Positions 1-64,000 of a stretch of 64,000 nucleotides of DNA are shown piece after piece. Origin of the DNA: Octopus sinensis (Eukaryota); the NCBI RefSeq assembly GCF_006345805.1, contig NC_042999.1, forward strand, positions 17,422,001 to 17,486,000, in the 5' to 3' direction. The notes beneath the pieces were generated by a model. The model was not told the origin of the DNA. It ran no database searches and saw nothing but the letters and a program-made list of their open reading frames with translations. Every line of letters starts with the position of its first letter. Position 1 is the first letter of the stretch. Made by a program: the position numbers and the translations under genes.

Positions 1-65
1 ATCTTACTTTCAAATTTCGAATTATTATAATTTACTTTTCTCTAATTATCTTCTTGCATCATACA

Positions 66-151
<86 letters not shown>

Positions 152-435
152 ACTGTCTGTCGGTCTCTTTGTCTGTCTGTCTGTCTGCCTATCTTTCTAT
201 CTATCAATTTATATATCTCTTTATTTCACTATGAATATTCCTATCACGTACTCATATTTGTATGTATGTATGCATGCATGTAGGTATGCATCTATCTATC
301 TATCTATCTATCTATCTACCTAACTATCTATTTATCTACTTATCTATTTATCTATCTATTTATCTATCTATCCATCCATCCATCCATCCATCCACCCACC
401 ACCATCCATCCATCCATCCATCCATCCATCCATCC

Positions 436-490
<55 letters not shown>

Positions 491-493
491 AAC

Positions 494-549
<56 letters not shown>

Positions 550-552
550 ATC
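66..552. repeat. Compound (TATC)n/(TCCA)n microsatellite
   Basis: Directly visible tandem tetranucleotides; the ORF at 262-744 is its translation. Confidence 0.95.
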
Positions 553-1537
553 AATTTAGCTACCAAACACTCTCCTGACATCCATAAACATATTTGCATA
601 TCATATAATCATGTAAATATATATATATATATACACGCACATCGTTATATTTCTAAGCGCATGTGTTTTTGTTATGAAATTATATCGCTCGAACAAGCTA
701 GTAAATATGATTATAGAATATTATGCTGTGGAAAACAGTCGTAAAGTTCCATTGGTGTATTGATTCCTGTCGTCTTGGAGCAGCTCTGTAAGAACCGTTC
801 CAAGACGACAATTAAATTATGGAATTATTTTTGCATGTAGCGAAATATCGAAGGCCACGTATGTTTGGATATTTTCCCTTTTATACCCCTGAATGATTTT
901 TATTTGCTTTTACCCCTATTGCCATATTATAATATTAATCATGGAAATATAAAAATGAAAGACTTTCAGTACAGACTTCACAAGATCTAAACTAGAGATG
1001 AAATAATGTTTAATTCGAATGGTAGATTGATTTTATTATGGATGTTTAAATTTAATATGCAGAAAACTTAACAGAAATAAGTGAAGGCTGAATTAGGCAC
1101 ATATTCTTAGTTCTATGTGCATTCAAGTAGAACCTGAAAAATTCAATGATTGACCAGATGGAAAAGGATCAAGTAAATCTATCCTAGCTATAACAGGCGA
1201 GTGCAAAGGATTATATACGCATGCGTATAGCAATATATTGGCGAATGTATGGAAGGCGGTGTGCTACTATAGGAAGAGGAGGGGGTTAATATGGTGCCGG
1301 TGGTGAAACAATAGATTCAAAGAATTTTACATTCTGTAAATGTTATGTCTATAATGTATCAAATATAGTAGTATTATAGTTTGTACAAAACGAAGAATAT
1401 ATTCGTAAAGGGAATAAAAGAATGAGTGAAAACTTCACGAAAGAGTTATTGAATGAAAAGATTATTTATGGAGCTGTATAGTGTTGTATAATCTTATTCT
1501 ACAGAAAAGGATTTCAGCATAGAAAATATAATTTCAG

Positions 1538-1539
<2 letters not shown>

Positions 1540-1593
<54 letters not shown>
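1540..1593. repeat. (TA)n microsatellite
   Basis: Pure TA run. Confidence 0.95.
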
Positions 1594-1595
<2 letters not shown>

Positions 1596-1878
1596 TTATT
1601 ACCATTATACACTACACTCGAACGTAAGTATCGGGAATGATGAAACTATATGAATTTAATCGACTTGGCAACAGTTATAGTTAGTCTTATTTCTTGTTAA
1701 TTAGCCCGACGCTGATCGACTTGACTTTTCTCTGAAAAAATGTACAACGGCCTTAGCTATCTTGGATGTTTGCAGGTTGTATATCAGGAACTAGCCGTAG
1801 GCATCTAGGAATTTATTTTGAGCTTGAGTATAACAAATACCGCAGTAGCAGTTTATGGAATTTATTTTCAAATTCTGT

Positions 1879-1999
1879 TTTTTTTACGATCCCTTTTTAT
1901 CGAAAACCTACCCCCCTCCTTATTTCTCTCCAAAAAGAAAAGCTCTACTTTGTAATTTGTCCCCTCTGTGTTCAGTCCTGTGTGGCTAATAAAGAAACA
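1879..1999 (+). mobile_element. Severely 5'-truncated 3'-UTR stub of the Tx1-type LINE family
   Basis: Matches 60241-60361 (ttttacgatccctttt...aaagaaaagctctac.ttgtaatttgt...tgtgtggctaataaagaaaca). Flanked by a degenerate ~15-bp TSD: tattttcaaattctgt (1863-1878) and tattttaacttctgt (2000-2014). Confidence 0.85.
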
Positions 2000-2243
2000 T
2001 ATTTTAACTTCTGTGTCTAGGACGGTGTAATCTAATAATTCGACTTTATATGAAAGGCTAGAAGTGATTCAATTAAAATTGAGTTCGTTTTTATTTGTTG
2101 ACATAAAGTGATCACAGTAGGAAACCCATTGGCTCGGGGCAACTGGACACGGTATTTGGAGGCTGACGATTAAGTAAGATTGATTGGCCTTTCAAACTGT
2201 CTTTTTTTTTACTTCATAGTTTGTCCTTAGAGGAACACCTTAG

Positions 2244-4324
2244 AGGAAGAGAGCAGATTGGAACCTGTACCACACTGAACTACAGCACCCAAACTGGCGT
2301 GAATTCTACAACTCTGGAGATGTGAATACTATACTCCAGAGTATCCTGGACTCAATATGGGCAGCATGTGCAGCATCAGTGCCACGTAAACAAAAAAAGA
2401 AGAACCGCCCCAAAAGGGCAATTTGGGAAACTTCAGCGGTCCGACTTGCCAGGAAGGAACGTCGGACTGCTGAACGGGAATACAGGTTGCATAAATCAGA
2501 CACCAACAGGAAGAAGCTGAATAAATCCTCCAACCATCTCAAGCAAGTGACAAAAAAAGCAGTGCTTGAATTTGAACAGTGCATAGCAGCCAATCCTGAC
2601 AGCAAGGTTTTCTGGAAATATGTGCACTCAAAGCAGAGACCTCACTCTCCAGTGGGCCCTCTTCGCAACCCTCACACAAACCAGATCACTGACGACCCCA
2701 AGGAATGCGCAGAACTCATTGCCGAGTGCTATGCAAACATATTCACTGTTGAAAGTCAAAATGTACCATCTTCACCATCACTAACAGCAAACTCCATAAC
2801 AACTATGGAATTTACACCTGCAATGCTGCGACGTCACCTTCAAAATAAGCGCGACTATGCCTCCCCTGGTCTCGATGGAGTTACATACCTGCTTCTCAAA
2901 CGTGGCAGGCACTTCCTTTTACACCAGCTTTCTATTTTCTTCCAGTACTGTCTCAACAATGGTGCTACTCCGGAGCAGTGGAAAACTGCCAGTGTCATTC
3001 CTCTGTTCAAAAAGGGCGACCGCACATCACCTGTCAACTATCGCCCAGTCAGTCTCACTAGCTGTATTGCAAAACTGATGGAATCGTGTGTCAGAGAAAC
3101 ACTCTGGAACTTCTGGAGCTCTCACAGTCTCATCCGACCCTCACAATATGGATTTGTCCCTAACTCCAGCTGCAGTGACCAGCTAGTCGAGTTCCTTGAG
3201 GACATTACTCAGATTACTGACAGTGGCTCATGGGTGGATGTTGTCTACCTTGACTTTGCTAAGGCTTTAAACTCTGTGCCACACAAAAGGCTTATGGTGA
3301 AACTCTCTGCAATGGGTGTGGGGGATGACCTTTTTAACTGGTTGAAATCCTTCATCCTCAGTCGAAAGGAGGTAGTCACAGTTCTAGGACAGCACTCTAC
3401 ACCATATGAGATGTCATCGGGTGTACCACAGGGATCTGTCCTTGGTCCCCTCTTGTTTGTGGCATACATTAACGACATAGATGCCAATTTAAAGAATGCC
3501 ACAGTATTGAAATATGCAGACGACATCAAGCTGTACCTTGAAATCAAGAGGACAGATCCTGATGTCTACAACTCTTTCCTGCAATCAGACCAAGACACAA
3601 TGCAGCAATGGATCACAGACTGGCAACTGAAACTGGCTGTGGACAAGTGTACCACCATGCATTTTGGGAGAAAAAACCCTGCGTTCACATACTCCCTCCA
3701 CAACACTGATATCAAGAAATCCTCTTGCGAGCGTGACCTAGGCATCACTGTCAGCAGTGATTTGCGTTGGTCAAAGCATATCTCTAAGATTGTCAGGAAG
3801 GCCGAGGGTGTCTTGGCATCACTCAGCAGGTCTTTTGTTAGCCGCTCTCCAGCCATCTATTTAAAACTGTATACAGCTATGGTACGACCACACTTGGAAT
3901 TCGCATCATCAGTTTGGAACCCCTATCTTGCACAGAACATTGACCTCCTGGAATCTGTCCAGAGACGTGCAACCAAACGCATACCCTCCATCAGACACCT
4001 ACGATATTCTGAGCGCCTTGTTTCCCTGGGCATGGATTCACTGAAGCTCCGGCGTTTGGCGACGGACTTGGTAAACACCCACAAAGTTATCAACCACCTC
4101 ACCAACAACAACACTGAACACCTTTTGATCTCCATGTGTCTAACACACGTGGACATGCCTACAAAGTCAGAAAACAATACAGCTCCCATGACTTTCGGAA
4201 ACATTTTTTCACGCTCAGAGTTGCTGAAGCATGGAATAAACTTCCTGCGTCAGTTGTTGACTGCCATGACACTGCATCTTTTAAGGCCCTCATGCTTTCC
4301 GAAATCCGCCGAAACTACACCTGA
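2244..4324 (+). pseudogene. ORF2 reverse transcriptase of the CR1-group LINE (linker, RT and C-terminus; one frameshift near 4123-4126)
   Basis: Frame is open from 2244 (RKRADWNLYH...) through the 676-aa track ORF. The true C-terminus continues in the 4136-4324 frame after loss of one T in a T run. Confidence 0.88.
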
Positions 4325-4397
4325 TTATATATACACTTTAGATGAGTTGTAGTGCACCTGAGCACTGTACACAATTATTATTATTATTATTATTATT
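2244..4397 (+). mobile_element. 5'-truncated CR1-group (CR1/L2-like) non-LTR retrotransposon with (TTA)n tail
   Basis: RT motifs SPGLDG, NYRPVSLTS, YLDFAKA, GVPQGSVLGPLLF, YADD and ERDLGI. C-terminal TRGH...FFTLRV...WNKLP lies in a shifted frame. Short 3' UTR with hairpin gtagtgc-acctga-gcactgt, then (TTA)n. No endonuclease domain is present. Confidence 0.93.
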
Positions 4398-4456
4398 AAA
4401 CATATATAGAGAGAATGTAAGATATGAGGGAGAATGAGAAAGACATTACAATTTAT

Positions 4457-5045
4457 TCTTTGCAATTCTATGCACAAGGCCTGAGATTTTCTGGGAGGGT
4501 CCAGTCGATTAGCTCGACTCCAGTACGCATCTGGTACTTAATTTATCGACTCCGCAAGGATGAAAGGCAAAGTCGACCGCTGCGGAATTTGAACTCAGAA
4601 TGTAAAGACAGACGAAATACCTATTTCTTTATTACCCGCAAGGGGCTAAACATAGAGAAGACAAACAAGTAGAGATAAAATGATTAAGTCGATTACATCG
4701 AGCCCAGTGCGTAACTGGTACTTAATTTATCGACCCGAAAGGATGAAAGGCAAAGTCGACCTCGGCGAAATTTGAACTCAGAACGTAACCGCAGACGAAA
4801 TACCTATTTCTTTATTACCTACCAGGGGGCTAAACACAGAGGGGACAAACAAGGACAGACATAGGTATTAAGTCGATTACATCGACCACAGTGCGTAACT
4901 GGTACTTAATTTATCGACCCCGAAAGGATGAAAGGATGAAAGGCAAAGTCGACCTCGGCGGAATTTGAACTCACAACGTAACGCAGACGAAATACCACTA
5001 AGCATTTCGCCCGGCGTGCTGACGTTTCTACCAGCTCGCCGCCTT
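4457..5045 (-). mobile_element. tRNA-derived SINE family A, concatemer (one head plus three bodies)
   Basis: Head aaggcggcgagctgg... with B-box gagttcaaattcc and central gtcgactttgcctttcatcctttcggggtcgataaattaagtaccag. Internal junctions gaaatac|ctatttc at 4620/4621 and 4803/4804. Confidence 0.9.
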
Positions 5046-5272
5046 GGCATTGAAATTTATTAAGTGAGAACGATTGATATAAAAGCTTACCCTTTACTCA
5101 TACGTATAAATAGTAATATGGACATTTTATAACTACAGAAATGTGTGTGCTTGAGAGAGAGAAAGAGAGAGAGAGAGAGAGTGAGAGAGTAGGACAGAGA
5201 GAAAGAGCGAAAGATAGGGGCAGGTGTGAGAGAAGGAGATAAGCATTAAAATGAGAGAATCATTAATATTCC

Positions 5273-5657
5273 CTTTACTTGTTTCAGTCATTTTGACTGC
5301 GGCCATGCTGGAGCACCGCCTTTAGTCGAGCAAATCGCCCCCGGGACTTATTCTTTGTAAACCCAGTGCTTATTCTATCGGTCTCTTTTGCCGAACCGCT
5401 ATGTGACGGGGACGTAAACACACCAGCATCGGTTGTCAAGCAATGCTAGGGGGACAAACACAGACACACAAACACACACATATACATATATATATACATA
5501 TATACGACAGGCTTCTTTCAGTTTCCATCTACCAAATCCACTCACAAGGCATTGGTCGGCCCGGGGTTATAGCAGAAGACACTTGCCCAAGATGCCACGC
5601 AGTGGGACTGAACCCGGAACCATGTGGTTGGTTAGCAAGCTACTTACCATACAGCCA
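5273..5657 (-). mobile_element. tRNA-derived SINE family B, near full length
   Basis: Reverse strand reads ggctgtatggtaagtagc...ccgggttcagtcccactgcgtggcatcttgggcaagtgtcttc, then an internal TA/TG tract and the tail ccagcatggccgcagtcaaaatgactgaaac. Confidence 0.88.
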
Positions 5658-5834
5658 GTTTAAAATCACTTTCAGATCACTGACATGAAACAGGTAGCAG
5701 CAAAACGCCTGTGCTGAAACATCTCAGAATTGTATGAAGAGCATATTGCGAATAAGAAATGGTAACTGGACTGAAAGTTTCGAAAAAAGCATACAATTAG
5801 AAAACCAGCATTGGAATCTATTCGTTATTTAGGT

Positions 5835-6225
5835 TTTTGCATACAAGAAGCTTGCTTCCTAACCTAATTGTTCCAGGATTCAGTCTCCCTGGGAGGCTCG
5901 TTGGGTATCTTTTACTATTGCCTCGGGCTAAGAGCCTGTGAGTTGAATTTGTTGATGGAAACTTGAAGAAGCGCCTCGTATATATATATTTGCATGAGAG
6001 TGTGTATGTCTTTATGTTTGTGATTGGTCTCTGTACGACCGCTTGACTATCCGTGTTGGTGCGTATATGTCCCCGTAACGTAGCGGTTCGACAAAACTGA
6101 CCGATAGGATAAGATGCAGGCTCAACAAAAAAAAGTACTGGAGTTGATTCGTTCCACTAAGATTCGTTCTTCAAGTCGGTGCCCCAGCATGGTCACAGAC
6201 TGATGCCTGAAACAGACAAAGGAAG
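5835..6225 (+). mobile_element. SINE family B, diverged copy (head-to-head with 5273-5657)
   Basis: Same modules in + orientation, ending gccccagcatggtcacagactgatgcctgaaac. Confidence 0.8.
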
Positions 6226-7132
6226 GTAAACGATAATAAGGGTGATTAATCTAAACATACATCTTTCTTCGAAATTTCACGCATTAACGTAATAAGTCGA
6301 TTGTTCTAAAGCAATTCTGGAGACTCACATGTGTAGTAAAATGTAATATTAATTCATATTAATGAAACCCAGCAAAAGGTTGAATAACAGGTCTGATTGA
6401 AGAATTCCATGGCAAACTGGAAAAATAATTACTCTTTATTTGCTTTAGTAACATTTGTGTTATGTTTGTTTAAGTAGCATCGATGTGGTGGAAATATTGC
6501 CTCTCTTCATATCTAAAAATAAACGTTCTTTTTAACGATTCAGCTCGAATCTCTGCATTGATAGACATAACACAGTACGGGTGTACCTACATCATGGTCT
6601 CGTGCAAAAGCGATAAATAAATTGATTTAATCATGTAATTTTCTTACGGGAAGAAACGGTGATGATTGATTCCAAAATTTGCTTAGTTAATATACGTATC
6701 CTATAATTTCTCTTATGTGCTTAAGATTATTTAAATCATCCGCACATTATGAGGTGAACAGTATCAACGAGCTTGTAACGCAAATGGAATTGGTAATGTA
6801 TGTATATTACGTTTTACCCGAAATAAGCAATATGAAATAAGTATCTCAGAAAGTTGGTTTCTCTAAAGTTAGATTTCTGTAACTATAATTCATAACTATT
6901 ATGATATCTTATAAAGCTGCAGTTTATTATGAAATTATAAGGGAACTGCATTCTCTCTATTTTTCAATAGGAAACTGTTGAGATGATATACGCCTTCTTA
7001 ATATAGGATGCGACATTATTGACCGAGACAGAAATCGTACAAATTGATGGTTAGCACACTGCTTATTTTACAACAGGTTAACTAATACCAAATATAACTG
7101 AGTTAACCGAATTTTATACAAATCACTATTTA

Positions 7133-7134
<2 letters not shown>

Positions 7135-7201
<67 letters not shown>

Positions 7202-7520
7202 CGTGTGTATATATGTATATATATATAATTATATATATATTATATATATTATATATATTATGTATTATAGATATATGTATGTATGTATATATATATATAC
7301 ATACACACACATGTATATATATATATATATGTGTGTATATATATATACATATATATGTATATATATGTAATATATATAATTATATATATATATATGTATA
7401 TATATTATGTATTATATATATATATAGATATATATATATATATATTATATATATATATTATATATATATATATATATACAAATATAAATACGCACAGACA
7501 CATGCACACATATATATATG
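7135..7520. repeat. Degenerate (TA)n/(TG)n microsatellite
   Basis: Visible; source of the YIYIYI ORFs. Confidence 0.95.
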
Positions 7521-8318
7521 TAGATAGATAACTAGTTACAGAAGGAAAGTGATGCAGATACTTTGAAATACATTAACAATGAGAAAGAAAAATTCCTGTG
7601 GCAAATTATAGTTGTGCGGTATACATTCAAGACGAAGTCATTGAAACCATGACTTTCCGAACGCCTCTAACAAACCAGCGTATGTAATGCAGTATATTGG
7701 TTATTTATTCGCATTTTAAAGCAGACATTTTCCTTCGCAAGTGTTGGTGCATATGACTCTTATATCTCACGGTTTAGAAACATTCTTCCCTTTCCAATAT
7801 TAATATTCGCTAAGTTACTGCACACGCTTCACACCAAGAGTAGTGTCATTACAATGAATGGGATTGGTATGATAGCGACTTCATTAATTTTGGTGTAATG
7901 CACATCCGTTCTACAAAAATGGATCGTTTATTATTTTATCGGATATCACACGACGTATAAACGAATTTGAACGATTTATGACCAACTAAATAAGTTCAAA
8001 AATTATATTAAACGCCAATCCCATTTCGTAATTATTTCAGCTTTGTCACTATTGTAATAGTCTACACTCCTCATTTTCCTAGAACCTTTACAACAGAGAG
8101 GTACGGAGGACTTGACTAGACTACGTTTCATATATATATTTATAATGGTTATACATTTTTGATTATTTTTGAAAGTAAATAATTTCCTCTATCTAAAGCC
8201 GTTGAACAATATCTTATAAGTAGGGAAAATAACCTTAATTTTAAGCTATTTAAATAATAAAGTTACCCTACAACTGAAGAAATCTAATATCACTTTTGAC
8301 TCAAGCCATGTAAAATTC

Positions 8319-10566
8319 TAGGGGTTGGTTCATTAATGCATACTCACGTTTTTACTAAACTTGGGATGATGACTTAATGCAATGCACAAGAAGTATATCT
8401 CATATGTCAGCTTTCATGATTAAGTAGTTCAGGAGTTATAGATTTTTAAATTTGTGACCACTTAGGCCCTACTTTAGGAAATATCCTCTTCCTCTCGTTA
8501 TTATTTCCGTGATGCTAAAATGTCTGACTATATTAATATTTTTTCAGAATAGTAGGCTTATCTAAAATAATGTTTCATAAGAGAAGTACTTGTGCCATTC
8601 GAAGAACCAAAAAACAAAAAAAAATTTTGGTGAAGAATCTCGTGCACTTTCAAAACTCACATATGAAAAAAAGACGTTCTTCTTGAAGAGTATTCTTTGG
8701 AAAACAACTTCAGGATATCAACGAAATTTCAAATTGTCGGTCGCTACCTCTTCCTTGGAGGTACCATCAAATGAAGGAAAGAAAGAACAAAGGAAATTTC
8801 GAAAGAAGTAACTATTTTATAGTAAAAATATTAAATTTCCTATATTTATCAATTCAAAATGTACAAGCAAAAGTAGAAAAATGGCTGGATACCTATGATA
8901 AATGTATAAAGCGAGGAAAATACAATTCATTGAAAGGATTGTTTAACATCACAAAGGAAAACGATGAATAGTTGTGCAGTGAGGATAGAAAATTATATTA
9001 TCTTCAAACTGAAAGCAAGGGACAGGTTTGGTATGCAACAGGAAAGGCAGCCTTTTCCAAATCTAACCCGACAAAAAAAGAAAAGTGTCCTTAATGCCAA
9101 CTTCAACGAGACTACTCTTCATCGCCGATGTCTGAAGCAGAGACTGAAAGTGAATATCAAGAGTCCGAAAAATCAGATCAATTATCCACAGAAACACGGA
9201 GGAAGTATAGCAAAACTGGAACTGCAAACAAATTAGTAATATCTTCCAAGCTATCAACCCAAGAAGCAGCAACAATTTGTTGACAATTATCTCAAAATGT
9301 CGTGGCTCCTTCTTGAAACTGATATTTACAGATCGACTATCAAAGAAGCTGCTAAAATAAAAAAAAAGAAAATGAATAAAACACTACATTACAATAACTT
9401 CTGTTTTAAATGAATTCTGAAAACACTTGGAAAAGAAATGGCCTTTTCATATTGTTGCAAAGACTGTTTTCTCAAATGGATTTGAAAGAACCGCAATTTA
9501 TTGGTAGGCAGCATCATATTCTTCATAGACTTCTTGGTGTTTTAATGCGTAACGAACTTGGAGAAAAATTCCATCTCCCAATATTGAATATACATTCATT
9601 CCAGAGCTAGTTAGTAATTACGAGAAACTCCAGGCTAATTTCAACGATGGCGAAGAAAATATTACTGAATCAGCAGGATGGCGAGATGACATGAAATTTT
9701 TATTTCATTTGATTAGTTTTTCGTTTCTTTGAAAAAGAAAACAGCAAATTTCCTACTGTAAAGTTTCAAAAACTACTTAAGTAATTCAAGATGAAATTCT
9801 CAAGGAATACTAGCCCTTTTGTCATCTATTCTTCTACCAGAGAAAAGAGTTTTGCTTCTCAATATTTGTCGATTCCTCTCTTACAGTTGGGCAAAATTTT
9901 GTTAGCGGACAAAATGCTAAATGAACATGATTATCAGGAGTTATGTGGTAGCCTGCACGTTCATAAAAAAAGCATTGAGCTCTGTAAAGAAACTTTTAGA
10001 TTTGGGAACCATCAAAGCTGGAAATTCTCAAAATAAATCAGCGTGCAGAACAGACAATCAAGATCTGTATGCTGTTTGTAAAAAGGAGAAACTTCAGCTT
10101 TGATTTACTTTATATAACAAAATATATTAATGTTTTGTTATGTATAAAAATTTGCTGCTTCTTATATATTTATTTAAATTTGGAATTAAAACTATGAAGA
10201 CAAAAATATGTATTGTTTTTAATTTTGGACGTTATCAAATGCTTGCAGTGGCCTCTGTCTTAAAATAGCCTACTTTTGAGCCTTTGCATAGAGCAATTTC
10301 AGTTCAATAATTTTGTATAAATATGTATAAATACACTTTTATTTTACATCTCACTTGCGTTTACAAGAATTTAGCTAGCGGAAATACTGAAGTGTGAATC
10401 TAGTGCCATTTAGTGATTATAGATTTAAAAGCCCATAACTCCGTAACCACTTTAACTAGAAAGCTGAAATCTCAGATATGCTATTTCTATATGGAATAGC
10501 TTCTGGTATTATGAATCACACGAAAATTTTGCATGATTTGGGCCAAAAGTTGTGATCGCTTTCTTA
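8319..10566 (+). mobile_element. Decayed DNA transposon, hAT superfamily (hATm-like), with fragmented transposase
   Basis: Subterminal inverted repeats at 8392-8466 and 10409-10482; left end TAGGGG. Peptide remnants: NTWKRNG...PQFIG(R)QHHILHRLL (decayed CxxH), GWRDDMKFLFHL, NSR*NSQGILALL (RW motif) and NQRAEQTIK (catalytic Glu region). Many stops and frameshifts; right end is approximate. Confidence 0.65.
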
Positions 10567-10627
10567 AGTTGGGGATGGTGATTCTTTTAAAATAAGGCAA
10601 AATAAATGTTTGTTGCCTGACTAGAGT

Positions 10628-10723
10628 CGCTGTGTGGTAGGTAGACTCGGGTCTACAAAGCTCTTGTGAGTGGATATAGAAAGCGGAAATTAAAAGAAGC
10701 CCGTCGTATACACATACACATAC

Positions 10724-10779
<56 letters not shown>

Positions 10780-10942
10780 CGACGGGTTTTTTTTCAGTTT
10801 CCCTCTACCAAATCCTCTCAGAAGGCTTCGGTCGGCCAGGGGTTATAGTAGAAGACACTCGGCAAAGGTGCCACCCAATGGGATTAAACTCGGAACCATG
10901 TGGTTGGGAAGCTAGCTTCTTACCACGGAGTCACTCCTGCGC
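10628..10942. mobile_element. Two inverted 5' halves of SINE family B joined at a (TA)n tract
   Basis: 10628-10710 (+) ends ...aagaagcccgtcgtata; 10777-10942 (-) begins tatacgacggg... on the + strand. Confidence 0.8.
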
Positions 10943-11897
10943 ATATATGTATATAGACATATATATGCATATAAATATATGTGTGTGTGTCCGTCCGGTG
11001 TGTGCGAGTGCATGTATGTGTGTGTATGCATGTGTGTAACAATGTGCGCATGCATGTTTATAGATGTATTACCTCGAGCTCACCCGCGACTACTTGGATT
11101 AATGAGACCAAATGTGTCCGGTGTTAGATTGTTTACGTTGCAGTTTCGAGTTACTGACACATGTACTTTTGATGAAATCACACATATTGCACTCGGTAGC
11201 AATCCGCCGAATTCAAAATGAGTAGCAGTTGTTTTCGAACAATGCCATAATTTTTCATTATATACAGATTTTCGAAAATTTGCCCGTAAATTTAAAATCA
11301 TGTCGTCAGAGACGAGACGTTCCTGAGACCAAAAGGATGTACGGAAAGAAATATTGAAAGTGTGATAGAAGAAAAAGGGTGATAATAGTGTTGGAGTGTT
11401 AGATATAGGTACGGAATAATTTTCAAATTATGACGTCAAACACTAATTGACTTTTCCTATAATTTCTCTCATTTGTTGCCCAGGTTTCAAATTCTCCTTC
11501 ACTCAACTTATGGATGTCGATTTATAATTTATGCATAAATTATGTACAAATGTCGTTAGTGAGTTATAACTCATCTAAATACTCATAAATTGATATCAAA
11601 TACCAATCCCATTTCATAATTAATTAAACGTAACTAATATTCAAATATTGTTCAGTGTTAATTGTCTCGGACGCTTTATGGTATAAAGATTTTTTTCTTT
11701 ATAGTAGCAGAGTGTCTCTCGCCCATAACCTGAGCACAGATATTTTACGGAAAATATTACTAATTTTTATCCGATAATCAATAGACATCAGATATTGTGA
11801 TATAATTGTTATTAAAATTTCTCATATAGAAAACATTTTTTCAAAAGTAGAAAGCCCTTTTTAAATATGCAGCGGGACCTATTTGTATTATTGCAGG

Positions 11898-12131
11898 AAA
11901 AGCGGTAAGCTGGCAGAAGCATTAGCACGCCGGGCGAAATGCTTTGTGGTATTTCGTCCACCGCTGCGTTCTGAGTTCAAATTCCGCCGAGGTCGACTTT
12001 ACCATTCATCCTTTCGGGGTGGATAAATTAAGTACCAGTGACGTACTGGGGTCGATGTAATCGATTTAATCTGTTTGTGTGTACTTGTTTGCCCCCTCTA
12101 TGTTTAGCCCCTTGTGGGCAGTAAAGAAATA
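11898..12131 (+). mobile_element. SINE family A monomer with Tx1-like tail and 16-bp TSD
   Basis: Full head and body, tail ...ttagccccttgtgggcagtaaagaaata. TSD tatttgtattattgca at 11880-11895 and 12132-12147. Confidence 0.92.
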
Positions 12132-13138
12132 TATTTGTATTATTGCATGCTTAAGAACATAGGCTCACCACACTAATTTGTTGTGATTGGTTGAAATACC
12201 TATCATAGGAGATAATGGGCATTTAATGAGCCCTTTGACGTGATATTAGTCGAGTGATGCGCGGGAAGTGGATTGAAGGTCCAATCATGTTGCGCGTAAG
12301 TCAAAGGGGTAAGAGATTTCCATGAGATGAATTTGCACACCCAGCCGCACAGAGGAAAATCAACACACAACGGAGCCCATGCAAGCAATGACGATTCAAT
12401 TTGTAGTATTAATATGGTGAAGGAACAACAAGCGACAAAACATATAATGTGTCTTGCTTCGAACTACTATACGACTTTACGAAGGAATAAAGTTCCTATG
12501 TTATTTTAAAGATAATTTCTAAACAGACCTGAGATCTTAAGGATGGAAAATACAATTTGGGGGTATTTTCGTTGCCATATCACGTATGGAAAGCGACAAA
12601 ATGCAAACTCTTGATTAACGTTCGTTTCCTACGCCAACTTTTATCGAACGAGCACTCCATTACTTGGTCATGTATCTCTTGTCTTATTAGATTTCTCTGT
12701 TATTTAAAGACTGATTTTGTCTTTATATGTTGAATAGGCATGGGAATGGCTATGCGGTATTTAAATAGAATATTTGCTAGGATCGATTTGTTCGACTAAA
12801 GGAAATACTCCAGTATGTTCACAGTCAAATGACTGAAACAATTAAAAAAGGATAAAAGAATAAATTTAGGAATAAACCAATTTCTCCGCAAACAAATGAT
12901 GGACATATGTGAACAGTGCCGAGGTACCGTCAGAGCTCGTTACAGCCTAAGTTTTATTTCACTTTAAATCATGTGTTAGAAGTAACACACTGAAATAACC
13001 TCTCTCAAAATCGGACACAACTTCTAGTTTCATGCCTGGATATTTTGTTGTTCGTGTGTGAATCCGTAGATATATAAAATAGCGGTCCGTAGATATATAA
13101 GATACAAGCCTAGCGCAAATTACAGAGAATCTGAATAT

Positions 13139-13352
13139 AAAGGCGGCGAGTTTGCAGAGACGTTAGCTCGCTGGGCGAAATGCTTATCGGCATTTCATCT
13201 GTTTTTACGTTCTGAGTTCAAATTCCTCCGAGGTCGACTTTGCCTTTCATCCTTTCGGGGTCGATAAATTATGTACCAGTTGCGTACTGGGGACAATCTA
13301 AGCGGCTGGCCTCCTGCTGCAAAAGTTCGGGCCTTGTACACAGAGTGGAAAA
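13139..13352 (+). mobile_element. SINE family A monomer with alternative (type 2) tail
   Basis: Same head and body; tail ...ttcgggccttgtacacagagtggaaaa. Confidence 0.88.
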
Positions 13353-14147
13353 AAATCTAGTTATAAGTGTTGCTTCAGCATGACCGCGGGCTTACGACTG
13401 AGACCTCTGAAAGAATAAAAGAATGCACTAACATCAGACATTGGAAGTCACACTTATTATATAAAGAACACCCAAATTTAATACGAGTAGCACGGCGGTG
13501 ACGCTCAATGTATTGTAAAATGTCACAGTAGTGCTGAGCCATACTAAACCACAAATACGTATATATTTACAGGATTTATTGAATCAGTTTTACAAAAAGA
13601 AACGTATGTCGAAAACATTGGTTCTAACTCATAATTGGGGGTCTTCCGTTTTGCACCAACGCATACTACTCTCTTGTGAGCCACCGTGCTGCATCTCTTG
13701 GAAGGACCTCAATATTTCCCAATGAGGAAAATCTCGGGTTGCAAGGAGCACGATTAGCGTGAGTTAGATGGACGATGCATTCCTATATGTAATTAATGCA
13801 GAGTCTATGTAGCAACAGAGAGAAAGTGCACACGGCTCTCTCTCTTTCGCATTGCAGCTATCCAGGATGGAAAACTAAAACTAGGAAGGTAATAAGCACC
13901 AAGCATTTGTCACTGGCATACAAATTGCAGCTCGACAACAATTTTCTGTCTCCATCTCACACATGCACATAAACACTCGCACACATACACACACTCGTGT
14001 ATATCTGCATATATTATAAATGACTAAGCTTACTTAAATATCCCATATACATACACACACACATACACACACACACACACATATATATAATATACAAATA
14101 TATACATATATATACATATATATACATATATACATATATACATATAT

Positions 14148-14207
<60 letters not shown>

Positions 14208-14223
14208 ATATATATACAAATAT

Positions 14224-15226
14224 ATACATATACATACGGCATGTTGCCATGCGTGTTTGTGACTCTGTGTGTACACATAATTATCTTTGACACTGTCTTT
14301 CATGATATAAACTGGGAGATAACTTAATTACTATGGTATACGAAAGAAGCGTATGCAACGATAACTGCATAATATATGGAAGGTTTTGGCTCCAGCTATG
14401 TTAAATGATGCATTATTCAAATTCCCAATAAGATATCAATACCATCCTTAGCGATATAGTCAGCCAGCCTTATTAGATATAAACTAACATGAAATATTGC
14501 GATATATCTTGGTCATCCAAATTTAAATAGTTGCCTGTTCGTTCTAAATTTCTCTTTGGATTCTGTTTTTGTTTTTATCATATTCCTGCAGGACGTTCCT
14601 GTATGATGTTGCATATGTGGAACGCGTATTAAATAATCGTATTTTACGTATGTTTCTATTTTGTAAAAATCTAAAGATAACGCATTTTCTTCCATTGATA
14701 TTGATTGCAGCAGTTCTTCTTGCTGTTTAGCGTGTAAACAATTGTATGTGCTTCGTCCTTATCCATCCATCCATCCATCCATCCATCCATCCTTCCATCT
14801 ATCTATCCATCCATCCATCCATCCATCCATCCTTCCATCCATCCATCCATCCATCCATCCATCCATCCATCCATCCATCCATCCATCCATACATACATAC
14901 ATACATACGTACATACATACATACATACATACGTTCATACATACATACATACGGACATACGTACATACATACATACGTACATACATACACACATACATAT
15001 ATACATACTTATATGCGTACATGCCTGCAAGTAACCACTCATAAATACATTGAAATATATATACATGTATTATTCATACACAAACACACACACAAATATA
15101 CATATATCTGTGTCTATCTATGTAACTTTCTATGTATCTGTCACTGTCTTGTTCTCTTACTTTCTTTCTCTATTGGTATATCTATCTATCTATCCATCCA
15201 TCCACCCATCTATGTATCCATCTTTG

Positions 15227-15273
<47 letters not shown>

Positions 15274-15314
15274 ATATATATATATATCTATCTCTCTTTC
15301 TCTCTCTCTCTCTC

Positions 15315-15361
<47 letters not shown>

Positions 15362-16393
15362 ATATAATATATATATATATATATACATATACATACGGGC
15401 ATGTTGCCATGCGTGTTTGTGACTCTGTGTGTACACATAATTATCTTTGACACTGTCTTTCATGATATAAACTGGGAGATAACTTAATTACTATGGTATA
15501 CGAAAGAAGCGTATGCAACGATAACTGCATAATATATGGAAGGTTTTGGCTCCAGCTATGTTAAATGATTGCATTATTCAAATTCCCAATAAGATATCAA
15601 TACCATCCTTAGCGATATAGTCAGCCAGCCTTATTAGATATAAACTAACATGAAATATTGCGATATATCTTGGTCATCCAAATTTAAATAGTTGCCTGTT
15701 CGTTCTAAATTTCTCTTTGGATTCTGTTTTTGTTTTTATCATATTCCTGCAGGACATTCCTGTTTGATGTTACATATGTGGAACGTGTATTAAATAATCG
15801 TATTTTTACGTATGTTTCTATTTTGTGAAATCTAAAGATAACGCATTTTCTTCCATTGATATTGATTGCAGCAGTTCTTCTTGCTGTTTAGCGTGTAAAC
15901 AATTGTATGTGTTTCGTCCTTATCCATCCATCCATCCATCCATCCATCCATCCTTCCATCTATCCATCCATCCATCCATCCATCCATCCATCCATCCTTC
16001 CATCCATCCATCCATCCATCCATCCATCCATCCATCCATCCATCCATCCATACATACATACATACATACGTACATACATACATACATACATACGTTCATA
16101 CATACATACATACGGACATACGTACATACATACATACGTACATACATACACACATACATATATACATACTTATATGCGTACATGCCTGCAAGTAACCACT
16201 CATAAATAGATTGAAATATATATACATGTATTATTCACACACACACACACACACACAGACAAATATACATATATCTGTGTCTATCTATGTAACTTTCTAT
16301 GTATCTGTCACTGTCTTGTTCTCTTACTTTCTTTCTCTATTGGTATATCTATCTATCTATCCATCCATCCACCCATCTATGTATCCATCTTTG

Positions 16394-16440
<47 letters not shown>

Positions 16441-16467
16441 ATATATATATAATAATCTATCTCTCTT

Positions 16468-16500
<33 letters not shown>
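14224..16500. repeat. Near-identical ~1160-bp tandem duplication (units ~14224-15384 and ~15385-16500)
   Basis: Unique sequence ggcatgttgccatgcgtgtttgtgactctg... and embedded (TCCA)n/(TACA)n tracts repeat at an offset of 1160-1161, with few substitutions. Confidence 0.95.
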
Positions 16501-16501
<1 letters not shown>

Positions 16502-16644
16502 AATATAATGTCTGTGTGTATGTATTATATATTATATGTATATATATAGATATATATAATGTATACATACATACAGATATTATATATATATATATATCTA
16601 TATATATATGTATATACATATAATATGTGTATATATGTATGGTT

Positions 16645-16708
<64 letters not shown>

Positions 16709-18342
16709 GTATGTGTCTATTTCTGCATTCTTTTGATATATATGTGTGTATGTTTGTGTGTGCGTGTGTGTCTTTGTACATATTTATATCTATACATATA
16801 TATTCACACATATACATACAGACATATATGTATATATATGTGCGTGTGTGTGTGTGTATGCAAATTTGTGAGTGGGTGTCTCTGTGGTGGTGTCATTGTT
16901 CGTGAGTGTTTGCTTATCTCAATGTGGCTTTTCTCTTTCTCTGTGTATATATAATTTTTGATAGCAAACCATAATTTATGTAGTTGATATTTTCTTTTAT
17001 TCCTATAACAAAGTGTCTAACTTATTGACCCGTGTCTCATTCCGCAATCTTCAGGAGATCGTCTGTTGTTCTTGCTTTCTTCTTCCTCAACTTTATGTGT
17101 GTTTGAAGAGTCATTCATTTACTTTCATCCAAATTGTTTTATTGTTATCTCGACAATTTATATACGTTTCCTTGTTTTCATATATTTGCTTTTAAATGAA
17201 TTAGAGAAACATTTCTAATACCGGAAATATTTTGAGTGGCAATAAAATATTACTTTCCTTCAAGTTTTATGTATCTATTTGAAATTATATGGTACTTCTC
17301 GTGATTAGAGAGGATTTGTGACATTTACGTTTTCTCTTTTGAAGTGATTGTTGTAATAGTTTGTCGAATCGGAAAACGAAGATATCTTTGAATCTTTTCG
17401 TGTATATAGCAGGAAAAGACACGCACTCCTCTGTATTCTCCGTCTCCTGGGATGTTCTCTATACATCAAGTGTTTTTGTCTTTTGTTTTGTTTCTATAAC
17501 TCCTTGATAGTCAAAATAGATATTTGTAAAAAAAAGGTCATCAGTTTCGCTTTAGCATTCGTATGAAATATAACCATTATTCTATCCATATTATCCTAAA
17601 CAACTAGAGCATACAATAGTAATGACTGCAGTCTGCATTGTGTGAATAGCTTTACTAAATCCAAAGATTGGATACAATATAGGATCGGTCACGTTTTGTG
17701 AGGATTAACTAGAATGCGCAATATTATTGCTTGGGGTGCAAGATTCCGCTTGTCGATTCTATGTTATATTTATTACAATTGTAGTTTCATAGCAAAAAAA
17801 AAAATAATTTCCCCTTGAAAATGAAAATGTCCCATTTCAGTATTGTCTCGTTGTGACTTTAGTATTTATTGACTTAGAAGTATAATGAACAGATCTTTTC
17901 ATGTATTATGATTGTAATATAATACTATGTCCCCGTTTTATTCTACTGTAAAACCCTTCAATGAACATCATTTAAACAATCAATATTTTGTCGTAATAAC
18001 AATTGATATCACACACCGTATTCAATATACTATGTGCAGAATTTGTTTATATTGCACACAGCAAAGAGATTAATATATCTCTTGATATAAGTATATATGT
18101 TTTGTCTCCAATATGAACGCTCACGAAATTGCTTATATACGTATTAAAGAATAACTAGATTCACAATGTAGACTTTTTGGTATTCAAAATAACTTAGAAA
18201 CGTAAGTGGCACCAACGAACTTGCAAGCATAGATAAAGCTGTCTTTCACTCGATAACGTTCTATGATGTAAATGTATTTAGTATCAATACAGACTTGTGT
18301 TGAATATATATATATATATATCTATATATATATATATAAATA

Positions 18343-18406
<64 letters not shown>

Positions 18407-18459
18407 ATATAATCTATATATATATATATATAATAATTATATATATATATATGTATAAA

Positions 18460-18608
18460 TGAGGATAAGATCGTTATTTAGAATCGATCTTAACAAGTGG
18501 CCAGCATGGGAATAAAAGCTGTGTGGATTTAGAGTCAAATTTTGGCTGCTATTTCCAGTGTAGTGGTATCTCTTAGATACCCTAAATTATAATTTTAATA
18601 ATAATAAT
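18460..18608. mobile_element. Unclassified TA-embedded repeat, related to 56019-56172
   Basis: Shares agcatgggaataaaagc and tgtgg.tttagagtcaa.tttt...ggtatct.ttagata.cc.taa.ttataattttaataataat blocks with 56019-56172. Confidence 0.7.
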
Positions 18609-18622
18609 ACATATATATATAT

Positions 18623-18826
18623 GATAGACCGTTAGCTCCTACACGCATTTTTTTCTCTCCTTGTTTCTCTCCTTGTTTCTGTTCCGTGTATCTTTCTGTC
18701 GAACAGCGTAGGCTCGAAACGTAAAATACTTGTTCTATTTCTATTCCTGAGCGCCATGCTAATACATGTGTTTGTTTGTACTCACCTGCCTTCGTCTTTT
18801 GTTTATTTTCGTAACCTTCCCGTTAT
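18623..18826 (+). mobile_element. Non-coding Penelope-like pLTR element with degenerate minimal hammerhead motif (18693-18727)
   Basis: tttCTGTCGA-a-cagc-gtag-gctc-GAAAcgTA-aaa; homologous to 61077-61278 and 63304-63511; (TA)n on both sides. Confidence 0.7.
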
Positions 18827-18831
18827 ATATA

Positions 18832-18870
<39 letters not shown>

Positions 18871-19944
18871 ATATATATATATAATATATATATATATATA
18901 TACATACATATAAATATTTTAAAATTTGGTGTCTGAATAATTGTCAAAATACAGTATAGCAACATGGTAATGTTATTTACCGTGTTCAAAGAACGATAGG
19001 TATTAACATATGTATAGAATCTTCAAGTTTTAGTATGATATTCCTTGGATACAACAGGAATTAATGCAGAATCCTCTGGTTCCAAACATTTTCGTACAGC
19101 ATGATCACTAAATAACCATATCACGGTATTTAAGGTAATTCTTTCACTTCAAAAATTAAGCAACACTTTATGCAAACAACATACTAAACGGAATATTAAT
19201 ATGGTTTCGAATCCTGACATTTAGGTTTTCCTTTTGAAACATTACTATCAATAACTAAATGTTTATCATTAAGAAAATGCTTATATCAGCAAAGAATGCA
19301 TATTTTAGATCGTTTTTAATCACATATCTATTATTGGCTTTGTAGCAGCATTTCGCCATATTGAGAAACGAAACACTCGACGTTTCCATTAAAATGCTTT
19401 ACGTAATGAGAACGAGCATTCAAGTTTTATTTCAAATAGTTGGTTATCGTTTTTCCCATAACCACAAGAGAATCTACTTCAGATTTGTGAGTGGTTCGAA
19501 GATATTTTTGAATATAATATCATGGAGATAATTAAAATTTTCATCTTTGGGAATAAATTTATATTCTGTAATTTCAAAGACTTCAATAAACAATTAATTT
19601 CAGCTAACATACTTTTGGGGGAAAAAATTATATATTACGATATAATTTACGTATCTTTCAAAGACATGTTTATTAAATATAATTTTCAGAATATTCATGG
19701 AGTCACCATCAACAAAAGGAAAAATCAGTGCTTATGAAAGTTCTATGAAAATAGCATGAAAAACGTTTAAATATACAAGAATACATATTTGCAACAGTAA
19801 GAAAACATGCAATTCCATCAAATTAAACAGGAGCTGAAATGACGCAAACAACATTACAAATATGTTGCCGCAATATGTGCTAAAAGACAAAGTGATGATA
19901 TGCCAATCATTCCACACACACAAAAATGCGCCCACGTATATATT

Positions 19945-20036
<92 letters not shown>

Positions 20037-20603
20037 TATTATATATATATACGATTTATATACATGCGTGTGTGTGTCTAATATCTGTTGGTTTATGTCT
20101 TTTATACATAGGAGAAAAGCACAATCTCAAAATTTATAATAATGTATTACTTCTTAAGATATTCGACTTCGAAACTGAAATTAATATTTCCTTCTTTACG
20201 AAAGGATTGGATTAATAAGAAAAGCAGCAACTTTATGAAATGATTATGTCCAAGAAAACATAATTTTCCTAAAACTAATAGTGATATAAAGTGAGAAATC
20301 GAAAAGTTGGGTAATATATTTTGTTAACAAAATTGTCGCCTTGCATCGTCAAGAGAGAATATTTGATTGCTAATGCAGCTGTTTCAATATGAGTGGATTA
20401 CTCCGGATGCGTTATTAATATTTAGGATTATTTTATTATTCATTAATGCGTGTCAGATTTACATAATTGTTAAACTGAATCAGATTTTAAAATAATAACC
20501 TGAACCACCTTCAGATATTGTTGAGCATACATGTGGTGTAGTGTGTATATAGGAGTATATATATATATATTATATATATATATATATATATAATATATAT
20601 ATA

Positions 20604-20680
<77 letters not shown>

Positions 20681-20886
20681 GTATATATATATGTATGTAT
20701 ATTATAAATATTTATACATACATATTTATATATACTTATGCACATAAACATATAATGGTTGTATATATTTACATCTATCTCTATATCTCCCCTCCCTGTA
20801 TCTCTCTATCTATCTATAGATACACACACACATACACACACACACATATATATATATATGTATGCATTTATGCCTAAGTGTGTATG

Positions 20887-20937
<51 letters not shown>

Positions 20938-21000
20938 GAATTAATTTCCCTCGACGTACACATATATACACACACACTATATATATATATGTTTGCATAC

Positions 21001-21774
21001 ATATACATACGCACGGACACAAACACATATATGTTGTATATATTTACATCTCTTTCTCTCTCTCTCTCTCTTTCCCGCTTCTCTCTCTATCTATGTATTT
21101 ATCTATATATCTATATGCGTATCCCGTTATCGCTGTTTAACTATATCAATATCGATGTATGAATGTATCTACCTATCCGTAGAAAGAACGTGTACTAAGT
21201 TTGTTTTGGCATATCTCGTTGCACGCGTGAAGAGCTATAAATAATATCGTGTTAATATTAGGTTGACAAAAACTTTCGGATAGAAAAATGGTGGCGAATC
21301 TTCGACAAACTCGCACACACAGCTGTGCACGTGACACACATTCTAGCATTGTACGAGAGAAGTCCTTCTAACATCGAAACCTTATAAAAAATTTATGACA
21401 GCAAACACATAAAATCTTCTCAGATGAAAATAAAATTTCTAATATGTGTATAGGATATGTGGAATCGTAACACACGACAGCCTTTGCCCAGACGTTTTCC
21501 AAGGAAATATATACAATATATAATTTACAGTATTATTTGAGCGCCTCGAGATATTCTCCAAAAGTACACATGGACATACAGCTACATACACGCGCACACA
21601 TACTCACAAACATATATTATAAATCCACGCCCACTCACTCACATTCATTTATATATATATATACATTTATATATATATGTATTTATGCGTGAGTGTGTAT
21701 AGGCATACATACATATACATACGTACGCACACAAAAATATATATGTTTTGTATATTTACATCCCTCTCTCCCCG

Positions 21775-21809
<35 letters not shown>

Positions 21810-22140
21810 GTCTATTTATCTCTTTATCTATCTACGTATCTCGTTATTGCTATTTTACTATATCTATATCGATGTATCAATGTTTTGGACTATCTCGATG
21901 CACAGCTGAAGCGCTATAAATAATATGGAGACAAGTCCTTCTAATTTCGAAACCTTATAAAAAATTTATGACATCAAACACATAAAATCCTCTCCGATGG
22001 AAATAAAATTTCTAATATGTATACTGGATATGTGGAATCGTAACACACGACAGCCTTCGCCCAGACGTTTTCCACGCAAATATTTACAAGCTATGATTTA
22101 GTTTATTTGAGCGCCTAGAGATATTCTCTAAAAGTACACA
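21001..22140. repeat. Diverged tandem duplication (~21001-21570 and ~21712-22140)
   Basis: Shared blocks such as aagtccttctaa...cgaaaccttataaaaaatttatgac and ggatatgtggaatcgtaacacacgacagcctt; copy 2 has two deletions. Confidence 0.88.
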
Positions 22141-22199
22141 CACACACACACACAAACATACATTATACATCCATATATATATCAACGATGCAGAAATAC

Positions 22200-22464
22200 A
22201 AAATAATTTAGTCTCAAACGCAGTATAATGGTAATATAATAGCATGAAGAGGATAAACTATTCATATATTGCAGAAAATTTGTCAGCGGCCAGCCATGAG
22301 ACACGAACTACCATCCCCGTGATTACGCGTCAAATGTTGTAAAGAATGTTCTGTAAAACACTTGACGCGTAATAACAGGGGCCTGAGTTCTGCAATATGT
22401 GGATAGTTTATCGTCTTCATGTTATTATATTAGCATTATCCTACGTTTGTGAATAGATTATTTT
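22200..22464. mobile_element. Fold-back (palindromic) element with tRNA-like core
   Basis: Outer arms 22200-22276 and 22388-22464, and inner arms 22315-22338 and 22357-22381, are reverse complements. Confidence 0.8.
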
Positions 22465-22989
22465 TTCTAACTGAATCTTTCAAGACATCACAACACATCT
22501 AAAGTAAACTTTGTTTACTTTCATCGTCTCTCTCTTTCTCTCTATCTCTCTCTCGTAACACAAAATGAGGACTTTCGATTGTGACTGTGGTAAGTTGTAA
22601 TGCAAATACATTCATACACACACACACACACAAACACACACAAAAACATATATATATATAATAATAATAAAAGAAGGGAAATGTAAACACTTTACATAGT
22701 TTTGATATAAGTTTTAAAATATGTTACACTGTGTTTGTCGACCGGTTTCGTTTTCGCTAAACATGAGATTGGAATTATTGATATTTTCTATTTTCTTAAG
22801 AAGATTTTAGTCCATATTGTGTGTGGAGAAGTTCCTGAATGAATGATTCAACAAACAGAAAAATCTATGGGGAGGCAATTGGCTTTTATTATTATTGGGA
22901 CGGGGGAAGTAACTGTTCATCTTACGATGAGGGTGTAAACAAATATATACAAAAACGCAAAAGCTAAATTAGTGAGATGAAATATGTAC

Positions 22990-23089
22990 NNNNNNNNNNN
23001 NNNNNNNNNNNNNNNNNNNNNNNNNNNNNNNNNNNNNNNNNNNNNNNNNNNNNNNNNNNNNNNNNNNNNNNNNNNNNNNNNNNNNNNNN
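22990..23089. other. Assembly gap (100 N)
   Basis: Run of exactly 100 N. Confidence 1.
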
Positions 23090-23537
23090 AAAATTTTCCA
23101 CGAGAAGAAGAAAAAAACATAATTACATTTCTCATACTTAATGACTCTTTTTACGAATCGTAATATGAACAAATCGACAACAAATAAAGAAACTCTAAAT
23201 CTAATTCACCTCAAGTATAAGATCTAAATATATTTCCCATTCAAAACGAGACGTTATAAATCATATGATAATGTTTCAATGTAATTCGAAACGTCGGGTA
23301 CTAAATTGAGAGGCGCGAGAGTCATTTGATGGTCTACAGACTTGGCAACCATTAAACTTCGAGCATGGATTATAATGATGGTACTGCAGTGCACTGGGCA
23401 TTCTAGTTTCTTATTTTGGCTGTTCTATTTTGCCTTTCTAATTTTAGTTATTAATTGCCACATGTAAATGCTTCAAATACAGTCATTGTCTCCCTTATTT
23501 CTTCTATTTTATTTTGTGATTATAAATTGAAAATACA

Positions 23538-23952
23538 TATTTCTTTACTGTCCACAAGAGGCTAAACACAGAGAAGGCAAACAAGGACAGACAAACGGAT
23601 TAAGTCGATTACATCGACGCCAGTGCGTAACTGGTACTTATTTAATCGACTCCGAAAGGATGAAAGGTAAAGTCGACCTTGGCGGAATTTGAACTCAGAA
23701 CGTTGCGGCAGACGTAATACCTATTTCTTTTCTACCCACAAGGGGCTAAACACAAAGGAGAAACAAGGACAGACAAACGGATTAAGTCTATTATATCGAC
23801 GCCAGTGTGTAACTGGTGCTTATTTAATCGGTACCGAAAGGATGAAAAGCAAAGACGACCTCGGCGAAATTTGAACCTAAAACGTAGCGGCAGACGAAAT
23901 ACCGCTAATCATTTCGTCCGGCGCGCTAACGTTTCTGTCAGCTCGTCGCCTT
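23538..23952 (-). mobile_element. SINE family A dimer (head plus two bodies)
   Basis: Junction gtaatac|ctatttc at 23720/23721. Confidence 0.9.
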
Positions 23953-25187
23953 TGAAAATACCACATTATATACGAAATATTTTCTTCCTTTACCAATAAA
24001 GCAAAATTTGAGGCTGGAACTACATGGAATGTAGTTAGAAAGAAACATATGTCAAACATCAATGTCAAATCGTATTCCAGACAGCCGTATGTCATGTTAA
24101 ACTATTTAGTTTCTAAATCAAATACTTGCGTTCATACACCACTCCCATCCTGCAGCAATGCCAAGGAAACAATTGTTGGAAGAATGAAGGAATTATTACA
24201 ATCTACACATTAGCGTGTTCGACTTAATTGTTATTTTATACAATACCCAGTTAAAAATTACTATATAATTTAGATCGTTCGGTCTTTAAGCTGGTTTTTC
24301 TTTTTCCTTTTATAATATAATTTTCTCATCTGATGAACGAAACTAAAAAAATATAAACACGAAACAATACAAATGTTTATCGGCACTTTTAATGTCCGCA
24401 ATACGCATTGATGTTATAGAATGGCGGAAACTATTCATATAGTTATGTATTTTCTTGAAATAATGACCGCAGTATTTTAATATCGATCTGTTTTCTTCGC
24501 CATCGATCCGTCATGTTATGTCATTCAACGTTCGTGTTTCGACAACGCTTCTATATTCTCACAAACAAAATTATCTTCGTGAAGCAACTTTATCGAACTG
24601 TTATAGATTCTTTTCTTTTCTTGTCTATGTTTAAATTTAGGTTGTTCTAGTTAGAGAGACCATTGATGTTGAAATGATGATCTAAGGAAATTAGCACACG
24701 AAGCAATTGCCCTGTTGCACTCTAAAAATCAATGACTCCAGCGAGATGAAACGAAAAGTTATACACACATATAAACAGACTCATACAAACGAAAAAAAAA
24801 AATTCTACAGTGAAACTAATGTCACATGTTTTACGGTTAAAATGTATTTTTATTGTTTACTTGTGTAAGATTTGGTAATTAGTTCAACAGAGTTAACCAA
24901 TAAGAATGAACATTTATCGCAGACATCAATGGTGTGTTGAAGTCGTTGAAGGACATCAAAGTAACCAGTTTGACATTCGTGTTTCTGTCTGCCCGACGAG
25001 ATAATGTTAATAATCTTAATAACCAGCACTGGAAAGCAAAATACTTCACAACATAATAATGTCTGGTGTCACCTCGACTGAAATTTGAAGAATTAATTAA
25101 GAATTTTATTAATTTTCTACTAAACAAAAACTGTGTATGAACATTGTGGGGTCATAATTCACACTGAAGCAATATGCATGCATATGT

Positions 25188-25480
<293 letters not shown>

Positions 25481-26051
25481 CATATGTTTCTGCGTACGCA
25501 TGCGTACAGCTGTTAGCGAACAGCTTCATGCCTGTGTCTGTGAAGCTAATAATATAATGTGTTATGCATGAAATTTCGTGCAGCACTCTTGAATTCCTCA
25601 CGAACATGGTAAAACATGGATTCAATAATACTTGTTAGCTTTTATTTCTTGTTCTTTGCTGCAGAACCAATTTGATTGAACAGACATGATCTTCATCGAC
25701 TTTCTAGTGTAGTAAGATATCATTTGTTTAAAGTGTTCAGAGCAGAGCTTTCAACACTTAATAATGTCGATAAAAGAAATTCATTGCCTTGTTGTGGCTA
25801 ATTAACGTGAGTAGTTAAACAATACTCTTTCTGAGTCAATTAAAGTGGTAACTAATTTCGCTGCTATATATCCGAAAGTTCCTGACAACTTACGCAAGAG
25901 GAAAGAGAAGTACAATTGCTGAATTAAATAGTTATTTCTGGGTACTTTAATCTGTTTGGTTACGTTCTCAGTCCACCGACCATCACGTAACTCATGAGTT
26001 AAATCAGAATGTGAAAGAAGGTTCTTTTACACGTTCTTAAAATTTATACAA

Positions 26052-26628
26052 GTCCCGCCGAGGTCCACTTTGCCTTTCATCCTATTGGGGTCGATAAAAT
26101 TAAGTACCAGTTGCATACTGGGTCGTTCTAATCGACTAGCCCCCTCTTCCAGAATTTCGAGGTTTGTGCCCAAAGTAGAAAAATATTTATGGTGGTGATC
26201 TGGCAGAAACGTTAGCACGCCGGGCGTAATGCTTAGCGGTGTTTCGCCTCTCTTTATGTTCTGAGTTCAAATTCAGCCGAGGTCGCCTTTACCTTTCATC
26301 CTTTCGCGGTCGATAAACTAAGCACCAGTTGCGTACTGGGATCGATCTAATCGATTAGCCCCTTCCTCCAAAATGCCGGGCCTTGTGACTGGAGTAGAAA
26401 AGAATATTTAAGGTGGCTCGCTGGCAGAAACTTTAGCACACCGGGGGTAAATGCCCAGCGGTATTTCGTCCGTCTTTAGGTTCTGAGTTCAAATTCCGCC
26501 GAGGTCGACGTTACCTTTCATCCTTTCGGGATCGATAAATTAAGCACCAGTACGAACTGGGGTCGATCTAACCAGCTGCCCCTCACCTCTTCCAATATTT
26601 CGAGTCTTCTGCTTAGAGTAGAAAAGAA
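26052..26628 (+). mobile_element. Head-to-tail cluster of three SINE family A copies (type 2 tail)
   Basis: Units ~26052-26188 (5'-truncated), 26190-26406 and 26409-26628, each ending ...agtagaaaa.aatat. Confidence 0.88.
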
Positions 26629-26908
26629 TATGTACATCTTCACATACAGAGGCGAAAGTGAAGGCCTAGCATTACCAAAGGTAGGTATAATCATTGTGTC
26701 TTCTCTGTATTCAAATGTCAGCTTCCCATTCATCTTCTATTCCCTCTGTGCTGTGCTCTACTGTACTGCATACATGCAAAAGCCAGGCTTTTGTTTTCAG
26801 TTCATTCTTTGATATCGTGAGTCTTCAAGCGTCTTTGATCGTCCCTTGATCCCTCTGAACATAACTCGTGGGGCATTGTCTGTTGAAAGTGTGACAGGTA
26901 TGTGTACT

Positions 26909-27062
26909 GGCGCAGGCATGCTATGTGATAAAAAGTTTGCTTCCTAGCCACATGTTTCCGGGTTCAATTCCACTGCGTGGCACCTTGGTCGAATGTTTTC
27001 TGTTACAGCCTCGGTCCAATCAAAACATGTTTTGATAGACGGAAACCAAAAGGATCCTGTCG

Positions 27063-27136
<74 letters not shown>

Positions 27137-27185
27137 CACACACACACACGCACACACACACACACACACAACACACACACACACA

Positions 27186-27217
<32 letters not shown>

Positions 27218-27440
27218 TGTATAAATGCATGTCTTTGTGTCTATATTCGTCTTCCACCACCGCTTGATAACCGGTGCTGATGTTTGCACCTCCTCCTAAC
27301 TTAGCGGTTCGGTAAAAGAACACGATAGAGAAAGCACCAGGTTTAAAAATGAAGTACTCGGCTCGATTCATTCGACTAAAGATTGAAACCGGTGCCCCAG
27401 CATGGCCACAGTCTAATGACAGAAACTAATAAAATATAGA
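26909..27440 (+). mobile_element. SINE family B with expanded internal microsatellite
   Basis: Head ggcgcaggcatgctatgtg...ccgggttcaattccactgcgtggcaccttgg; internal (TATC)n(CA)n(TA)n; tail gccccagcatggccacagtctaatgac. Confidence 0.85.
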
Positions 27441-27819
27441 AGGTAAAAAGCGTTTCTCGACAATAATTACTTTGGAGATTTCTGCTTCTTCAGTACCACA
27501 GAATTTATTTTCAGCTTATTCTGTCTAATCTGCGAAAGATCCGCATCTCAATGACCTCCATAATCTTCTCAGTTGCTGCGTATAGTGTCCAAGTTTTCAA
27601 CTACCAGATAAGATTTGGCGCAATATAAGTACTGACCGCATATAACTGGAACTTGACTTATATAACACAGTATGAGGTGGGGATTTCGATTTAAATTTTA
27701 TTTTTATTTATCGTAATTGTGGACTTGGGTTTCTGGGTTTATGCATTGTTTGTAGGAGTTTTACGATTTCACTGCCGTCCGTCACTCGTATATTGTTATT
27801 TCTAAATTAAATATATATA

Positions 27820-28050
27820 AATTTCTTTACTACCCACAAGTGGCTAAACACAGAGGGGACAAACAAAGACAGACAAAGGGATTAAGTCGATGATATCGAC
27901 CCCAGTGAGAAACTGGTACTTAATTAATCGACCCCGAAAGGATGAAAGGCAAAGTCGACCTCGGCGGAATTTGAACTCAGAACGTAACGACAGACGAAAT
28001 ACCGCTAAGCGTTACGCCCGACGCGCTAACGTTTCTGCCAGCTCGCCGCC
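27820..28050 (-). mobile_element. SINE family A monomer with Tx1-like tail
   Basis: Full element; TSD-like aaattaaatatatat / aaattgaatatatat. Confidence 0.9.
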
Positions 28051-28109
28051 AAATTGAATATATATGTGAGCAAAGCTTCGTGGTGTCGCTACGGTTGCGG
28101 TTGAAGCTT

Positions 28110-28484
28110 GTCCTCCTCTCCTCCTCCTTCTCTTCCTTCTCCATCTACCTTAACTTCTTCTTTCTCCTCTTCTTCATTTTCTTCTTCCTACACTTCTTTT
28201 TCTTCTTTCCCATCCTCCACCACCTCCACCTTCACCTCCTCTTTTATTTCTTCTTGATCCACACCCTCCCCTTCCTTCACCGCTTCTTCCGCTCCTTTTT
28301 ATCTTTCCCCTCCTTTTCTTTTCCTCTTACCTTCACGTCCCCCTCTTCTTCCTTCTTCTTCTTCTGCTTCTTCTCCTTCTTCTGCTTCTGCTTCTTCTTC
28401 TCCTTCTTCTGCTTCTTCTTCTTCTTCTTTTTCTTCTTCGTCTTCTTCTATTACTAATACCACTACTACTGCTGCTGTTGCTGT

Positions 28485-28520
<36 letters not shown>

Positions 28521-28524
28521 AACA

Positions 28525-28561
<37 letters not shown>

Positions 28562-28564
28562 TAT

Positions 28565-28599
<35 letters not shown>

Positions 28600-28654
28600 G
28601 CTACTACTATATCTACTACTACTACTACTACTACTACTACAAATACTACAACAA

Positions 28655-28702
<48 letters not shown>

Positions 28703-28705
28703 CTA
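28110..28705. repeat. (TTC)n-rich then (CTA)n microsatellite
   Basis: Visible trinucleotide tracts. Confidence 0.95.
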
Positions 28706-29071
28706 CAGTCCCAGCTATTGCTGCTAGTGATATTGTCCCATCGCAGACAACTGCTAATATTTCTTCCCATCTTTTTTCATTATCAACTGATACGATTATT
28801 GTTTTCGACTCTTGATATAATTCTTGGTTGGGTGGTTCTAGAATTCTATAAATATTAGTAACATTTGATTAGATTTAAAGGCAAATGAAATATCGTCTGT
28901 AAATATTCTCCCGTATATATTCGAAAGCACAGAAAGCCAAAGAGAGAGAGGGGGAGAAAGAAAGTGAGAGAAGGTGAGAGAGAGACAAAGAGAGAAAGTG
29001 AGAGAGAGAGAGAAAAAGAGAGAACTATATATATATATATATATATAGCGAGAGAGAGAGAGAGAGAGACA

Positions 29072-29108
<37 letters not shown>

Positions 29109-29321
29109 TAGATAGACAACACATATAAATATATATATATAGACAGACATACACAAATATATGCGTATGTAGATGTCTATATGTATCTGTCTCCCAGTCT
29201 CTGTACACACACACGGAAACACACACAGAGAAACATATATATATATGCATTCATAAATACATACATATATACATACATACGTACGTATAAGAATACATAC
29301 ATACATACATACATACATACA

Positions 29322-29353
<32 letters not shown>

Positions 29354-29612
29354 AATATGAAATGAAAAGAAAACTGAAAAGCAACAAAGAAAATCTCACC
29401 GCGAAAACAAGAAGTTGAAATAGCGAAAAACAATTTCGAATTATTATTGTAAGTTTTACTTATATAGGTAGCTGTTAATTTTCTTTTAGCTGTCGTAATA
29501 CAATTGAATTTCAGATTTCACCTGAATATCAATGCATAAGCCACACTTTCTCTCTCTTGTAATTTTTGATGCCATTACTTAAAGATACACCCACACATAA
29601 CTATAAGTTGTC

Positions 29613-29665
<53 letters not shown>

Positions 29666-29789
29666 ACTACATATATAGATACATACATGTATATTAGTGT
29701 ATGTATGTATATATATATATAATATATATATATATATACACACATATATACATATGTACATACATACATACATATATATATATATATAC

Positions 29790-29832
<43 letters not shown>

Positions 29833-29848
29833 ATATATATAATATATA

Positions 29849-29880
<32 letters not shown>

Positions 29881-30242
29881 GTATGTATATATAAGACTGC
29901 AACTAATTCCTAATATCATATCTCGAAATGCAATTCCATCAGAGGGCACTCATGTATATATAATTACAATGTAAACGTGTACATGTATACACTCTTGTAT
30001 AGATGCATGCACAGGCACATGCGTATGTGTGTGTGGCTCTGGGTTTAAATCAAGACAATGCTGGAGGGATTGTTTATAAATAATTTAGTAGTCGTAACTA
30101 TGGAGATATATTAAAGGCAACCTTAACTATAAGAGAAGTCCTCTTCGACGTCTGCAGTTAACTTTTCCGAAAATATATGGGAATGCATTTGCATAAGAAT
30201 CTCTACACATTGCTGCGTGTTTCTTAAGGAATGTGCATTCAA

Positions 30243-30330
30243 AAAGCGCATGACTTAGTGGTTAACGTGTTGCAATCACGAGTGCGAGTTCGTGGATTTG
30301 ATTCCCAGATCAAGAGTTGCGTTGTTTTCA
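30243..30330 (+). mobile_element. tRNA-SINE head fragment (family C-like)
   Basis: tgacttagtggtt A-box and degenerate B-box, followed by gcgttgt. Confidence 0.55.
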
Positions 30331-30334
30331 CATA

Positions 30335-31075
30335 CTATGGTCTCCACCTCGTCTGCCACCTCGCTCCAATTGTTGACCGCCTGGGAGTCTAGGTTCAAAC
30401 AAACTCCAGTCACCTTAACAGAACCATCTGTCCAGTGACCCAGAACACTGGTCGATCGACTTGTCCTTAACTTTTGATCCTGCCACCGCCTCGTATCCTT
30501 TTATAGCATCTTCTACACAAGGTAGCTGAGCCTCGTTGCCCACGATGAAGGTGACGTTATCCGAATAAGCAGAGACTTCCCACATCCGATTTCCTTAGGG
30601 TTACTTCCCAACCTCTCCAGCTTCCACAGCAATGGCTCAAGCTCCAACACGTATAGAAGCGGAGACAAAGGACACCATTGACGAACTGAACAAACGATCG
30701 AAAACGGCGCTGTTAGGTAACTGTTTATCTGGACCGTCGACTTGAAGCCGCTATACATAGCGGTGATCAACCGCTCCGAGGTCCGCTCCCACGTACTTAT
30801 GGTCTACCCTATCGAACGCTTTACTTACGCCTAAATTGACCATTACTCTACCCTTGCCGGTTATTTTACCCACCCCGTCGAAGGTGTAGCGGATAAGGTA
30901 AAGATGTCCTTGATCGACCTGCCTGTGATTGCACATGTCTGTGCTTTCCCTACAACTTTCTCCACGATAACCGTCAACCTTTTTGCTAACACCTTGGCCA
31001 AAATCTTTAATTCAACGTTAAGTAGCCTTCTGGGCCTATAATTCTTTATGCTGTCCCCCTTACCACCGCTTTCCG
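30335..31075 (-). mobile_element. Decayed Tx1/L1-clade RT fragment
   Basis: KNYRPRRLLNVELKILAKVLAKRL, KAFDRVDH, VRQWCPLSPLLYVL, AYSDNV (YADD), GYEAVAGSK and GHWTDGSVKV. The last two are homologous to the start of the 58694 ORF. Several frameshifts. Confidence 0.85.
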
Positions 31076-31157
31076 GACTTGCTTCGCCATTAGTATTTAT
31101 GTTTTTGTCATCCAAATAATTGGAAGATTTAGTAATGTGTATACATAAAATTAACTT

Positions 31158-31678
31158 AAACAATATTTTGCTGTGTTTCACCAAAAAGGAGAATAATAAA
31201 TGTTACTAAATCTGACTAGAGTGTCAGGAGATGCCTGCATTTTTGAAATAACTAAACCGCTCTAATGCTGTAGTTAATGCACATGAATGAAAATATATCC
31301 ACTCACAGGGACCATAATCATCCGAAAAGTGCTGATTGAGACTCTTAATTCTAACGCTAAATCATCCACATTTTTTGATGACGAAATCATAAATGCTAAT
31401 GGCGAAGTTTGTCCGGAAAGAGTTGAGGTCGAGCGGTCTTAACTGATGGGGCAACGAAAATTGCCGAAACCGACGCGTCAGTATTAAAATTCTCGTTCTG
31501 TACTTTTCAGACGGTTATGGTTCTTCTTAGTGTATATGTCTGCATGCATGTGCGTTAACTAAAGCATTAGAGCGGTTTAGCTCCTATTTCTAGCAATGTA
31601 AGTGTTTCCTAACACCCTAGTCATATTTAGAGACATCTGTAATTCTCAGTTTTGTTGAAATATTGCAAACTACTGTTT
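31158..31678. mobile_element. ~520-bp imperfect palindrome (inverted pLTR pair) with central hammerhead remnant
   Basis: 31158-~31360 is the reverse complement of ~31475-31678 (e.g. ctaaaccgctctaatgct / agcattagagcggtttag). CTGATGG-ggcaa-cgaaaa-ttgcc-GAAAC at 31443-31470. Confidence 0.75.
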
Positions 31679-31698
31679 ATATTAATTATATATATATA

Positions 31699-32032
31699 TA
31701 CGTGAAGGCTCAGTGGTTATAGCGTCGAGCTTACGATCGTGAAGTTGTGGGTTCGAATCCCGGACCGAGCTGCGTGTTGTGTTCTTCAGCAACACAGTTT
31801 AGTTCACGTTGCTCCAGTTCACTCAACCGTAGAAATGACTTGCGACGTTACAGGTGCCAAGCTGTATCGGCCCATTTGCCTTTCCCTTGGGTAACATCTG
31901 TGGCGTGCAGAGGGGAGGCCGGTATGCATGGTCGACTGCTGGTCTTCCATAAAACAACCTTGCCCGGACTTGTGCCTGGGAGGGTAACTTTCTAGGTGTA
32001 ATCCCACGGTCAGTCATGACCGAAGGGGGTCT
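31699..32032 (+). mobile_element. tRNA-derived SINE family C
   Basis: A-box ggctcagtggtt, B-box ggttcgaatcc, then gcgtgttgtgttcttcagcaacac...gttgctccagttcactca; tail gtcatgaccgaagggggtc. Confidence 0.8.
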
Positions 32033-32329
32033 GAGAAATATATGGTGGACTCTCCTGTCGGTTTCTAGCAGCTGACGACCTAAACTTTCTTCATCAGCCA
32101 TATTGCTAATACAGAATGTGACATTCGAGTCCTGCCAACGAGTTGCAAAGAAACCCGTAGATGTTGCAACTATGGGGATTAAGTCAGTTCAGGCGGTATA
32201 TTTGCAGCTGCTTTTGTCGTTTGCCTCGCCATTTGCACACGATTTCCTCCATTATTGTTCGCTCTTAGGCTGTTTACTCAAAGGTGTTGTAAGTTACGGA
32301 TTGGTGTAGCAAATTAGACGTGCTGGTGT

Positions 32330-32830
32330 ACTTCTGCGCACAAGTTACTGTAATTAGGCTTCATCTGCCCCATTGAACATTATTTTTAATTGTAGAATGA
32401 TCTGAAGTGTAAAAGCAAATGTATTAGATTTTAGATGTCGGCGAGTGTTGGGTTTGTAAATTATTAGGAGAGAGAAGATCGTGAGTGTGATGTGTGTTTA
32501 GGACATAAGGTTAACAATTAGCTCGTGTATCGTGACTGAAACTAGTCATAGATTTGTATGGCTTCTGTCTCGGGATATTTTCTCGTGGAATCATTTGCCA
32601 TTAACCTGGCGGATGATCTTCCTATTTCTTAAGAACTGCACGATTTAACCTACTAATTTGTCAGCCAGCTTCAATATGTCATGACACTGAGTGAGATGTT
32701 AGAATTTGATGAACACGAAACGAAATAAAGATATTCCTGTTACTGTCTGATAGCTAAAGTATACTTAATTAGTGGGGTGGGGTCCAACTAATTGTAATCA
32801 TTCCTTTGTTTACGAGTCCAAATCAGCTAT
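32330..32830 (-). pseudogene. Possible very old Penelope-type RT remnant
   Basis: In order on the - strand: NKGMITI (ADKG-like), LKSNTFAF and MG..KPNYSNL (GxAMGxxxAPxYANL-like). Heavily decayed. Confidence 0.3.
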
Positions 32831-34299
32831 GATCACATTGGTTCATTTTCGCCAGAAGAATTTAAGCTCTAATAGTTTAATATTTTATCAAACATAGAGT
32901 ATGTCCAATATTATATCCTTCCTATTCTGTAGGAAGAAAACCTAGGAAGAAGTGTGCAGCAGGTATTCTTCAGATTAGGTCTCACTTATGTTAGTGTTTC
33001 CCCACTTAACTCCTCTTCCTTTGGGGATCCAGGCTGCATCCATGTGATGATTCCTGGGAATGACTCTCTTGCTGTATTCTCTCCGTATTGCGACCCTCTT
33101 GGATGGTCAATGTGCTCCAGGGCGACACTATTTCCTATTTTGTATTGTAGTGTATTGTTGTTTTGATGAAAATTGGTAGTGCTTTCAAATCGGGCATTTG
33201 TTCACATAAATTGGTTATCGTAACAAGACGAAGGAACTATATACTATTTAACGTAGTGCAAATAAGTTCTTTTAACATTTTTGTGTTTGTCACTTGCTCA
33301 TAATTTCGAAATACTCTAATATTAGGTTATTTTATGATTTCTAAGTAATCATACGTTATAATTTGTTTGCTCAATGTAACACAGGCGCAAATCTCATCGA
33401 TGTTTTCTGTGAAAATGGTTTCATTTCTTTTATGTTTTTCTACAAATTCACATACACTCACAATTTAATGTGATATAAAGTTTGTTTTCCACAATTTGCT
33501 TCTCAGCAATACATCTTTGAACTACTAATGCCTTTTTATTCATATAAATATTGATTTAGTTTGTACTGGCTTAAAATGATATAAGCAAGTGCGTTATCTA
33601 TTAACTCTTTAAACACTACAGTTCCGAAGACTAAAGAAATATTCATTCTGTCCGCAATTCGAGCATGAATCTAGGCTTCGTTTCTCGAGACGAATATGAC
33701 GTATTAAACCCGGGACTGAGAAGTAATGAACTATGTATGACAAATATCCAATTTGTCGTGGACAGTAAACGTTTGGCAACAAAGATGCATCTGGAAGAGT
33801 CAAGGGATTCTAATTGTTCTTTTGTTATTTACAAACATTGACAACTTGCAAACACGGAGCATCAGCAATTTGTCCATAAAATCAAATATGTTAACTATTA
33901 GCATTGCAATGTTTCATAATTATTGATCTCTCTAACCAACAGAACGCACAAAAGACCAGAAAGGCTATATCCATTATATCGTTACAATTATTTATATTAT
34001 TATATTTGTCGTTTTCTTCTGTCTGGTAGCTATAGCGAAAGATACTTTTTCTCTTCAGCCAAGTCCTCATCGACTTTATCAAGTTCCACTTGAAAAGGAT
34101 ATTGAGGGTGGAGAGGAGGTACTATCCCTCAGTATTTTTTGCTTGAAAGATGAGTGAATGTAACGAGGACAGGAAATGTGGTTGGGCCTACTCTGACGAT
34201 ACGCTTATAAACCAGAGGATTTGAGACGGAGAGGGGAACCAGCTGAGATTACCTGGCGGTCGGGCTAAGAATTACGTGAGGGATACTTTGGTTGTCCTT

Positions 34300-34443
34300 G
34301 TTATTATTATTATTATGATCATCATCAACATCATCATCATCATTATCATCATCATCATCACCACCATCAACACCACCACCACCACCACCACTACCACAAC
34401 TACCACCACCACCACCACCACTACCACAACCACCACCACCACC

Positions 34444-34477
<34 letters not shown>

Positions 34478-34545
34478 TAGTCATCATTATTATTATTAGA
34501 TATATTATTATTATTATTATTATTATCATCATCATCATCATCATC
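34300..34545. repeat. Compound (ATC)n/(ACC)n/(ATT)n microsatellite
   Basis: Visible; source of the poly-D/G/N/T ORFs. Confidence 0.95.
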
Positions 34546-35227
34546 AAGGCGACGAGCATTTCTTTCGTCCTTAAGTTCCCTGAGTTCAAATACCACCGAG
34601 GTCGACTTTATCTTACGTCCTTTCGGGGGTCAATAAATCAAGTATCAGTTCAGTAATGGGGTCGATGCGATCGACTGTCCACCCCTCACCTCCCACAAAA
34701 ACTAGGTTTTCTGCCTATTGTAAAAAGGACTATTTTTTTTTATGAATGCGGCGAACTGGTAGAATCGTTAGCACGCCGAACAATATGCTTCGCGGTATTT
34801 TTGCCTGTCTTTACGATCTGCGTTCAAATTCCTTCGAGGTCGACTTTGCCTTACATCATTTCGGGGTCGGTGTAATAACTGCTGTTCAAATACTGCGGTT
34901 GATACAATCGACTTATCCCCTCCACGAAAATTTCAGGATTTGTGCCTACAGTAGTAAGGATTATTGTCGTTGTTTCTTCTTCTTCTTCTTCTTCTTCTCA
35001 TCCTTATTTATATTGTGAAGGTGACAATTTGGCAGAGTCAATAGGAGGCCAAGCAAAAATGCGTAGCGGCATTTCGTGCGTCTTTATGTTCTGAGTTCAA
35101 ATTCAGCCGGGGTCGACATGCCTTTCATTCATTCGAGGTTGATAAGCTATCAGTTCACTTCGGAGTCGTTGTAATATACTTCACTGTTTTCCGGAACTAC
35201 TCGCCTTGGGCCAAACTTCAAAACCAC

Positions 35228-35297
<70 letters not shown>

Positions 35298-35483
35298 TAG
35301 TATATTTTTTATAGCGTGCTTTCTCTTCACTACCGAGCGCAGCTCTGTGTGCCTTGGGTATGTGCTGTGATTTGTTGTGATGCTCTGATGGTTACTGTAT
35401 GGAAAGTGTTCTGCGTAGGATGTGTGCAGTGCCTAGTAGTACAATTATTATTATAATTATTATTATTATTATCATTATTATTA

Positions 35484-35525
<42 letters not shown>

Positions 35526-36233
35526 CATCATCCAGACGGCGAGCATTTCGTTTGTCCTTAAGTTCTCTGAGTTCAAATTCCACCGAGGTCGACCTTGTCT
35601 TACGTCCTTAAGTATCAGTTCAGTACTAGGGTCGACGCGATCGACAGCCCATCCCTCACCTCCCACAAAAACTAGGTGAACTGGCAGAATCGTTAGCACG
35701 CCGAACGATATGGTTAGCGGCATTTTTTTCCTGTCTTTACGATTTGCGTTCAAATTCCTCCGAGGTCGACTTTGCCTTACATCCCTTCGGAGTCGGTGGA
35801 ATAATTGCTATTCAAATACTGGGGTTGATATAATCGACGTGTCCCCTCCACGAAAATTCTAGGCTTTGTGCCTACAGTAGAAAGGATTGGATTATTGCTG
35901 TTGTTGTTTCTTCTTTTCTTTTCTTCTTCTTCTTCTTCTTCTTCTTCTTCTTCTTCTTCTTCTTCTTCTTCTTCTTCTTCTTCTTTTCTTCTTCTTCTCA
36001 TCATTATTTATATTATGAAGGCGGCAAGTTGGCAGAGGCGATAGCAAGCCAAGCAAATATGCGTAGCTGCATTTCGTCCGTCTTTATGTTCTGAGTTCAA
36101 ATTCAACCGAGGTCGACATGCTTTTTCATCCATTCGGGGTTGATAAGATAATTATCAGTTCAGCTCTGGGGTCGTAATATGCTTCACTGTTTTCCGGAAA
36201 CTATTCGCCTTGGGCCAAAATTCGAAACCACCA
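34545..36233 (+). repeat. Tandem duplication of a three-SINE(A) composite (~34545-35228 and ~35535-36233)
   Basis: Both copies share private features: deleted head ggcga(cga)gcatttc, ccctcacctcccacaaaaactaggt, a (TTC)n spacer and cgccttgggccaaa.ttc.aaaccac. Confidence 0.85.
35295..35444 (-). mobile_element. 5'-truncated 3' end of an R4/Dong-clade LINE within (TAA)n
   Basis: Encodes IVLLGTAHILRRTLSIQ*, typical of the C-terminus of R4/Dong restriction-like-endonuclease ORFs. Short 3' UTR; (TAA)n on both sides. Confidence 0.75.
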
Positions 36234-36234
36234 C

Positions 36235-36282
<48 letters not shown>

Positions 36283-36288
36283 GAAGAA

Positions 36289-36490
36289 GAAGGCGGCAAG
36301 CTGGCAGAATTGTTAGCACGTTGGACTAAATACTTAGCGATATTTGATTTCAAATTCCGCCGAGGTACACTTTGCCTTCCATCCTTTCGTGATCGATGAA
36401 TTAAGTACTAGTGAAATACTGGGGTCAATGTAATCGACTACTCCCCATCCCCCAAATTTCAAGCTTTGTGCCTATCGTAGAGAAAATTAT
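36289..36490 (+). mobile_element. SINE family A copy (type 2 tail, internal deletion)
   Basis: aaggcggcaagctggcagaa...ttcaaattccgccgagg...ctttgtgcctatcgtagagaa. Confidence 0.8.
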
Positions 36491-36709
36491 TGTTATAGCT
36501 AATCTGTTTTATGTTCAAACTGACCAGATCCAGGCCCTCACACCTACCCTACAATGTTATTCTACATTAAGTAATTACACCATCAAGATCTTGAAGATAT
36601 GAGATAATGCATGATTAATTGAAATCAGTGGGAATCAATAGGCATTATGTTTGATAGAATAATCTGAACACTAAAGGGTTAAGTTGGCGTGCTGGCAGAA
36701 TCATTCTTG

Positions 36710-37739
36710 GAAATAGAGCATGACAGACAGCTCGGAATATTAATGGAGTAGTTCATTCTAATGTTATTACACAGCAGACATTATCAAATAGTTTTGCAAA
36801 ATTTCGTTCTGGTAACTTTGACCTCACAAATAAGCAACGCGGTCAACCAGAAACAAAGGTTGGATAATGAAGAAATGAAAGTCGCCGTCGAGTCAGGTCC
36901 ACCTTAAAGTGCCTTTGAATTATTGTTGTTATTTGGTGTTAGCAAGCAAACAGTATTGACTCACCTACTTCAAATTGGTAAAATGAAAAGTTTCGATAAA
37001 TGGGTTCCACATGAACTGAATGAAATTCAAAAGCAGCAACGTTTGGAAGCATGCATTATGCTACTTTCTCGTCACAAAAATAAATCATTTTTGAATCGAA
37101 TTGTAACATGTAATGAGAAATGGATCCATTCAGCACAATGGTTGGACAAAGACGAGCCACCAAAAACACAGTCAAAAAAGCAAAATTCATGAAAGAGAAG
37201 CAGACGGTGTGTTTTTGGTGGTTTGGCGCAGGTGTGATCCCTTATAATTTCATGAAACCTGGCTCATCAATCACAGCCGAATTATACTGCAGTCAACTGG
37301 ACCAAATGATACAGAAACTTACAAAAATCAGCCTAGATTAATCAAGAGATACACACCTATTTTATTACAAGACAACACCAGGCCATACATCGAAAAAATT
37401 ACCTTGGCGAAACAATTGGAGTTGGAGTTGGAAGCTCTCCATCATCCACAATACTCACGTGATCTTGCACCCACTGACTACGCCTTCTTCTAGAATTTGG
37501 ATAATTTTTAGATAGGAAACATATTTAATTCCGATGATGCTGTAAAACAGGCCTTCCAAGAATTTATTGTCTCTAGTTTGCCAGGGTTTTGAAGTTCCGC
37601 GCTGGACAACTACTGCCGAAATGGCAAAAGTGTATTGACAATATGAGTGCATAGTTTGATGAATAAAGCTATTGGTTTTATTCATAAAACATTACCAATC
37701 TATTTTTCTTTTCTACAAATTTCATACTTGACGACCTAA
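36710..37739 (+). mobile_element. Decayed mariner (Tc1/mariner) transposon, 5'-truncated
   Basis: FAKFRSGNFDL, KWVPHEL, RIVTCNEKWI, LQDNTRP, HPQYSRDLAPTDY and KWQKCID. 3' TIR-like ttcatacttgacgacctaa followed by TA. Confidence 0.9.
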
Positions 37740-39070
37740 TAATAAATATGTTTTCTTTTTCATTTTTTTTCATTTCGGCTAAGAGACACAAACGTCAGTG
37801 ATACTCTACGCCGACAATCGTTTTGCACAATAATGTGTAATGTGATTTTCAGTTTAAAATTGAATGTACAAATATATTAAATTCAAATAAATTTGCAAAA
37901 CATGTTTAATACAAATCTTGAAACTTGTGGGCACAAAGAGGAGTACTTTGTTACATTTCCTTGAAATAATTTTTAATGGAAATAGAAATATTATTATAAT
38001 TTCCATGCATAATTTGTTACAAGAACATTTTGTACTATTTTGAACACATTCATAGCACCTTTCTTAGAAAGATTGCTCCATGCTGTTTCTTCACTATATT
38101 TCTTTATCATTTCTCCTAGAATGAAGAACAGTATCTTTAATAATTTTTCAACTCAAATATTCCGTCACGCAGATAATTCATCAAAACCATTTCTATCTAC
38201 TCCATTTCTAAATAATTTGTTTCTGTTTATCATATTATCATTCAAGTTCTTAATGTTACATCTACTATCTACCATTTACTCATATCCATAACAATTTCAC
38301 AGCTCTTTAATTACTTCCCTTTATATTTCCATATTTCATCAAAGCTACCAAGATAATACACGATAGTATATCAATTTATCTCTACTTTCTATCTCGGTCT
38401 TTCAGTGCAGTTATCTCCACATTCTTTATTCTAGAAAAAAAAACATTTTTAATTTCCATGCCACAGTGATACCGATCATATATCTTATAGTACATCATAA
38501 TACACACCTTATACATACTTTTCATTTCCCAATTTATTTCCAATACACCCTTAAAAATTTGTCGTATTTTACACATCTTGAAATTTACATTGACACCTTT
38601 CCGCAAAGTGTTCGAGATGTCACCACTTTAATTTATTCTAGACGCGCATTTCCATTTATTCTAGGCGTCACTGTTTCTCCCTAACTTAGGTGACGATTGC
38701 CAATCTCAGTTTCTGCTTGTTTCTCTATTAGTTCAAATACATAATCAAAAATACATCAGTTTGAAATATATGACAAACATATCATTTTGGTAAATATTTG
38801 AAACATCCCCGTAAATCTATGATTCTAACTGTTTACTGTGTTTATAAGCCTTTCCGTAATCAGCAACAAATTGTCAGTAATTTTTCTAACGCTAATGTCA
38901 AGCAATAACACAAACTATTGCGACGTTGGATAGAATACTTAGTGTTATTTGTTTTTACCCCTTGAGTGCAATTCGTGACAAATTTAATTTTGCTGTCATC
39001 AGTCTGGGAAATAAAATACCAGTCGAAGTTTCATGATGTTTTCTCTATTTCTTCCCAACCACTCTCTCTT

Positions 39071-39509
39071 GGCAGCCTTTACATTGAACCAATAGAAGTT
39101 TCATTGGTCACTATTCACGGTCTAGACTTGTTTCCATATTCTTTTCCTAGAAAATATTATGCTAAAAAAGATCCCTTCAAGAAAACCTCAGTGTAGTGTA
39201 GAGGAAGACGTGCTTAAAAAGATTCTGACTAAAAGAAAAGAAAATTGTGAAAATTTCCCTTTTTTTGTATATTTTTGCCTTTCATTTTTTATTCTCCGTG
39301 AGGAATGAGAGTTCGAAGGATAGTTTTTTTCCAAACTCCACTGATTAATATTGTGAATACATTCATAGCCCTCCATTGCAGCCTTTTCATTGAATCGTTA
39401 GAAATTTCATTGGTCACTATTCACGGCCTAGCCCTGTTTCCACATTCTTTTCCTAGGACATATGCTAATTAAAAGAATCCCTTCAAGAACACCTCAATGT
39501 AGTGTAGAG
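39071..39509. repeat. ~130-bp direct repeats (39071-39202 and 39377-39509)
   Basis: gcagccttt.cattgaa...tttcattggtcactattcacgg.ctag...cccttcaagaa.acctca.tgtagtgtagag occurs twice. Confidence 0.85.
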
Positions 39510-39958
39510 CAAAAGATACATAAAAATATATTTTATATTACGAAAAGATATATGATGACAATGGGAAATTTAGTAAAATTAATGCCTGGACTTTACGAGA
39601 AATTGATAATTTGATGTGTTTATGTAAATGCCCATCAAATTATTTGATACAAGTTTAAGAAATACACAAACACATAAAAACACTCATTCAAGTTTTTTCT
39701 TTTGTTAATATTTCTTTTACTATGTTCTGATTTCAAATACCACCATGGTCGATTTTGTCTTTCATCATTTTGAGGTCGATAAAATAAGTACCAGCCAAGT
39801 GTTGCAGTCGATGTAATCAGCTAGACACCACTCCTCCTAACTTATGGGCCTTCCGCCAAAATTTGAAAGCAATAATTCTTTCACTGATATTTCGATGCAT
39901 TTCGTATTATATTGATTTTAAATTGTTCTTATTGTCTTTTTTTATTCATAACATAAAT

Positions 39959-40132
39959 TTACATTATTTACATTATTTATATTTGACGGATATCTGTTCT
40001 CATCTTGTTGTTAACACAACGTTTCGGCTCATATCATATATCATTAACAAGAAACAAGATGAGAACAAATATCCGTGAAACGTAAATAACGTAAATAATG
40101 TATATAATTCCTCATCTCTTAAATATAGATCT
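39959..40132. mobile_element. Short fold-back element with 14-bp TSD and hammerhead 3'-half remnant
   Basis: Arms 39960-40014 and 40044-40102. TSD ttcataacataaat at 39945-39958 and 40133-40146. The - strand reads gccGAAAcgTTg at 40017-40028. Confidence 0.75.
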
Positions 40133-41184
40133 TTCATAACATAAATGTTATCGACAAGCTGAGTCCATGGCGTATGAGCGACACTTCAAAGCTTAAGGGA
40201 AAATGAAAAGAGGAAAAAGTATTCTATTGAGTTCGGATTACAACTCGAAAATGCTCGTTACAAGCGACATGGAACCATCCATATTTCAGGAACTAAGGTA
40301 CTGTATCACAGAGAATACAAACAATTTGTTGGCTACACGTGAAAGTACATTATTTAGGTTCTCTCCCAAGTGATGTAGCATGTTGGTAGATGTAGCAAAT
40401 ACAGTCTATTTACAAGTTTCAGTGTAAAGGCTTGTGAGTCTTCGTGAGGCCAACATTGTCGATCTAAAGATGGTTTTTGCCACAAGAGTCACTCATTGAC
40501 AACAGTACCTTGCATTTTTAATATACTTGTGAGTTCTACTTTCCTGTTCTTGACTCATGAAGCACGATATTCTTTTCCTGAGGCATTTTTGCATGTATTA
40601 CTATCACAAGGAATATATGGGGCAATAATTAAAGCCAATATCTACCCCATTAATTTTACATGTACCCAAATTAAAACACGCTAGCGAAATTCTAGTAGGA
40701 AATATTAGCTTTAGAAATATACCAAAATGTAGAAATAATGATTTACTCTCGTGCAATATTCATGGAGCCCTATATCTGCACCTCATATATATTTTACATT
40801 CTTCTGTCATTTTCTTTCTCTGTTGAAATGAATCATTGTTGACTATAGCTGAAATCTAATAATACCTTTCACAGAATATTAAAATATAAATATTCTGCAT
40901 TCATATTTTATTGTGTGCCAGTGCAACTAAAGTGCATCCGATATTTCAAATATTTTTATAGCAATGTGAATCCCATATACTTTTGTGCATCTCCTTCGAA
41001 CTTAAAATTCAATTACTATTTATATTGCAATGTTGATCTATTACGAATGCAGTTGCAGACCAGTATAATCCGAGATTGATATGAGCAGAGCTTTAGCGAT
41101 ATATTTCATGAGCCACACCAATTTCTCCTTTCTTCAACTTTCCTAAAATATAAAATTGCAATATCTTTTGAAAATTGTTTTTTT

Positions 41185-41485
41185 TTTATCTATGCGTCGT
41201 TTTCAAGCCTAGCCAGGCTCATGAGACCGGTTTCCTGGTTTCTATGACGTATGTGTTCCCCGCAGCAGAACGGGATGCCAGTCCATCGCAGCGTTACTCA
41301 AGAAACAGGAAGAAAGTGTGAGAGAAAGTTGGAGCGAAAGAGTACAACAGGGGTCGCCACCACCGCTACCGAAGCCTCATGTGTTTTCGCTCAATAAACA
41401 CACACAACGCTCAGTCTGGGTATCGAAACCGCGATATTCCGACCGCGAGTTCGCTGCCCTAGCCATTGGGCAATTGCGCATCCAC
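41185..41485 (-). mobile_element. tRNA-derived SINE (family D)
   Basis: Reverse-strand head gtggatgcgcaattgcccaatggctagg...ggtttcgatacccagactgagcgttgtg; tail ...catgagcctggctaggcttgaaaacg. Confidence 0.7.
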
Positions 41486-42470
41486 TCTGAAAAACATATT
41501 GATAACATATTGACAATATATTAGTAACATTAATAGAGGAAGGTTTCCAAATAAAGAACGTCACCTTCGCACCATACAATGTCAAATAAAGATTACTTTA
41601 GAAAAAGACCCATAATGTCTTGGACATTAATATGAACAGTCCAGTTAAAAGATATTGCCCTTGTACGTGCCTAAATCATAATAATTACATAGCACTTGCT
41701 TTACTCTTAATGAGATAACATACTAGATATTTAGACACAAACAGAAATATTATTTTGTTAACAGAAACTCATTTCTATTCCCTGAGCGTTTAGAAATAAT
41801 TAACCATTGCAACTAAATGTTTCTGCGATACAATATATCCCGTATTGCATGCGAACATCTCGTCCCCACGATGTGTTGGTTTTACTTCATCCATAAGTTC
41901 CCTGGGGATACCTTTTTCTACAATTCGACTGCTAAAATTGTTTGGACTTTGTAGATGGCATAGGCGAACAGAGCTTTTTAACTTGTTAATTGATCCACAC
42001 TGCTCCTATATTTATATATATTCCTAGAAAGGCTTCCCTTGTAACGAGATAATATTCTGCTCTTTGAATCAAGAAATCTGATGAACGTACGGTCTCGAAA
42101 CTTCTCAGCAATCTAATTTACCCGCGAACGCACGCGTACGTACATGCATGCATGCATCCATCCATTCATCCATACATACATACGTACATATATACATACA
42201 TACATACATACACAGATACATAGTCACACACATAAATGCAGCGTGCACAAACTATTTCTCTCTTTCTGTCATCACTCAGTTTTATAACAGAACCTAGCCT
42301 TCGGCAATAAACTTAGCGAACTCATCTGACATTTGCAGGCCCCATTTTGTACTATAGTGCATATTGAATCACTAATAGATTCATTTTTGATTTTAGTAGA
42401 AAGAATAGTCTATTAATAACGTTGAACTATTTGTGGTGGTGATATAGCAAATTTATTGCTCTTTACCTCC

Positions 42471-42624
<154 letters not shown>

Positions 42625-43033
42625 GTATGTATGTATGTATAGTCAATGAACTTGCATTAATAGATGCATTGTGAACTGGAAATAAATTATTAGATGAGGA
42701 AATGGCATTCACTTACTTATCCAGTTAATTCAATCGTATCGTTATAGAGATATGATACAAATAGTAATCTTCAGAAATGTTAAATGAGAACACGAATAAG
42801 TAAGTACTAATAAACCGTCTCTGTAAAATCAACTGGTAGTGAACCCTCACTAATTCAAAAGAAGTGATTACTAAATGTCAGTGTTGCACAAAAATACATC
42901 ATTACAATTGACTTGTTTTAATAAAGAAATAACAAGAAAAATGAAATAACACTTGAGATGTTCTAATTCTGAATTTGCATAGAATAATACTGTTTTTTCT
43001 GCGGACATTCATTTTTATTATGCAAAAAACATG

Positions 43034-43651
43034 TTTTTCTACTCTAGGTACAAGGCCCTAATTTTTTTTTGGGGGGGGGGCAGTCGATTAGATCGACCCC
43101 CGTACGCAACTGGTTCTTAATTTGTCGAGCCTGAAAGGATAAAAGGCAACGTCGACCTCGGCGGAATTTGAACTCAGAACGTAGCGGCAGACGAAATACC
43201 TATTTGTTTACTACCCACAAGGGGCTAAACACAGAGAGAACAAACAAGGACAGACAAACGGATTAAGTCGATTATATCGACCCCAGTGCGTAACTGGTAC
43301 TTATTTAATCGAGTCCGAAAGGATGAAAGACAAGGTTGACCTCGGCAGAAATTGAACTCAGAATGGGAAGATAGACGAAATATCTGTTTCTTTATTACCC
43401 ACACGGGTAAACATAGAGGACGACAAACAAGGACAGACAAACAGATTAAGTCGATTATATCGACCCCAGTGCGTAACTGGTGCTTATTTAATCGACCCCG
43501 AAAGGATGAAAGGTAAAATCGACCTCGGCGGAATTTGAATTGAGAACGTTATGGCAGACGAAATACCTATTTCTTTACTACCCACAACGGCCGACGAAAT
43601 ACAGCCAAGCATTTCGCCCGGTGTGCTAACGTTTCTGGCAGCTCACCGCCT
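43034..43651 (-). mobile_element. SINE family A concatemer (head, 20-nt stub, three bodies)
   Basis: Junctions at 43199/43200, 43383/43384 and 43566/43567; the terminal unit has the type 2 tail. Confidence 0.92.
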
Positions 43652-44489
43652 TATTTTTTCTATATAAATATTGATATCTCGTTTTTGGATTTCGCGTGCA
43701 AGATTCGTTATGTGAGTTCGCGTGTCTATAAACTCGTGCAAAAAAACTAAGCCTGAAACACGTTGATGCAAAGTAATCCTTTTAATTATACAGCTGAGCC
43801 TGTGCCTATGTTTTATAGAATATTTAATATTGTTTTGAAAGTGAAGGAATTCACTACAGCTGCACAAATTCAGTTCACTCATAAATATAATGACCTATAA
43901 ATGACGATCTTTTAAACACTACGTTTCTATATTTTCTGTGTCCTCAAGATATAATATCATAGCTTCTATATTATTGCTATATCAGAACAGATTATATTTT
44001 TATTTGAAAATAAAAATTCATGTGTCATTTTATTAAAGAACGTCAAGTTATTAAACTGTCAAACTCAACATAAAGATATATTTTATTCGAATATTAATTG
44101 TGAGACAAGCGAGTGTTATTTTCACCAAGTAAATTTAATGTGACTCAGAGGTTCTCAATCTAGCCACTCCTTAGTCGAAAGATGACAGGATGTTAGATAG
44201 ACATAGCACAAATCAATAAATTTGCTAAATATAAATTCACACATTTTATATTTAAGTATTTACAAATGTGTCAATTCTTTCAATTCTTGTTGAATATTGG
44301 CAACGCCATTCCTTTTCTTTCCTGCTTTATTTATCGATTTTACCCGAGTTTTAAAGTGTTTCCTTTATTTCTCCGTGTTTTTAAATGACATAAAAAAATA
44401 GAGTTAGTTTCGGTCAAAATCTCAAATCCACGATAATATATTCCACATGCTTTAATATTAAATAATTTAGAACTGAGTTAGGTATTGGA

Positions 44490-45080
44490 TTATTACTGGT
44501 TTCAAATTTTGGCAAAAGAACTGTAATTCAGGGGAAGTGTACTTATTTTATCGAGCCTTAAAGGATGAAAAACAAAACCAACCAGGGTAGAATTTGAACT
44601 CAGAATATTAAGACAGAGGAAATGCCGCTACACATGGTCTCAAGGGTGCTTACGATTCTTATTTCTTTATTGGCACAAAGGGCTAAACAAAGAGGCGGCA
44701 AACAAGGACAGACACAGTGATTAAATCAATTATATCGACCCCAGTGCGTAACTGGTACTTATTTAATCGACCCCGAAAGGAAGAAAGGCAAGGTCGACCT
44801 AGGCGGAATTTGAAATCAGAACGTAGCGGCAGACGAAATACCTATTTCTATTTCTTTACTACCCACAAGGGGCTAAAGACAGAGGGGAGAAACGAGGACA
44901 GACAAACGGATTAAGTCGATTATATCGACCCCAGTGCTTAACTGATACTTATTTAATCGACCCCGAAAGGATGAAAGGCAAAGTCGACCTCGGCAGAATT
45001 TGAACAGAGAACATAGCGGCAGACGAAATACGGCTAAGCATTTCGCCCGGCGTGCTAACGTTTCTGCCGGCTCGCCGCCT
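44490..45080 (-). mobile_element. SINE family A dimer (44660-45080) abutting an older decayed family A copy (~44490-44659)
   Basis: Junction gaaatac|ctatttc at 44841/44842. Confidence 0.88.
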
Positions 45081-45584
45081 TACCACGTGCATTATATTGA
45101 CAAGGAAAGCCATCGTATAATGTTAAACATCATCAATGAATAGTGAAATAGCATCTGACAGAAGCTATAACGAGCAGGCTCATTCATTTGCAAAACTAGA
45201 AAACAAAATATTATTAGGTAACATTAAAAAGAAAATATGGAATGATATGCTTTCATGTTACAAATAATCAGATAGCGAAATTTGGGTGTGAATTCTCTAC
45301 AAATACTAAATATTAAACATTAGCAATTTGCCTATATTTCTTCCTGAAATTGATCAATTAGTAAGAGACAATTAATTGTCTTCATCAACACGCTCTTTAA
45401 GGTGTAGCTTATTTATGAGTATGGTTAATGTCATCAGTAGTGATTACCTTAAACACTATCAACCGCTCTACAGCAATTCGTTTCTTATTACAACACGTTC
45501 ATACATCGACATGCTATCGGCTGTATTCTCGAATTCTGATGAGATACCACACGACATGCCGCTGTTGTTTTCGTTGTTCGTTAA

Positions 45585-45728
45585 TACTACAACAACAACA
45601 ACAACTACTACTACTACTACTCCTGCTGCTGCTGCTGATACTATTACTACTACCTCGACTGCTACTACTTCTACAACTAATACTACTACAGTTGTTGTAA
45701 CCGCCGTTACCGCCACCACCACCACCAA

Positions 45729-45766
<38 letters not shown>

Positions 45767-45768
45767 TT
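45585..45768. repeat. (CTA)n/(CAA)n/(CCA)n microsatellite
   Basis: Visible; source of the poly-T/V ORFs. Confidence 0.9.
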
Positions 45769-46622
45769 TACATATTTCTTGCTTGGTTCATAAGAGCTGT
45801 TTCAAGACAGCCAACAAGTTGGATGTTTTAATATGGCAGCTATTTAAGATGAGCAAATATATACTGTACAGGAAGACGACTTGGATCTCACAAGTAAAAA
45901 TCTATTGAGTATTTAGTATTTTGTAAAAGTGTTAAGAAAATCAGGTATGTTCAAGTTGACAACCTCTTTAGCTGTACGTCAATAGTAACAACGAGAATGA
46001 TTATTTTTTGTGTGGTTCTGATACTTCGGGGTGCCCTAGTATACTCTTTAAGAGCGCCGTTTGATACTGTACCCAAAGTTCCGATGGTCAGAAATACAGT
46101 TGTTCTCTGATGCCACATTTTGAGAACACTATATCAATACACTTATATTTACTTTAATTCCCATATGGTGTTTCCAGTTTAACAGTTTGCAGGGTTGACA
46201 TGTCTATGAACAGATATGTTTTGACAACGTGATTTTGTTTTTACCAGTATATCTGGTTTATCGGATTTCATTGAATGATCAGTTTGGAAGATAAAGTGTC
46301 AAGGTAGGGGGATATAATTAGTTATTAAATCTTTTAAAAACTTTAAATTCTAAAAATGGTTGGAACTTAGTTGCCAACCCAATATATAAATATATATTTT
46401 TGTGTCTGGAGAGAGTCATTCTGTTCGTGTGTTTTATTATTTAACACACTAATTCCTAGGAACAATAATTAAGTAAATGAATGGAAACTTTACCGGCGTT
46501 TGTGTTAAAGAATACGGCACTATAGGAGAATTATGTTTCAACACACGAACTCACATTAAGAATCTTGCAAACACATTACCAAAACAAAGAGTATATATAT
46601 ACATACATACATATATATATAT

Positions 46623-46723
<101 letters not shown>

Positions 46724-47109
46724 TATAGCTTTCACCTTATTTACAAAGTGACCATTTATTTCATGCAGGTAAATAGGTACCGGTTTGTCTGCACGGTATT
46801 GAATATTTTCAGATTGTAGCCGCACACTTTGTGGTTAGATTCTTTTATACACCAACTTCAGTTATTGACAACTGTCATTAACTGCACTTGGACAGTGCAT
46901 TCTGTGTGAAATCTGGTACAAGCAAGCCAAACATTGGTTTCTATACATACTTGCATACATACATGCATACATACACACGCACATACATACATATAATGCA
47001 CGCACATACACGCACATACATTCAAGTTTATATGTGTCCATATGTGAGCAAATGAATTTTCGCACAGTTTCTTTCTAATAACTTACGCCATTATCCCATT
47101 TCTCTCGCT

Positions 47110-47110
47110 C

Positions 47111-47144
<34 letters not shown>

Positions 47145-47145
47145 A

Positions 47146-47197
<52 letters not shown>

Positions 47198-47289
47198 GTA
47201 TATCTATCTAACTAACTCTCTATCTATATATCTATCTATCTATCTGCCTGTCTGTTTATCTATCTATATGTCTATCTGTCTGTCTGTCC

Positions 47290-47338
<49 letters not shown>

Positions 47339-47542
47339 AACCTATCTATCTGTATATCTATCTAACTTTATATCTATATATCTATCTATCTATCTATCTG
47401 CCTGTCTGTTTATCTATCTATATGTCTATCTGTCTGTCTGTCATTATCAATCTATCTTTCTATCTTTCTATCGATATATCTATTTGTCTATCTATCTACC
47501 TATCTAACTGTCTCGCTCTCTCTCTCTCTCTCTCTCTCCGTC

Positions 47543-47585
<43 letters not shown>

Positions 47586-47592
47586 TATATAT
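47110..47592. repeat. (TATC)n/(TC)n/(TA)n microsatellite
   Basis: Visible. Confidence 0.95.
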
Positions 47593-48367
47593 GTCATAAA
47601 TGAATATGCACATATGTGTAATTTACATAAATATTATATAGTTATGTATGTCCACGAAAGATGCAGCCACCGCAAAGAAAACAAAAGTCAACCGGACAGA
47701 ATTTGGAAATATGATTTGAAGCAACAAAATCCAGAAACAGTGTATTGTGACAGTGGAAGAGTGACCGAGAGGAGAGAAAAGTATCTCTCGTAAAACACAT
47801 TTGTACAATACGCTACTTAAGATCGCGTGATGAGTGAAAAGCTAAGCAACGACTCTGCACGTTTCTTACATGAATCAAAATCGAAAATCAGAAGTTGAGA
47901 AATTTCTGTAGAAGCACTTAATACAGAGTAGTAAATACACCGTAATTGTGAATTATCTATCAGTGCAGTGTGAAGAAGCTTAATGGCATGCCGTCTATCA
48001 CACGCACCGCACACATCCACGTATATGTACATAAATGCGTGCACATATACTTACATATATACATGCATACACGTTATGTACACATACATACAGGCATACA
48101 TACATAAATATATAGACGCATACATTCAAAATTTCGCGCACGTACACGTAATATCTGGTTATATACGTACTTCTGAAGTACAAGACTGAGAAATGAAACA
48201 GCGTAGGTAATGACCTTGGAGATGAAACACAGACGTCATATACTCGTGTGAGTAAACGTTATTTACAGACAGACAGACACACATGAATATTGTTTATTTC
48301 TTTCGAAAACAGTTTTTTTTTACTCGATTGGTTGTAAGTCCTCAGTTCGAACCAGTTATGTTCGACA

Positions 48368-48421
<54 letters not shown>

Positions 48422-48479
48422 ACACATACACACACACACACACACACAAACACATATATATATATGTATATATATATAT

Positions 48480-48690
48480 ATGTATCTATATGCTTGTGTG
48501 TCTGTGTTTGTACACCCACCATCGCTTACGATGGATGCTGGTGTGTTTACGTCCCCGTTACTAGCGCTTCATCAAAAGAGACCGATAGAATAAATACTAT
48601 GCTTACAAAGAATAACTACTGGGATCGACTTGTTCGACTAAAGCGGTGCTCCAGCATGGCCGCAGTTCAATGACTGAAACAATAAAAGAA
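48480..48690 (+). mobile_element. SINE family B 3' half
   Basis: ccaccatcgctt...gctggtgtgtttacgtccccgt...ctccagcatggccgcagttcaatgactgaaac. Confidence 0.82.
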
Positions 48691-48799
48691 TATATATATA
48701 TATATATTAGACTCTTATACCGTAGATTATTTCAGTTAATAGATTTAAGCCATTCTGGAATAACTTCGTATTATTTATAAATATATTCATAACTTCTTT

Positions 48800-50340
48800 C
48801 TACAGTTTTGTTACACTTTTATTGCTAGAAGTTCGTCTCTAATTGAAGACATAGCAGATGACGTTTCTTGTCTCTTTTTATAGTTGCCCGGCATTCCGTT
48901 TAGGAGTTCATCGAATGATTTCTTGAATATTTTAATAGAAGCCCCTTATATATTTGTGATTTCTTTAGGCATGCAGTTGTACACCGTAGGACCTCTAAAT
49001 ATCAGATTGTTGCAGTGTAGTGTCTTTGATCATTATTTTGAATGTGGCATATATTTGTAAAATCCAGTGGAATCTATTATGTATAGCATTAAATATTTCT
49101 TTAATGCCTTCCCAAGATCGTCCATACATATATAGCGCCATATTTCTCCCTACGTCGTTGAAGAAAGTAGACCCGTTGAGCATAGCGATTTTCCCACCAA
49201 TTATGTTCGTTATCCGAAATTATCTTGCGAATATTCTCAGTAAATTTTGTGAATGCATTTGGAGAATAAGTCTACGAGCAGTAATCTGGTCAGGTTAAAA
49301 CTAAGCCTTTCCATAGAGTCAATATAGCCAAATGGTCTCGTGTTATGAAGATTACGAGGATCAGATTTCAGCTTATATAAGTAAAATCGGTGATGTTTCC
49401 GATGAAAGACGCATCGTGTGAAATCACAACGACGCTTAAGTCTCGTATTTAATTTGAACGTTCAGTTGTGCTTTGTGTTGTGAAATAATTTGTTATGAGC
49501 ATGTCAATTCCATAATGAAAAGTTTGAAATTTTCATGTTTCGAATTACACTCTCTGTTTTCATCTGCCCATCGATAGATCAGTTTTAATTAACTGTGGTG
49601 AGAGGCAGCGTCTTCTGCAGTTTGGATAGCAATCGAAACGTTTGTATCATAGGCGTACCTCATTACAAATGATTTTAACTTGCAGTAACAGAATTATTCT
49701 TACACTGTAAAAAGATCGAGGAACTGTTCTCTGAGTTTCCTTGGATGCCAAGTTCTCTTAACCTATTATAGATCATGCCCCGATGAATTGCGTCTGCTTT
49801 TAACAAAATGAAGATATATGGTGTCAGTGAACATTCTATTCAGAAGATTATTACTGATTGTGTTATGGGACTGTAGTAGTTGTGTCATCTAACGCCTTCC
49901 TGCTAAAAATTCTCGCTATCTATTGTCTGAGAGATTGCTTATATCCAGATATTCGACTATTCTCTTTTGGACATTGGGTTCATATATCATAACTGTGTGA
50001 GAAGCGACAGAATCTGCTTTATAAATTTTTGCTGAGGCCTCGCTACTTCCTACATGTATAAGTGTTATTGTTCCAACAATTCTGAGGATATGATGGTTTC
50101 TTCGGTCTTTTGGGATAAAATCTTTAACAATTTGGCTTGGTTGTTTTTGCACGTTTCTTTATAATATGGTTGGAAGACCATCTGGTCGCGGTGCTTAGTT
50201 TATATCCAAATCATTAAAAAGCGTCAATTACAACCGCCTCTTTCTTATTTTTTTAATTTCTAGGCATGCCTCTGCAGTTTATTTCTGGGGATTGAAAAAT
50301 TCATTTGGAATATGTTAGATTTTGTTCATTTTAAGTTGGG
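48800..50340 (-). mobile_element. Highly decayed CR1/Jockey-group LINE RT remnant
   Basis: Reverse-strand remnants in the expected order: APRPDGLP (~50170), YAYDT (YADD, ~49650) and GPTVYNCMPKEITNI...IFKKSFDELL (~48990-48900). Confidence 0.6.
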
Positions 50341-50356
50341 ACCATTGACTGTTATA

Positions 50357-50481
50357 CATTCAGCTGTAGAAACTCTGCCAGATCAGACTGGAGCCTGGTG
50401 CAGCCTCCTAGCTTCCCAGACCCCGGTCAAACCGTCCAACCCATGCTAGCATGGAAAACGGACGTTAAACGATGATGATGA
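50357..50481 (+). mobile_element. 3' tail of an RTE-type LINE/SINE ending in (GAT)n
   Basis: cagctgtagaaactctgcc...aaaccgtccaacccatgctagcatggaaaacggacgttaaacgatgatgatg; clade assigned from recall only. Confidence 0.6.
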
Positions 50482-50494
50482 TATACATACGTAC

Positions 50495-50529
<35 letters not shown>

Positions 50530-50534
<5 letters not shown>

Positions 50535-50740
50535 CTTTACTACCCACAAGGGGCTAAACACAGAGGGGACAAACAAGGACAGACACACGGATTAAGTCGA
50601 TTACATCGCCCCGAGTGCGTTACTGGTGCTTAATTTATCGACCGCGAAAGGATGAAAAGCAAAGTCGACCTCAACGGAATTTGAACCCAGAACGTAACGG
50701 CAGACGAAATACGGCTACGCATTCCGCCTGGCGTGCTAAA
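50530..50740 (-). mobile_element. SINE family A (Tx1-like tail) inserted in (TA)n
   Basis: tatttctttactacccacaaggggctaaacacagaggggacaaac...; slightly 5'-truncated. Confidence 0.9.
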
Positions 50741-50750
50741 CATATATATA

Positions 50751-50785
<35 letters not shown>

Positions 50786-51103
50786 TGTATGTATGTATTC
50801 ATAGGGCTAATCGGATTGTGAATTCTTAATTTTTGTCTAGCAAAGTGAAAGAACATAAGATTAGACATTATATTTTCCACTGCACGTCTTCATTTAGCAA
50901 GCTTTATTTTCAATAGATGTCCTCGAGGCCACTTCAAGGTCCTTCCTCTCTGAGAGGGTAACGTTGGTAGCGCTGTACCTCTTTGATGTATTAGTAGCAG
51001 CAGTAACCGTTGTTGTTGTTATAGTAATGGTATCGATGGCTGCTTTTAAACTATCATCATTGTGACTAACGGTGTCAATGGTAGCAATGGTAGTGCAAGT
51101 ACC

Positions 51104-51336
51104 TATTTCTTTACTACCCACAAGGGGCTAAACACACAGAGGACAAACTAGGACAGACAAACGGATTAAGTCGATTATATCGACCCCAGTGCGTAACTGG
51201 TACTTATTTAATCGACCCCGAAAGGATGAAAGGCAAAGTCGTCCTCGGCGGAATTTGAACTCAGAACGTAGCGGCAGACGAAATACCGCAAAGCATTTCG
51301 CCCGGCGTGCTATCGTTTCTGCCAGCTCGCCGCCTT
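51104..51336 (-). mobile_element. Full-length SINE family A with 17-bp TSD
   Basis: TSD atggtagtgcaagtacc (51087-51103) / atggtagtgctagtacc (51337-51353) defines the element ends. Confidence 0.95.
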
Positions 51337-51805
51337 ATGGTAGTGCTAGTACCGGTTGTAGTAACAGGTAAATAATGGCGTGTTATAACATCGAGGCCAT
51401 TGTCCCAATAAATAGCAGCAGGTGGTGGTGGGAGAAGGATGTCAGTTTGAACTTTTAACCTGTTATTAGAAACCAGTCCAATGTTCGAATTTGTTGTCTG
51501 GTAGTCCGTATTTAAGCTCTAAAATGGCAAAGCATTTTGCTCATTGCCGTAAACATTCTGACAAAATAATTATTGATTCCAAATACATCCCTACGTAAGT
51601 AAATTAGTTGGGTGGCCACTAGTCGGTTATATTGACCCTTTAGTAGACTGGTACTTTACTTTATTGCGAGCGGAATAATGAAATTAAGATTGACCTGGGT
51701 TCGAACACAGCTCAGAGCTTAATGGATCGAAAATAGATAGCGCAAAACAATTTTTTCCCCAGAAGCAATAATCATTCTGACAAATATATATATACATAAA
51801 TATTG

Positions 51806-52038
51806 AAGGCGGTGAGCTGGCAGAACCGTTAGCACGCCGGGCGAAATGCGTAGCCGTATTTCGTCTGTCGTTACGTTCCGAGCTCAAATTTCGCCGAGGT
51901 CGACTTTGCCTCTCATCCTTTCGGGGTGATAAATTAAGTACCAGTTGCGCACTGGGGTCAATATAATCGACTTAATCCGTTTGTCTGTCCTTGTTTGTCA
52001 TCTCTATGTTTTGCTCCTTGTGGATTGTGAAGAAATAT
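51806..52038 (+). mobile_element. SINE family A monomer
   Basis: aaggcggtgagctggcagaa...ttgtggattgtgaagaaata. Confidence 0.9.
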
Positions 52039-53099
52039 ATAATTTACGTTACATTTAGGAAAGAAATGATATATAAAATACAACAGTCTTTGTAATAATT
52101 GAGTTGAAGCTTACGCGAAATATTGAACACTTACTTCGGAAACATCTACCACAATCGTTCTCTTAAAGCTTCGTCTTTTCCTATATTCACAACAAGAAGA
52201 AAGTATCCATTAGCAAACGAATTTTCCACATATTTGTTTCAATATGAGATTGTTAGGGTGTGAACAAGAAGGCTACACTTTTCTGTTCCGAAGTGAGTAA
52301 TATTGCTTTCAAAATATTATTATCAATATTATGTAACTTTGTTTTAATATTCTGTCATTTCCTTTTGTTGAAGGAATAGAGGTGATTTATTTTTCTTTTC
52401 TGTTTTGTATTGAATGGTTCTCATCATAATTGCTTGATCGCAATCAGGTAAATTAAGGCTACAGACCTCATAAAAACATTCGGAGAAAAGGCACTTCCAA
52501 TGACAACTGTTTAAGCATTCTCTGGAATGTAATTACAGGAAAATCGATGGCTACCTTTTGTTTCCTTATTGGAACGTGTTCATTAAGAGTTATATGAAAT
52601 ACTGAACTTGAAGAAAATAAAAAAAAAGAAAGACTAATGTAATTTAATGAACCAGATCCGTTATATATTTTTATTACTTGTGATTGATGATTTTAAAATT
52701 GATCGCTTGTTTGAATGTTTCAGTAAAATGAAATTAACACAGAACATAGTGTAAATTTTTTTTTCGTTCGTTTTCATTTTACGAACTATTGGGAAATGTA
52801 TCGCTAATATTTGTATTTTGATGCGATACGCTATTGGATCCAGTGTGATAAAATATTGGAATGTATATATATTTGACAAAAATTAAGATGACTGGCTTAT
52901 GTAATTTTCTTTCTTACAAGTCTCACACTATGTGGAATATGAAACTGAAATATATTTAAAGGAAATAAAATTATTAACGAAGCAATATTTCGAAGCAAAA
53001 TTGTCAAAAATGCATTACGAAATATATCTCTTATACACTATATGTGTGCGTCTGTGTGTATGTTTCTGTGTGTATGTGTGAGTTATTTTATATTGTACA

Positions 53100-53117
53100 T
53101 ATATCAATAGATACATA

Positions 53118-53161
<44 letters not shown>

Positions 53162-53188
53162 TATATATAAAGATATATATATATATAC

Positions 53189-53276
<88 letters not shown>

Positions 53277-53287
53277 ATATATATATT

Positions 53288-53319
<32 letters not shown>

Positions 53320-53430
53320 GATATATATATATATATATACATATATATACAAATATATACATACATACATGTATATATATGTATACATATATATTCATAC
53401 ACACACACACGCACAAACACATATACATTA
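53100..53430. repeat. (TA)n microsatellite field
   Basis: Visible. Confidence 0.95.
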
Positions 53431-54132
53431 TGGTTTATGGAACGCAAAATATTTTCGCTAAGAATTTAGGCATTCACCTATTACTATTTCTACGCATCTA
53501 GATAAGAGTGATATATAATAAAGTTACGGTCAATTTAAGAAGTGGAATTTCGAAACGAAAAATTAAAGAAAAGAAAAAAAATCTCTTATAGCAAATTAAT
53601 TTTACTTTTAACTCGAAGCGTTTAAATAGCAGGACAGATCTGATGCAAGAGAAAAAGCTGATGACGTGCAGTAATCATAATTAATACTGAGCTTAGAATA
53701 TACCAGATAATTACTGTGAATAGTGTTCAATGATTTGTTATTTAAAGCAAAGACAATTGCGTACACGTAATTAGCAATAAAGCGTTGCGTATGATACGTA
53801 GACCTCATTTTCTCTCTCTCTCACTCACTTTTCTGTACCAGTTGGCACTGTGGGTAAAACAAAATACAATAAGATCATTTAATTATGACTTATTCATCAT
53901 ATTTCCCTCTCACATTAACACACTTATTTTAGCGGTCCTTCAAGCTGTACTGAGGTTCCAACCAGACATAAAGGACCGGTACTCATAAAGCCAGGAAACT
54001 TTTAGCATCCTCTCGCTTATGCGTGTATACAGATTTGCACGCGCACGCACACACACTCGCATATGTATATATATATATGTGTGTGTGTGTACATATATAT
54101 ATATAATATTATATATATATATATATATATAT

Positions 54133-54455
54133 GTGAGGGCGCGTGGCTTAGTGGTTAGGGCATTCGGCTCATGATCGTAAGGTTGTGAGTTCGATTCCCG
54201 CGACGCGTTGTGTCCTTGAGCAAGACACTTTATTTCACGTTGCCTCCAGTCCATTCAGCTGGCAAAAATGAGTTGTACTTGTATTTCAAAGGGTCAGCCT
54301 TGTCACTCTCTGTGTCACCTGATTATCCCCGAGACACTACGTTAAGGGTACACGTGTCTGTGGAATGCTCAGCCATTTGCACGTTAATTTCACGAGCAAG
54401 CTGTTCCGTTGATCGTATCAGCTGGGACCTCGTCGTCGTAACCGGCGGAGTCTTT
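54133..54455 (+). mobile_element. tRNA-derived SINE (family C-related head, different tail) in (TA)n
   Basis: A-box tggcttagtgg, B-box gttcgattcc, then gttgtgtccttgagcaagacactttatttcac. Confidence 0.85.
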
Positions 54456-54500
<45 letters not shown>

Positions 54501-54563
54501 TATACCTATATATAATCCAATATAGATATATATATATATATATATAATACCTATATATAATAC

Positions 54564-54603
<40 letters not shown>

Positions 54604-54712
54604 CCTATATACAATACATATACAATACATATAACATTTATATATATATAATACATATACATATATATATATATATATATAGATAATCCTATATACATAT
54701 CATATACATTAT

Positions 54713-54762
<50 letters not shown>

Positions 54763-54773
54763 TAGATATAATA

Positions 54774-54841
<68 letters not shown>

Positions 54842-54844
<3 letters not shown>

Positions 54845-54960
54845 GGCCTGCTCGCTTAGCCAGCGAGGTGGCGTCATTCGAAGGCTAAAACAATGCGAAC
54901 GCATTGTGACCGCGTGTGTAGCAACATCTGATGGTCTGGTCGGTCACGTGATCACGTGAT
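54842..54960 (+). mobile_element. Short unclassified repeat fragment in (TA)n, ending in a 16-bp palindrome
   Basis: GC-richer island between TA tracts, ending tcacgtgatcacgtga. Confidence 0.55.
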
Positions 54961-55686
54961 ATATATACATGCATATATGTATATGCATATATATATATAA
55001 GTATTTATATATGTGATATATATATATGTGTGTATTGTATATATATATATATGCATGTACGCATTATATGTCAACATACATACAAAGGTACACGCAAATA
55101 TATAATATATATATGTATATAAGTTTACGTGTGCCTGTGTATGTGCTTGTGTGTGTGTGTCATTATGTGCATAGTTCAATATCTAGAAGCATATATTGGA
55201 ATATAACCCTAATATCCTCATATTTGTAATCTATGTGAATATTTGACTGTAACGGTATATTTTGTTTGCCTCTTTCAGCACGTTGACCACCTACGTACAT
55301 ATCTTATGGTTGACTTTTAATTGCATACTGTTGAAGTTTACGCTGCTACAGCATATCCTACCACATATGTGTGCATGCGCGGCATGTTAATTCGTTTTTA
55401 TACATTTGTATAGACATGTTATATTAATCTAAAAGAAAGAAAGAACACAACTGAAAGACACGAGGAAAATTTTCTATGTTATCGCTCAATGTGCTATACA
55501 TTGCAACAAATCTCCCCCTCATATTAAAAAGGGAACTGATGACATATTCTTATATATTTGTTTTGAGTATACCGTATCAAAATTCAAAATTCATTGTCAC
55601 CATTCATCAATAAATACATACAGGCTTGATTGTGAGGTTAAGAAAATCGCTGTAGGTAGCGATAATTTTGCATCTTTCATGAAAGT

Positions 55687-55724
<38 letters not shown>

Positions 55725-55945
55725 TATATTTGTGTGTGTGTGTGTGTGTGTGTGTTTGTGGTGTGTGTGTGTATGTGTGCGCGTCTGTACGTCTGTGTTG
55801 TGTATATATATATACATATATGTATACAGACATATATATATACATACGTATATAACATGTATATATATATGTATATATATTATATATATATAATATACAT
55901 ATATATATATATGCATATACACACACAAACATACACATATATATA

Positions 55946-55981
<36 letters not shown>

Positions 55982-56018
55982 CATGCATACTTACATACCT
56001 ACATATATATATATATAA

Positions 56019-56172
56019 TGTGGTTTTAGAGTCAAGTTTTGTCAGCTATATCTTGCATGGTATCTTTTAGATAGCCTTAATTATAATTTTAATAATAATT
56101 ATTACCTATGAGGCTTTTATTCCCATGCTACCTACACGATACGATCGGCATTTTAAATAACGAACTAATCGT
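56019..56172. mobile_element. Unclassified TA-embedded repeat (homolog of 18460-18608)
   Basis: Same two blocks as 18460-18608, but in a different relative orientation. Confidence 0.7.
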
Positions 56173-56787
56173 TATATATATACACATATGCGTATATGAG
56201 TACAGGGCGCCACCAACATTAAACTACAAGTAATATGAAATCAAATGAGTTGAATACGCAATCAACGAGAGAAACAAATGGAAAACAGGACAAATATCAC
56301 AAAGAATGTCACTTCATCACTTGTCGGCTGTCTATCTACTTCTCTTTTCGAGCATTGAAATAAAAATTTTGGATTTATGGAGAGCCAAACGTGGGGAACA
56401 AAAACAGGACGTTGGAGACGTACAGGAAAAGCGAACGAAAACAAACATTGAGGGTCGTAAGACTAGAACGAGGGGAAAATAGCGGATGCTAGAGAAATAT
56501 TTTTTTTGAAAAGAGAATAGATAGAAAAGAGAGATAGAATATATCCAGGCCTTCGAAAAGTCCTGAAAGAAAAGAAAGATGATCACGTGAGGAAAGGAAA
56601 GATGGACCATGATCACCTGTGAGCAACAAGAGAGAGAAAAACGTATAGAGGCGGAGAGAGGGACAGATAGAAAACGGTGAGGGGGAGAAAAAGTGAATTA
56701 GAGAAACGGATGGGAGTGAAAACAGGAAAGAGCTGAGTAGCATCAAAAATTGTACATGTATGTGTGTCTGTCTCTCTTTCTCTCTCA

Positions 56788-56824
<37 letters not shown>

Positions 56825-56825
56825 G

Positions 56826-56866
<41 letters not shown>

Positions 56867-56908
56867 CACATATTAATATATATATATATTATATATATAT
56901 ATATATAT

Positions 56909-57230
56909 AGGTGTAGGAGTGATTGTGTAGAAAAAGCTTGCTTCCATGGTTCCGGATTCAGTCCCACTGCGTGACAATTCTACTGTAGCATTGGCCCTTG
57001 TGAGTCGATTTGGCAAATGGAAACTGAAATGAATGTATTTGGGCATCTGTTTTGGTGTCCTACTATCGCTTGACAACCGGATACTGCGTTGTGTTCTTGA
57101 ACAAAATCCTTCAATTCACGTTGTTCAAGTCTACTCCGCTAGCAGAAACGGGTAATCCAACGATGAACCAGTGTCCAGTCTAGCATGGTATATACGCGAA
57201 ACCAGCTTTATGACCTTATGATTCAGGAAA
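56909..57230 (+). mobile_element. Chimeric SINE fragments (family B head plus family C-like body)
   Basis: ggtgtaggagtgattgtgt...ttcagtcccactgcgtg, then gcgttgtgttcttgaacaaaatcc.tcaattcacgttg. Confidence 0.65.
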
Positions 57231-58640
57231 GAATTTTTATGTTTATTTTTGAAATTTTGTATGAGGACAAATTCACAAATATAAACTATTCAACATAAAA
57301 TATTCAAATATAAACGATACAACATACAATATTCAAAACAGCTTATAGCACTCTTTATAAATCTCACCAGATGGCTTTAAATATAAATTCGTAGATAGTG
57401 AAAACTTTCACATTCTGAAATAATTATTTAGAAATTATTAAACTAAATGTTACTTTGATCACCAAATTCTGTATTAAATACATAAATAGCACATAAAAGA
57501 TATACATTCTTAATTGCTGATAGTAATAAACATTTTAAATATACGTTTGGAGATTACGCATATCTCCTCGCTATTTAAAATTTCATGAAAACTTCTGGTA
57601 GCGCTTGTAACAAATAATTAAGAATGGCACATAAACTAGTGATCAAAATTCATTTACCAAAATATTTTTACTCTCTATTTTATGTTAAGGCAATTAATAC
57701 GTGTTGCAGATATCAACGTTAATACTACCGTGGTAATATATAAGACGATTCTTTTTCGCTTCAAGTTTTGAGCTTCTATCTAAATAGAATTCATTTCTTA
57801 AGCAATATTTTTGCCCTGATTCAATTTCTAGTTATGGTAAATGGATATGTCCGTAATTCAGTGAAGAGTCGTTGTTGATATTTTTAGTGTTTATTAGATT
57901 TGACCGAATGCATCTTTCAACTAAACGGTTTTCACCCAGAGGGTAACATTCCTTTTTAAGTAGAGCACATTACACAACCTCATCTACGAGGCCCTTCGAT
58001 ATGCTGACGTTAAGGTAGGATGTAATAGGAGAATTCGTTTGCTTTTCGTAGCAGAACGATGTACCACGTTGAAATTTCTGAATGGCTGGTGTAATAGAAT
58101 GAATGGTAATCCATAAGCATTTCTAATATGATAAAAAAATATATATAATTTTGACAATATTTGTGCTTTTCTGTGTAATACTCCGTCAAATAACCAACTT
58201 CACAAAGAGAAAAATCGTAGTGAACGCTAAAACCAAATGCCAGGCAACTTCAGATTCTCAGTAAATTGAAGCAATGTATATTTCCGGACTAGAGACAGAT
58301 GCCGAGTTTGCAACTTACGTATGTGTACACACACACACACACACACACACAAATACACACACACACACACAGTTAACAAGTTGTCAAGTGTGGAACATGA
58401 CAATCGCTACATAAATCTGAATGAAAGCACTAGTTTATTTCAATATTGTTATAATATTTTAATATTGTAGTTTATTTCAATATTGTAAAACTGTAGAACT
58501 TGTAACAATTTTAAAACGTAAAATGTGAAAATGAAACTAAGTCGGAATTTCGTTGTTGTATATATTCTTCTACATACAATCATCCAAACACTGATATCTA
58601 TGTATCTATCTATGTATGTAGCTATCTATCTATCTATCTC

Positions 58641-60361
58641 GTCATAGTGTCTAGCCACGAGCACATCGAGCAGGTCGGCGAGACACTGAAGCGGTGACAG
58701 GAGCAAAAATCAACCGGGAAAAGTCAGTGGGCTTGCGACTAGGCACCTGGAGAAGCAAGCCCATGCCGTCCACCAGCGCCTCCGTCGTGGGACGCTGGAC
58801 CGACAGCCCGGTTGAGTTGCTCGGGGTCTGGTTTGGTCCGGACCTCCAAGTGGAGAAGAACTGGAACGAGATAACGAGTAGGGTGGTCACTCTCGCCCGG
58901 CAATGGGCCGAGAGGAAACTGTCCCTAAAAGGTCGGGCGGAGGTGGCGAACACGTACATCGCGTCCGTCATCTACTACCGCCTGACCGTCCTACCTTGTC
59001 CCGACCCTACCATCACCAAACTACAACGCATTCTCTTTCGCTTCTTGTGGAAAGGATGCGTCCCGATGGTCAGGCGATCCATTTGCTGTCAACACCCGTT
59101 AAAAGGAGGGCTGGGCATGCCGTGGTTGATGATGCGCAGACACGCGCTGAGACTGCGACATCTCTGGCTCTATGTAGACGACGGTGAACAGGTGTGGTCG
59201 CCGTTTGTGAGGCACGCTTTCCCGCAGCTCGTCTCCATGACCGAACTGCAGTCGTGGATCAAAAAGAGGCCGAGGAAGGGCGAATGGCACCGCGAGGGTC
59301 GCGTTGCTCTCAAGCAACTCTGCCGTTCTTGGTCGACCTTGAGTGACTTCAACACAACCAAAGCATTCTATAGGGGTTTAGTGGAGGGGAGGTACGACGA
59401 CGAGCTCGGGGCGAACCTGGACGTCGACGAGGAGTACCTGACCCGCGTGTTCAGGACGACTTTCGGGCCAGGGCCCATGAACAACTTCCAGAGATCCTTG
59501 GTCTGGCAGTGCTACCAAGAAGCGCTACCCGTTCGGGATAAGCTCTACAGACACGGCTCGAGAAACACGGGGCCGACCTGCCCGAGATGCGGTCAGAGCG
59601 ACGAAACCGTTCTGCACGCACTCGTGCAGTGTCCAACAATTTCCGACCTGTGGGTTTATGTCGAACAACTGCTGTCACGTGTGGGACGAGTCGGTTTATC
59701 AGCTGAGTCTATCGTCAATATTGTCACGCCTCCTTCCTTCAAACGGGAAGGAAGAGCTATTTTCATCATCCTAGGGCTATGGCGAAGGAATGTATCTGGT
59801 GGACGCGTCTGAAAGGATTGGAGACAAACACTTTCCTCTCTGGTCAATCTCTCATCAACTTCTTCAAGTACCACTTGAAAAGGAAAGTGAGTGTAGAGAG
59901 GCAAGTTTTGTCTAGCGAATGTTTTAAAAAAAGATGGGTGAATGTAGCAAGAATGGCACGTATGAATGACGAAGCCACCTTGAGCATGATCCTATGAACC
60001 CAGAAATTGAAAACAGAGAGTTGCTTATTCGCAAAAAAAAAAAAAAAGAATATAACATGTGACTCCATTGACCGAGGTTACCGTGGTCTTTTCCGTAGGC
60101 TTTTCTTTCCACGGGTAAACCTCACCTGTCCTCCCCTTTACACTTCATATTGACATTTCTGTGATAACGATCCCTATTGATCAATTTTTTTTCCTCTCCC
60201 CCTTTTTTTAACACCCCTTTTTTTTGTCCTCTTTCTCTCCTTTTACGATCCCTTTTGATCGAAACTCCCCCTTCCTTTTTTTTTTTAAACCTTCAAAAGA
60301 AAAGCTCTACCTTGTAATTTGTTCTATCTGTGTGCAGCCCTGTGTGGCTAATAAAGAAACA
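58641..60361 (+). mobile_element. 5'-truncated Tx1-type (L1 group) LINE inserted in (TATC)n
   Basis: Begins just after the YADD region (VIVSSHEHIEQVGETLK...AVTGAKINREKS). Later motifs: LLGVWFG, LSLKGRAEVAN, KGGLGMP and CCHC knuckle CPRCGQSDETVLHALVQC. Frameshifts near 58690 and 59775, stop at 59997. T-rich 3' UTR ending aataaagaaaca. Confidence 0.92.
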
Positions 60362-60394
<33 letters not shown>

Positions 60395-60499
60395 CTCTAT
60401 CTATCTATCTATCTATCTAACTATCTATCTTTCTATCATTCTATCTATCTATCTATCTTTCTATCATTCTATCTATCTATCTATCTATCTATCTGTCTG

Positions 60500-60536
<37 letters not shown>

Positions 60537-60571
60537 ATCTATATCTATCTATCCATCTATCTATCTATCTA

Positions 60572-60606
<35 letters not shown>

Positions 60607-60742
60607 CTATCTATCTATCTATATATCTACCTATCTATCTATCTATCAATCTATCTATCTACCTATCTATCTATCTATCTATCTATCTGTCTATCTACCT
60701 ATCTATCTATATATCTGTCTATCTATCTGTTTATCTGTCTAT

Positions 60743-60795
<53 letters not shown>

Positions 60796-60800
60796 AATAT
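60362..60800. repeat. (TATC)n microsatellite
   Basis: Visible. Confidence 0.95.
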
Positions 60801-60832
60801 GTACGTCTGTATGTCTAATGTCTGCATATAAA

Positions 60833-61013
60833 TATCATGCTCGGAATGGTCAGTGGCAAGAGAGGAAGAGGCCGACCAAGAACCCGCTGGCTTGACACCA
60901 TCAAGGGTGATACCGGAATGGACATAGCCAATCTGAAAGAAGCGGCCCAGGATAGAACTGACTGGCGGACACTGATCCAATGAGTAACCGAGAGTTGACT
61001 TCGACTGAGCCGA
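60833..61013 (+). mobile_element. 3' fragment of an RTE/BovB-type LINE
   Basis: Translates IMLGMVSGKRGRGRPRTRWLDTIKGDTGMDIANLKEAAQDRTDWRTLIQ, the hallmark RTE C-terminus (GxRxRGRPxxRW...AxDRxxWR). Confidence 0.88.
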
Positions 61014-61076
61014 TATATATATATATATATATTATATATATTATATATATATATATATTATATATATATATATATG

Positions 61077-61278
61077 ATTCGCTAGCCTCTGCACGCATTT
61101 TTTTTCTCCCCTTGTTTCTCTCCGTGTTTCTTTTCTGTGTATGTTTCTGTCGAAGAGCGTAGGCTCGAAACATAAAATACTTGTTTTATTTGTATTCCTG
61201 AGCGCCATACTAATACAATTGTTCGTTTGTATTCCATCTGCCTTCGTCTTTTGCTTATTTTCATAAGGCTTCCCGTTA
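61077..61278 (+). mobile_element. Penelope-like pLTR element with minimal hammerhead motif (61142-61179, A6U core)
   Basis: tgtttCTGTCGA-a-GAGC-gtag-GCTC-GAAAcaTA-aaata; (TA)n on both sides. Confidence 0.72.
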
Positions 61279-61776
61279 TATATATATATATGTATATATA
61301 TATATGGTAAGATAAACAAAGTATTCATGGTAAAGTAAACAAAGTATTCAGTCTAGTGAGGAACAAATGATATTTAATAAACACCGTATGATGTTTATGT
61401 GCTACTATAAGATTCATGTGCTGCGGGCATGCCATAAAGTGTTTGTAACAAGTATGGTCTCCTCGCACAATCATGAGACAATGCTCTCGAGGCATAATGA
61501 ACTAAGAATTGATTGATGAGATGAGAGAAAATGCTAGAAAATGTGAGAAAGAATTAGAAATACAAGGTAGCATGTTGAAACACCGGTTAACATTTTATAT
61601 CTACTTGTTTCTCGTATTTTCTCGTTTTTTCTCACGTCCTATCGTCCCATTAATATTTGTTATGCCATGTGGGAAGTATCTGATGATTGTGCTAGGACAC
61701 CCACCAGAGGTGTTAAAAAATGCTGTCTGGCATGCTTCTTTGCACATAAAACCATATACGGTGGTTACTAAATAAG

Positions 61777-61813
<37 letters not shown>

Positions 61814-61914
61814 CTTATATATACATGTGCGTGTATATATAAGTATATATATATACATACTTATATATATATATACATACATGTCTATGTATATATATAT
61901 ATATATATATATCT

Positions 61915-61975
<61 letters not shown>

Positions 61976-62914
61976 AAGTAAGTAGTTGTACACATATATA
62001 TCTATATGACTATACATTTACGTATATATTTCATACGTATTTATACACAGATACATCATACATACACAGAAATATATGCATTTATCAATGTCTCCTTCAG
62101 TGTATGGGAATTAAATTTTATAATGTATAAATTCTTTAAAAAGAAAAGTATGCAGACATGTCACAGACAATAGTTGAGACGAGAATACGTAAAAGCAAGT
62201 ATTTCTGAGTGCTAAATGAATTATATTAGAAGAGGCTTGCAAAGTTAGATATACACTGAAGATTGAGTGCTTTACAAGATGTATTCTTCGTTGCAGACAT
62301 CGTTACTACTTTTATCTTGCATAAAACCTGCAAATATTTAAAATGGTTGATAAAATATGAAAACAAAAATCGATAAATTTATGCTTGGATATGTTTTTAT
62401 AAATTCTATTTAACTATAGCGTCATAATATAAAGTTATTTACTTCCAAACTAAGTGCAGTGTAGATATTTAACTTATTTTGCTAAATGATGTAACAAACG
62501 TTTTGATACTTAAAATTCTGTGGCTTATGCTTGGTATATTAATATTATATCGTTCTGAAATTTTAAAAATTCTATAGGTTTTTGGGCACAGAGAAATGGA
62601 TTCCAAGGTTTGATCCACAGAAAATATGAATTATAAAACATTTGAATGCTTTATACTTCCAACAGTTTTAATGGTGTTTGTTTATTTTTATGTTCCAATG
62701 TTTGAAGTGCCAATAGCTACAGATGAACTTATAGTCTAAATGTGGAATCTTCCATCGATAATGGAACAATGGAATTTGAAAACTCTCACGTTGTAATGTG
62801 GGAACTGTGATATACGCTGTGGTTGGCTTTAACAAAAATACATATAAAACATCAGTAATGCATATGTACAGAAAATATTTTTCAATATAAAATTGATAAT
62901 CGTAAGCAATAACA

Positions 62915-62938
62915 ATTATTATTATTATATTATTATTA

Positions 62939-62989
<51 letters not shown>

Positions 62990-62995
62990 CATTAT
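62915..62995. repeat. (TTA)n microsatellite
   Basis: Visible. Confidence 0.95.
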
Positions 62996-63292
62996 TAATA
63001 TTCTCGTTAACATCTTCTTTCAATTCTGTTTCCATTTCTTGCCTAGTGTCTACCTGACACCTATATTCATGTATCAAAATGTGACCGCATGAGTACCATT
63101 GGCGATTTTTTTTCCCTCCGTCTTCCCTTCTCTGGTCCTTTCCTTTTCCTATGTTTTCTGACGAAGAGCTCCGCTCGAAACGTAAAACCCTCCATCTGCC
63201 CTTCCTTCTTGAGCGTTTAATAATACTATATTTGTTCCACGTCCTCGCGTTGTTGTGTTTTCTCTTTGTGTTTCCATGTTTGGATTAACTTT
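62996..63292 (+). mobile_element. Penelope-like pLTR element, second family
   Basis: Pyrimidine-rich tract, hammerhead motif, then tgagcg...taatac shared with the first family; ends at (TA)n. Confidence 0.7.
63153..63188 (+). ncRNA. Minimal type I hammerhead ribozyme motif
   Basis: CUGACGA (63158-64), extra A, stem II GAGC/UCC/GCUC, GAAA (63177-80), palindromic ACGU mini-stem III, UA cleavage site after 63184, helix I UUU/AAA. Confidence 0.7.
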
Positions 63293-63303
63293 ATATATAT
63301 ATA

Positions 63304-63511
63304 GGGAAAGTTCATGAAAAAAACAAAAGACGAAGACAGGTGGTGTACAAAACAAACAGATGTATTAGTATAACGCTCAGGAATTGAAAAAGTATTTTAC
63401 GTTTCCACCCTACACTCTTCTACAGAAAGTGACACAGAAAAACAAAACAAGGAGAGAAACAAGGAGAGAAAAAAAAAACTTGTGTAGTGGCTACCGATCT
63501 ATCATGGCGAC
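63304..63511 (-). mobile_element. Penelope-like pLTR element (first family) with degenerate hammerhead at 63392-63429
   Basis: Reverse strand ctttCTGTAGA-a-gagt-gtag-ggtg-GAAAcgTA-aaatac; homologous to 18623-18826. Confidence 0.7.
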
Positions 63512-63934
63512 TATATATATAAGAATATACACAGACAGGCACTCACACGCGGGTCCACACGCACGCACACATGCACAGAGAAACACGCACCTACACACAC
63601 TCACACACACAATCACATATGCATATATATTCTCGCACTCATTATATATTCATAATACATCCATATGTACAAAACCTATATATTCATGCGTGCAATTAAG
63701 CTTGTAAATGCAAGTGGCCCTTAACTGTTGAAGGAGAATGTAACATGTTCTTATGTATCTGATTTTGTTACGAGTTCATTCGGTGCAATTATCTATTTAG
63801 CCATATTTACATGTAAATCATAAATCATACTAATTGAACATCTGGAAGAAAATAATCTCGTGCAAATATCCCAAATGAACGTCTTTTTCTTTTTTCTTTC
63901 AGAAACGTTAATAAAATAACACTACATATATATT

Positions 63935-63986
<52 letters not shown>

Positions 63987-64000
63987 TATATATATTATAT

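What the first reader, a model, noticed from the sequence alone, without database searches (positions are those of the whole stretch)
1879..1999. The dominant tRNA-SINE carries the 3' end of a Tx1-type LINE: a Tx1/SINE partner pair
Seen: the last 44 nt of the Tx1 3' UTR (1956-1999, tttgtcccctctgtgttcagtcctgtgtggctaataaagaaaca; also 60318-60361) align without gaps at 37/44 to the terminal 44 nt of SINE family A (reverse complement of 50530-50573, tttgtcccctctgtgtttagccccttgtgggtagtaaagaaata). Both can form a stem-loop at the same place (AGCC-6nt-GGCT in the 60.3-kb LINE copy; GCCC-5nt-GGGT in the SINE), and neither ends in poly(A). Established: stringent LINEs (CR1, L2, RTE) donate 3' tails to their SINEs, whereas L1-group elements usually mobilise via poly(A). 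Inference: this SINE subfamily is mobilised by a stringent Tx1 element. The same head and body also occur with an unrelated type 2 tail (13139, 26190, 36289), implying a tail swap between LINE partners.
Basis: partly seen in the sequence, partly recalled or inferred. Interest (0 to 1): 0.8.

Follow-up and report, generated by a model that had tools for sequence, protein, structure and literature searches.

The report
Octopus SINE carries Tx1 retrotransposon tail
The youngest form of a very abundant octopus short jumping gene (a SINE) ends in the same ~60-base tail as a whole group of Tx1-type retrotransposons, so it likely borrows their copying enzyme by showing a predicted RNA hairpin instead of a poly(A) tail, a pairing not found in the papers searched.

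Summary
Observation confirmed: 37/44 ungapped (shuffles reach at most 28/44). The LINE is a two-ORF APE-RT element of the L1/Tx1 group that inserts into (CTAT)n. The tail is not private to it. About 20 Tx1-like 3' ends in this genome (RT 63-100% identical where an RT could be aligned) share one design: a pyrimidine-rich stretch, a small predicted hairpin whose stem changes on both sides, then AATAAAGAAA, and no poly(A). The SINE tail (over 87,000 exact copies) has this design, and its target-site duplications (median 16 bp) match Tx1's (mostly 16-18 bp). Two corrections. The window's Tx1 families are relatives, not the closest tail match: a rare sister family fits the last 28 nt better, and no sampled family matches both tail and target. 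The type 2 tail is not unrelated: it shares the CTTGT-loop hairpin and best matches an ORF1-only Tx1 derivative, so the swap happened within the Tx1 group. In addition, 13 of 41 SINE copies sit at one site in another SINE's head, and the target's first base tracks the tail haplotype, which suggests read-through RNA helps pick the target. Stringent recognition is inferred, not assayed.

The parts
1879..1999 (+). 5'-truncated 3' UTR of Tx1-like family B; imperfect 15-16 bp TSD by eye (1863-1878 / 2000-2014)
   Evidence: copies of this family continue into ORF2, about 84% identical in DNA to family A
1956..1999 (+). terminal 44 nt shared with the SINE tail (pyrimidine stretch, predicted hairpin, AATAAAGAAA end)
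58640..60361 (+). 5'-truncated Tx1-like family A copy (end of ORF2 with zf-RVT, then 3' UTR), inserted in (CTAT)n
60318..60361 (+). family A terminal 44 nt, 34/44 to the SINE tail, stem AGCC/GGCT with 6-nt loop
50530..50739 (-). SINE with type 1 (Tx1-type) tail, 5'-truncated
51104..51336 (-). full-length type 1 SINE with a 17-bp TSD that begins GGTA
11899..12131 (+). full-length type 1 SINE with a perfect 16-bp TSD
43028..43652 (-). nested array: SINE head, a 20-nt 5'-truncated type 1 tail flanked by a ~15-bp duplication of head position 50, two more type 1 units, then a type 2 tail (ends approximate)
4450..5045 (-). nested array: two type 1 units followed by a type 2 tail, junctions at head position 50 (ends approximate)
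23538..23953 (-). two type 1 units joined at head position 50
13139..13362 (+). SINE with type 2 tail (degraded CTTGT-loop hairpin)
26190..26408 (+). SINE with type 2 tail, in a cluster of three
36289..36495 (+). older SINE with type 2 tail

Best explanation
The SINE's type 1 tail is homologous to the 3' end shared by a radiation of octopus Tx1-group LINEs, and the SINE is likely copied in trans by a Tx1 ORF2 protein that likely recognises the predicted 3' hairpin rather than poly(A). Shown: tail homology, absence of poly(A), matching TSD lengths, stem changes on both sides across families, retention of the tail by an ORF1-only derivative, and an age order of tail types (3, then 2, then 1). 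Inferred: Pol III transcription from the A/B boxes; hairpin binding; nicking at loose Y|DRWA-like sites; reverse transcription starting at the tail end. Also inferred: the RNA runs a few bases into the master copy's downstream flank and pairs with the nicked target, so each tail haplotype inherits its own target start and copies nested in a SINE head keep seeding that same site. The driving family is not identified (my odds: C/G/F-side or extinct family about 0.55, the abundant A/B lineage about 0.35, other about 0.1).
For: Tail found only in SINE and Tx1 ends. Design shared by all Tx1 lineages sampled, which form one RT clade (support 99, quick tree). Best-stem score summed over 20 tails beats shuffles (p=0.0025; upstream control p=0.71), with stems AGCC/GGCT, GCCC/GGGT, GATC/GATC, GATT/AATC, AGGC/GCCT. 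5 of 82 SINE copies are identical to a family C copy over the last 28 nt, and 5 of 82 to a family F copy over the 29-nt 5' half. TSDs: SINE median 16 bp in 36 copies; Tx1 16-18 bp in 18 of 24. The ORF1-only family keeps the tail. G-starting targets: 76 of 106 GGGT-type tails vs 0 of 36 GGGCAAT tails, and the pre-insertion copy starts with G in 8 of 8 TAAT cases. In L2 LINEs the loop sets specificity and the stem is general (PMC4176376, passages).
Against: Each hairpin alone is weak (p 0.07-0.72; z mostly above -2) and the families are related, so p=0.0025 overstates. No sampled family matches tail and target together. Family C has only 15 exact ends, none followed by GGTAT, TATAT or AGAAA. A/B (4,726 exact ends, 87 of 100 listed into TATCT) differ in the loop. 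A pattern search for a LINE with the exact SINE tail found 19 hits, none with Tx1 ORF2. The conserved AATAAA could be kept as a polyadenylation signal. No RNA-end or assay data. The Tx1 (rather than L1) label rests on indirect evidence.
Confidence: 0.75

Rival explanations
1. One-to-one pair: the SINE is driven specifically by the window's A/B Tx1 lineage.
For: A/B is by far the most abundant Tx1 counted (4,726 exact ends vs 15 for C). B's divergence (median 4.7%, n=6) overlaps the SINE's (4.4-5.5%). Both favour C at -1 and T at +3 of the target. If RNA read-through picks the target, different targets do not exclude the same enzyme.
Against: Best tail match for only 13 of 82 copies (B) and 0 (A). 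Last 28 nt match 20-21/28 vs 26/28 for C. 6-nt vs 5-nt loop. The SINE is not seen in TATCT among 100 listed ends.
Confidence: 0.3
2. The tail was captured from Tx1 but recognition is relaxed: it is kept for AATAAA-type 3' processing or an A-rich end, and the hairpin is incidental.
For: AATAAA is the most conserved part; single hairpins are weak.
Against: Stem letters change on both sides between families while pairing is kept. The pyrimidine stretch 5' of the stem is also conserved. Many SINE copies carry AGTAAA instead (79 of 165 TAGT). No poly(A) is copied.
Confidence: 0.15
3. Haplotype-specific targets reflect different Tx1 endonucleases serving different SINE subfamilies, not RNA read-through.
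For: The Tx1 families here differ strongly in target; G-lineage copies have TSDs starting GGTAG and AGAAA, like the SINE classes.
Against: The haplotypes differ by 1-2 bases outside the loop. The two TSD copies disagree most at +2 (6/36) and +1 (3/36) vs 1/36 at +3, mostly with the 3' copy showing GG, TA or AG (small numbers).
Confidence: 0.3
4. The SINE arrays arose by tandem duplication or unequal exchange, not by repeated insertion at head position 50.
For: Arrays of up to about 8 evenly spaced units exist.
Against: Arrays mix tail types and haplotypes; a 20-nt truncated tail sits there with its own duplication; solo copies with verified TSDs also start GGTA.
Confidence: 0.15

Closest known systems
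Stringent SINE/LINE pairs (UnaSINE/UnaL2, ZfL2; the 58 pairs of Ohshima 2012, PMC3472496)
   Same: Shared 3' tail of about 50-60 nt with a small hairpin; tail exchange on a constant head and body.
   Different: The partner here is Tx1-group. Table S1 (part 1 of 2 read, whole file searched) lists no Tx1 and no octopus pair, although the survey's Repbase set held 60 Tx1 families.
Maize ZmSINE2/3 with LINE1-1_ZM; Chlamydomonas SINEX-3_CR with L1-1_CR (PMC3472496, first third read)
   Same: L1-group LINE with a conserved ~45-nt 3' hairpin, compensatory stem changes, tail shared with SINEs.
   Different: Those are plant and algal L1s; this is an animal, target-selective Tx1-like lineage without poly(A), with a very high SINE copy number.
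Crocodilian SINEU with Tx1-Mar (PMC4494074, parts 1-4 of 5 read)
   Same: SINE assigned to Tx1 machinery; strong target preference; tandem copies sandwiching a TSD.
   Different: SINEU was linked by target only, ends in poly(A), has snRNA heads, and no LINE shares the SINEU-1 3' end. Here the tail itself is shared and the head is tRNA-like.
Octopus OR1/OR2 CORE-SINEs (Ohshima and Okada 1994; seen only as cited in PMC4758252, PMC4824008, PMC5804259)
   Same: Octopus tRNA-type SINE with a CORE-like body (resemblance recalled, not tested).
   Different: Identity with OR1, OR2 or OK could not be tested; no partner LINE is given in the passages read.
Kibi/Koshi microsatellite-targeting Tx1; HAL1 half-L1 elements
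   Same: Family A inserts into a microsatellite; family N codes for ORF1 only.
   Different: The target is (CTAT)n rather than (TC)n or (TTC)n (PMC4494074). HAL1 is known to me from title and recall only (paper not held).

Membership tests
Tx1 clade | Two ORFs; ORF2 with APE endonuclease, RT and C-terminal zinc motif | tested here: met
   ORF1 with a CCHC knuckle; ORF2 with PF03372, PF00078, PF13966; intact 1,126-1,140-aa frames in sister families
Tx1 clade | RT groups with reference Tx1 elements rather than L1 | tested here: inconclusive
   Closest PDB entry is human L1 ORF2 (233 bits over 864 aa). The RT region scores 287 bits to a coral protein named 'Transposon TX1 149 kDa protein', which itself scores 145 bits to L1. 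No curated Tx1 or L1 reference was in the tree.
Tx1 clade | Target-sequence preference | tested here: met
   33 of 35 family A ends followed by TATCT; other families repeat their own targets. Among APE LINEs only Tx1 and R1 are site-specific (PMC13295347, passage).
Stringent SINE/LINE pair | Shared 3'-terminal sequence beyond chance | tested here: met
Stringent SINE/LINE pair | Conserved 3' stem-loop | tested here: met
   Aggregate p=0.0025 with two-sided stem changes; weak singly; predicted only
Stringent SINE/LINE pair | Matching TSD length | tested here: met
   SINE median 16 bp, Tx1 mostly 16-18 bp
Stringent SINE/LINE pair | Matching target consensus with one named partner family | tested here: not met
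   Neither A/B nor C reproduces the SINE's target classes
Stringent SINE/LINE pair | Tail required for retrotransposition and bound by ORF2p | not testable with these tools
   needs an assay
tRNA-derived CORE-SINE (OR1/OR2) | tRNA-like head with A and B boxes | tested here: inconclusive
   A- and B-box-like motifs by eye in the first 90 nt (consensus recalled); ARAGORN finds no tRNA
tRNA-derived CORE-SINE (OR1/OR2) | CORE domain; identity with deposited OR1/OR2 | not testable with these tools
   no Repbase, SINEBase or Dfam access
HAL1-type ORF1-only element (family N) | ORF1 homolog followed directly by the 3' end, no ORF2 | tested here: met
   E down to 4e-27 to Tx1 ORF1s; zinc knuckle 919-967 nt before the end in 4 copies; no ORF2 hit on the element strand in the 1.5 kb upstream of 20 copies

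The most novel reading that the evidence does not exclude
A whole animal Tx1 radiation uses hairpin-based, poly(A)-free 3' recognition and has supplied successive tails to the octopus's major SINE; and target choice is partly heritable through read-through RNA, so a SINE nested in its own head breeds further insertions at that exact site.
Probability: 0.4. Interest if true: 0.8.

Novelty: new variant of a known kind. Interest (0 to 1): 0.62.

Why it matters
It would name the engine class behind the octopus SINE expansion (SINEs are 11.6% of the O. vulgaris genome, PMC13282606, first third read). It would add an animal L1-group lineage to the short list with stringent tails, bearing on Ohshima's proposal that poly(A) recognition is a derived relaxation. 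Natural stem and loop variants across about 20 tails, with intact ORF2 frames in several families, make loop-specificity and target-inheritance experiments directly possible.

Tried and rejected
Exact donor search: a LINE-upstream plus SINE-stem pattern gave 3 hits, all family-B-type ends; a GACCC-anchored pattern gave 19 hits, all SINE-derived by eye and none with ORF2. Boundary-based TSD calling for Tx1 was unreliable and was replaced by a flank search. Regex search for type 2/3 tails outside SINEs found only degraded copies; the HMM search found family N. No autonomous LINE with the type 2 or type 3 tail was found. The window's CR1 ends differently. SINE-to-LINE transfer of the tail was rejected because the tail spans RT lineages 63% identical while type 1 SINEs are about 5% diverged. 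Cluster look-up gave no informative names. MAFFT did not put the stems in register, so no pair count was run on it. Earlier-findings look-ups were empty. Ten paper searches found no Tx1-tailed SINE and no octopus SINE partner. Subscription papers (Ohshima and Okada 1994, Kojima and Fujiwara 2004, Akasaki 2010), Repbase, SINEBase and Dfam could not be seen and may already record the pairing. Two papers were not held.

Full report
Setting. The window lies in G000 (2.7 Gb). The closest named relative of the LINE protein is from Argonauta, so the genome is taken to be an octopod's (inference). Family letters below are mine.

1. Observation. The 44-mer at 1956-1999 matches the SINE end at 50530-50573 in 37 of 44 positions without gaps, and the copy at 60318-60361 in 34. 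The best of 200 dinucleotide shuffles reaches 28. A weight matrix of the tail run over the window plus 60 arbitrary 10-kb stretches hit 46 SINE ends, 3 Tx1 ends, nothing else, and nothing in reversed sequence. A 23-nt core of the SINE tail occurs exactly 87,523 times in the genome, control 0; the sampled density suggests roughly 190,000 copies (inference). None of 165 SINE ends or 132 Tx1 ends is followed by six A.

2. The LINE. Family A (58640-60361) has ORF1 with a CCHC knuckle and ORF2 with APE, RT and zf-RVT. All 30 fetched copies end at the same base and are followed by TAT; most truncated copies have (CTAT)n on both sides. The A/B end occurs exactly 4,726 times, and 87 of the 100 listed are followed by TATCT (counted by eye). 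Family B (1879-1999) is a sister family. The clade is L1-group by PDB hits. Tx1 rather than L1 is supported indirectly: target specificity, a stronger RT score to a TX1-named coral protein than to human L1, and the listing of L1-Tx1 but not L1 among recently active O. vulgaris LINEs (PMC13282606 Table 1). No curated reference was in my tree.

3. The tail belongs to a radiation. A zf-RVT search returned 150 places; I examined 30 loci from it plus 40 chosen stretches and three family searches. Every lineage ends the same way: a TTGT...GTCC...CTCTATGT-like stretch, a small stem-loop, then AATAAAGAAA. Their RTs are 63-100% identical to one reference and form a clade with the Argonauta protein (support 99; quick tree, the careful search did not finish). 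Stems differ on both sides between families: AGCC/GGCT, GCCC/GGGT, ACCT/AGGT, GATT/AATC, GATC/GATC, AGGC/GCCT. The summed best-stem score of 20 tails beats shuffles (p=0.0025), an upstream control does not (p=0.71), and no single tail is significant. The families are related, so this p is indicative only.

4. Which family is closest. Of 82 type 1 SINE tails, the best match among 26 representative ends was C for 49, B for 13, F for 13, G140 for 5, others 2, A for none. The SINE tail looks like an F-type 5' half (exact over 29 nt in 5 of 82) joined to a C-type 3' half (exact over 28 nt in 5 of 82). Family C is rare (15 exact ends of the variant searched) and its flanks do not match the SINE's. 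Searches for a LINE with the whole SINE tail failed. So the donor is in this radiation but unidentified, perhaps extinct.

5. Insertion signature. 21 of 53 full-length SINEs have a TSD (null 1%); many of the rest are nested units. In a larger set of 165 copies (part of them picked from the list, largely non-nested ones), 53 nested copies and microsatellite flanks were set aside and 36 gave TSDs: 13-23 bp, median 16, starting at the tail end, with pre-insertion consensus about Y|DRTA. Of 88 Tx1 ends outside microsatellites, 24 had an upstream repeat of the flank (null 4 in up to 400 draws), and 18 of these were 16-18 bp; several share a target and are not independent. Divergence from column majority: type 1 4.4-5.5%, type 2 8.5% and 14%, type 3 17%; Tx1 B 4.7%, F 4.3%, C 2.5%, A 0.7% (medians; LINE samples are small and biased to best hits).

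6. The type 2 tail is a cousin. Type 1, 2 and a third type all have the loop CTTGT, with stems GCCC/GGGY, AGGC/GCCT and TGGC/GCCA. An HMM of type 2 tails found a non-SINE family N. N has a type-1-like pyrimidine stretch, the type 2 stem and AATAAAGA, and a Tx1 ORF1 homolog whose knuckle lies 919-967 nt from the end in 4 copies, leaving no room for ORF2. N is the best match for 16 of 17 type 2 and 12 of 14 type 3 tails (score 33 vs shuffle maximum 18; N was found with the type 2 model, so this is partly circular). The succession 3, 2, 1 is therefore best read as tail renewal within the Tx1 group. The autonomous owner of the type 2 tail was not found.

7. Self-nesting and inherited targets. In the unbiased sample 13 of 41 type 1 copies are followed by head position 50 of another SINE and 1 by position 17; chance is about 1 in 10,000 per insertion (from 230 heads per Mb). 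A 20-nt truncated tail with its own duplication at 43.6 kb and arrays that end in an older type 2 tail point to insertion. The target's first base follows the tail haplotype: G in 25 of 27 TAAT and 51 of 79 TAGT, 0 of 36 CAAT (Fisher p about 1e-15, copies not independent); in the subset not chosen by pattern 12/12, 20/28 and 0/17. The pre-insertion copy shows the same bias (8 of 8 vs 1 of 10), so it is a real target preference. Disagreements between the two TSD copies cluster at +1 and +2. I infer that transcripts run into the master copy's flank and pair with the nicked target; co-transcription with target sequence is noted as strengthening specificity for other elements (PMC4494074). The rival is separate endonucleases. 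If read-through is right, target mismatch does not exclude A/B as the driver.

8. Mechanism and odds. Shown: homology, no poly(A), TSD agreement, two-sided stem variation, retention by a non-autonomous element. Inferred: hairpin-dependent trans-mobilisation by Tx1 ORF2p (0.75); read-through target inheritance (about 0.55); the driver's identity is open.

9. Relation to what is known. It works like the stringent L2, CR1 and RTE pairs and the monocot and algal L1 cases (PMC3472496, PMC3747384 passages and section 1.4, PMC4176376 passages). It fails one membership test for a named pair: no single family matches tail and target. The only Tx1-SINE link found in print is SINEU, by target alone and with poly(A) (PMC4494074). 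Kojima 2018 (PMC5786205, passages) has no mention of Tx1 or octopus. Ten searches found no Tx1-tailed SINE; Repbase, SINEBase, Dfam and subscription papers were not visible. Verdict: real, a new variant of a known kind, interest 0.62.

Noticed in passing
L250:6728-6891 (G000:C15, same place as L204): An H-lineage Tx1 copy ends immediately before the 5' end of a full-length U1 snRNA (Rfam 125 bits); possibly a U1-targeting Tx1, seen once.
   Followed up: partly
L373-L392: Family N: ORF1-only (HAL1-like) Tx1 derivative with recurring targets of its own.
   Followed up: partly
L175:2030-2145: A short insert with a hybrid tail (type-1-like 5' part, type 2 stem) in front of another repeat; parent unknown.
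   Followed up: partly
L205-L212, L214-L243, L144-L163: Several Tx1 families each reuse one target inside other repeats and form tandem copies about 5.3-5.7 kb apart sandwiching a 16-18 bp TSD; several ORF2 frames of 1,126-1,140 aa are intact.
   Followed up: partly
L226: A G-family copy is inserted into the tail of a G140-family copy, TSD starting GGTAG.
   Followed up: no
L284, L287, L288, L295, L297, L300, L302, L045, L110: Type 1 SINEs, often 5'-truncated, also sit in the antisense strand of other SINE bodies at recurring sites.
   Followed up: no
window 2244-4352 (+): 702-aa RT frame of a different (CR1-like by my reading) LINE, ending in (ATT)n near 4400, with an unrelated 3' end.
   Followed up: no
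window 34066-34116 (+): Old Tx1 ORF2 fragment, 84% identical to family A over 51 nt.
   Followed up: no
window 14667-16500: A local duplication of about 1.16 kb, 95-99% identical.
   Followed up: no
L164-L183: Old Tx1 family D (70-77% between copies) ending before (ATT)n, with the same tail design.
   Followed up: partly
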